A stretch of 64,000 bases of DNA, from contig NC_086097.1 of the NCBI RefSeq assembly GCF_963921235.1, positions 16,616,001-16,680,000 on the forward strand, given 5' to 3'. The first letter of the stretch is position 1. Every line of letters begins with the position of its first letter. Under the pieces are notes generated by a model, which was given only the letters and a program-made list of their open reading frames with translations, was not told the DNA's origin and made no database searches. Below, piece by piece: positions 1 through 64,000 of the stretch. The position numbers and the translations under genes were made by a program. This stretch comes from Mobula hypostoma (Eukaryota).

Positions 1-82
1 TGGATGATCAGCCATGATCATACTGAACGGCTGTGCAGGCTCGAAGGGCCGAATGGCCTACTCCTGCACCTACTTTCTGTTT
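1..82 (+). mobile_element. 3' tail of CR1 (HER1-like) LINE
   Basis: GATCAGCCATGATC...GGGCCGAATGGCCTACTCCTGCACC matches the 3' UTR seen after the RT ORFs at 13470-13556 and 39550-39638. Confidence 0.8.
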
Positions 83-129
83 TTATAACAACCCAACTCT
101 AAAACTCAATTCTTGATTTATGGAGGTCA

Positions 130-620
130 TTGTGCTAAAAAGCAGAAAGCAGGATTTCCTGGTTGCCAACCATTTTAATTCCAATCCCCATTCCAGCATG
201 TTGGTCCATGGCCTCGTCTGCTGCCATGATGAGGCCACCCTCAGGATGGAGGAGCAACATCTCATATTCTGTCTGGATAGCCTCCAACCTGATGGCATAA
301 ACATCTATTTGTCCAACTTCTGGTAATTTTCCTCCCTCCCCCTTCTCTCTTTCAATTTCCCACTCTGGCCACCACTCTTAAATCTTTTCCGCACCTGCCT
401 ATCACATCTACGCACTACTCTTGCTTCTTTCCTTTCTTCTGTGGCCCACTCTCCTGTCCTATCAAAATTGCTCTTCTCCAGCCCTTTACCAACCATCTTC
501 TAGACTCTTATTTCATCGTTCTCCCCCACTCACCTGGCTTTACTCATCACCTTCGAGCTCGTAATCCTTCCTCTTCTCCCCCCCCCACCACTTTATTCTG
601 GTTTCTTTCTCCTTACTTCC
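130..620 (+). mobile_element. Penelope-like (Neptune-type) element 3' fragment: end of GIY-YIG region plus pyrimidine-rich pLTR
   Basis: ORF 120-326 has 'VANHFNS...ATLRMEEQHLIFCLDSLQPDGINI', continuing the PLE ORF seen at 16545-17290 ('LATHFNS'). Confidence 0.75.
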
Positions 621-1959
621 CACTATACCCCTAATTTTGGTGTCATCCACAAATTTGCCAATCCTTTGCTAGTCTATTAATCATCCAGCTCCGCCCCTCT
701 CTGATTTTCTGCATTAATATTGGGCTTGATTCCTATCCATTTTTAATTCATGTTTATTCTTGCTGAGCTCAATGGTATGACCCAGCATAATGCTCTTTCA
801 TGTCTTGCTATTTTGTTTGAAGTATATCAAGTCTATAAATGGGCTATTATTGAGCCGTTGTCCAGCTCAGTTTCCTCTTGCTTCCAAACAAGTTTTTATC
901 CATACTATCCTGCCCACCATTGAGAGTATCTATCTGAGGCGCCACCTCAAATCGGCAGCATCTATCAGCAATGGTCTCCACCATCCAGATCACGCCATCT
1001 TCTTGCATTCGCTACTATCAAAACTTCAAGTCCCACACCACCAAATTCAAACACAGCTTCCTTTCAACCATTCAGTTCTTGAACTAACCTGCACAATTCT
1101 GATCAATACCTTACTGGAGCAACATTATGAACATTTTGCATTACAATTATACTCAGAAAACTCTGATGGTGTGACATCAGACAACACTCAACTCTTGAAA
1201 GAGACACCAAAGATGAACAGAAGAAACAATTCAAGACAGTTCTTAAATCCTCCTTGAAATACTCAACCTCTCCACTTACTTATGGAAACAATTCTTAATG
1301 TTGCAGAATGTTTCAATAAAGTTGCTAACCTTATCTTTTCTGTTTGACAAGTTCAGTTAACTACAGTCTTCAAACACTACCACCCTTCTAGATTATGATT
1401 CATTTTATTTCATAATACAGTATATCAAACAGTAAAAGAACAAACTTGCATTTCCCAATCAAATAAAGTCACCAGTCAATCACAGGATTGTCTGACATCA
1501 TGGTTGAAGGGCCTGTTCCTATACTGAACTGTCTAATATTCTATGTTCCAAGCTGACGCTATAGCTGCACTGGAAGAACATGTCGAGTTTGGATTCAGAG
1601 GTCTTCAGCAATATTTTAGACAGGAGGTGACAAAGCAAGACCAGTGATACCTAGCTAAGTCAAGATTATAAGCAATTTGGAAAAGAATCAACAGATCACG
1701 GCTCTCCCATACACCTGCTAACTTTTCTCTCTTGCAAACTTGAAGCTGTTATCTAAATAGCTTTGCAAATAAGTGGTGTATTTCATAGATAGTATGTGCT
1801 GGCAGTAATACTTATCTGGGGAGGTGGAGTGCCAATCAAGCAAACTTTTTTGAGGATTCTTGGGAGTTGCAATCATCAGAGTAGAGATCACACTCTGAGA
1901 TTCTTCCAATGGAAAGGTAATGAAGTGCCAAGAGGTCAGTCACTCACTTCTAATCATCG

Positions 1960-2310
1960 CAATATAGGAAGGATATGATTGCCCTGGAGAGGGTGCAGGG
2001 AAGATTCCTCAGGCTATTGCCTGGAGTGCAGCTTCTCACTTATAAGGGACTGAACAGGCTTAGTTTATTTTTCTAATGAAGCAAAGATGGTCGAAGTGAC
2101 CTGAGAAACATATATAAAATTTTGAGGGGCATAGAATGGAACATTGTCCCATGATGGGGCTATCTAAGAAGAGAGCAAGTTTAAGATGAGACAGGATCTG
2201 AGGGAGTATTCGTTCACACAGAATGCTGGTTAGAGTCTGGGCTGCACTGCCTGAAGGGATGGCGGAGGTAAATACCTCATTGATATTTAGGCATTTAGGC
2301 AAGTACTTGA
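1960..2310 (+). mobile_element. Degraded CR1 RT 3' fragment
   Basis: 'GCCCTGGAGAGGGTGCAG...TTCACACAGA..GGTTAGAGTCTGG..GCACTGCCTG' resembles the CR1 ORF2 C-terminal region of other copies in the window. Confidence 0.65.
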
Positions 2311-2893
2311 ATCAGGACTTAAACCCAGGGAAACTTTACAACTCAAAGGTAAAAGAGCGAATTATGTTGACAGTCTTTAAGTGTTGCTACTAGGATCTCT
2401 TTGGTTAAAATTATTTTCACATTTAAAGCCTATATTATCATCTATGGACTTAACTATGGAAGAGTATTCACAAGTATGTTACTGTTACTGTCTCACAGCA
2501 TCATAGATTAAAACTCAATCTATATCTCTGGAGCTGCTCACATTGACTTAACACATTCTGCCTGTGATTACGTGGGCTTCCTCCAGGGGCACTTGTTTCA
2601 TCCCACATGCCCAGTCATGCTGGTTGGTATTATTACACATCATCTTAAATTGCCCCTATTATGCTGAATGGGTGGAAGGAGGCTGGTGAATTGTTAATGG
2701 GAAATATGGGCTACTGTACATTGGTATTTGATGGTTGGCACTATCACAGTTGGCCTAACTACCTGTTTCTGTGCTGCAGGACTCTGTGACTCTTAAGCAG
2801 ACTGCAAGGTCCAAATGCAAGAATTGCTCAGGTATCAAATTCCATGTGATAATAGGTCAACACTTCATCCAAATTAATACATATTTTGTATGA

Positions 2894-3180
2894 GGGCACA
2901 GTAGCACAGTGGTTAGCGTAACACTATTACAGCACCTGCTGTAAGTTCAGAGTTCAATTCCTACCACCGCCTGTCAGGAGTTTCTATGTTCTTCCCATGT
3001 CCGAGTGGGTTTCCGAAAGTGCTTCAGTTTCTTATCACAGTCCAAAGATGCAAGATTAGGGTTAGGGAGTTGTGGGCATGGTACATTGGCATCAGAATGT
3101 AGCGACATTTGTGGACTCATTTGATGTGTACGACACATTTCACTGCATATTTCGATGTACATGTGAAAACAAAGCCAATC
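2894..3180 (+). mobile_element. tRNA-derived V-SINE (HE1-like)
   Basis: A-box-like TAGCACAGTGGTTAG, B-box-like AGTTCAATTCC, then V-domain-like 'GGAGTTT.TATGTTCT.CCC.TG.CCG.GTGGGTTTCC...CCAAAGA'; related copies at ~19754, ~26132, ~26630 (minus) and ~31435. Confidence 0.7.
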
Positions 3181-3984
3181 TCATTATACTTACTTGATAA
3201 GAGCCATTTATTGCTTTGGAGTAATCATTCGCCTTTTTGTCACCAGATGCTGTCACAGTGCTTGCTGAAGTTGACTGAAATAGATGAAAAGACATGTTAA
3301 TACAAAAAATTTAGATATTAGAAACAGATTTTCTCTCAGGTACACTTAAATGTGTTAGTTTTAAATTTTAAATCCTTTAAATTTCTTCGAAGGCGTCAAA
3401 GGACAATTTAAACAGAATATACAGAGCACTAAATGCGTATATCCTACAATCCGGAGATATGCTCAAGTCTTTAACATACACCTCCTGTACCTAATAAAGC
3501 AGCCAATGATTGTATATTTTGAAGAAGAATATGAACTCCTTCTTTTCTTGTTGGTCATGGTAACAACTCCCCCCCCCCCCCCACCACACATACACCCCTG
3601 CATTCCAAAGAACGGGCTATCTCTTTTCTCCTAGGGTAAGGAGATCATTACTTAATGGCTCATTTAGGTGTAAGTGAAGAGCAAGAGAAGGTGTGGTAAG
3701 GTGAGGCATATTACTTCAGGCTGATGTGTTGGAGCTGTAGCCCGAAAGGTCTGATGGTATATCTCTGCATTTTCTTTTTGGTCATTTTTGTTGCTTTGCC
3801 ATTTTTGCACTGTAAATATTTTGCACTTTTTCGAAAAGTTTTCCACTTCTGGCACACATAAAAAACCTTTACACTGAAAGGCTACTGTTGCCTGCCTTCT
3901 GATTTTTAAAGTCCATACCTTCATGAAGGCATGAGAGCCTCACCAAAACCCAATGGTGTGCCACACATTCAGAGATAATCCCAC

Positions 3985-4235
3985 TTCTTTTTCTTAAGCC
4001 CATCATCCCTACTGGGGCATAGGCCGCTGACAGCCGCTTACAATGGTCCTCTGTCCTGGACCGCTCTTTCAAGTTCCATGGGGTAGCCTGTCTTATTTCT
4101 TCTAGGGAAGATCCTTCTAATCCCAGAGATCAGGTCTTCAGAGCTTCTGTTGGTATCTTTCTGTAGCTTGGATTTTTAAATGGATGGGGTTGCTATCTCC
4201 ATGCCAACCCTCCTTCTTTCACAGCTGGGCTTGGG
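3985..4235 (-). mobile_element. Short RTE-related non-autonomous element
   Basis: Minus-strand end '...TATGCCCCAGTAGGGATGATGGGCTTAAGAAAAAG' resembles an RTE-type 3' terminus; no long ORF. Confidence 0.4.
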
Positions 4236-5772
4236 ACCATCCATGGCAGAGATGGATAACCCTTATGATTTTCTTAAAATAGTTCTAATAGTCCATTTAG
4301 CTGAAGTGTGTTCTCCTCTAAAATTGACCACTTCCAAAAGTATGGCACCACCATGGGTACACTGAGGATTTTTGTGCTCAGGTTTCTACAAGATACGTGA
4401 TTCAGGCTCCAAGCAAGCACCTGAACACCCTGTCCTACAGTCATACCAGGCTGACCAGAGAAGGATGCAGTGCTATACATCAAGAAAGATCATCTCAATC
4501 ATTTATTTCAAATATCACAACATCTCCTGGCTTCAATTTAAATGTAGGTATCATGCTACAAGTGACCATTCTGTTTTCCTCATGCTGAAGGACTTTTGAA
4601 AGCAGTAAATCAAAATCCAAGGGTCTAAGTACTCTGGGTAGGGTCTACACTGTCCATCACCAAAAATTTCTCAGTAGTCTAACCACTATATAAGATGGCC
4701 AAATGAATAAATCATATAATTACTTGAGGCAGGGAGGAGTTTCTCAGAGTAATCATGCAAACCATGTTCAAGCAATGGTGTTCACAAGATCAATGGCTAT
4801 CAAAGTTCAAAGTAAAATTATTTTCAAAGTACATATATGTCACCATATACAACCCTGAGATTTGTTTTCTTGTGGGCATACACAGTGAATCCAAGAAACA
4901 ATAGAATCAGTCAAAGACCACATCCAACAGGATGGACCAACAATAAATATTAAGAACATGAGATGAAGAGTCCTTGAAAATGAGCCCATAGATTTAGGGA
5001 ACTATTCAGTAATGGGGAGAGTGAAGTTATCCCTTCTGGTTCAAGAGCCTGATGGCTGAGGGGAAACAACTGTTCCTGAACCTGGTGGTGCAGGTCCTGA
5101 CGCTCCAGTACTTTCTTCCTAAAGGCAGCAGCGAGAAGATAGCATGGCCTGGGTGGAGGGGGGTCGTTGATGATGGATGCTGCTTTCCTGCGATAGTTTT
5201 CTAAGTAGATTACCTCAATGGCGGGGAGGACTTAGCCTGTGATGGACTGGGCCACATCGATAACTTTTTGTACATTTTCCATACAAGGGCAATGGTATTT
5301 TCATACCATGCCATGATACAACAGTTAATAAACTTTCCACCTCAATCTACAGAAGTTTGTTAAGATTTTAGGTGTCAAGCCAAATCTTCGCAAACTTCTG
5401 TGCTAAGCCAAAACAGATCCACTAAAAAGATAATATCGAGGAATTTAAAGTTGCTGATCCCTCGATGAGAACTGGCTCATGGATCTCTGGTTTCCTCCTC
5501 CTAAGTCAATAATCATCTCCTTGGTCTTGCTGACATTGAGTGAGATGTTGCTGTTGTGGCACCACTCAGTCAGATTTTCTGTCTCCCTCCTATATGCTGG
5601 TTCGTCACCACCTCTGATTCGGCCACCAACAGTAGTGCTGTCAACAAACTTAAATATGGCATTGCAGCTCAGCTTAGTCTCACAGTCATAAGTATAAAGC
5701 AAGCAGAACAGTAAGCACACAGCCTTGTGGTGCACCTGTGCTGATATTGCCAATCCAAACTGACTGGGGTCT

Positions 5773-6007
5773 CGTCGTCGTCATGGCTATCCCTCAAGGT
5801 CGAGGGTGATGGTCTTCATTCTGAAGAAGTGACCCACAGAGTGAAGATGCCTCTGCGTGTATTTGTTTAACGTGTCCTTGATGTTGCACTCCAAGAAGCA
5901 CACGATACTTCACAAATCAACCAACTAATTCCAATGGCATGACGAATGGAGCTGATGGATTTGTTGCAGCCTTCATCCACCTTCACAGCCGTTGAGTTCG
6001 AAATAAT
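5773..6007 (-). mobile_element. Short retroposed insertion with (GAC)n tail and 8-bp TSD
   Basis: Flanked by TGGGGTCT (5765-5772) and TGGGGCCT (6008-6015); begins CGTCGTCGTC; host LINE sequence resumes after it. Confidence 0.65.
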
Positions 6008-6079
6008 TGGGGCCTACAAATGAGGAAATCAAGGATCCAGCTGCACATGGAGATACTGAGGCCAAGGTCTTGAAGCTTA

Positions 6080-6225
6080 TAGAAACATAGAAAACCTACA
6101 GCACAATACAGGCCCTTCGGCCCACAAAGTTGTGCCAAACATGTCCCTACCTTAGAAATTACTAGGTTTACCTATAGCCCTCTATTTTTCTAAGCTCCAT
6201 GTACCTATCCATGAATAATCACCTA
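6080..6225 (-). mobile_element. CR1 3'-end fragment inserted in the Rex1-like LINE
   Basis: TAGAAACATAGAAAACCTACAGCACAATACAGGCCCTTCGGCCCAC is the reverse complement of a CR1 tail. Confidence 0.7.
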
Positions 6226-6884
6226 TTATTGATTAGTTTTGAGGGGAGGATAGTATTTAATGTCCAGTTGAAGTCGAAAAAGAGCATCCCAATGTATACA
6301 TTTTTGCTGTCTAGATGTTCCAGTATTGAGTGAATAACCAATGAAATAGCATCTGATGTGGACCTGTTGAGCCCGTAGACAAATTGGAAGGGGCCCATGT
6401 CGCTTCTCAGGCAAGAGTTGATATGTTTCATCACCAAATTCTCAAAGCACTTTATGATAGTTGATGTAAGTGATACTGGATGCTAGTCATTGACACAGGT
6501 TATCATGTTCTTCTTAGACATGAGTATAATTGAAACCTGTATGCTTCCAGATGAAGCCTAATCTGAGCCAGATGATTTCTGTAGATTTACCCTCCTGAAG
6601 GATGTTCTCATGTTAGCCTCAGAGACTGAAATCACAGGGTCACTGGGGACTGTGGGAGTTGGTGAAGGTTCCTCCATGTTTGGATGGTCAAAGTGGACAA
6701 AAGGCAGTGCGCTCTCTGGGAGTAAAGCCAGTATGTCATCGACGTTGCTTAGCTTTTTTTTAAAAGAGGTATTAGCATTCAAGCCCTGCTACAGCTGTCG
6801 AGCATCTCCCAATGACTCAAGTTTGATCTAGAATTGCCACCGCACGCTAAATGATTTCTCGAGATCGTAGCTGGACCTCTTATA

Positions 6885-8477
<1,593 letters not shown>

Positions 8478-10359
8478 TGTCTTACTTGGTTGCCAGACCT
8501 GAGAGCAAAATCTCATAGTTCACCCAGTGCTTTTGGTTGGGAGTCTTTGAATGGTTTTGTAGGGACAGACTAGTCCACAACTATTTTAAAAAATTCCGTG
8601 ACAACTGTGTTCCTTGATGAGTCTTTGAACATGGCCCAGTCCACCAACTCAAGACAATTCCATAGTGCTCCTCTGCCTATTGTGACCACCTCTTTGTGGT
8701 CCTTATCTCTGGAGCCTTACTCTTTAGCCTCAGGCTGCACATAGGTAGATGGACAACTAAGTGATCAGATTTCCCAAAATGCAGTTTAGGCATGGAACGG
8801 TAAGCATTCCTTAACATAGTATAGAAGTGGCTTAGTGTGTTGGGACCCTTGATGCTGCAGGTTTATAGCTATGATAACTGGGCAGAAATTTCTTCAAACA
8901 AGCCTAATTGAAGTCCCCAACTATTTCAAATGTATTGGGTGGGCAGATTCTTGTTTGGCGATGCAGCATTCAATATCTCAAGTACCTGGTTAACATCAGC
9001 TTTTGGCAGTATGTAAACTGCAATTAGAACCATGAAAGGGGAACTCTCTTGGGAAGTCAGCACTTAATTGTTAGATGTTCCAAGTCAAGGGAACAAGAGT
9101 GCGACAAGACCACTGCATCTGAGCACCACAAAGAGTTTATCACGAAGCACACTACACCATCTTTTGCCTTCTCTCAGTTGGCAGTTTGGTCCATAGCAAG
9201 AAGCCCTCAGGTCTGATTGCCGAATCTGGTGTATTCAGAGTGAGCCATATAGCCATAAAACAAAGAACAAACCAATTCCTCATTTCCCTCTGATAAGAGT
9301 AATCTTGCCCTCAGGTCCTCAACCTTTTTCTACAGCGACCGTTCACTAATAAGATACTAGGTAGAAGAGCTTTCATTTCTTGGTGTTTCAGCCTGGCTTG
9401 AAGGCCTCACCTTCTCCCTCTCTTCCTTCTATATCAATGTACCTTCATCTGCTTAAAGGCGCCATATCTATATGATTATGAGTTAAGTCCGCCGAGTCCT
9501 TCAGATTGTGAAATCTTTAGTTCATTAAGGCGGTTCAAAAATACATTGCTTAAAGGGAAATTACAGGCTGCAGATTGCATTGTGTAATTCAGAAGAGGTA
9601 TATTTAAAAGTTTTCTAATTAGCCTGTAGCACATCGCCGTGGTTCACTGACGATATCAGTAGTAACAACAAGGTATTTTATGACACTCTCATAACTTCAC
9701 ACTCTCGCATACCTCTCACCAAACCATAATAATCAAACCAAGTGATCAAACCCAGATCAAAGAAGAATCCAAAGTGCATGTATGGAGCAGCATCAGATGC
9801 ATCTAAAACTGAGGTTCCACCCTGATGAAGCCCTCACATAGGACTACAGACTTACTAAGCAGCAAAAGTAGTATGCAATATACAGGGCCAAGCAATCACA
9901 TCAGGTCAAAGCTCTGAATTCCTGCAATGAGTCACAAATGGGAGGACAAACTAAGAACACTGCCATGCTCAAAGACAGGGAGTCTAGCATGTATGTGTCA
10001 AAGACAATGCTAAAGAAAATAGTTATTTATTAAAGTCAGTCACTGCATTTGAAGGATATAGGCAGAAATGGTGGCTCAACTAATCGCTTCATTAAAGATA
10101 ATGTCAAGAATTAACAAGTTCTCTGATGACAGCATAATGTTAAACCAACTAGTAAATAAGCTTGCATGCAAGAAGACTTGGATGTCACTTAACTAAGGTA
10201 CAATAAATGACAAATACTATTTCTGCTACACAAACTTTGTCAACGAGAGGGTTTAACCACGACTCCAAAATCATTCAGCAAAATTCTCTTTGCTAAGTAT
10301 CTAATCAATGAAAAAATTAACTAGACCAGCAATGGTCCAAAAGGTCAAAGATATATATC

Positions 10360-12105
10360 CTGCCCCAAATCCATTCCTCAATTTCCTCACTTGTAGATCC
10401 CAGTCAGTTCAGATTGGCAAACACATCTCCTCCACAATTTCATCAACACATTTGCACCACAAGACTGTGTGCTTAGACCCCTGCTCTACTCAATTTATAC
10501 TTATGACTGCGAGGGTAAGCACAGCTCTAATGCCATATTTGGTGACGCCACCGTCATTGGCCAAATCAAAGGTGGTGACAAATCAGCATATAGGAGGGAG
10601 ATTGACAATCTGGCTGTGTGGTGACACAACAATCACCGCTCATTTTAATAGTGTTATGTTGTAGGTATTTCATTTTGTGCTGTTCCGTGCAGGCTGCTTG
10701 TTTTCAGCCTATGTTATTGGCTGAAAACCCAATAACCTTGGGTTATTGTTGAGGATAAGGGCCGAGGAAAAATGCCTGCCATCCAATTAGGATAGCTGAA
10801 CAGAAGGGGAGGTTTCTCTGGTGAGGGACACTAAGGTTGGGCTTGGGTTTTTTTTGGTTTCAAGAGAGATGAAGAGAGAAGACGCCAGAGGGAAGAGGTC
10901 GTAGGGTTCGACCTGGAGCAGGTCCATGATTTGATGAAGCCCAATGTGAGATTGATTAAGGATCGGTAGCCTAGGGAAACTGTGAGTGCCAACTTGTACA
11001 CATTACACTGTTTCATTAAAATTGGCCCTTTTCTTTTTTTTGTTCTTTTCTTTACTAACCCGTTAGTCAAATTAAGACTTATAAAGCTAAATCTTTTAAT
11101 TGTATGCAGTGTATTGTCTGTTATTTTGTAGCACTTATTTGTAACAGGGTAACGAATAACAGAGCATCCACACAAACAGGGGGTCTGGGGTGGGCTCGTG
11201 CCTCAATCTCACGCGTTTGGCGAGGCTGGAGATTGTCTTCCCTTGACTTACGCAGCAGAGGAAACCAGGATGTTTCATCAGCAGGACTAAAGAGGTGATT
11301 ATTGACCAGGAGGAAGAAACCAGAGGTCCATGAGCAAGTCCTCATCAGGCAATTAGAGGGTCAGCAACTTTAAATTCCTCTGTTATCATTTCAGGGTATC
11401 TGTCCTGGGTCCAACATCTAAGTAACATCACAGAGAAAGCACGGTAGCACCTCTATTTTCTTAGAAGTCTGCAAAGATTCAGCATGTCATCAAATACTCC
11501 GACAAACTTCTATAGATGTGTGGCGGACATTATATTGACTGGTTGCATCATGGTCTGATATAGAAACACTCATATCCTTGAACGGAAAATCCTACAAAAA
11601 GTAGTGGATATGGCCCAGTCCATCATGGGTAAAACCTTCTCCACCACTGAGCACACCTACAAGAAGCAGTGTTGCAGGAAGGCAGACCCTCACCATCCAA
11701 GCCATGCTCTCTTCTTGCTCCTGCATCAAGAAGGTGGTACAAGAGTCTTAAGACCCACACCACCAGGTTCATAAAGAGTTACTGCCCCTCAACCATCAGG
11801 CTCTTGAACCACTTCACTGAACTTCACGCACTTCATCACTGAACTGTTCCCATAACCTATGGACTCTCTTTCAAGGACTCTTCATGTCATGTTCTCAATA
11901 TTTATTGCTCATTTTATTTGTTTTTTATATTTGCTGTTTGTCGTATTTTGCACATTGGCTCTATGTCTATCCTGCTGAGTGAGGTACTTCATTAATTCTA
12001 TTGTGTTTTTTAGATTTACGATACATGCCACTAGAAAACGAATCTGAGCATTGTATATGGGGACATATATGTACTTAGGTAATGAATTTACTTTGAACTT
12101 TGAAT
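10360..12105 (+). mobile_element. Rex1/Babar-like LINE 3' portion, split by a probable solo LTR
   Basis: RT-region remnants at 10360-10650 continue at 11278 (TCAGCAGGACTAAAGAG, the 'VSKTKE' region); ends in TTTACTTTGAACTTTGA tail. Confidence 0.7.
10652..11277 (+). mobile_element. Probable solo LTR (~626 bp)
   Basis: Starts TGTTA and ends TTTCA; interrupts the host LINE; ATTAAA followed by a T-rich tract; no internal coding region; TSD not clear. Confidence 0.55.
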
Positions 12106-12124
12106 TCCACAGACATTCCATCAA

Positions 12125-13556
12125 CTTAAGAAGGGGGCAAGGAAGCAAAAAGGAAATTATAGACCTGTTAGCTTGACATTGGTGGTTGGGAAGTTGTTGG
12201 GAGTTGATTGTCAAGGATGAGGTTACGGAGTACCTGGAGGCATATGACAAGATAGGCAGAACTAAGCATGGTTTCCTTAAAGGAAAATCCTGCCTGACCT
12301 ATTACAATTTTTTGAGGAAATTACAAGTAGGCTAGACAAGGGAGATGCAAAAGTGGATGTTGTTTATTTGGATTTTCAGAAGGCATTTGACAAGGTGCCA
12401 CACATGAGGCTGCTTAACAAGATAAGAGCCCATGGAATTACGGAGAAGTTACATACGTGGATAGAGCGTTGGATGATTGGCAGGAAACAGAGAGTGGGAA
12501 TAAAGCGATCCTATTCTGGTTGGCTGCCGGTTACCAGTGGTGTTCCACAGGGGCCCGTGTTGAGGCCGCTTCTTTTTACGTTGTACATCAACGATTTGGA
12601 TTTTGGAATAGATGTCTTTGTCGTTAAATTTGCTGATGATATAAAGATAGGTGGAGGGGCCGGTAGTGCTGAGGAAACAGAGAGTCAGCAGAGAGACTTG
12701 GATAGATTGGGAGAATGGGCAAAGAAGCGGCAAATGAAATACAATGTTGCAAAGTGTATGGTTATGCACTTTGGCAGAAGAAATAAACGAGCAGACTATT
12801 ATTTAAATGGGGAAAGAATTCAAAGTTCTGAAATGCAATGGGACTTGGGAATCTTCGTGCAGGATACCCTTAAGGTTAACCTCCAGGTTGAGTCAGTGGT
12901 GAAGGCGGCAAATGCAATGCTGGCATGTATTTCTAGAGGAATAGAGTATAGGAGCAGGGATGTGATGTTGAGGCTCTATAAGGCACTGGTAAGACCTCAC
13001 TTGGAGTACTGTGGGCAGTTTTGGTTTCCTTGTTTAAGAAAGGATGTGGTGACGTTGCAGAGGGTTCAGAGAAGAGTCACTAGAATGATTAAGGGAATGA
13101 GAGGGTTAACATATGAGGAACGTTTGACCGCTCTTGGACTGTATTCCTTGGAGTTTAGAAGAATGAGGGGGGACCTCATAGAAACATTTCGTATGTTGAA
13201 AGGCATGGACAGAGTGGATGTGGCAAAATTGTTTCCCATGGTGGGGGAGTCTAGTACGAGAGGGCATGACTTAAGGATTGAAGGGCGCCCATTCAGAACA
13301 GAGACTCGAAGAAATTTTTTTAGCCAGAGGGTGGTGAATCTATGGAATTTGTTGCCACAGGCAGCAGTGGAGGCCAAGTCACTGGGTGTAATTAAGGCAG
13401 AGATTGTTAGGTATCTGAGTAGCCAGGGCATCAAGGGTTATGGTGAGAAGGTGGGGGAGTGGGACTAAATGGGAGAATGGATCAGCTCATGATAAAATGG
13501 CAGAGCAGACTCGATGGGCCGAATGGCCGACTTCTGCTGCTTTGTCTTACGGTCTA
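12125..13556 (+). mobile_element. 5'-truncated CR1 LINE with an uninterrupted 371-aa RT/C-terminal ORF (12353-13468)
   Basis: 'YLDFQKAFDKVPH', 'SGVPQG', 'KFADD', 'LYKALVRPHLEYC', 'RRNFFSQRVVNLWN'; CR1 3' UTR follows. Confidence 0.92.
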
Positions 13557-13851
13557 ACTGCAATATATGTTAGAAATGATCCATTATGTCACTGAATCCA
13601 AAGAAAGCTTGACACATTGTAGAATAAAACCTTCCGAAATTACCAGTACCCTATCCATCACAATTCACTTTCACTACCACCAGTGCACCACTGATGCAAT
13701 GCACTGTAATACTCACTGAGGTTGCTGCAAGATACTGTATTCAAGTTTACTGTAAGATATCACACATATAACACTCTGCTAGCAGGCATATAATATCACC
13801 GATACTTGCAGTTGTCTTCCAAATTACAAACCCCCTGACGTGGAAAGATTT

Positions 13852-15060
13852 CAGAATCAGAATCACTTTATTGCCAGTACATGAAACAACCAGAATTGAT
13901 TGTGGTTTGACGCCAAGCATAAATCACAGGATAATACTACAACAGACAACACATCAGCAACCAACAATTTTCAAGACAATAGTGCAAACAGCCATGAGCA
14001 ATCAACAATTAGAAAAACAATCACATATGCAAATGTCAATAATCAAACAGATGTGAACATATGAACAGACTCAATAATTATCAACAGAACAAGGAGAGCA
14101 GGAAAGACCATTTAACAGATGTTGTGCAGGGACAGTTAAGCATTTACAGTATTACACCTGAGTGAGTTTTGTTGAGAAGCTTTGAGTTGGTGCTGACAGA
14201 CTTCTAGTGTCTCCCTGATGGTATCTGGTAAATAAGTGACTGCTGGTGTGGGTAGAGCCAGCAGTAATTTCTTCAGTTCTTTTCTTCACTCTGGAGATGA
14301 ACAGGTGTTTTAATGTCAGGAGCTGACAGCCAATGATCTTCCCTGCCGAGTGGATCACTCACTGCAACCTCAGCTTGCAGAGGGAGGTAGTGGCGGAAAG
14401 CCAAACAGTGATAGAGGTGGTCACAACAGTCTAAATGATGGCTGAGTAAAAACTCATCAGGATACATTCTGAGAAGTTAATTTTCGTAAGCCGGCACAGG
14501 AAGACCAATCTCTGTTGGGTTTTCCTAGTGATGTGAGTAATGTGTTTGTCCCACTTCTAAGTATTGGTAGTGGTCGTCCCCAGTAACTTGAATGACTGAT
14601 CCACAGACACAGCCAGACCATGAATTTCCAGGAGGGGGTAGGTTGGGGGTTGTCGGCGTAACTCAATCCTCATTTCCATTCTCTTATAGCACTAAGCCCC
14701 AAATTGTTATGAGCACACCATGCTGCCAGACAGTCTACCTCTATTTAATAGCAGGTCACATCATTATTAGAGATGAGACCAGCTACAGTACTGTCATCTG
14801 TGAACTTTAGGATTTTAGTGGATTTGCCAGTGGAGGTACAGTCACTTGGATAAAGGGACAAGAGGAGTGGTAAAAGAACATAGCCCTGGGGACAGTGTGT
14901 GCTTATAAGCATTAGACCGGACAAGTAGGAGACCGGCCTTATGTATTACTTTCTTCCTGACAGAAACCTCATAATCCACTGACAGACATTGTACGGTATA
15001 GTCAGCTGGGTTAGTTTGCTGTGGAGCAACTCCAGAACAATAGGCATCATCCACAACATG
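13852..15060 (-). mobile_element. Old Rex1/L2-like LINE fragment
   Basis: (CAGAAT)n tail at ~13852; minus-strand remnants of RT and C-terminal regions. Confidence 0.55.
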
Positions 15061-16504
15061 GAACAATAGTGATCAATGAAACATTAGCCAAGGTCTTAAT
15101 TCTGGAACTCCCATATAGCAACACTGTAGAAATACCCTCACCAAAATGACTACAGTAACTCAGGCCAGCAAACTTCAATAGCTTTTCTGGGGTAATTAGA
15201 CCTGGCTTGCCAGTAAAGTCCAAATCCCATAAACAAATAAAATTCTTGTAACTCAGAAATGGCAAGTTTTCCTAAAGGCTGGATCTGAGGAAGTTACATC
15301 ACCTACTGACATGGAAAATGTATTTCAAGTAGCCATCAAAATAAGACTGACCTTTATAAAACAGAAAATCAGATGTTCAAGGATAATTCTAAAACAGATA
15401 AACCATTCATGAAGATATACTGCGATTAATCAATTAGCATTTAACAGTGCTGTGTTCATTTTGGAGAAAAAATTACCCAAACTAAAACAAAACACTTCTA
15501 CAATAGGCTATGATTACATGAAGCAGAGAAAAAAAAGACTAACTGATCCTTACACCAGCTCTATCTTTAAGTGACATGCTTAGACACTAAACACAATTCT
15601 TCACTTAGGCTGACAATCCAGTTTTAGCAGCCAGGATAGACATACTGGCAGCTTGGATACAGATACTGAACCAACACCATCTCCCTTGAAATTTATTACT
15701 ACAAACAGAGCCTTCACATATTGCCAAGTTCACAGTCTCAACTTTCTGTATGAGCAATGTTCAATGCTGTGGATAACCCTACAATATCCATTATCGAACT
15801 TTGCGGCAATTTGCCCCACTGATATGAACTGAATACCAAAGCTTTGGGCCTACTCCGGGGATCTGGTTCTAAGGACTCAACTTTGTTCAGAGTGCTGTTG
15901 TTGCTGCTATTGTTTATATGATTTGTGTTTATTTCCCTTTCTCTGTGGGCAGAGGGGCATTGGTCTTTTTTTAAATTGGGTTCTTTTGAGTTCCTTACTT
16001 TGCAACTACCTGTAAGCAAACAAATTTTGAAGTTGTCTAATTTAAACATTCTTTAATAAATGCACTTTGAAACTTTGAAATACCAAATGTCACGTATGAT
16101 CAAATCACAGCACTTACAAACAAAAGAGTACAAAATTTAGTTTAATAACTGGCATGCACAGTGTGGGATTGCCAATCTTAACACACAGCTTCATTTGATT
16201 TGAAATAATACTTAACTTAGCTGAACAATTGCCACATGAATGGTTGCAATGTTTAGCTCCAGGTAGCTTTAAAAATATTAGAAGGCCAAGATAAATTCAA
16301 TACATACAGGATCCCATGTTTTCACACATTGAATTTCTTAACAGTCACCAACAACAAACCTGCCCTTGAGAATAAAACCTTGAAATCTTAAACAGCAAAA
16401 TAGAAAGTTCCACAACTTCCTACACCCAGAAAGTAAGAAAAAGCACCAATAGCAACCGCAGCAAAACCATCAAGCTTAGATGTATCAAGAACTGCCTTCC
16501 CCAA

Positions 16505-17300
16505 TCTCACTGCCTCTATCTCCGGAGACAGCTTATCCACCAATGTGTATTATAAACCAACGGACTTTCATTGCCACCTGGACTATACCTCGTCCCACCC
16601 TGCTTCTTATAAAGACACCACCCCCATCTCTCAATTCCTCCGTCTCCACTGCATCTGCTCTCATAATGAGGCTTTTCATTGCAGAACAAAGGAGATGTCC
16701 TCCTTTTTCAAAGAAAGCGGCTTCCCTTCCTCCACCATCAACACTGCTCTCAACCGCATCTCTTCTATTTCACATCTATCTGCTCTTACCCCATCCTCCC
16801 AACACCCTACCTGGGATAGGAGTCCTCTTGTTTTCATCCACCACCCCACTTGCCTCCGCATCCAGCACATAATTCTCCCAAACTTCCGCCTCCTCCAACT
16901 GGATCCCACCACTAAACCCATCTTCCCCCCACCCCCGCACTTTCTGCTTTCCGCAGGGATTGTTCCCTACATGATTCCCTTGTCCATTCGTCCCCTCTCG
17001 ACTGATCTCCCTCCTTGCACTTATCCTTGCAAGTGGAACAAGTGCTACACCTGCCCCTACAACTCCTCCCTCACTACCATTCAGGATCCCAAACAGTCCT
17101 TCCAGGTGAGGCAACACTTCACCTGTGAGTCCGTTGGCATCATATACTGTGTTCGGTGCTCCCAGTATGGCCTCCTGTATATTGGTGAGACCCAGCGTCG
17201 ATTGGGAGACCGCTTCACCGAACATCAATGCTCCGTCCACCAGAACAAGCGAGATTTCCCATTGGCCACCCATTTTAATTCACTTCCCATTCTGATATGT
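16505..17300 (+). mobile_element. Penelope-like element (Neptune-type): RT thumb, Cys-rich linker and GIY-YIG endonuclease
   Basis: ORF 16545-17357: 'YYKPTD..LDYTSSHP', 'SQFLRL..ICS', 'CKWNKCYTC', 'IIYCVRCSQYGLLYIGETQRRLGDRFTEH'. Confidence 0.9.
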
Positions 17301-17420
17301 CCGGGGGAAGTTCAAGTTCAACAGTGCGTGACAGGGAATGAGGAAAGGTGCAGCTGACTGATATCGTTTCCTCTCAGCCCGGTAGCACATGCTTTGCGGC
17401 CTGGTGGTTGGGGACCACTG
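17300..17420. mobile_element. Probable hAT/Charlie-type MITE end
   Basis: Ends GGTTGGGGACCACTG, typical of Charlie-like TIRs; replaces the end of the PLE ORF. Confidence 0.45.
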
Positions 17421-17993
17421 CGTTAAGTGAAGAAGTTTCCTTTCATGTTCTTCTTAAACTTTTAACCTTTCACCTTTTACCCATGACCTCTGGTTGTAGT
17501 CCCATACAACCTCAGTGGAAAAAGCATACTTGCATTTACCCTATCTATACCTTTCATAATTTTGTATACCTTTATCAAATCTCCTCTCAATCTTCTACAT
17601 TCGCTTTCTCGTACTCTAAATTCCACTTCTCTCCATTATTCTGTTGTCACTTCTGCATTTCTTTCTCCACTAAAATCTTTGCACCATACTACTGCTTTGC
17701 ACTAGCTGTTGTATTTATTACTACCTATACTGCTTATTCTGTGAGCAAATAATTTCATTGAACCCTGAAATATGACAAAATAACCTGTCCTAGAATAGTT
17801 GTTTTAGCTGTGTAACAAAATAACCATCCTTTTGTTACATGAACCAGAAAAAAGACTCCATCTAACTCAGACTGAAGCCTCCACAAACCACATTTACATC
17901 TCGCACAGAATACACAGAAGTATGGATTTATTGCAAGATTAATAAACTTATTGGTTTGAAATATTGTGGAATATTGGTAGCTTGTGTTGGCTA

Positions 17994-18325
17994 TTCGGAA
18001 GTTTGTTGATTGCCGAGCTTGGCTAAATGTTTTCAAACATTTCAGCTCCGATCGAGAAGACATCGTCAGTGTGCAATTAAGGGTGTTGTCTCCTCAGAAT
18101 GTTGGCTTATATACTCCTCCGGGGTCTGAATGGATATTAATTAGACATCCTGATTTAGTTGGCTGGTTCGATCATGACGTCTAATCAATATCCATTCAGA
18201 GGACTATATAAACCGGCATTCTGAAGAGACAACACTTTCAAATGTGCACTGATGATGGCTTCCTGATTGGAGCCAAAACGTATGCAAACATTTTGCCAAG
18301 CTAAACGATCAACCAAACTTCTAAA
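17994..18325. mobile_element. Palindromic Penelope (Poseidon-like) pLTR pair with a hammerhead motif in each arm
   Basis: ~150-bp imperfect inverted arms; right arm TGCA-CTGATGA-T-GGCTTC..GGAGCC-AAAACGTA-TGCA; left arm (minus) CTGACGA...GAAATGTT; TATATA box precedes each motif. Confidence 0.75.
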
Positions 18326-19753
18326 TTTATTGTTGATGTGAAGAATCAGCAGCTGGAAATTCCTAAATGCACACATTGTTACAGCAGTTTGGATTTTAAG
18401 AAAAAGCTAATTCTTCATATAAAAATGACATTCAAGAAACTCTTAAATAAGCACACTGATTTAAAAAAATGGAGAGCTATGGAGGAGGTAAGCATTAGAT
18501 TAACTTTAGTGTAGGTTAAAAGATGGGCACATCGTGGGCCAAAGGACCTGCATTGCGCTGTACTGTTCTATGGTCTGTAATAAATCCCTAACAATTACAC
18601 CAAGCAAATGTTACAGAAACATGTAAAGAACAAGATGAGGTTTTTTTTGAGAGAAATTACTTTGCACAGACATATAAGAAGTACATAACACTTTTGAACC
18701 AGATTATTACAAATGATTGATTATTATAGGTACATACAGCTTAACGATTACAGTTCAAGGAACAAATTACTAAATACAGATCAGTCTGGAATAGCATCAT
18801 GACTATATAGATTTCTTCCGTGCATAGAAAAGCTTCCAAAATTATTAATTCATCCAAATATCATATGGATATTTTAGTTCCCTCTAACTCCACTCGCAAA
18901 AGTATCTATTCTCTCTAGATCCTTTCCAGTTCACTTCTTCAACATCACCAACCCTAACATTTTTTATGCAAGCATGAAAAATGCAACATCTGATCGTTCA
19001 CCTCCTGCCATTCTTTGATCCACAGCTTCAAAAGCACTTTTTTTAATAGGAGAAGGATGAAAGGTTCATCAATTTGAAACACTCTGTTCACTCTCTAAAG
19101 GTCAAGAATCAACTTTATTTGCCATATACATTTACATATATTAGGATCTTCTTGTGTGTCTTGGCACAATATGCAACAAAAACATTCAATTATCAAGAAT
19201 TATTAAAAATAAGTTTGAGGCTTAAGTATGGATATGGAATAAATATGTATAAATACATAAATACCAGCATTTGTTTAAGATGTAAACAGCAATATAAAAT
19301 GGGGGGGGGGGGGGAGGGATGGTAGACAGGCTAACTAAAATGATTGATCAGATTAACTGCCTGGGGGAAGAAACTGTTAAAATGGCACACAGTTTTTGTT
19401 TTAATTGCCCTATGCTGCCTGACCAATTATCTCTGGCATTTTGTTTAAAATTTCCGAAGCCTGCAAGATTAGTTTTCCAATTAACAGCAATTGAAATGTA
19501 ATTCTAATTTAATACATAGAGCACTCAAGAGTGCAATTTCCTTTATACTGAGACAAGTTTAGATGTACCATTGCTCTAAAGGGACAATTACACTGCTCTT
19601 TTCATGATTTCAAGACATGAAGTACTCTGAAAGTGCAAGTGTCATTATAGCAATGACAGCCACAGAAACAGAAAGATTTACCCGAAACAGCAAAGATCCA
19701 GTGAACAGCAATATGATGATGACCAGGTAATTCTGTGGTTTTAATTGAGAATT

Positions 19754-19965
19754 AGGGCGCCGTGGTAGCATAGCGGTTACCACAAAGCTATTACAGCTCA
19801 GGATGTTCCAGAGTTCAGAGTTCAATTTTGACACTGTCTATAAGGAGATTGTTATATTCTCACAACGCGTAGGTTTTCTCTGGGTGCTCTGGTTTCTTCC
19901 CAGAGTCCAAAGGTGTACCAGTTATAAGGTAAATTGGTCTTTGTAAATTGTCCTGTGATTCGGCT
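19754..19965 (+). mobile_element. V-SINE copy
   Basis: TAGCATAGCGGTTA A-box-like, AGTTCAATT B-box-like, V-domain-like core as at 2894. Confidence 0.65.
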
Positions 19966-19969
19966 TGCC

Positions 19970-22900
19970 CAATCAAGTCTATTGTCATTTAACTATATAT
20001 ATCGTCAAACAAGACGTTTCTCTGGACCAGAGTGTAGTACAGTAGTAAACATAACACACAGTAACTTAGGAAGGAAGAATAAAATCTACAAATGAACTAT
20101 GCATAAATAAACAAAATAAAGTACATAAATTAAAGGTGACACTTTGACTGCGATGCTGCAGTGAGTTCAGAACCATAATGAAACTGTTTCCCATCCTGAC
20201 CATTCTTGTCTTTATGCATTGGAGTCTCTTGCCTGATGGTAGAAAGTCAAAAAGGATGCTGGATAGATGGATGGATGGATGGGATCCTCGATAATTCTCA
20301 GAGCCCTGTGTACACAGAGCTCCTGATAAATGTCCCCGACGGGTGGTAGGGAGACCCCTATGTTCCTCAGTCGTTCTCAGTCCTTTGTAGACACTTCCAG
20401 TCTGATGCTCAGCTGCTCCCATACCAGGGGACATGCAGTTTGTCAGGATGCTGTCAGTGGTGGTCCTGTAAAATCCAGTGGTGGTGGGGGGAGAGGTGAT
20501 CCCCGCTTGCCTCGATCTCCTTAAGAACTGGATGCAGTGCTGTGCCTTCTTATTCAGGGAGGCAATACGAAGAGACCAGGTGAGGTCATCCATGATGTGA
20601 ACTCCCAGGAATTTGCTGCACTTAACTCTCTCTATGGAGGAGCATGTATGCGCCGAGTGGTGATTCATCTTTATCTTCCTAAAGTCCACAATAATTTCCT
20701 TGGTTTTCTCCATGTTCAGACTTCGGCAGTTTTTCCTCACACCAGTCCACAAGCTGCTCCACTTCCTCTCTGTACTCTAACTTGCCATTGTTGTTGATGA
20801 GGCCAACCACTATTGTCATCCACAAACTTGATGACACATTTTGAGCTGTACCCTGCAACAGTTATAAATCAGCAGTGTGAACCGTAGCAGGCTAAGCACA
20901 CAACTTTGGGAAACACCAGTGCTCAGTGTGATGAGAATACAGACATTGCTGCCCACACAGACTGACTGTGGAGACCCAGTGAGGACAGTTTCCCCACCAG
21001 TTTTAGGGGTATGATGGTGTTAAAACATCGAACTGGTCTATAAACAGCAGCCTGGCAAACAAGACCCTATTTTCCAGGTGGGAAAGGACAGAGTGGAGGG
21101 CAGAGGCTACCAGTAGATAGATTTGAGTGATAAGTGAACTGGAAAGGGTCCAATGTAGCCAAGAGAAAGGCTTTAATGTGCTCCATGACTAGCTGCTCAA
21201 AGCATTTCATAATGGTTGATGTTAATGCCATCGGACAAGTCATTGAGACAGGTTACTGTCACTTCCTTTAGCACTGGAATTACGGTTCCCGCCTTGAAAA
21301 CCGAGGGGACAATACACTGTTCCAGAGAGATGTTGAATATATCTGTCAGCACCTCAGTTAGCTGGGCTGCCCAATGTTTCAGAACATGTTATCGGGCTCC
21401 ACAGCTTTTCGTGGCTAAACATAGAAAACATAGAAAATAGGTGCAGGAGTAGGCCATTCGGCCCTTCGAGCCTGCACCGCCATTTATTATGATCATGGCT
21501 GATCATCCAACTCAGAACCCTGCACCAGCCTTCCCTCCATACCCTCTGATCCCCCTAGCCACAAGGGCCATATCTAACTCCCTCTTAAATATAGCCAATG
21601 AACTGGCCTCAACTGTTTCCTGTGGCAGAGAATTCCACAGATTCACCACTCTCTGTGTGGAGAAGTTTTTCCTAATCTCGGTCCTAAAAGGCTTCGCCTT
21701 TATCCTCAAACCGTGACCCCTCATTCTGGACTTCCCCAACATCGAGAACAATCTTCCTGTATCTTGCCTGTCCAATTCCTTTAGGATTTTATACGTTTCA
21801 ATCAGATCCCCCCTCAATGTTCTAAATTCCAACGATTACAAGCCTAGTTCATCCAGTCTTTCATCATATGAAAGTCCTGCCATCCCAGGAATCAATCTGG
21901 TGAACCTTCTTTGTACTCCCTCTATGGCAAGGATGTCTTTCCTCAGATTAGGGGACCAAAACTGCACACAATACTCCAGGTGTGGTCTCACCAAGGCCTT
22001 GTACAACTGCAGTAGTACCTCTCTGCTCCTGTACTCGAATCCTCTTGCTATAAATGCCAGCATACCATTCGCCTTTTTCACCGCCTGCTGTACCTGCATG
22101 CCCACTTTCAATGACTGGTGTATAATGACACCCAGGTCTCATTGCACCTCCCCTTTTCCTAATCGGCCACCATTCAGATAATAATCTGTTCTCCTATTTT
22201 TGCCACCAAAGTGGATAACTTCACATTTATCCACATTAAATTGCATCTTCCATGAATTTGCCCACTCACCCAACCTATCCAAGTCACCCTGCATCCTCTT
22301 AGCATCCTCCTCACAGCTAACACTGCCGCCCAGCTTCGTGTCATCCGCAAACTTGGAGATGCTGCATTTAATTCCCCAATCCAAGTCATTAATATATATT
22401 GTAAACAACTGGGGTCCCAGCACTGAGCCTTGCGGTACCCTACTATGTCCAGGATCTTTCTCACCCCAGCTTAGCCAGGAGAGTCTGCTCCCTTGGGGGA
22501 GGGATGCTTTCCTCGCCAGCACTTTGTTCTGTGCATTAAACTGGGTGTAAAAGACATTCAGCTTGTCGGGAAGTGAGGCAACCTGGTCAATGATGCACGC
22601 AGTAGATTTGTAGTCTGCAATCCTCTGAATTCCCTGCCACATGTGCTTCATGTCTCTGGTATCGCAGAAGTGGTTGGATATTCTGTGATAATGTTTAATT
22701 TTTGCCTTCCTGATGGAGCGGGAAAACACAGTTCTTGCATCCGTGAGAGCTATCACATCCCCTGATCTAAAGGCAATATCAGGATCCCTCAGCAATGCAC
22801 AGATCTCTTCAGTAAGCCATGGCTTCAGCTTTGCCCCCACCTGGATGGTTTCATGCTAACATCCTCAGTACACCTCTCTATGTACTTGGTCACAGAATCC

Positions 22901-24037
22901 ACGTATTCCTCAATGTTAACGTGGTTGCCATAGGTAGCAGCCCCCTGAACATTCCCCAGTTTGTATTAGGTAAGCAGTCCTGCAATGCTGAAATTGTTCC
23001 TTCAGCAACCCACACAAAATACTGGAGGAACTCAGCAGGCAAGGCAGCATCTATGGAAAAGAGTACAGTCAACATTTTGGGTCAAGACAGGCTCCCTTAG
23101 GCCAGGTTTTCACCACCTTCAGAACTGGTTTGGCCTGTTTAGCAGATGGTTTGCATGTTGGAATTACCATAACAGGTAAGTGATCTGAGAGCCCAATGGG
23201 AACTGCTTTATATGCACCTGGTATATTAATATAAACCAGGTCTGGTGGAATTTCGGCAGGACTGTTTTTAGGTTTGCATGGTTAAAATCAACAGCGACAA
23301 TAAAGATACCATCAGGGTGTTTCGTTTGAAAACCACTGATGGCACTGTAGAGCTCATGCAGCGCCTCACCAGCATTAGCAAGGCTTAAGAATAGAAACAA
23401 CTATCAACACAATTATAGTGAACTCCCTAGGTATATAAAATGGTCTGCACTTCACAAAAATGAACTCAATCATCAGTGAACAGTGGGATGCCATTGTTAA
23501 AAGTGTCCATACACCAGTTCTTATTTACGTAAATACAGATGCCACCACCACAGAGTTTGTCTGAGATTGTTGGATTCCTGTTGACCCGAAATGTGCTGAA
23601 ATCCTCCAGCTGGATCACCACATCTGGAATGATGTCCTGAGTTTCGATGAGAATCAATGTGCAGTTCTTCATCTCTTACTGGTTTAGTCTCAGGCACCGG
23701 TAGTCAAGTTCATTTTCAAATGAATGAATGTTTGCCAGAAAGAATGACAGGAGAGCTGGGCTGAAGGGCTTCAATCTGAGTCTCTCACAGATCTGAGTAA
23801 GCTTCCCCCCCTTTTGCTTTCTAGTGCACTGCTTTCGATGGCATCTTCCATGGATGACTGTCACAGGCAATAGTGTGTGCAGTAAGCTCAAGCTGCAGAG
23901 CTTCTCAGCAGTCCAACAGTTTACTAAGGAGATGGAATTCTGTGCACAGTATATGTAATAGCCAGCAGTATGTCCCAAAGGATGAACTATTACACCAAGA
24001 GACTGAATGGTTGCTACATCTGAACGTGCCACCATCT
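19970..24037 (-). mobile_element. Near full-length degenerate Rex1/Babar-like LINE with CR1 and pLTR insertions
   Basis: Minus ORFs: endonuclease motifs 'LANIHSFENELD', 'GGGICIYVNKNWC', 'FIVAVDFNHANL'; RT C-terminus 'LNMEKTKEIIVDFRK...KFLGVHI'; 5' end AAGATGG at ~24037. Confidence 0.8.
21418..22443 (-). mobile_element. Young 5'-truncated CR1 copy
   Basis: Near-identical to 38620-39638; full 3' tail TTTTCTATGTTTTCTATG. Confidence 0.92.
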
Positions 24038-24864
24038 TAAACTGAAAATGTTAACTAGATGGGCAAGACAGCACAGCTCATTGGGCTGGCGCATAAATAA
24101 AAAAACTGAAAAAATAAAAATTCACATAAGCTTGCTTAAATTCTTCTGAGACAGAAGTCTAACCTTGAAACTTACAAGCAAGTCAAATACTGCTGAATCT
24201 CACGCTTTGGTGTGGACTGCAGAAATGGCATTTTGTCTCTCTCTCTTTGGTGAATGTTTTTATAGTTTTACACCAATTTTTTCTTACTTTACAGTATTGT
24301 CGGCATGAAAAAGAATATGATGGAAGAACAGCTAGGTCATGTTGTACATCAGCTTGTTATAATTTCTAGCCACTTATAATACTTCATCCTTCTACTTATC
24401 CCTACAAAACTGAGCCATGATTGCTTCTTCTTTGGCAGGTCCTCAGCATCAACAATGATTTGCTTGACTTTCTTCCACTCCAAAATGTACAAGTGCTGCG
24501 GTGGAGAAGGCTGCTGTAGGAAAACCACTCTTCCACATGGGGGAAAGTGCCAAATAGCAGACAAGTGGGTTGCTTATGAGGTGATGTGCTTCTCCCAGGG
24601 TTTATGCATGCTCCAGGTGTATGTGCAAAGTCCTCAAAAGTATCCCAATGCTCCTTCTCCACTTTAAGTCATGCATTGGAGATTTCAAGCAGGCTGCAGA
24701 GACAACGCATTCAAGGAGGCTTTGAACAGATCCTTGAGTATCTTCCTGTTTGCCTGGAAATTTCTTCCCATGAAAAGCTGGGAAAAGTGTCTGTTTTGAG
24801 AGCCTGGTGTCAGACATGTGAACTACGTTGCCTGCCCAAGGTAGTTGAATGAATATAATTGGAC

Positions 24865-25015
24865 TTCTCCCCTTCCTTTCCAGTCCTGAAGAAGGGTCTC
24901 GCCCTGAATCGACAACTGTTTTAGCTTTTCCATAGATGTTGCCTGGCCTACTGAGTTCCTCCAGCATTTTGTGTGTGTGTTACTTTGGATTTGCAGCATC
25001 TGCAGACTTTCTCAT
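24865..25015 (+). mobile_element. Penelope pLTR 3' end with degenerate hammerhead motif
   Basis: CAGTC-CTGAAGA-AGGGTCTCGCCCT-GAATC.. followed by the conserved 'GCTGAGTTCCTCCAGCATTTTGTGTG' segment repeated many times in the window. Confidence 0.7.
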
Positions 25016-27169
25016 AATAATTAGAATCTCAGTGCTGAGGATACTGGCCTGGGATGAGACAGCATCTATGGAAGAGTACAGTTAATGTTTCAGGCCGAGA
25101 CCCTTCATTTGTTTTTTACTGTTGATCTGCTTACTCTTCCAGGACATCTGGAGGATTCTGCTGTATTCTGAATGGTTGCTTCACTGTCTTGTACAGAGAT
25201 ACCGATGCACAAGACTGGAAAGGCTGCAGTGGGTTGTAAACTAGCCTCCCCAGCATTGAGGGCCTCCACAAAAGGCAGTGCAAAAAAGGCGGCATTCATC
25301 ATTAAGGACCCTTGTCATCCAGGACATTCCTCTTTTCATTACTACCACCAGGGAGATGGTACAGGAGCCTAAAGACACACACTCAACATTTTAGAAATAA
25401 CTTCTATTCCCCCCCCCCATCAGATTTCTGAACAGCCCATGAACACTACTCCCCTTTTTACACTAATTATTTTTTATATATTCTTTTTGTATTTATAGCA
25501 CTTTCTATGTATTGCACTGTACTGCTGCCATGAAACGACAAATTTCAGTGATAATAAACCTGATTCTGATACGTAACCTCTCATTCAACTTGTCTGGATC
25601 ACTGTGAGATCCTCCTCACACCTCATATTCCCACCCAGAAAGAAATATCACATTAAGTTATCTCATCTAATCATTGATAGAGATTATGAACGTCGGGAGG
25701 CCAAGCTGTATAGTAAATTATTATTAGTAATTACCTAAAATACCAAAAAAACTCCTCCTTCCTATCTGTCCACCAATTTTCAATCTATGTTAGTATACTA
25801 CTGCTAGTTGTACGTGGTTTAATTTTGCAGGACAAAGTTCAAAGTTAAATTTATTATCAGAGTACATACATGTCAAATCTATACAATAGTAAACATGATC
25901 AATGGACAACAAACTGCAAATGTGGATATAAACAGTTATAAACAATAAGCATGAAATAACAAGACAAAAGAATCCTTAAATGAGTGTAGTTATCCCCTTT
26001 TGTTCAAGGGCCTGATGGTTAAGGGGTATTAACTGTTCTTGAACCTGGTGTGCAAGTCCTGAGGCAGCTGTACCTTCTATTTGATGGCAGCAGTGAGAAA
26101 AGAGCATGACCAAATCTAAATGCATTAATCGATGGCATGGTAGTGGAATATTATTAAAGCACCAGCAACCAGGGTTCAATTACACTGCTATCTGTAAAGA
26201 GTTTGTATGTCCTCTCCGTGACCGTGTAGGGGTTTCCTCCCACATTCCAAAGAGGTATAGATTAATTGGTCTCATGGGCTTCTGAGGCTGGAAGGGCCTG
26301 TTACTGTGTTGTATCTCCAAATTAAAAAGATCTGTTGTTTTTGTCTTATATATTCTATCAGCTACATTGCCAAATCAACTCTGGTAAATTTGTCAAATAC
26401 ATTTTCCTTTTCATAAGTCCACCCTGACTTTATCTATATTTTAATATTGTCTATATTTAAAATCTATTTAATATTTTAAGAATTTTCTTTTTATATATCT
26501 ATTTTGCACCACCTGCCTGCTCCTCATGGTGGTCATCCATTTGTCTGGCTCAAACTATAGTGTGAGTACCTTCCTGAAACTCTGAACTATAATATTGCTG
26601 TATGCGCCACAGTGAGTCCAATGATGCATGCCACCACAGTAACAGGGCCCTTCCAGCCCACCGAGCCCATACTGCTCAATTACACCCATGTGACCAACTA
26701 AACCACTAACTCACAAGTCTTTGTAATGTGTGAGGAAACCCACAAGGTCACAGGGAAAAATTCTTACAATGATGGATTTGAACCCAGGTTGCTACCACTG
26801 TAATAGCATTACACCAACTGCTACACCAGCATGCCGCGCAGTGTGCTCACATCCTTTACAAAAGATTCTAGCATTCCCTCACTACTGATTTTAGGCTAAA
26901 CTGAATGTAGTATCTGCTGTTTGCTCTCCCTCCCTTTCCTCAAGTAAGTGACCAATATCTATTCCATGCCCAGACTCATACATACGATTATTTTGACCCT
27001 ATCTCATTTGGTTTTTACAAACAAGAGAAAATCTGCAAATGACAGAAATCTAAGCAACACACACAAAATGCTGGAGGAACTCAGCAGGCCAGGCAGCATC
27101 TATGGAAGAGTACAGATGACGTTTTGGGCCAAGACCCATCATCTGGTTTTTACTTTTGAACTGTGTAGA

Positions 27170-27830
27170 CTGGCAGCAAAGGAGGAGGAACTATGACTGC
27201 TAAAAAGTGTGCTTCAGGTGAGGAATTGCTTATTTTCATACTGTGAGGCCTAGCATCAAGGAGGAGGAGCAGTGACCATTTAACCTGTGGGCTTCAGGTG
27301 AGAAACTGAAAAAAAAATTTGTGCTATGAGGCCTAGCAGAGAATAAAAGGGAGGCAGGCTCTACCACAGCAAGCATTTTCAGAAAGTCATTCCTGAGTTA
27401 AGGGAAGGTAAGATTTCCCCCCTTTTCTTTAGACCACTAGTTATTAAAGGAGCAGTAATGCCAGTCAGTGGAGTGGTATGCTCTGGTTCTCAGATGTGCA
27501 AGATGAATGAATATTAAAATGTCCCTAATGACTATATCTACAGGAAATGTGTACAGCTGTAGCTCCTCTCAAGATGGCACGCATCATGATGTGACAGCTG
27601 GTCACATCAAAATTTGAGCCGCATAAATGGATAACTGCTAGGAGGGGCAGGCAGGTAATGTAAAAGCTCCCAGTAGCTGTTTCCTTCTCAAACAAATATA
27701 CTGTTGGAGAAGGTAGTCCCTGAGGAAAAAATGACAGCAGCAGCCGGATCAGTGGCATCATTACTGTCGTACAGCAAAGTCTAGCCAAGCAAAAGTGATC
27801 AAGAATTCTTTAGTCAGGGGCATTAACAAG
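27170..27830 (+). mobile_element. Old CR1 5' end: tandem 5' UTR repeats and ORF1 remnant
   Basis: Two ~78-80-bp direct units (AAGGAGGAGGA...GCTTCAGGTGAG...TGAGGCCTAGCA); 'CCCTAATGACTATATCTACAGGAAATGTGTACAGCTG' resembles ORF1 'VPDDYTCERCIQL' at 48440. Confidence 0.55.
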
Positions 27831-28251
27831 CTTAAAGAGTGTTTAAAGAAGAACCTCTAGCCTTTCATTCCTGGGATCCTGAGATCATTCTTATAAACCT
27901 CCTTGGACTCACTCCAGAGCCTGCAACCCTACACTTCCCCATGCCACTTCTTTGCCCACTCTCCCAATCTGTCGAAGTCCTTATATAAACACCCTATCTC
28001 TACAACACCAACTGTTATGCATCTATCTTGCTAATATCTTCAAACTTCGCCAAATATCATCAGTTCCTTCATCCAGATTAATGTATATAATGAAAAACTG
28101 AGATCCCAACATCACCTCCTGCAGAACTCTACTGGTCACCTGCAGCCACCCAGTAAACACCCCCTTTCTCTCCACTGACTTCTGACAGTCAGTCAATCTC
28201 GTATTCACATTAGTGCTTCACCTCTACACTACGGGCTGTTAACTTGCTTAG

Positions 28252-28845
28252 ACCACAAGACCATAATATATAGGAGCAGGATTAGGCCACTTGGCCCATC
28301 AAATCTGCTCTGTCATTTCATCACGGCCGACCCATTTTTCCTTTCAGCCCCGATTTCCTCCCCCCCCCCAACGCTGTATCCCTTCATGCCCTGATTAATC
28401 AAGAATCTATCAACCTTTGCCTTAAACAGACATAAATACCTGGCCTCCACAACTGCCTGAGGCAACAAATTCCACAGATTCACCACTCTCTGGCTAAAGA
28501 AATTCCTCCTCATCTCCATTCTAAAGGGATGCCCCTCTATTCTGAGGTTGTGTCCTCTGGTCTTAGACACTATAGGAAACATCATCTCCACATCCACTCT
28601 ATCAAGGCCTTTCACCATTTGATAGTTTTCAATTAAGTCACCCCTCATTCTTCTGAATTCCAGTGAATACAGGCCCAGGGCCATCAAATGCTCTCAATAT
28701 GACAAGCCATTTAACCCTGGAATCATTTTTGTGAACCTCCTTTGAACCCTCTCCAGTTTCAAAAGATACTTTCGAAGATAAAGGGCCCAAACCTTCTTCC
28801 AATACTCCAAGTGAGGCCTCACCAGTGCTTTATAAAGTCTCAATC
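28252..28845 (-). mobile_element. CR1 3' fragment nested in an older CR1
   Basis: ORF 28313-28687 'LGLYSLEFRRMRGDLIE...RRNFFSQRVVNLWN'; older CR1 RT remnants on both sides. Confidence 0.85.
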
Positions 28846-29004
28846 AGCCTCTTGTGCAACATTTTGTCAAATGCCTTCTGAAAATCCAAATGAATAACAC
28901 CCACTGACTTTCACTTGTTTAACTTGCTTTGTTGTCTCCTCAAAGAATTCTAACAGATTTGTCAGGGTACATCTCTCCTTAACAAAACCTTGCTGAATTT
29001 GTTA

Positions 29005-29575
29005 AACACACAAATTGCTCAAGGAACTCAGGAGGCCAGGCAGCATCTATGGAAAAGTGTAAACAGTCGATGTTTCAGGCCAAGACCCTTCCTCCAGACT
29101 GGAAACAGATGAGAAGTCAGGGTAAGAAGGTGGGGACAGAGGGGAGCAAGAAGTACAGGGGAATAGGAAGTACAAGGTAGTAGCTGATAGGTGAAACCAG
29201 GAAAGGGGAGAGTAGTAAAGAACTGGGAAGTCGATTGGTGAAAGAGATAATGAGCTGGAGAGGACAGAAGGCCATGGAAGAAAAGGGAGGGGGAGGAGCA
29301 CCAGTGAGAGGTGATGGGCAGGTAAGGTGATAAGATGAGAGTGTGAACTTCCCAGCTCTTTACTTCAGCCCTCCCCCTCTCCTAGTTTCACCTATCATCT
29401 ACCACCTTGTACTACTTGCTCCACTCCCCCACCTTCTTACTCTGATTTCTCATTTCTTTTTCCAATCCTGAAGAAAGGTCTCAGCTCGAAATGTCGATGC
29501 TGCCTGGCCTGCTGAGTTCCTCCAACATTTTGTGTGTATTATTTTGATTTCCAGCATCTGCAGATTTGCTCTTGC
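29005..29575. mobile_element. Inverted pair of Penelope (Neptune-type) pLTR segments
   Basis: 29005-29345 minus and 29346-29575 plus; hammerhead-like motifs at ~29064-29102 (minus) and ~29463-29497 (plus: CTGAAGA...CGAAATGTC). Confidence 0.75.
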
Positions 29576-30099
29576 TGAATGTGCTATTTTATCATGTATT
29601 TCCAATTACTCAGAAATTGTTTCTTTAATAATGGACTCTAAAATCTTATCAGCCAGCCTATAGCTTCCTGTCTTTTGCCTCCCTCCCTTCTTGCAATTTT
29701 CCAGTCCTCTGGGGCCCACCCTAACCCGAATTCCTGAAAGATCACCATTAATGCTTCTCAAATCTATTCGCTACCTCCTTCAAAAACTCTGGGATGTGGT
29801 CTACCTGGTCTAGATGATTTATCCATCTTTAGGCCATTCAGTTTCCCCAGCACCTTCTCCAGTAGTAATGCCAAATGAAAGCCACAAACTAATCAGTCAT
29901 GATCTTATTAAATGGCAAAGCAAATTGGAGGGACCAAGTAACTTACTCTTAAAGTGTACCCTTCTGCCTTTGTGTACAGCTATAGCAAAAAAATCCAGTG
30001 TTTCTTTGGGAAAAACAATATAAAAATAATGACTGGTTGTTCTATCTGATACAGTTAGATTTGTGCAGTTCTGTTGTGTAGTTGGCTGCTGAGTCCAAA

Positions 30100-30380
30100 T
30101 TGTGAGCATCAGACGTCCACAAGGACATGCAAAACTGGCTGATCTGGAAGTGGAACTACTGCTATTGCTTTCCTTCTTTGTCGGGTAGTGATTAGTACTG
30201 CTTAGTATCTCTCCTCCAGGATGTTGTGAGCAGTTCTAACCTCAGCTCATTGGCCACTCTGTTCTTGCCATTCTGGTACAAACCCAGCATGCGTAATGTT
30301 AGCTTTCATGCAATCTTTGAACCACTTAAAGGGCCTATCTCAATTTTTCTTGCCCAGCAAAAGCTCACCATATAGTAGAT
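30100..30380 (-). mobile_element. Old RTE/BovB-like LINE fragment
   Basis: Minus translation gives 'LYGELLLG...RPFKWFKDCMK', resembling the RTE C-terminal motif. Confidence 0.5.
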
Positions 30381-30457
30381 ATAATATAATACTGCCAAGA
30401 TATAATATAACTCTACCCAATTTCTTAATTTTGTTGGAATAGTACTTACTTAAAATG

Positions 30458-30872
30458 CAACACTGTGCAGAAGTCTTAAGCACAAGTTTAAAAAAATCTG
30501 TAAAGGGAAGATGCTTTCAAAAATAAAGAAATGAAACATTTCTAAATATCAAAAGAATTACTATAAGGAGCAGTAAACAGTAAAAAAAACTAATTCAAAT
30601 CAATATTTCGAGTGACCACCCTTTGCCTTTAAAACTGCATCAATTTTCTTAGGCACACTGTTGAGCAGTTTTAAGAAACTTAGCTGGTAGGTTATCCAAG
30701 CTTCTTGGAGAACTTGTCACAGTTCTTCTGCAACCTTAGGCAGTCCCGCTTGCTTTTGTCTCCCCTGGTAATCACAGGGTCTCAATTATGTTTAGATCAG
30801 GACTCTGTGGAGAATACACCATCTGAAACCATATGAAGAATCTTGGGTGGTTAAGACTTTTGCACAGTACTG
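30458..30872 (-). mobile_element. Internally deleted Tc1-family element (second family)
   Basis: TIRs CAACACTGTGCAGAAGTCTTAA / TTAAGACTTTTGCACAGTACTG|TA; minus remnant 'SPQSPDLNIIE'. Confidence 0.75.
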
Positions 30873-31214
30873 TAAATGGTATCTGGCATGCAGGAAAAAA
30901 ATCCTGTATTATCATTTTTTCTTTGAAGTAGTGTAACATTTCACTTCTTCCCAAATCAAAGCCTGCTGGCTAAAGAAAAGCTTAATGTATCTGTATTAAT
31001 CAAATGAAAAGTAACCTAGATACAGTTTGCAGAGGAGTTTCCAATCTCAACATACCACTGTGCAGTAACAAAACTGATCTGCTACGAAATGATCACATTA
31101 CTCCTATACCCTTCAAATAAAAGGGCTTAATAAATAAAACTGCAACATATCACCATCAGGAAATTCACTGGAACTGAAACACTAGTAAGTATAATTTGTA
31201 CACTAGTTTAACTT

Positions 31215-31660
31215 TAAACACAAGAGATTCTGTAGATGCTGGAAATCCAAAGCAACACACACAAAATGTTGGAGGAACTCAGCAGGTCAGACAGCATCTA
31301 TGGAAATAAATGAACAATTGACATTTCGGGCTGAGACCCTTCAGCAGGACTGGAAAGGTAAAGGGAAGATGCCAGAATAAAAAAAAATGAGGGGAGGAGA
31401 AGGTGTAACAAGGTAGAAGGTGATAGGTGAAGCCAGATGGTTTTCTCTGGGTCCTCTGTTTCCTCCCATAGTCCAAAGAGATACTGGGTAGGTTAAATGG
31501 TCACTGTAAATTATCCTGTGAATAGGTTAGGGTTAAATCAGGGTTGTGGGGTGGTGCGGCTTGAAGGATGGGCCTATCCAGCGCTGTTTCTCTAATTAAA
31601 TAAGTAGGAGTGGAGCACCAGGGGAGGTGACAGGCAGATGGGGAGAAAAGGTAAGAGGCC
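31215..31660 (-). mobile_element. Penelope pLTR with an inserted V-SINE fragment (~31435-31605)
   Basis: Reverse complement CCAGTCCTGCTGAAGGGTCTCAGCCCGAAATGTC plus the conserved pLTR tail. Confidence 0.7.
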
Positions 31661-32004
31661 TGAGGGAAGGCATTCCAATCTCATCAGTAGGTAGCCATGA
31701 TCTAATGCAAAACTTGCAAACTGGCTGACTAGAAAGAAATTGGCAACATACAATCCCCTTCACTGACTGACCACTGTTTAGTGCTACTATATAGTGACAT
31801 TTTTAATGGTTCAAACGGGAAAACGTGGTTCTGTTCATGCAATCCCGAACAAAATTTAAGATCAGAGCATTTATTATGTGACTTTTCATAAATGTTCTTA
31901 CATTATTTTAGCATCAGGATGACCTGTTTTTGTTTTGACATTCAACGTACATCTTTTTAAAAAATAGATGTAAGAGTTGTGTTTATTCTTTCTTTTTATC
32001 TCAC

Positions 32005-32427
32005 CTGTAAAGCCACGGCGGAGTAATCTGGATGTTGTTGAGTGGATTGGCTACTCTGGGTGAGTTGGCTCGGGGCATTGCTGGTGTCCCAAATGTTCGG
32101 TGGAGGTTGTTGCAGATGAGGTGGTAAAGGTGGCGGTGGTATTGACGGTGGTGGTTGGTGCTGATGGGCAGGATACTGCAAGACTGACTGCAACTGCTGC
32201 TGGTGCATTTGCTGCAACTGCTGCATCTGCTGGAGATGCTGCTCCCTTAGTGTCTGGAAGTTAGACGTTAAACCGGTACTAGGGACCGGCGGGGGTACGG
32301 TGGTGGGACCAACAACGAGCCCCGGGGCCGGCACACGCGGCGCAGGAAGGAGCGGCGGCTGAGCAGCTCCGCCATAGTATGGAAGGTGCGCCCCTCCCCC
32401 ACCATACCGACCCCATGACGGATACAT
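32005..32427 (-). CDS. YLPM1: YLP motif-containing protein 1, first coding exon (141 codons, phase-0 donor)
   Basis: Translation MYPSWGRYGG...FQTLREQHLQQMQQLQQMHQQQLQSVLQ...PPPPLPP resembles the recalled vertebrate YLPM1 N-terminus (MYPNWGRYGG...FREQHLAQLQQLQQMHQKQMQCVLQ); ends CAG|GTGAGA; lies in a CpG island. Confidence 0.9.
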
Positions 32428-32800
32428 CGAGTGTAAACCTTTAGCCAAACACGTTCAACCAACGAAAGTAACTCGATGGGTGTAAAATGTGCCGGATGTT
32501 ATCACAACTCTGACAGATTGCGCTGTCGAACTGAAGTCGAAATATCCGACGACAGGCAGTCAATATTTCAGACTCTCCTTCATTCTCCCCTGACGAGCGC
32601 CATCACAAACAAAATGAAAAAAGCAGACGGTCGGGCGTCATCGCGTCACGTACTGTACGCGCATTCGTAACACGCTCGTCGTCGAGCGTCCAACGTCGGA
32701 CCTGACGTCGCCAAAGCGCCTTGTGATCCCGCATGGCGCAGGTTTAGTTGACACTGAAGTTGGTGCTGTTGGCAGAGCCAAACTGAGAAGTAGCACATGG
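32250..32800. promoter_or_regulatory. CpG island / YLPM1 promoter and 5' UTR
   Basis: Strongly CpG-dense non-TE segment; CRE/ATF-like TGACGTCG (~32703) and CGTCACGT (~32644); ATGGCG (YY1-like) motifs on both strands. Confidence 0.75.
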
Positions 32801-34166
32801 CGTTCAATGCGGAAAAATGTGAAGTGACTTACTCTGGAAGGTCGAATTTGATGGCAGATTACAAGGTTAAAGTCAGGACTCTTTGCAATGTGGGGGGAGG
32901 GGGAACAGAGAAATCGCGGGGTCGATGCCCATTGGTCCCTCAAAGTTGCCACTCTGGTTAGACCATACTTTGGAGTATTGAGTTCAGTTCTGGTCACATT
33001 ATAAGAAGGATATGGAAGCTTTGGAGAGGGTGCTGTCTGGAATAGAGATCTTGTCTAATGAAGATAGGACTATTGTCCTCAGTTAGGGAGGATGAGAGGA
33101 GACTTGATAGAGGTGCATAGAAGGCATAGAGTCCTAGAAAAGTACAACATAGAAGCAGGCCTTTTGGCCCATTGAAAGCATGCCAAACCTTTTAAACTGC
33201 TTACTCCCACTGACCTGCACGGGGACCATATCCCTTCATACCCCTACTACCCATGTACCTATCCAGACTTCTCTTCAATTTTGAAATTGAGCTGGGATGC
33301 ACCACTTGTGCTGGCAGCTCATTCCACCAGTCTCAAGACGCTCTGAGTGATGACGATTCCCCTCGTGTTCTTTAACCTTTCATCCTTTGCCCATGACCCC
33401 TGGTTGTCTTCCCACCCAACCTTTGGAGCCGGCTGGCATTCACCCTATCTATAGCCCCTCATAATTTTGTATACCTCTATCAAATCCCCTTAATTGTCCA
33501 TGTTCCAAGGAATAAAATCCTAATCTATGCAATTTTTCCTTATACCTCAGGTCCTCCGGACCCGGCATCATCCTCTTAAATTTTCTCTGCACTCTTTCAA
33601 CTTTATTTATACTTTTCCTGTAGGTAGATGGCCAAAACTGCTATGACATTACTCCAAATTAGGCCTCACTAATGGCTTGTACAACTTTGGCATAACATCC
33701 CATCTCCTATACTCAGTACTTTGATTTATGAAGGCCAATGTCCCAGAAGCTTTCGTTACAGCCCTATCTACCTGTGATACCTCTTTCAATTGAGTTATAG
33801 ACCTGCGTTCCCAGATCCCTTTGTTCTACTGCACTCCTTAGTACCTGACCATTCACTGTGTAAGACTTGCCTTGGTTGGTCTTAATGAAGTGTAACAGCA
33901 CACATTTGTCTGTGTTAAATTCCATCTGACCTTTTTCAGCCCATTTTTGTAGTTGGTCCAGATCCTGCTGCAAACCATGATAGCCTTCCTTGATGTCCAC
34001 TACGCCCCTAATCTTGGTGTCATCTGCAAATTTGCTGATCTGGTTAACCATATTATCATCCGGGTCATTGATATAGATGACAAACAACAACAGACCCAGC
34101 ACATTTCCCTGCAGCCCTCCACTATCTGCAGGCCTACAGTCAAAGAGGCAACCATCTACTACCAAT

Positions 34167-34563
34167 CACAAACGAGAAAATCTGCAGATGCTGGAAATCC
34201 AAGCAACACACAGAAAATGCTGGAGGAACTCAGCAGGCCAGGCAGCATCTATGGAAAAGAGTACTGAATTGAATTGATTTTATTTCTTCCATCCTTCACA
34301 TACATGAGGAGTAAAACCCTTTACGTCTCTGTCTAAATGTGCAATCATAGTAATTTATAATAAATAGAACGGTCAATGTAACATAGAATACACTTAAATC
34401 AGTGTGAGTTAATTGGTCTGATGGCCTGGTGGAAGAAGCTGTCCTGGAGCTTGTTGGTCCTGGCTTTTATGCTGTTGTACCATTTCCTGATACCGCAAGT
34501 TGTACTCTTTTCCATAGATGCTGCCTGGCCTGCTGAGTTCCTCCAGTATTGTGTGTGTGTTGT
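34167..34563. mobile_element. Palindromic Penelope pLTR-tail insertion with 13-bp flanking duplication, itself interrupted by a LINE 3' end
   Basis: ATCTACTACCAAT at 34154-34166 and 34564-34576; arms ~34205-34264 and ~34502-34562 are reverse complements; (TGAAT)n-tailed fragment at 34265-34495 in the middle. Confidence 0.75.
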
Positions 34564-36083
34564 ATCTACTACCAATGTCTAGACAAAGCCAATGTCTAAT
34601 CCAATTTACTACCTCAGCTTGAATGCTGAGCAACTGAACCTTCTTGACCAACCTCCTATGCGGGACCTTGTCAAGTCCCTTGCTGAAGTCCATGTAAGCA
34701 ACTGCCTTGCCTTCATCCATTTTCCAGGTAACTTCTTCAAAAGCCTCTATAAGATTGGTTAGACATGACCAAGTGTACACAAAGCCATGCTGATTATCCT
34801 GAATCAGTCCATGTCTATCCAAATACTTATATATCCAGTCTATAATTTCCAGGTTTATTTTTAAAGCCTTTCTTAAACTGCAGAACAACATTATCTATCC
34901 TCCAGTCCTCTGGTACCTCACCTGTCACTAAGGATGATTTAAGTATCTCTGCTAGGGCCCTTGCACCTTCTGCACTTGCCTCCTGCAGGGTCTGTGGGAA
35001 TACCTTGTCAGGCCATCGGGATTTATCCACCTTAATTTGCCTCAGCACAGCTAACACCTCCTCCTCTGAAAGCTAAAGAGGTTCCATGGAGTTGATGGTG
35101 CTTTGCTTTACTTCTATGTCCGTCTTCTGAGTAAATATGGACGAAAAAATACATTTAAGGTCTCCTCACTCTCTTTTGGCTCCACACATGGATTACCATT
35201 CTGATCTGCCAGAGGACCAATTTTGTCCTTTGCAATCCTTTTGCTCAGTATATCTGTAGAATCCCTTTGGATTTTCCTTCACCTTGTCTGCTCATGCAAC
35301 CTCATGTCTTCTTTTAATCCTCCTGATTTTTTTCTTAACCATTCTCTTGTCTCCAATAGCACCTCATTTGTCCTTACCTGCTTACAGCTGTGATGTGCCT
35401 CCTTTTTTCTCAATCAGCCCTTCAATATCTCTTGAAACCCAAGGTTCGCTACACTTGTTATATTTACCTTTTATTCTTACAGGCACATACAAGTTGTGTG
35501 CTCTCAAAATTTCACTTTTGAAGGCCTCCCACTGTTCAAGTACACTTTTGCCAGAAAGCAGCATGTCCCAATCCACACTTGCCAGATTCTTTCTGATAGC
35601 ATCAAAATTGGCCTTTCTCCAGTTTAGAATCTCAACCCACAGACCAGAGCTATCTTTTTGCATATTTACTTTGAAACTAATGGCATCATGCTCACTAGAT
35701 GCAAAGTGTTCCCCTCCACAAACTTCTGTCTCCTGCCCTGTCTGATTCCCTAATAACAGATCAAATATCACACACTCTCACCTTAGGATTTCAATGTTCT
35801 GATTATGGAAAACTTCTTGAACACATCTGACAAACTCGATCCTATTTGGTCCTTTTATAGTATGGGAGTCCCAAACAATATGTGGAAAGTTAAAATCACC
35901 AACTACAGTATAACAACCTTATGTTTCTTGCAAGTCTGTGGTCTCTCTACAAATTTGTTCCTCTAAATCCCTCGGACTCTTGGGTAGTCTGTAATATAGC
36001 CCCATTAATGTGATCACACCTCTTATATTTCCCAGTTCCACCCATAACACCTCACTATAGACAAGTCCTATAGTCTATCCTAT

Positions 36084-36311
36084 TGTGTTGGTCACGTGGC
36101 CAAGCGGTTAAGGCGTTTGTCTAGTGATCTGAGGGTCGCTAGTTCGAGCCTCAGCTGTGGCAGCGTGTTTGTGTCCTTGACCAAGGCAGTTAACCATACA
36201 TTGCTCTAGTGTCTGTCTGAGGAGTGGCACCCCACACAGACTTCCAATCTGCGCCTTGTAAGGCATAAAAATGCCCGACGCAGGCTTCTCATGGTCTGAG
36301 TCGACGTTCCC
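36084..36311 (+). mobile_element. tRNA-derived SINE with CORE-like segment
   Basis: A box TGGCCAAGCGG, B box AGTTCGAGCC, 'GTGTCCTTGACCAAGGCAGTTAACC' resembling the CORE domain; TSD TCCTAT (36078-36083 / 36312-36317). Confidence 0.8.
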
Positions 36312-37391
36312 TCCTATGGTCAATCCTGATGGAGCATCACTGTCCCTGACAAGTAATGCCACCCCTCCTTCTCCCACCCTGTCACGTCTAAAACAACAGA
36401 ACCCCAGTCCTAGCCCTTCTGTAACCAAGTCTCACAATAATGTGTACAATATCCTAATTCCATGCCTTGGGCTCATCTGCCTTTCCTACAATACTTCTTG
36501 CATTTGCGTTTTGCAATCTTGCATTGAAATATATGCAGCTCAGGACATAGTCTATCTATTAGGCATAGATAGGCAGTATGCATGTACTCCTCAAACCCCT
36601 TCCCCCACCCCCACCAGGCTGGCAACAACTAATAGGAGAGGAGATTGTTTTAAGATGATTGAGAGAAAGTATGGGTGGAATATTAGAGGGAGATTTTTTT
36701 ATAGTGAATAGTAAGTGCATGGAACATCTGACAGGATGGTAGTTGAGATAGATACATTAGGAACAAGTAGGAGACTCTCAGATAGGCATGTGGAGGAAAA
36801 AAAATGGAGGGTACGTAGGAAAGAAGGGTTAGATTGATCTTAGAGGAGGTATAAAAAGTCGGCAGTATTGTAGGTCTGTACTGACCTCCCTCCAAGGTTT
36901 TCACCCAGGGAGCCAATTAGTGGCAATGTTGCTAAGCAAACAAAGTGCTAACACTATTGATCACGTGAACCACAGTTGAAAATAAATTTATTATCAAAGT
37001 ATATATACGTTATCATATACTACCTATCCTAAGGTTCATTTTGTTCTAGGCATTCTTTAAATACAAAGAAACACAATAGTATCAATGAAAAACTGCACAC
37101 AACAAAGACAGACAAACAACCACCATGCAAAAGACAACAAATTGTGTAAATTCAAAAAAAATAAGTAAGTAAGAGATATTGAAAGCAGAGTCCTGGAAAG
37201 TGAGTCCATAGGTTGTGAAATCAGTTCAGTGTTGGAGTGAGTGGAGTTATCCACTGTGGTTCAGGAGCCTGATCATTGAAGGGCAATAACTGTTCCTGAC
37301 CTTGCTGGTGTGGGTCCTGAGGCTCCTAGTCCTTCTTCCTCATGGCAGCAATGAGGAGAGACCATAGACTCAATGGTGGAGGTCTTTGATG

Positions 37392-39638
37392 AGAGTGACA
37401 TAGTTAATTCAGAAACAAAGGTTCTGAACTTAGAGGGGTAACTTTGAAGGTATGAGACGTGAATTAGCTAAGATAGACTGGCAAATGACACTTAAAGGAT
37501 TGACGGTGGATATGCAATGGCAAGCATTTAAAGGTTGCATGGGTGAACTACAACAATTGTTCATCCCAATTTGGCAAAAGAATAAATCAAGGAAGGTAGT
37601 GCACCTGTGGCTGACAAGAGAAATTAGGGATAGTATCAATTCCAAAGAAGAAGCATACAAATTAGCCAGAGAAAGTGGCTCACCTGAGGACTGGGAGAAA
37701 TTCAGAGTTCAGCAGAGGAGGACAAAGGGCTTAATTAGGAAGGGGAAAAAAGATTATGAGAGAAAACTGGCAGGGAACATAAAAACGGACTGTAAAAGCT
37801 TTTATAGATATGTAAAAAGGAAAAGACTGGTAAAAACAAATGTAGGTCCCCTGCAGACAGAAACAGGTGAATTGATTATGGGGAGCAAGGACATGGCAGA
37901 CCAATTGAATAGTTACTTTGGTTCTGTCTTCACTAAGGAGGACATAAATAATCTTCCAGAAATAGTAAGGGACAGAGGGTCCAGTGGGATGGAGGAACTG
38001 AGCGAAATACATGTTAGTAGGGAAGTGGTGTTAGGTAAATTGAAGGGATTGAAGGCAGATAAATCCCCAGGGCCAGATGGTCTGCATCCTAGAGTGCTTA
38101 AAGAAGTAGCCCAAGAAATAGTGGATGCATTAGTGATAATTTTTCAAAACTCGTTAGATTCTGGACTAGTTCCTGAGGATTGGAGGGTGGCTAATGTAAC
38201 CCCACGTTTTAAAAAAGGAGGGAGGGAGAAACCGGGGAATTATAGACCGGTTAGCCTAATGTCGGTGGTGGGGAAACTGCTGGAGTCAGTTATCAAGGAT
38301 GTGATAACAGCACATTTGGAAAGCGGTGAAATGATCGGACCAAGTCAGCATGGATTTGTGAAAGGAAAATCATGTCTGACGAATCTCATAGAATTTTTTG
38401 AGGATGTAACTAGTAGAGCGGATAGGGGAGAACCAGTGGATGTGGTATATTTGGATTTTCAAAAGGCTTTTGACAAGGTCCCACACAGGAGATTAGTGTG
38501 CAAACTTAAAGCACACGGTATTGGGGGTAAGGTATTGGTGTGGGTGGAGAATTGGTTAGCAGACAGGAAGCAAAGAGTGGGAATAAACGGGACCTTTTCA
38601 GAATGGCAGGCGGTGACTAGTGGGGTACCGCAAGGCTCAGTGCTGGGACCCCAGTTGTTTACAATATATATTAATGACTTGGATGAGGGAATTAAATGCA
38701 GCATCTCCAAGTTTGCGGATGACACGAAGCTGGGTGACAGTGTTAGCAGTGAGGAGGATGCTAAGAGGATGCAGGGTGACTTGGATAGGTTGGGTGAGTG
38801 GGCAAATTCATGGCAGATGCAATTTAATGTGGATAAATGTGAAGTTATCCACTTTGGTGGCAAAAATAGGAAAACAGATTATTATCTGAATGGTGGCCGA
38901 TTAGGAAAAGGGGAGGGGCAATGAGACCTGGGTGTCATTATACACCAGTCATTGAAAGTGGGCATGCAGGTACAGCAGGCGGTGAAAAAGGCGAATGGTA
39001 TGCTGGCATTTATAGCGAGAGGATTCGAGTACAGGAGCAGGGAGGTACTACTGCAGTTGTACAAGGCCTTGGTGAGACCACACCTGGAGTATTGTGTGCA
39101 GTTTTGGTCCCCTAATCTGAGGAAAGACATCTTTGCCATAGAGGGAGTACAAAGAAGGTTCACCAGATTGATTCCTGGGATGGCGGGACTTTCATATGAA
39201 GAAAGACTGGATGAATTGGGCTTGTACTCGTTGGAATTTAGAAGATTGAGGGGGGATCTGATTGAAACGTATAAGATCCTAAAGGGATTGGACAGGCTAC
39301 ATGCAGGAAGATTGTTCCCGATGTTGGGGAAGTCCAGAACGAGGGGTCACAGTTTGAGGATAGAGGGGAAGCCTTTTAGGACCGAGATGAGGAAAAACTT
39401 CTTCACACAGAGAGTGGTGAATCTGTGGAATTCTCTGCCACAGGAAACAGTTGAGGCCAGTTCATTGGCTATATTTAAGAGGGAGTTAGATATGGCCCTT
39501 GTGGCTACGGGGGTCAGGGGGTATGGAGGGAAGGCTGGGGCAGGGTTCTGAGTTGGATGATCAGCCATGATCATAATAAATGGCGGTGCAGGCTCGGGGC
39601 CGAATGGCCTGCTCCTGCACCTATTTTCTATGTTTCTA
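37392..39638 (+). mobile_element. Young 5'-truncated CR1 (HER1-like); ORF2 intact except for one TGA at 38922-38924
   Basis: 490-aa and 199-aa in-frame ORFs with 'KSPGPDG', 'NYRPVSL', 'GVPQGS', 'KFADD'; TGATG duplication at both flanks; splits a Rex1-like 3' fragment. Confidence 0.95.
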
Positions 39639-41937
39639 TGATGGAGATTGCTTTCCTGTGCCACCCCTTGTTATATATGTGCTCATTGGTGGGGAGGGCT
39701 TTTCTATGAGAAACTGTGCTGTATCCACTTCTTTTTGTGGCTTTTCCGTTCAAGAGCATTGGTGTTTCCATAGCTGGCCATGGTGCAACCTGTCAGTATG
39801 CTTTTCACCATGCATCCAGCTAAGTATGCCAAATCTTTAGATGACATGCCACATCTTCGAAGAAAGTAGAGGTGTTGCCGTGCCTTCTTTGTAATGGCAC
39901 TTACGTGCTGAACCAAAGAATGCTAAGAAAGCAAAACACTTTGTATATTTTATTATGAATAAAATATAGTTTTTGTGTATTTTATTATTAATAAGATTTA
40001 TCATGGAAATAAAAAGAAACCTGCAATGGAGACTTATTTTTCATTCCAGATTAGGTTTTATCCTGGTGAATGTAAATGAAAACAATCTATAGATGAACAA
40101 GCACAGAGGAACATTCATTTATTTCAAATTTACAGCAACTGTTCTGGATCCGACAGTTCCAGCTTTTGTTTTGCCGTCTCCCCAGCCCCCATTCATATTT
40201 CCAAACCTTCAGGATCAGCTTTCATTAAAGTGATTCACTGCTGTGTCATGAAAGGCACTAGGGAGGATTCTGCACCACAGGCAAACCTTTATTGTCTCCA
40301 TCCCAATCTCCCTTGCAAATTAAAATGTGGAAACATCAGGTATAACTCTTCATCCAAAACAGCAACAAACAATATAAGACATAGGAGCAGAATTAGGCCA
40401 TTTGGCCCACCGAGTCTGTTCTATCATTCCATCACGGCTGATTTATTATTATCCATCCCAATCCCTTTCCCTGCCTTTTCCCTCTAACTTTTGATATCCT
40501 TACGCTAATGGGTTGAGCAGTATCTATGAGAAGGAAATAGTAGCTTTTACAGGCAACACAAGCAAAGTGCTGGATGAACTCAGCAGGCCAGGTGGCGTAC
40601 GTGGAAAAGAGTACAGTCGATGTTTCAGGCCAAAAACACTTCAGCAGGATCGATGACCAATGGAGCTAATGATGGGTTTCATGGCTTCTAGGTCACAAAC
40701 TCCACTTAAAACCTCCGAATTCTCTTGGAGACAGCAAAGTGCCAGATCGTTCAATCAGCATGAAAAAACACCACCGAAATGTAGATCACAGGCTCCAACA
40801 GTAGCAGAAGCATATTTGAAAGAAAGCAAAGTGAAAGAAGTCGTTTTGTGAACCGTCTGAAGGATGTCGCCCTTGGTCGCATTGTTTGCTGGTGCCATCC
40901 TCTTCCGGAAGTGTTATAAAAGCGGAAGATAAGCTGTTCTTGAGCCTGGTGGTATGTGTTTTCAAGCCTTTGTATCTTCTACCACAATGGAAGAGGGAGA
41001 AGAGAAAATGTCTGTGATGGGTGGGACCTATCCTGCTTTACGCGCTTTATACCTGTGATTGTGTGGCTAAGAACAACTCCAACGCCATATTTAAGTTTGC
41101 TGACGACACCATCGTTGGCCAAATCAGCACAAAAGAGACAGATTGAAAATCTGGTTAAAGATTCAAGATTGTTTAAAGTCTTTTCCAGTGCACAAGCATA
41201 AAGGAGATTGAAAAATTATTACTCCAGATCACAAAAAACACATTAAGGTTAGGAACACAAATATAATAATAATAAACTAGACAATAAATATAAATACATA
41301 AGATAGCTTATACACATAAATTGATTGTATATCCATAAAGTGATGCTAAGCAGAGGAAATGATAATGTAATGGTGGTGGGGGTTGTGCTGGAATAGGTTA
41401 GTGGGTGGAGGCTTTACACTTGGGGAAAGTAACTGATTTTCAGTCTGGTGGTTCTGGCGTGGATGATATGTTGCCTCCTCCCTGATGTGCCATTACAATA
41501 ACCTCTCTCTCAATGTCAGCAAAACCAAAGAGATGATTGTTCACTACAGGAGGAAGAAGCCAGAGGTCCATGAGCCAGTCCTCATTAGGGGATCGGAGCT
41601 GCAGAGGGTTAGTAACTTTAAATTTCTTGGTGTTACCATTTCAAAGGATCAGTGCTGGGAGTAGCGTGTAAGTGGCATCACAAGAAAGTCACAGCAGCAT
41701 CTTTTTTATAAGTTTGTGTAGAGTTGGTATGTCATCTAAATCTTCGATAAACTTATATGGATGCACAGTAAAGAGCATCCTGACTAGTTGCACCACAGCC
41801 CGGTATTGAAACACCCATGCCCAGGAATGGAAAAGTCTACAAATGTGTATACAGCTCTGTCCGTCATGGGCAAAGTCCTCTCCTCCTTTGTGCACGTTTA
41901 CAAGGAGCACTACCACAAGAAAGCAGCATCAATCATC

Positions 41938-43265
41938 TGCAGTTGGAAAAATCCTTGAAGTTATCATTAAAGAAGAAATAGCGAGGCATCTCAAAGAAAA
42001 TGGATACATCAGGCAGATGCAGCATGGATTCAGCAAACGTAGGTCCTGCTGTCAAATTTACTGGAGTTCTTTGAGGATGTATCAAGTGCAGTGATTAGAG
42101 GGGAACAGATAGATGTTATTTACTTGGATTTCCAGAAGGCGTTGGATAGGTGCCACATAGAAGACTTATCCATAAGGATGCATAGAGTTGGGGGTGATAT
42201 ATTAGCATGGAAAGAGGATTGGTTAACCAATAGAAAGCAGAGAGTTGGGATACATGGGTGCTTCTCTGGTTGACAATCAGTGGTGAGTGGGGTGCCACAG
42301 GGGTCCGAGCTAGGCCTGCAATTGTTCACGATATACATTAATGATCTGGAAGAGGGTACCGAGTATAGTGTATCTACGTTTGCTGATGACACTAAAGTGA
42401 GTGGAAAAGCAAATTGTGCAGAAGATACATTGAGTCTGCAGAGATATAGATAGGTTAAGTGTGGGCAAGGGTCTGGCAGATGGAGTACAATGTTGGTAAA
42501 TGCGAGAACATCCATTTTGGAAGGACAAATAGAAGATCAGTCTATTATTTAAATTGTAAAAGATTGCAGCATGTTGCTGTGTAGAGGGACTTGGGAGTGT
42601 TTGTGCATGAATCACAAAATGTTGGTTTGTAGGTGCTGCAGGCTATCAAGAAGGCAAATGGAATATTGGCCTTCATCGCTAGAGGGATTGAATAGCAGGG
42701 AGGTTATGCTGCAACTGTACAGGCTTCTGGTGAGGCTGCATCTGGAGTACTGCACGCAGTTCTGGTCTCCTTACTTGGGGAAGGATATACTGGCTTTGGT
42801 GGATGTGCAGAGTTGATTCCAGAGATGAGGGGCTTAGAATATGAGGAGAGATTGAGTCACCTAGGACTGTACTCACTGGAAATCAGAAGAATGAGAGGAG
42901 ATCTTATAGATGAAATTATGAAAGGGATAAATAAGGCAGGAAAGTTGTGTCCACTGGTAGGTGAGACAAGAACTAGAGGACATAGCCTCAAGATTCGGGG
43001 GAGTAAATTTAGGATGGAGATGAGGAGGAACTGCTTTTCCCAAAGAGTGGGGAATCTGTGGAATTCTCTGCCCAATGAAGTAGTGGAAGTTATCACAGTA
43101 AATATATTTAAGACAAGGTTGGATAGATTTTTGCATAGTAGGGGAATTAAGGGTTATGGATAAAAGGCAGGTAGGTGGAGATGGGTCAGATCAGCCATGA
43201 TCTTATTGAATAGTGGAGCAGGCAAGAAGGGCCGAATTGCTTACTCCTGCTCTTATTTCTTATGT
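41938..43265 (+). mobile_element. Degenerate CR1 inserted into a Rex1-like LINE (~41030-43660)
   Basis: RT remnants; 9-bp TSD TCAATCATC at 41929-41937 and 43266-43274. Confidence 0.85.
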
Positions 43266-45974
43266 TCAATCATCAAGGAAGCCCATCATCTAGGTCGTGT
43301 TTTCTTCTCGGTACTACCATCGGGCAGCAGGTCCCACACCACCAGGCTCAGGAACAGTTATTACCCTACAGCCATCAGATTCCTGAATCAGCATAGATAA
43401 CTTCACTCACGTCAGCGCTTAACTGACTTCACATCTACAGCCTCACTTTCAAGGACTCTGCAATTCATGCTCTTAGTATTATTTATTTACTTTTTGTTAT
43501 TTACACAACTCATTTTCTTTTCCACAATGGTTATTTGTTGGTCTTTGTTATGTATAGTTTTCCATAAGTTCTATTGTATTTCTTGAAAATGCCTGCAAGA
43601 AAATGAATCTCAAGGTAGAATGTGGTGACATATACTTTCTTTGATAATAAATTTGCCTTGAATTGAAATTTGAACCTTGATTTTTGATGATGTTGCCTGC
43701 TTTACTGAAGCAGTAAGAAGTATAGACAGAGTTCATAGAAGAGAGGCTGGTTTTTGTTATGTGCTGAGCTGTGTCCACAAATGTTTTTTCACTTTTCTGT
43801 CGTCTCAGGTACAGCATTTGCCATACCAAGATGTGATACATTGGGATAGATGCATTAATTAAATATTGGTGAGGGTCAAAGGGGATATATCAAATTTATT
43901 TAGCCTGACAAAGGAAGTAGCTGGGGTAATCTGGACACACTGCGACCACTGTGATCCAGCTGTGTCTGTTTTCCTGACCTCCAAACTCCCATAGGCAGAC
44001 TTCTATTAAGATTTACAAATCAACATGATGAGTAGCAACCATCTCCCTCACAAATTCTAAATTCATTTCCACAACTTTGACAATTCCAGAGTAAAAGCCA
44101 TTCACCACTCTTTCCCAATCAAGATACCTTTGGGTGATAATGCTCAAAAATTAAAATAAATGAAAACAAATTGTATATCCTTTGAACCTGAAATATAAAT
44201 GAAAATAATCAGCTGACCAGGCAACATTTACAGAGAGTAAAAGTGTTGACCTTTTTCCAGCAATCTTCGTGTGCTGTTCCAGGTTTCCAATATCTCTCTT
44301 GTCTCACCATTTAAGATTGATGACCTTTCTTCAAAACTGGGATGTTCAGAGACCTTTAAATAAGACCATAAGATATAGGAGCAGAATTAGGCCATTTGGC
44401 CCATCAAGTCTGCTCAATCATTTTATCATGGCTGATCCATTTTCCCGCTCAACTCCATTCTCCTGCCTGCCTTGCTGAGAAGAAGTGAGGGTTGCTGAGA
44501 ATGGTCAGGGTTGGGGTAAATAAATGGAATACAGATTATAGGGTGGACTCTAAATAAACTACACGATCAGGTGGACAGTAACTGAGGGAAAATGAAGAAA
44601 TCTTGTTACTGTCAGCTAATCTGTCTGGAGGAGCTGCAAATGAAGTGAGTGGGTTGTAGAGGAAGGGGAGACAGGAAAGAACCAATTGGACTGTGAGGTA
44701 CAAAATAGTGCTGGAAAACTGAAATCAGGGGGAATGTTTGGAAAGATCAACATTTCAGACAGTATCTGCGGAGAGTGAATGATACTGGGTTACAGATGAA
44801 CTGGCCAGGGACTGCAAAGCAAAAACCTGCAGATATGCAATCAGTAAATGTTAGAAACACACACTAGGTCAGGCTGTGTCTGTGGAGAGAGAACATAATT
44901 AGCTTTTAAGCTGAATGACTCTTCACAACATTATATTTAAAGTGGAGGTTGACTGGTTCTTTATTGGTAGAGGTGTTAATGGTTATGGAGAGAAGACAGG
45001 AGAATGGGGTTTAGATGGAAAATAAAACAGCCAATGACAGAGCAGGCTCAAAGGTCTGAATGGCCTAATTCTGCTCCAACATTTTGAAATCTTATCATAA
45101 ATGTTAAGGTGAGGAAACAAGTGGGTTTTAAATTACAGCGAATTGGGAGAGGCAGGAAGAATGAAGGGAATGTCTGTGAGTAGGTGGAGACCAAGGTTAA
45201 CCAGGTAGCACAAAGCTCTCACGCTATCTAGTTAACAGACAAACAAAGGCAGTAAGATGGAGTGAAAAACATATTGCTACTGTGAGGTGCGGTTTCAGTA
45301 CATGGTATATGTTGGAAATCAGAAACTGAATAAATGTCGTAAATATTCCAAAGATTAGGGACTACCGTGGAAATTTGCACTTTGTGGCTAATTCCTGGAG
45401 AAATGTATATTTAATATTGATTAGATTGCTTAAGATCTGAAAACTATACAATTAGTTGTTGATCACAATATGAATTTTAAAGTTCTAGATTTGTGGAAGA
45501 CTATTAACTGCTATTCCATAAATTTCAAGTCCTAGAATTTGGAAGTTAACATCCAGTATATTTGAATTTTTACACTGATCACACTATTATTCTTTCCTTT
45601 TTTATGTTTTTAATTATCTACATGTATCACATAACATTGATAGAACTTGCAGAAGGCCTATTCTATCAACAAGGAATCAAGGAAATGAATCGCTCCGCAA
45701 TTTTCTTTTAACTTCTCATGAAGTAAGTAGCAGAATTAAAAAGAAGTTAGTACATGGAGATTTGAATACAAACTGACATTCTCGCAATGGAATCTCATCA
45801 ATCGTTGCCGTATGCTTTCATTCCAGTCATTTGTAAGCTGTCAACGTACATTTTCTGCCCATAATATCAAGAAGGAATGCTCAGAGCAGACAACTCAAAA
45901 TACAAAGGTTTGTAAATTGATGTTTTAGAAATAATAACTTCTCAATCAAGATCTCACAAGTAGTCTGTTATTTG

Positions 45975-46320
45975 TACTTTATACTTTATACTTCATTGTC
46001 ACCAAACAATTGATACGAGAACGTACAATCATCACAGCAATATTTGTTTCTGCACTTCCCACTCCCTGGATTACAAATATTAAATATTAAAAATAGTAAA
46101 AATTAGTAAGTATTAAAAACTTAAATTATAAATCATAAATAGAAAATAGAAAAATGGAAAGTAAGGTAGTGCAAAAAAACCGAGAGGCAGGTCCAGATAT
46201 TTGGAGGGTACGGACCAGATCCAGGTCAGGATCCGTTCAGCAGTCTTATTGCAGTTGGAAAGAAGCTGTTCCCAAATCTGGCCGTACGAGTCTTTAAGCT
46301 CCTGAGCCTTCTCCCAGAGG
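45975..46320 (-). mobile_element. 3' end of a young LINE family with (AAAGTAT)n tail
   Basis: Begins TACTTTATACTTTATACTT; highly similar to 49048-49302. Confidence 0.65.
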
Positions 46321-46364
46321 TATGGCAGTTATTCTCTCTTTTCTGCACTACTTATTTAAATTTC

Positions 46365-46895
46365 TATGGTAGATCCTGGTTAATTGAGACACATTGGGAC
46401 CAGTACATTTTGGTGCATCCCTAATTGCTGAAGTTTCATGGAGATAGTTTAAAAGGTATAAAAAAAGACAAACTACCGTTTAACTGAGTAATAAATTATG
46501 TATTTAAATGAAATACAAAGCAAATTAGAACACTATAAATACCACTACAGTACTATAGAACTGTGTATTAGTTCCTAATAGTTATCAACGGAAGAATTAA
46601 TCTAGTGTAAATAAACAAAATTAGCACAGACACTTGGTGTAGATAATGGACTGTGTTCATTCAGTGCTTTTGGCAGTTGCATCCTCCATATCTTCATTTT
46701 CATTATAACATTGTCAACCTGATGATTGTCAATACTTTCAATTTCGTCAAGAGTTCCTAACTTATCGAAGTAGCGAAATTGTAACATATTCACTCACTCC
46801 TGGCTGCTTCTGGCATCTCCAGGCCTGTATGCTTGAATCTGCAGTGAGCAAAATAGTTCGTAATTGTCTTATTGCTTATTTTTCACCAACTATCA
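46365..46895. mobile_element. Probable Tigger/pogo-derived non-autonomous element
   Basis: End 'GTAGATCCTGGTTAATTG.GACAC..TGGGACC' and an acidic minus-strand remnant; family call from recall only. Confidence 0.45.
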
Positions 46896-47094
46896 CAGCC
46901 GATTCCTCCGGTAACCCAAATGGATACACCTCCCATGCTCCTCTTCCACCATGCTGATGTACACTGCTGTGCATTCACAGGAAATCCTATAAAAGCCAGC
47001 TGTCCTGTGTCCAAGGTCATATTTGAGCACATAAACTGAGATTTGAGGTTCCTTAAGCACCAAGGAGCATAGGAGGTGTATCCCTTTATGTTAC

Positions 47095-47500
47095 CCGGAG
47101 AAATCGGCCGTAATGAAACATTGCATTCTCAATGGCCATAGGATTGACACAAAACTACTGTACCATGCCATTGGCTTTTGGGACCGCTTAGTGAAGGAAG
47201 CCATTGAAATAAAACTAAAGGAAAAGAACTCGAACAAAGATGAATGTCTCACACTTAGTAAGAACTGGAATTCAATTGCAAATAAGGTGAGACAGCGGAA
47301 ACCTGGTTGTTTGAGGACTAACCAGTCAGGAGGGAGAGATGGCAGGGGTATAAATATCACTGGACTAGACATGTCTTGGCATCATCCCTGATGAAGATGG
47401 CAGAGTTTGTCATTGAAACGTTCGTTAAAATCTGTACCTGTACCTGACTGGAAGCATGAGAAGAGTTTATTTATCATAAGCACCAGGAAAGCACTAGATC
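47095..47500 (+). mobile_element. Penelope-like (Poseidon-type) 3' end: GIY-YIG C-terminus plus pLTR
   Basis: 'EKSAVMKHC..NGH...RLVKEAIEIK...NKDE..TLS..W', then TATAAA and a hammerhead motif. Confidence 0.8.
47384..47425 (+). ncRNA. Minimal type-I hammerhead ribozyme motif in PLE pLTR
   Basis: CTGATGA (47388-47394), stem II GATGGCAG/TTGTCATT, GAAACGTT; stem I weak. Confidence 0.6.
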
Positions 47501-48184
47501 CTTTTTTATTAACAATATTCTCACCTTCTTTACAATGGAAATGAATATGTTTATTTAAGGGTCTCCAACATTAAAGAGTTTATCTTCCAGCTCTCACATG
47601 TTCATAATACTTCAACAATGGTGTTATAGGACACCACTTCCATGTTCCTAGGATGTTGTGCAACTAACATTCCACCATGACAACTATTTCACATTCTGAC
47701 CATAGAATCATTGAAGAATCTTGTGGGGCTCATTGAATAGAGACACTAAAAGCTTCTGAAACCCACAAGCCAGCTGTGGGAAAATAGTTCAGTCCTAGAA
47801 GGACTCCACAAGGAAAAACCAAATTAGTTATTTCAGGTAAAACAAGCATGGTTGCATAATGCCATGCAATGCCACCTCTCACAACAGGACAGCAAACATC
47901 ATCAAGGAGGTCATTTACTAACTAGCATGTTATGAACAGATGTGTAAATCAACCTATGTTCAATGCTAATTTGGAATGTCTACCAATTAAAGTGAAAACT
48001 AAAGTCAATCCCCAGGTGTATCACATAGATTTTCACTTTCAGTGGGATACAGATGCCTCAGGATGTTGGAGATTTTCCCTCCACTGCAAACACACCAATG
48101 TGACACATCTGCCATTCCAGCTTGCATTACAAGCCAACAAACATTTTTCTTCTGCAGTTGAACGGGGCACAACTGCACAAGCAC

Positions 48185-51100
48185 GTGTAAGTCAGACCGT
48201 GAGGCAGCGGGAGTGTTTAAAAGAGAGCAGATTAACGGAATGGGTGACGTAGCAGTGGGAGACAGAGTAGGAAGGCTTTGGCGAGCAGAGGCTGAGGAAG
48301 AGCTTCACTCCAAGTGAGGTAAGGCCAGGTAAGTTCCTTTAATAAATGTAATTACCTTAAGAGTAGGTAACAGAGGCAGCAGTTAGGGCAGTTGAGTGCT
48401 CCGTTTGCAGGATGTGGGAAGTCAGGGCGAGCACAATCGTCCCTGATGACTACACCTGTGAAAGGTGCATCCAGCTGCAGCTCCTGACAAACCGAGTTAG
48501 GGAACTGGAACTGGAGCTGGAGCTGGATGAAGTTCAGATCATTCGGGAGGCAGAGGCAGAGGCAGAAATAGATAGGAGTTACGGGGAGATAGTCACCCCT
48601 AAGAGTCAGGAGACAGGTAGCTGGGTGACTGTCAGGAGAAGGAAAGGGAATAGACAGAATGAGCAGAGCACCCCTGTGGCCGTTCCCACCAATAATAAGT
48701 ACATCATTTTGGATACCGTTGGTGAGGACGACCTACGAGGGACAAGTTGCAGTGGTTGCGTCTCTGGCACTGAGATGGGACCCTCAACTCAGAAGGGAAG
48801 GAGGGAAAAGAGGAGAGCAGTAGTGATGGGGGATTCGATAGTTAGGGGGACAGATAAGTGGTTCTGTGGAAGAGATCGAGAATCACGGATGGTCTGTTGC
48901 CTCCCTGGTGCCAAGGTCTGCGCTATCTCGGATCGAGTTCTCGGTATTCTCAAGAGGGAGGGTGAGCAGCCGGATGTTGTAGTCCATGTAGGGACCAATG
49001 ACGTGGATAGGAAGAGTGAGGAGGTCCTGAAAGGTGAGTTTAGGGAGTTATACTTTATACTTTATTGTCGCCAAACAATTGGTACTAGAACGTACAATCC
49101 TCACAGCGATATTTGATTCTGTGCTTCCCACTCCCTGGATTACAAATATTAAATATTAAAAACAGTTACAATTAGTAAATATTAAAAATTTAAATTATAA
49201 ATCATAGATAGAAAATAGAAAAATGGAAAGTAAGGTAGTGCAAAAAAAAACCGAGAGGCAGGTCCAGATATTTGGAGGGTACGGCCCAGATCCGGGTCAG
49301 GAGTAACGTATAAATATTCCTGGATTTAATTGCTTCAGGTGTGATAGAATCGGAGGGACAAGAGGAGGAGGTGTTGCATTGCTTGTCAGAGAAAATATTA
49401 CAGAGGTGCTCTGGCAGGACAGATTAGAGGGCTCGTCTAGGGAGGACATTTGGGTGGAATTGAGGAATGGGAAAGGTGTAGTAACACTTATAGGGGTGTA
49501 TTATAGATAACCAAATGGGGAACAAGAATTGGAGGAGCAAATCTGTAACGAAATAGCAGATATTTGCAGTAAACACAAGGTTGTGATTGTGGGAAATTTT
49601 AATTTTCCACACATAGACTGGGAAGCCCATACTGTAAAAGGGCTGGATGGTTTGGAGTTTGTAAAATGTGTGCAGGATAGTTTTTTGTAGCAATACATAG
49701 TGGTACCAACTAGAGAAGGGGCAGTGTTGGATCTCCTGTTAGGGAATGAGATAGGTCAGGTGAGGGAGGTTTGTGTTGGGGAGCACTTCAGGTCCAGTGA
49801 TCACAATGCCATTAGTTTCAATGTAATTATGGAGAAGGATAGGTCGGGACCCAGGGTTAAGATTTTTGATTGGAGAAAGGCTAACGTTAAGGAGATATGA
49901 AAGGATTTAGAAGGAGTGGATTGGGACAATTCTTTTTATGGGAAGGATGTAATAGAGAAATGGAGGTTATTTAAAGGTGATATTTTGAGGGTACAGAATC
50001 TTTATGTTCCTGTTAGGTTGAAAGGAAAGGTTAAGAGTTTGAGAGAGCCATGGTTTTCAAGGGATATTGGAAACATGGTTCGGAAAAAGATAGATATCTA
50101 CAATAAATAAAGGCAGCATAGAGTAAATGAGGTGCTCGAGGAATATAAAGAATGTAAAAATAATCTTTAGAAAGAAATTAGAAAAGCTAAAAGAAGATAT
50201 GAGTTTGCTTTGGCAAGTAAGGTGAAAATAAATCCCAAGGGTTTCTACCGTTATATTAATAGCAAAAGGATAGTGAGGGATAAAATTGGTCCCTTAGAGA
50301 ATCAGAGTGGACAGCTATGTGTGGAGCTAAAAGAGATGGATATTCCGTAGGACCTTGAGGGAAGTTAGTGTGGAAATAGCAGGGGCTCTGACAGAAATAT
50401 TTCAAATGTCATTAGAAACTGGGATGGTGCCGGAGGATTGGCGTATTGCTCATGTTGTTCCATTGCTTAAAAAGGGTTCAAGAGTAAACCTAGCAATTAT
50501 CGGCCTGTGAGTTTGACGTCAGTGGTGGGTAAATTGATGGAAAGTATTCTTAGAGATGGTATATATAATTATCTGGATAGACAGGGTCTGATTAGGAACA
50601 GTCAACATGGATTTGTGCGTGGAAGGTCATGTTTGACAAATCTTATTGAATTTTTTGAAGGGTTTAATAGGAAAGTTGATGAGGGTAAAGCGGTGGATGT
50701 TGTCTATATGGACTTCAGTAAGGCCTTTGACAAGGTTCCACACGGAAGGTTAGTTAGGAAGGTTCAATCATTAGGTATTAATATCAAAGTAGTAAAATTT
50801 ATTCAGCAGTGGCTGGATGGGAGACGCCAGAGAGTAGTGGTGGATAACTGTTTGTCAGATTGGAAGCCGGTGACTAGTGGTGTGCCTCAGGGATCTGTAC
50901 TGGGTCCAACGTTGTTTGTCAGATACATAAATGATCTGGATGATGGGGTGGTAAATTGGGTGAGTAAGTACGCAGATGATACTAAGATAGGTTGAGTTGT
51001 GGATAATGAAGTAGGTTTTCAAAACTTGCAGAGAGATTTAGGCCAGTTAGAAGAGTGGGCTGAAAGATGGCAGATGGAGTTTAATGATGATAAATGTGAA

Positions 51101-51897
51101 GTGCTACATTTTGGTAGGACTAATCAAAATAGGACATACAGGGTAAATAGTAGGGCATTGAGGAATGCAGTAGAACAGAGGGATCTAGGAATAATGGTGC
51201 ATAGTTCCCTGAAGGTGGAATCTCATGTGGATAGGATGGTGAAGAAAGCTTTTGGTATGCTGGCCTTTATAAATCAGAGCATTGAGTATAGGAGTTGGGA
51301 TGTAATGGTGAAATTGTACAAGGCATTGGTGAGGCCAAATTTGGAGTATTGTGTGCAGTTTTGGTCACCGAATTATAGGAAAGATGTCAATAAAATAGAA
51401 AGAGTACAGAGAGGATTTACTGGAATGTTACCTGGATTTCAACACCTGAGTTACAGAGAATGGTTGAACAAGTTGGGTCTTTATTCTTTGGAACGTAGAA
51501 GGTTGAGGGGGGACTTGATAGAGCTATTTAAAATTATGAGGGGGATAGATAGAGTTGACGTGGATAGGCTTTTTCCATTGAGAGTGGGGGAGATTCAAAC
51601 AAGAGGACATGAGTTGAGAGTTAACGGGCTGAAGTTTAGGGGTAACATGAGGGGGAACTTCTTTACTCAGAGAGTGGTAGCTGTGTGGAACGAGCTTCCA
51701 GCAGAAGTGGTTGAGGCAGGTTCGATGTTGTCATTTAAAGTTAAATTGGATAGCTATATGGACAGGAAAGGAATGGAGGGTTATGGGCTGAGTGCAGGTC
51801 GGTGGGACTAGGTGAGAGTAAGAGTTCGGCACGGACTAGAAGGGCCAAGATGGCCTGTTTCCGTGCTGTAATTGTTATATGTTTATATGGTTATATA
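48185..51897 (+). mobile_element. Near full-length CR1: 5' UTR, ORF1 (zinc finger, coiled coil, SGNH esterase) and disrupted ORF2
   Basis: ORF1 'CSVCRMWE...DDYTCERC', 'VMGDSIVRG', 'VHVGTND'; ORF2 fragments with 'KYADDTK'; (TTATATG)n-type tail. Confidence 0.92.
49048..49302 (-). mobile_element. Second copy of the (AAAGTAT)n-tailed LINE 3' end, at the CR1 ORF1/ORF2 junction
   Basis: Matches 45975-46230; CR1 jumps from mid-esterase to mid-endonuclease across it. Confidence 0.75.
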
Positions 51898-52869
51898 AAC
51901 TCCCACAACTATTTTGATGGCACTTCCTTCCAGAATGCTTTCCACAAGAATTCAATTTCACTCTCCTATCTTCCCTAACTCAATTGTATCTATTTTAATG
52001 ATAGTCTGCTCACAAGTCTTTTTTTCCCTTAATTAAGACAAATCCACTGCGAGGAAGTACTTTGAGAAGTTGGTCTTGGCCAAAATCAAGTCCTGGCAAA
52101 GCATAGTTCAAAGTTTAAGCAACATACACAAAATGCTGGAGGAACTCAGAAGGCCAGGCAGTCTCTATGGGAAAGAGTACAGTCGACGTTTTGGGCCAAG
52201 TCCCTTCATCAGGACAAAGTTTAAAGTAAATTTATATTAAAAAAAATTATCAACCAAGTGCATACATGTCACCATATGCAACCCTAAGAATCATTTTCTC
52301 GAGGGGCATTCACAATAAATACGGGAAACATAATAGAATCAATGAAAGACCACACCCAAAAGGACAATACAACCAATTTGCAAACAATAACAAAATATGC
52401 AAATACAAAATGAAAGAAAACAATTATAATAAATAAATAAACAATAAACATTGAGAACATGAAACAAAGAGCCTTTGAAAGTGAGTCCATAGGTTGTGGG
52501 AACAGTTCAGTGAAGGGGGTGAGTGGAGTTATCCCTCCTGGTTAAAGAGCCTGATGGTTGAGGGGTAACGACTGTTCCTGTCCCGGACCCACTGCGGTTT
52601 GCCTATTGCCAGAATAGGTCCATAGCAGATGCAATCTCACTGGCTTTCCACTCAGCCTTGGACCATATAGACAATAGTAATACTGATGTAAATCTTCTGT
52701 TTATTGATTACATCTTAGCATTCAACAACATCATACCTTCAATAATAATTAACATGCTCCAAAACCTGGGCCTCTGTGCCTCCATTTGCAACTGGATCCT
52801 TGACTTCCTCACTGGGAGAACACTGTCAGTGTGGATCGGAAATGGCACCTCCTCCTCACTGACAATCTT

Positions 52870-55800
52870 AATGGGAGCAAATTGGAAGCAAATCAGGATT
52901 GGTAGGTCGCAAAGAAGGAGTATTCTAAAGGCAGGATGACTCAACTGTGACTAACAAGGGATGTCAACGCCAACATAAAAGCAAAGAAAGGGCATATAAT
53001 AGAGCAAAAAATAGTGGGAAGTTAGAGGATTGGAAAACTTTTAAAAACCAACAGAAGACAACTAAAAAAGCTGTAAGTGGGGAAAAGACAAGATATGAAT
53101 GTGAGCTCACCAACGATATCAAAGAGGATACGGAGAAACCTCAGGAGTAGGCCCTTGGAGCCTACACCGCCATTCAGTATGATCATGGCTGATCATCCAA
53201 CTCAGAACCCTGTACCTGCCTTCTCTCCATACCCCCTGATCCCTTTAGCCACATGGCCATATCTAACTCCCTCTTAAATATAGCCAATGAACTGGCCTCA
53301 ACTGTTTCCTGTGGCACAGAATTCCACAGATTCACCACTCTCTGTGTGAAGAAGTTTTTCATCATCTCGGTCCTAAAAGGCTTCCCCTTTATCCTCAAAC
53401 TGTGACCCCTCATTCTGGACTTCCCCTACATCGAGAACAATCTTCTTACATCTAGCCTGTCCAATCCCTTTAGAATTTTATATGTTTCAATAAGATCCCG
53501 CCTCAATCTTCTAAATTCCAGAGAGTATAAGCCTAGTCGATCCAGTCTTTCATCATATGAAAGTTCTGCCATCCCAGGAATCAATCTGGTGAACCTTCTT
53601 TGTACTCCCTCTATGGCAAGAATGTCTTTCCTCAAATTAGGGGACCAAAACTGCACACAATACTCCAGGTGTGGTCTCACCAAGGCCTTGTACAACTGCA
53701 GTAGTACCTCCCTGCTCCTGGACACGAATCCTCTAACTATGAATGCCAGCATACTATTCGCATTTTTCACCGCCTGCTGTACCTGCATGCCCACTTTCAA
53801 TGACTGGTGTACAATGACACTCAGGTCTCGTTGCACCTCCCCTTTTCCTAATCGGCCACCATTCAGATAATAATCTATTTTCCTGCTTTTGCCACCAAAG
53901 TGGATAACCTCACATTTATCCACATTAAATTGCATCTGCCATGAATTTGCCCACTCACCTAACCTATCCAAGTCACCCTGCATCCTCTTAGCATCCTCCT
54001 CACAGCTAACACCGCCGCCCAGCTTCGTGTCATCCGCAAACTTGGAGATGCTGCATTTAATTCCCTCGTTTAAGTCATTTATATATATTGTAAACAACTG
54101 GGGTCCCAGCACTGAGCCTTGCGGTACCCCACTAGTCACTGTCTGCCATTCTGAAAAGGTCCCGTTTATTCCCACTCTTTGCTTCCCGTCTGCTAACCAA
54201 TTCTCTATCCATATCAATACCATACCCCCAATACCATGTGCTTTAAGTTTGCACACTAATCTTCCAGATACCAAACTGTTTTTCAGATATATAAAGACTA
54301 AAAGAGAGGTGAGAGTTGATATTGGAGTGCTGGAAAATGATGCTGGAGAGGTAGTAATGGAGAACAAGGAAATAGCGGATGAACTGAATAAGCATTTTGC
54401 ATCAGTGTTCACTGTGGAAGGCAGTAACAGTATGCTGGAAGTTTGAGAGAACTGGGGGGCAGAAGTGAGTACAGCTGCTGTAACCAGGGAGAAGGTGCTT
54501 GGTAAACTGAAAGGTCTGAAGGCAGGTGTCATCTGGAGCAGATGGACTATATTCCAGGGTTCTGAAAGAGGAAGCTGAAGAGATTATGTAGGCATTAGTA
54601 ATGATCTTTAAAGAAACAATTGATTCTGGCATGGTGGCAGAGGACCGAAAAATTGCAAATGTCGCTCCAATCTTTGAGAAAGGAGGAAGGCAGAAGAAAG
54701 GAAATTATAGGTCTCAGTGTTAAGGATTTGGAGTATTTGGAAGCACATGATAAAATAAGCCAAAGTCAGCATGGCTTCCTTAAGGGAAGATCTTGTCTGA
54801 TGTATTGGAATTCCTTAACAAACTCACAAACAGGAGAATCAGTGGATGTTGTGTACTTGGATTTTCAGAAGGCGGCTGACAAGGTGTCACACATGAGGCT
54901 GCTCAACAAGGTAAAAGCCAATGGTGTTACAGGAAAGATACTAGCATGGATAGAGCATTGGCTGATTGGCATAAGGCAACCTGTAGGAATAAAAGGAGTC
55001 TTTTTTGATTGGACGCTGGTCACTAGTGGTGTTCCGTGTTGGAATCACTTCTTTTTACATTCTATGTCAATGATCTGGATGAAAGAATTGATGGCATTGT
55101 GGCCAACTTTATGGATGAAACAAAGACAGGCAGAAGGGCAGGCATTGTTGAGGGAGCAAGGCGGTTGCAGAAGGACCTAGACAGATTAGAAGAATGGGCA
55201 AAGAAGTGGCAAATGGAATAGTGTTGAGAAATTTATGGTCATGCACTTTGGTAGAAGAAATAAAAGCATAGACTACTTTCTTAACGAGGAAAAAATTCAA
55301 AAATCTGAAGTGCAAAGGGACTTGGGAATCTTTGTGCAGGATTCCCTAAAGGTTCATTTCCAGGTCGAATTGGTGGTGAGGAAATACAAATGCAATGTTA
55401 GCACTCATTTCAAGAGGACTAGAATATAGAAACAAGGAAGTAATGCTGAGGCATTATAAAGTACTACTGAGGTTTCACTTGGAGTATTGTGAGCAATTTT
55501 GGGCCCCTTATTTAAGAAAAGGTGTGCTGACACTGGAGAGGATTTAGAGGAGGTTCACAAGAATGATTCTGGGATTGAAAGGCTAATCATATGAGGGGCA
55601 ATGATTGATGGTTCTGGGCCTACACTCACTGAAATTTAGAAGAATGGGGCCGGGGGGGGCGGTGTCTCATTGAAACCTATCGAATGTTGAAAGGCCTATA
55701 TAGAGTAGATGTGGAGAGGATGTTTGGTATGGTGCAGGAGTCCGGGACCAGAGGATACAACCTCTGAATAATGGGACGTCCGTTTAGAACAGAGATAAAG

Positions 55801-56025
55801 AGGAATTTCTTTAGACCGAGGGTGTTGTATCTATAGAATTTGCTGCCACAACCAGGTCATTGGACGTACTTAAGGCGGAAGTTGATAGGTTCTTGATTAG
55901 TCAGGGCATGAATGGTTATGGGGAAAAGGCAGGAGAATGGGGTTGAAAGGAAAACAGATCAGCCATAATGAAATGGCAGAGTGGACTCATTGAGCCAAAT
56001 GGCCCAATTTTGCCTCTCTGTCTTA
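52870..56025 (+). mobile_element. Older degenerate CR1, itself split by a young CR1
   Basis: ORF2 remnants 'YLDFQKA.DKV', 'HFGRRNK'; CR1 tail at ~55960-56025. Confidence 0.8.
53132..54266 (-). mobile_element. Young CR1 copy nested in the older CR1
   Basis: High identity to 38490-39620; GATAC duplicated at 53127-53131 and 54267-54271. Confidence 0.9.
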
Positions 56026-57609
56026 TGAACAATCAACAGCAGTGCACCCCAAGGATGCATGCTTAGCCCAATTCTCTACTCTCTCTATACCCATGACTGT
56101 GGGGTTAGGCACAGCACAAACACCATCTATAAATTTGCCAATTACACAACTACTGTTGGCAGAATTTCTGTTGGTGGAGAGGAGGTGTACAGGAGTGAGG
56201 GAGATCCGCTGATTGAATGGTATCACAACAACAACCTTGCACTCATTGTCAGTAAATCCAAGAATTGATTGTGGACTTCAGGAAGGGGGAGTCAAGGGAA
56301 CATACACTAGTCTTCATCAAGGGATCAGCAGTGCAAAAATGGCAAGCAGTTTCAAGTTCATGGGTTTCAGCATCTCTGATGATCTATCCTGGGCCCAACA
56401 TATTGATGCAATTATAAAGAAGGCACAACAAGGGCTATATTACATTAGATGTTTGAGTATATTTGGTATGTCACTAAAAACTCGAGTAAATATCTACAGA
56501 TGTATCATGGACAGCATTCTAACTGGTTGCATGACTGTCTGGCATGGAAGGGACACTGCACTGGACTGGAAAAACCTGTAGAAAATTGCAAACTCAGCCA
56601 GGTCCACCATGGGCACGAGCCTCCCCAGCATCAAAGAGATCTTCAAAATCAATGCCTCAAAAAGATGCTATCTATCATTAAGAACTCCAATCACCCAGAA
56701 CATGTCTTCTTCTTATTGCTACCATCATGGAGGAGGTACAGAAGCATGAAGACACACGCTCAGAGTTTTAGGAACAGCTTGTACATGTTTCTCATCCAGT
56801 GCAAGGATAAGATTCCTTTTGTCCTCACCTTCCAGCCCTCTGGGCTCATACATTCAACTCCCTTTTTTGCTCCTTTGATAAGATACCACCATCAGATACA
56901 TCCTCCCCTTCCTTTCAACATTCCAAAGAGAGCATTTTCCCTGAAATTCCCTGTTCCATTCTCCCAACACACGTCACTTCTAATGGCACTTTTCCACTGA
57001 ACTGCAAAAGAAAAATCATTTTCCTTTCTCACTTTATAGAAAACATATCCCTTTGGGTGAAGCACTTTCATTTCAGCCAATTAACTCATCCAGTGCTCAC
57101 AATGTGGTTTCTTATAGATTCAGAAAAGCGAATTGAAACCACTGTAGACCAACTCACTTCAAGCTGCAAGGGTGATCCTGATAAACAGGAAGCAGTTAAT
57201 GTTTCAGATCCTTCTTCAGAATTAGCGAGGTACAGTACCTTTTCCCTCTTGCAACTCAGCAGCATCTCACTCTTCTCATAGTATCTGTTAATTAACACTT
57301 GAAAAGTAACATCTTGAGACTAATTTCTCATTACATATTGGCTACTGTTAATTTGGCCTTTAAAATATAATTCAAAACTGGCTTTTTTTCAAGACATGGT
57401 ACAATTATGAATATAATTGATACTTTAAATTTGAAATGAGTTTTGAAAAAGGTTCTTAGACCTGAAATGTTTTTCTATGCAAACACCGACATGGTGCAGT
57501 TTCTAAATTCTTTGGCTAGGGGATTCCCACTTCTGATTGATGTCAGAACTCTTTAAAATGGGGCATGGTGTTTGTCAGCCATTTAATCCAAGCCTTCGGT
57601 TCCTTAAGG

Positions 57610-58560
57610 ATGTTATAGCTGGGGTGGTAGTGGGGATAAGCTCCCAGTACCTACTAAATTCTCCCATTGGTGTTTGTCTGAAATAGTCTCTGACAACCAA
57701 GTCCAGCTCCTGGTTCAGCTGCTAAATGTGTGATTTAGCTACTAAGCCTGGCAGATCCATTTCTACTGGCAGGAGAAGGGACAAAGGTGGGTTACTGGCT
57801 CCTTGAAACCAGTCGCTTCGGACAGATGGTGCATATCAGTCACGGTTGGGAGCTCATTTAGGAGAAGGAAAAGTCTGAATTGAAACCTCTGCTGCCTTGC
57901 AGCTATACCCACTCATAGGGAAGGCTTTGGGAGTAAACCCAGAGGAAAAATCCAGAGCTGGAGTCCCTAAGGCAGTCCTACTTTGAGTTCAACGCTGACT
58001 GGCAACCCCTGTGACGCCGCTGGTGACAAGCTGTATTGGTTCCTGTTGTTCCTTTGGATTCATCAGCATGGAGAGGGGGAGCTTGCTGCATGGGTGACAG
58101 CCAGCTCTCCATATCTCTTCTTTTTTTGCTAATTTGCATGACTTGTTCAGAGCACTTTGGTGTGGACTGGGGTGGTTCGGCACAGACTGGCTCTGCGGAC
58201 TGCAGTGAATGAACAACACTGTTCTAAACTGAACTGACCTCAACTGAACACTCCTGGACTGTTTCTAGGACTCTGCAGTTCGATGTTTCATATTCTGTGT
58301 GTCATTTGCTCGCTTCCTGCTGTTTGCACTATCTGTTATTTTTTCGCACGTTGGGTGTTTGATGTTTTCTTTGAACGGGTTCCATGGTGTTTCTTTGTTT
58401 CGTGGCTGCCTACGGGAGGACAAATCTCACAGTTGTATACTGTATACAGTACATACTTTAATAATAAATATAACTCAAATCTTTAGAGTATCGTATTGCC
58501 CTGGCTTGAGTATGTAGACAACTAGGATGCAACATTCATGGTCAAACCCCAGCAACAGAG
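57610..58560 (+). mobile_element. Interspersed repeat, probably RTE-related non-autonomous, interrupted at ~58140-58485
   Basis: A segment recurs at ~60075-60140 (GGCTTAGCTACTA...TTTCTACTG); the inner part has the Rex-like 3' UTR pattern. Confidence 0.45.
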
Positions 58561-58854
58561 GCTTCACAAAGCAAACCTTAATAAAAAATGTTAATCCAGT
58601 TAATGTACATTATCATAAACTTTAGCAAGACAGTCTAAAACAAAGATAATTTTGCTGTGGATTGCTACCCCCATCCAAATTCCATGTTCTTTTATGATAT
58701 TTATATTTTTAAATGATGTGATACAATTAGCCATCTTTTGATTTACATTTCACAAGGCTCAATCAATTGTAGAGTTATAATATCAGTATAGTCACAAAGT
58801 ATTACTATTCCATTGGTAATTATCTGATATTTTAGAGAAGAGTGACATAGAGTT

Positions 58855-59970
58855 GAAGTTACTTTACCTACTGCCCATTTGCCTGCCAGTGTTTAAGGCA
58901 GCAATGAAAGCCCTCCATCTCTGCTTGTCCTTGGCCGTCTTCTCTATTATGTCCCAGGTGTGATTCAGGGTCCTCATTTCTGCCTCTACGGTACGGTGCC
59001 AAATTTGGTCTCCTGTGTACATGGTTTGTACATTCCAGAAATTAATCTTGGTCTCGGTGGTGTTCAGGGCATTCTTCAATGTACCAGTAGCTTCCTCTCA
59101 GTTTTCACTTTTGTTAGCTATACAAGTCCCGCTTGGAGTCTCAGGAATACTGTCGCACACAGATTTAGAAGTATTCTTCATTGCTGTTTTGTTTGACCAG
59201 TCAGGGTTGTTAACCCTGAGCTGAACCCTGAACACAGAGGTCTGGCAGACCACATTTAGTCTGGCCTCTACCTTTTGACCTGTTTGGCATAGGTGACCCT
59301 TCCAAGAGCCAAAGCATAAAGTCTTGACTCCATTCAGCCTAACTCTTCAGATCACTGAGGCACTCAAGCCTCCACACCCTACAACAGACGTCCCACCTCT
59401 CCCGGAAGTTCCGGGAGTCTCCCGCATATTAATAGTGGCTCCCTGATGCCCGCAAATTATATACAATATCACGGAAATCAATTTTTTTGAGAGCGAGCGA
59501 GAGAAAGCAAGAGAGAGAGAGCGCGCGCGTACGCAAGGGAGAGCGAGCGAGAGCAAAAGCAAGTGAGAGCGCGCGAGTGACCACGAGCGAGAGCGCGCCG
59601 TGGCAGAGTGTTCCAAAAAAAATATAAAACGTACGTCAACCCAGACTACACTAAAGTGTACCCCTGCCTAATAGGGGTCAAAATAATGACAGTGTTGCTC
59701 GCTGCGCTGTTTAAAACAGTGACTTTTCTATTGCCCATGGTGGGTTAAGACTGTAAAAGACATGTTGAGGTGAGCTTAACAGGTGTCATTCGTTCATTAG
59801 CATAGCTAACGTTATTTAAACTAGCTGGCCAGCTGCTAAGGAGCTACTCTATTGCAGACATCCCACCTCTCCCGGAAGTCTCCCGCAAATTGATAGTGCT
59901 ACCTCCCTGAAATGAGTTTTTGCAGGATGGGATGTCTGCTACATTAATGTTGTAGTCCTCTTGGAGGAAA
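58855..59970 (-). mobile_element. RTE-derived internally deleted element
   Basis: Minus ORF joins an N-terminal 'FWNVQTMY' to a C-terminal 'WHRTVEAEM...AKDKQRWRAFIAAL'. Confidence 0.6.
59385..59938. mobile_element. Non-autonomous TIR DNA element, superfamily unassigned
   Basis: CAGACGTCCCACC ... GGATGGGATGTCTG termini; flanks CTACAA / CTACAT; CpG-rich; second left-end copy at 59855. Confidence 0.7.
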
Positions 59971-60174
59971 GCTGAAGTTGATGAATCATGGTTATAAATA
60001 GCTAGGGTGCCTAAGAGTTTTGCCCAGTACTGTACTTGTCAATGTAGAATGGACAAATCAGTACTTCAGTACTTCTTGGCCTTCACGTGAGGCTTAGCTA
60101 CTAGGACTGGCGGAACTATTTCTACTGACAACAGAAGGGGCATAGATACCTCTGACTGCCAAAGCGAGAGGTTA

Positions 60175-60224
60175 AAGTACTGTGCAAAAGTCTTAGGCAC
60201 CATAGCTATATATAAAGTGTGTGC

Positions 60225-60294
<70 letters not shown>

Positions 60295-60326
60295 TATATA
60301 TATGCTTAAGGCTTTTGACAGTACTG
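60175..60326. mobile_element. Tc1-type MITE (same TIR family as 30458-30872) containing a microsatellite
   Basis: AGTACTGTGCAAAAGTCTTAGGCA ... TGCTTAAGGCTTTTGACAGTACTG. Confidence 0.7.
60231..60284. repeat. (GT)27 microsatellite followed by (AT)n
   Basis: Direct reading. Confidence 0.95.
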
Positions 60327-61489
60327 CACCACAGTGAGATTCATTTTCTTGTGGGCAATCACAGTAAATATAAGAAGCACATTAATATCAGTGAAACACT
60401 ACATCCAACAAGATGGACAATAACCAATGTGCCAAAAAAAACACAAACTGTGTAAATACAAAAAGAAAGAAAAAATAAAAACAATAAATAAATTAAACAA
60501 TACATATTGAGAACATGAGATGAAAATTCCTTGATAGTGAGTCTATAGGTTGTGTGAACAGTTCAATGTTGGGGTAAGGGAAGTTATCCACACTGGTTCA
60601 AGAGGCTGATGGTTGGAGGGGGTAGTAACTGTTCCTGAACCTGGTGGTGTGGGTCCTGAGGCTCCTGTAGCTTCTTCCTGATGGCAGCAGTGAGAAGGGA
60701 ACATGTCCTAGGTGGTGGGGGTCCCTGATTATAGATACTGTTTTCCTGCAACAACAGTCGACGTGGTTGTGCTCAATAGCGGGGAGGGCTTTACCCATGG
60801 ACCAGGCTGTATCCACTACTTTTTGTAAGATTTTCCATACAAAGGCCTTGGTGTTTCTATATCAGGCCATGAGGCAACCACTCAGTATACTCTCCACCAC
60901 ACATCTATAGAGGTTCGTCAAAGTCTTAGATGACATGCTGAATCTCAAGATGGTGCCAACGAACAATGCTCCCTCAGTCAACATCTTCCAGATAGCCCAC
61001 AAAAATGTACTTTTACTTGTTTTTCTAAGATTGTTAGAACCTGTAATTTACAGTTTAGAGATCAATTGAGTGATCCAGCACTCTGCTGTCTCCGAGAAGC
61101 AATCACGTACTCAGGCCTCAATGCAAAGAAACTTCGAGACAGGACACAAGCCAATGTTCAACACTATTTCACTGATTAAGATGTTTTTTTCTAATTACCC
61201 GTTCCTTTTCCATTTTATTGTGTGAGAGGAGGGTGTTTGTAGGTCGATGTTCTGTTGGTTTTTTTGTGTGTGTGGGGAGGGGTTGCTTTTTTGGGTGTTG
61301 ATTTTCCTGTTCCGTTTTGTGCAGGGTGAGAGGTGTTTGGGGTTGATGATTGGGATGCCATTCTTTAATGTATGTGGGTTTGATGTTTCTCTTTGAATGG
61401 CTTTCATGCTTTTTCTTTGTTTTGTGGCTATCTAGAGAAGATTCCTTTCAGAGCTGTATATGGATACAAGCTTTAATAATAAATGAACC

Positions 61490-62260
61490 TTTAAAGTAGA
61501 GGTGCTGCTGTACTTTCCTCGTAATGACATTTACGTGCTGAACCCAGGACAGATCCTCTGCAATAATAACACCGAGCAATTTAAAGTTGCTGATCTCTCC
61601 ACCTCTGATTCCCTGAAGAGAACTAGTTCATGGACCTCTGGTTTCTTCTTCCAGAAGTACATAATTAACTCTTTGGTCTTGCTGACATTGAGTGAGAAGT
61701 TATTATGGCACCACTCAGCCAGATTTTCAATCTCCCCGATATACGCTGATTCGTCACCACCTTTGATTTTGGCCAGCAACAGTGGTGTCATCTGCAAACT
61801 TTAATATGATATAGGAGCTGTGCTAAGCCTCACAGTCATAATCATAAAGCACACATCTTTGTGGTGCACTTGTACTGAGGGAGATTGTGGACGAAATATT
61901 GCCAATCTGAACTCACTGGGGTCTGCAAGTGAGGAAATCGAGGATGCACATGGAGGTACTGAGGCCTAGGACTTGAAGCTTATTGTTTAGTTTTGAGGGG
62001 GTGATTGGTATTGAATGCCCTGCTGTAGTCACTGAAGAACATCCTGATGTTTGCATCTTCACTATCCAGATGTTCTAAGATTGAGTGAAGAGCCAATGAA
62101 ATGTTATCTGCTCTTGACCTGTTGAGAAGGTAGGCAAATTGGAGTGGATCCAAGTTACTTCTCAGGCAGGAGTTAATATGTTTGATCACCAAACCCTCCG
62201 AGCACTTTATCACAGTGTTTGTAAGTACTGCTGGATGATAATCACTGAGACAGGTTACCA
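61490..62260 (-). mobile_element. Rex1/Babar-like RT fragment
   Basis: 'LDPLQFAY..NRS..D.ISLALHS', 'LNVSKTKELI'; same family as 5400-6550. Confidence 0.8.
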
Positions 62261-63655
62261 CATTCAGTGGCCACTTTGCTTGTTAATACAAATACCCAAT
62301 TAGCTAATCGTCTGGCAGCAACTCAATACAAAACAGCATGTGGACATGGTCAAGGGGCTCAGTTGTTGTTCAGCCCAAACACCAGAATGGAGAAGAATTG
62401 TGATCTCAGTGATTTAACCATGAAATGATTGTTTAGAGTGGTTTGAGTATCTCAGAAACTGATTTCCTGGGATTTTCACACACAAGTTCATAAGACCATA
62501 CGCTAGAAGCAGAATTAGGTCATTTGGCCAATTGAGTCTGTTCCACCATTTCATCATGGCCGACCCATTTTTCCTCTCAGCCCTAGTCTACCTTCCCTCC
62601 ATATCCCTTCATGCCCCAACCAATCAAGAATCTATCAACTTCTGCTTTAAGTATACATAAAGACTTGGCAGCCACAGCTGCCTCTGGCAGTGAATTCCAG
62701 ATTCACTACTAAAGAAATTCCTTCTCATCTCCATTCGAAAAGGATGCCCCTCTATTCTGAGGCTCTGTCCTCTGGTCTCCATCCTCTCCATATCGACTCC
62801 ATCATGGCCATTCGCCATTCGATAGGTTTCAATAAGGTCACCCCTCATTCTTCCGGACTCCAGTGAATACAGGCCCAGAGCCAACAAACGCTTTTCACGA
62901 CAAGCCGTTTAATCCTGGAATCATTTTTGTGAACCTCCTTTGAACCCTCTCCAGCTTCAGCACATCCTTTTCAAGGGGCCCAAAACTGCTCACAATACTC
63001 CAAGTGAGGCTTCACCAGTTCTTCAAAAAGTCTCAACATTACACCCTTGCTTGTATATTCTATTCCTCTTGAAATGAATGCTAACATTGCATTTGCCTTC
63101 CTCACCACAGACTCAACCTGCAAATTAACCTTTAGGGTATCCAACACAAGGACTCTCAAATCCCTTCGCACCACAGACTTTTATATTTTCTCTCCATTTA
63201 GAAAATAGTCAACCCTTTCATTTCTTCTACCAAAGTGCATGACCGTAGAATTCCCAACACTGTATTACATCTGCCACTTCTTTGACAATTCTCCTAATCT
63301 GTTTAAGACCTTCCGTGGCCCCTCCATTTCCTCAAAACTACCTGCCCCTCCACCTATCAGTTTCTAGAGTTTACCAAGAATGGCACAAAAAAACAAAAAG
63401 CACCCAGTGAGTGGCAGCAATGTAGGCCTTGTTAATGAGCAAGGTCAGAGAATGGCCAGATCAGTTCAATCTGACAAGAACGTGACAGTAACTCAAATAA
63501 CCACCTGTTACAACAGTGGTGTGCAGGACATCACTGAACACACAATACGTTGAACCTTAAAGTCGATGGGCTACAGCTACACAACAGCTATGAACATATA
63601 CTCAGTGGCCACTTTATTAGGTACAGGATGCAGCTTAATAAAGTGCCCACTGTAT
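62261..63655. mobile_element. Tc1-derived non-autonomous element split by a CR1 insertion
   Basis: CAGTGGCCACTTT-type termini at ~62265, ~63603 and (inverted) ~63640-63651; sequence at 62480 continues at ~63360. Confidence 0.55.
62489..63357 (-). mobile_element. CR1 3' fragment
   Basis: ORFs 62624-62887 and 62971-63174 with CR1 C-terminal motifs; tail at ~62490. Confidence 0.85.
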
Positions 63656-64000
63656 TGAAAATCTCAAAATTAAACAATGCTGTATGCATATCAATTAAAT
63701 TGATATCAAAAATTACTATGAATGAGCACACATTAAACATTCCATTACAATCACTTTAGATGTAAAGCAAAAAAAAGTATGACGGAAAATTATTACATTT
63801 AATTTTCTATTTATTAAATACAATTGTGAAAATATATACAGTACATGTACATAGTCTTCTGGAGAGGGATTTACATAAAACATTCTCTAACATTAATAAT
63901 ATGCAAAATATTTTTGAATTTTATCTATATTCATAGAAAATGTCAATATAGACACTAAGTAACTACACTAAACAATTGCAAACCAGAGAAAACACTTTTA

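Follow-up and report, generated by a model that had tools for sequence, protein, structure and literature searches.

The hairpin-forming inverted repeat described here is very probably the product of a single old retrotransposition of a Penelope-like element (PLE), truncated at both ends and most like Penelope/Poseidon. It was analysed within 64,000 nucleotides of the Mobula hypostoma genome (contig NC_086097.1 of assembly GCF_963921235.1, positions 16,616,001 to 16,680,000), hereafter the window, in which all positions below are counted. Judged by their sequence features, the arms appear to be copies of the hammerhead-bearing end (pLTR) of a PLE, and their inverted layout appears to be the known partial-pLTR arrangement; this reading is supported by the evidence set out below. 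The unit is a known by-product of PLE insertion rather than a mini-element of a new kind. The Poseidon clade label is given by analogy, from a layout common with the Anolis carolinensis element PAc and not from a reverse transcriptase (RT) tree.

Two inverted copies of one element end form the foldback

The original prediction, made from the letters of the window, was of a palindromic mini-element with a foldback of about 330 bp. This foldback is real. In a blastn comparison of 17900-18420 with the window, 17998-18321 matched its own reverse complement at 74% over 332 columns (E 4.9e-56), and no further copy of the arms was detected elsewhere within the window. The local score between the arms was 167, whereas none of 200 shuffles scored above 48, and the RNA of 17994-18325 folded at -168.8 kcal/mol (z -20.2), which was equalled by 0 of 100 shuffles. 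The outward layout of TATATA and hammerhead that had been read from the letters was likewise found on both arms, in the order TATATA, CTGA-N-GA, one extra T, a 6-bp helix II and GAAAC-GT-H. From the start of TATATA to C3 the distance is 44 nt on each arm (counted from 18205 on the plus strand and from 18113 on the minus strand). The arms differ in 32 of 156 aligned columns, 24 of these differences being transitions (K2P 0.25). Their parts are as follows.

17954-18169, minus strand: main copy of the element 3' end, 216 nt long, 5'-truncated and made up of pLTR and tail (alignment, depth and paralogue ends)
18170-18326, plus strand: inverted second copy, tail-less, with its end at 18321-18326 and with 7 nt deleted after 18198 (alignment; paralogue pieces with 6-8 gaps)
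18156-18169, minus strand: 14-nt unpaired overhang of the left arm, the loop of the hairpin (alignment, public contigs)
18108-18113, minus strand: TATA-like box of the left arm (motif scan)
18205-18210, plus strand: TATA-like box of the right arm (motif scan)
18061-18063, minus strand: ATG opening helix II of the left arm, candidate start of the parent ORF (37-aa remnant P0001), at the same place as in PAc (PMC11167929)
18255-18257, plus strand: ATG opening helix II of the right arm, with a stop at codon 4

The two copies meet at 18169|18170. The palindrome at this junction is imperfect, and no ORF body is left, both copies ending within the pLTR.

The unit is bounded by a candidate target-site duplication

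To define the ends and the spread of the element, we used public contigs of four runs (X4, X5, X9 and X14) aligned to 17560-18760 at 80% likeness. X4, X5 and X14 are DNA-type runs from three organisms, and X9 is, by our guess, RNA; cover in X14 ends at 18625. The survey of these contigs is based on 15 listed of 87 joints and on 32 listed of 13457 pieces. Depth climbs from 14 to hundreds or thousands within the bin 17929-17969 of the public contigs. Among the pieces listed, paralogous pieces begin at 17956-17959, left-arm pieces stop at 18167-18169 and outer right ends fall at 18321-18326. The whole unit is 17954-18326, or 373 bp. Of the edges first proposed, 17994 and 18325, the right one is about correct and is kept, whereas the unit begins some 40 nt further out on the left, at 17954. 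Three features lie at these ends.

17954-17992, minus strand: one-sided tail of 39 nt, or of 44 nt with the end of the right arm set at 18321; the right arm has none (alignment, depth)
17943-17953, unstranded: left copy of a candidate target-site duplication (TSD), 11 bp, AT-rich, including ATT; the 11 bp match with one mismatch and include an exact 6-bp match
18322-18332, unstranded: right copy of the candidate TSD, the first 5 nt of which are also readable as arm end

Over 4000 random boundary pairs, the chance of an 11-bp match with one mismatch was 0.05-0.1%, and that of the exact 6-bp core 1-2%. Because the candidate TSD flanks the entire 17954-18326 unit, it points to one insertion. In run X4 the depth at 17985, within the tail, was 1238 as against 3882 at 18282 in the ribozyme, about a third, suggesting that the tail is optional and carried by part of the copies.

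The arms are repeated and the centre is private

In X4 the depth was 380-4615 over 17929-18338 compared with 14 in the flanks, although depth is no copy number and contigs break at repeats. The majority letter at 18282 was carried by 102 contigs of this run, indicating that the arm is a many-copy repeat. At 18170 the total depth was 11.4 in X4, 0 in X5 and 19.3 in X14, and the junction was bridged by one of the 32 listed pieces (X14, depth 19.3). This piece is taken as the orthologue because it has single-copy depth and runs ungapped across the 7-nt deletion, unlike the paralogues. Eight listed pieces reach the junction and continue beyond it, over 66-357 letters, in sequence that differs from the window. 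At least seven other joints of left arm to right arm, read by eye from 10 rows, have different centres at depths of 5.8-21.2; six of the seven are in X4 and one is common to X4, X5 and X14. Among the pieces and joints listed, truncation points and junctions thus vary from copy to copy, and some of the other centres could be deletions within longer palindromes.

With 18169|18170 at single-copy depth and other centres in other copies, a fixed-centre family is not supported. The original prediction had envisaged copies sharing this centre and had named a single-copy junction as the finding that would speak against them. The junction is indeed at single-copy depth, eight listed pieces diverge at it and at least seven other centres exist, which goes most of the way to ruling that family out. 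The retrozyme-like satellite proposed along with it fares no better, given the private centre, one motif per strand and the lack of a tandem array: no tandem same-strand units were found over the element.

Several further copies and repeats were seen in the same contigs. The joint of 18005 to 18236 marks a further insertion of this family, again head-to-head but differently centred, in organisms A, B and E; its presence in all three DNA-type runs suggests that it, too, is an old fixed copy. A 1388-nt contig of X9 carries 18243-18321 twice, in opposite orientation and with about 150 nt between the copies, which is a hairpin-type arrangement from another locus. The joints 18120-18283 and 18108-18287 appear to centre on a word of about 5 nt that the antisense arm has in common with the region of the sense cleavage site, which may be a case of microhomology at the joint of one locus. 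Fragments of very high-copy repeats (17560-17602 and 18460-18584, with depths of tens to hundreds of thousands) flank the single-copy stretch. The listed pieces of X9 comprise one flank piece and paralogues; this copy is absent from them, and they are uninformative on expression either way.

Both hammerheads are decayed and locked in the hairpin

Each arm carries a minimal type I hammerhead motif.

18033-18073, minus strand: left-arm hammerhead, single-stranded core intact, helix I of 2 bp, GUU triplet, sense to YLPM1
18245-18286, plus strand: right-arm hammerhead, with an intact helix I of 4 bp and an intact helix II of 6 bp, GUA triplet

A minimal-hammerhead descriptor matched 18249-18282 (plus strand) and 18036-18069 (minus strand) with one core mismatch apiece. 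It found 8 sites in the window, compared with a mean of 0.67 per resampled window (n=30), and 4 sites with at most one mismatch, compared with 0 in every one of the 30 resampled windows. A stricter pattern gave 3 matches in the window versus 1.34 expected, neither arm being among them. Rfam, proposed as a check on the motifs, returned no hammerhead for either arm (0 of 8 matches at E<=10 and 0 of 5 at E<=5), a null that says little because the intact motif at 47388 was equally missed.

The right arm proved to be as first described, with stem I TGCA/TGCA, stem II GGCTTC/GGAGCC and the core G12 replaced by A at 18275. The left arm has kept GAAA, as had been noted, but its decay cannot all be called CpG-type, since by a loose rule only 14 of the 32 substitutions between the arms are of this type. 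Helix II of the left arm has a G-U closing pair followed by a U-C mismatch. The dinucleotide C11.1-G12 has decayed oppositely in the two copies, to TG on the left, where G-U closes helix II, and to CA on the right, where G12 is lost. The GUC triplet of the family is lost on both arms, being GUA on the right and GUU on the left. A complete core together with helices I and II in one copy is found in neither arm.

Paralogues were used to reconstruct the family motif, their letters being judged from 40 listed of 232 rows, and G12 being taken from the left arm. The majority letter is C17, at 3661 of 3882 depth at 18282 (94%, X4) and 397 of 483 at 18036, and helix I (at 18033) and the second helix II pair (at 18060) are likewise repaired by majority letters. 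For each hammerhead position at least one of the arms is intact, and the majority letters give GUC, which bears out the earlier proposal that the two-arm consensus is a complete minimal hammerhead. The majority letters and the arms together indicate that the family motif is complete, though both genomic copies are damaged.

Folding predictions give little room to a working ribozyme. In the full transcript of either strand, helices I and II were predicted to form with a probability of 0.000 because each motif pairs with its own antisense copy. Forcing these helices in the full transcripts costs a predicted 32-35 kcal/mol, and either transcript is predicted to hide the ribozyme in a hairpin of -176 kcal/mol. 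For the arms alone, the predicted probability of helix II was 0.17-0.57 on the right and 0.000 on the left. In a YLPM1-sense transcript the antisense arm would be made first, and the hairpin could zip up while the motif is still emerging. PMC4209133 describes no cleavage for single minimal motifs and little for dimers, and minimal hammerheads are reported to depend on a second copy in the same RNA. The present element has one motif per strand, and opposite strands cannot furnish a partner motif on the same RNA. The claim that the transcript of either strand holds a ribozyme is therefore right as to sequence but unsupported as to the ribozyme fold, given a predicted probability of 0.000, one motif per strand and mutations in both. 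The hammerheads here, decayed and locked inside a long hairpin, would be passengers that had served the parent RNA.

The layout is that of truncated PLE insertions

The known traits of PLE insertion are present at this locus, namely an inverted truncated copy, a one-sided tail of 39-44 nt, a TSD, a TATA box, a hammerhead and an ORF start. That PLE pLTRs carry minimal hammerheads and are often accompanied by an inverted partial pLTR had been stated in the original prediction, and this agrees with the descriptions in PMC3846280, PMC8557442 and PMC4209133. For Pen2a, the first of these sources describes an inverted pLTR, a 9-bp TSD, an optional 31-bp tail and a TATA box, with the first ORF codons inside the pLTR, a junction offset of 15 bp and head-to-head as the commonest form; PMC8557442 gives the same insertion scheme. 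The present unit resembles such truncated insertions (Arkhipova et al. 2013; Craig et al. 2021) in its head-to-head copy, an optional tail of 30-40 nt, a TSD in the 8-10-bp range, the TATA box, the first ORF codons and an arm offset of about 15 nt. It differs from them in that the ORF body is gone, the total length is 373 bp and the palindrome at the junction is imperfect.

The hammerheads are of the kind known from metazoan PLEs. In PMC4209133 (Cervera and de la Pena 2014), minimal hammerheads on opposite strands at a distance of 100-700 bp are ascribed to truncated PLEs, and here two opposite-strand motifs lie 180 bp apart. The motifs share with that type the core, the extra base 9/10.1, G10.1-C11.1, a palindromic 15.2-16.2 without loop 3, a helix I of 4 bp and a long helix II. 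Unlike that type, helix II here is 6 bp, G12 is lost on the right, and helices I and II are broken on the left.

The closest parallel by description is PAc, the Poseidon element of Anolis carolinensis (Frangieh et al. 2024). According to PMC11167929, its ORF starts at helix II, 26 bp before the cut. The PAc protein cleaves at ATT and carries out extension on both strands, and its RT has two internal start sites that delimit the tail, one of them at 111-118 nt into the ORF. Here an ATG opens helix II, the cut would lie 28 nt on, the tail ends at ORF nt 110, and the target is AT-rich with ATT inside the TSD. PAc is unlike the present element in being active and tandem, and the likeness drawn here is one of described layout.

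Retrozymes share less with it. As described by Cervera and de la Pena (2020) and Li et al. (2026), metazoan retrozymes are likewise non-coding, of about 300 bp, PLE-related and equipped with a type I hammerhead. Non-LTR retrozymes are, in PMC7229834 and 10.64898/2026.07.22.740005, defined by tandem units with same-strand hammerheads, and their head-to-tail units release a monomer for circularisation, whereas the units here are head-to-head with one motif per strand. Searches of papers gave nothing on the repeat family of the arms, and the passages of PMC5753468 consulted hold nothing on palindromic PLE copies.

The likely course of the insertion would be as follows. The GIY-YIG endonuclease of the parent would open an AT-rich site by one nick in each strand, the two offset by about 11 bp, and the RT would prime from each nick on element RNA. 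Use of an outer start site would give the tailed arm of 216 nt, and use of an inner start site the tail-less arm of about 155 nt. Both cDNAs would abort within about 200 nt and then be joined, and a centre formed from early-stopped cDNAs would be newly created in every insertion. PMC3846280 offers an alternative source of the inversion, namely self-priming on an antisense template. Two-nick priming predicts tail and no-tail ends at two RT starts with freely varying centres, whereas self-priming predicts central palindromes. We infer the former for the present element.

Other origins for the hairpin

The one-off insertion may have had a different parent, a short non-autonomous PLE derivative (a pLTR-only or retrozyme-like RNA) moved in trans. 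This is compatible with most of the preferred explanation, with which it overlaps, and changes the parent alone. Our searches gave no ORF link, and non-autonomous pLTR-related hammerhead repeats are reported in vertebrates including one chondrichthyan (10.64898/2026.07.22.740005); both points would suit such a parent. However, the autonomous PAc likewise has a tail and an ATG at helix II, the paralogues reach up to 357 letters further upstream, and the many truncation points fit a long template. We consider a non-autonomous parent unlikely on balance. The arms might instead have arisen in two steps, from a solo pLTR that was followed by a local inverted duplication or by a second insertion of the same family. 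The K2P of 0.25 between the arms resembles the 15-20% difference of the listed paralogues, and divergence alone thus leaves room for independent arms. A single TSD around both, arms that abut without host sequence between them and the recurrence of the layout at other loci nevertheless make this origin very improbable.

Lower still stands the reading closest to the original prediction, in which the palindrome is itself mobile as a retrozyme-like satellite with a fixed centre and a self-cleaving RNA from each strand. Many-copy arms, frequent head-to-head pairs, a TSD that encloses the whole, and majority letters that repair GUC and two helix positions are all what it would lead one to expect. 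It is contradicted by the single-copy centre with its eight diverging pieces and at least seven other centres, by the missing tandem array and by the single motif per strand, with helices at 0.000 and 32-35 kcal/mol needed to force them; moreover, tandem same-strand units define retrozymes in PMC7229834. We regard it as highly implausible. A long inverted repeat with a TSD could also be a MITE or foldback DNA transposon in which hammerhead-like words occur by accident, yet the ends are asymmetric by about 40 nt, the arms also occur singly elsewhere and the centres vary. The specific traits of minimal hammerheads (the extra base after A9, G10.1-C11.1 and the palindromic ACGT) are, in addition, present above chance, and a DNA transposon is scarcely credible here.

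The insertion probably lies in an intron of YLPM1

The repeat content of the window looks like that of a cartilaginous fish. One exon of a host gene was recognised on the same strand as the left-arm motif.

32005-32427, minus strand: YLPM1-like first coding exon, ending at a GT donor (tblastn; 6 relatives named YLPM1 or with its domain)

The element sits 13.7 kb downstream of this exon, probably within intron 1 of YLPM1; no further YLPM1 exons were detected in the window. One motif had been said to be sense to YLPM1, and this is so for the left-arm motif, the exon being on the minus strand at 32427-32005. Organisms B and E carry the insertion at this position too. In organism E, 23 of 301 letters differ in the element and 12 of 268 in a mostly flanking piece (P 0.16), and in organism B the differences are 1 of 159 letters for one element piece and 11 of 410 for a piece that is mostly flank. 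There is no consistent sign of constraint on the element, E and B pointing opposite ways, and the copy is most likely neutral.

As a single locus, this is a decayed copy of a described kind, and it serves as a compact footprint of PLE insertion. If such stumps were collected across the genome, they could be used to examine how PLEs come by their inverted ends, a question that the papers cited here call unresolved. A bolder scenario is that an ORF-less parent routinely builds hairpins, and that this one, kept in three organisms, is edited or diced, affects the host transcript and has its ribozyme locked by the antisense arm. If true, the genome would have been seeded with many long intronic double-stranded RNAs, and, separately, the set of stumps with paired tail and no-tail ends would record the priming of both target strands from two RT starts; we think this quite improbable.

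Search for the parent frame and other elements in the window

Pfam returned 0 families for the 51-aa frame of the arm. A profile built from three arm translations gave 5 matches, none of them with an RT or GIY-YIG family; three internally repeated proteins and one LysM protein were among these matches, which were rejected as a link to PLEs. An Atlas search with the decayed 37-aa remnant gave no usable match. Pattern scans of metagenomes returned 0 loci and then 19 loci, with 0 among viral contigs. The 19 loci (GC 48-72%) lack the arm anatomy and match at best over 23 nt by blastn (E 0.002), and they were set aside as chance.

Another PLE frame lies 650 bp upstream of the element, at 16437-17300 on the plus strand. 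It has 306 codons running from the RT thumb to GIY-YIG, is cut off in the endonuclease, and is 26-38% identical to five RT/GIY-YIG-type proteins. We considered this PLE, whose own 3' end is missing, as a parent; its DNA is unlike the arms, and the best match of its five relatives to the element has an E of 0.29. With its 3' end lost, it counts as no more than a possible parent.

A second family is represented in the window by five solo decayed minimal hammerheads, at 24886 (plus strand) and at 27118, 31320, 40619 and 52185 (all minus strand). These five pieces share about 90 nt downstream, and two of them differ upstream, as truncated ends would. The 3' end of a third family lies at 47100-47500 on the plus strand, with TATA at 47349 and a hammerhead of intact core at 47388-47422. 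Its open frame looks, as we assume, like a PLE C-terminus; Pfam returned 0 families for 47101-47385. Long RT-like frames are present at 12281-13468, 37434-39551, 50471-51811 and 53426-55180, and these presumably belong to CR1/L2-type LINEs.
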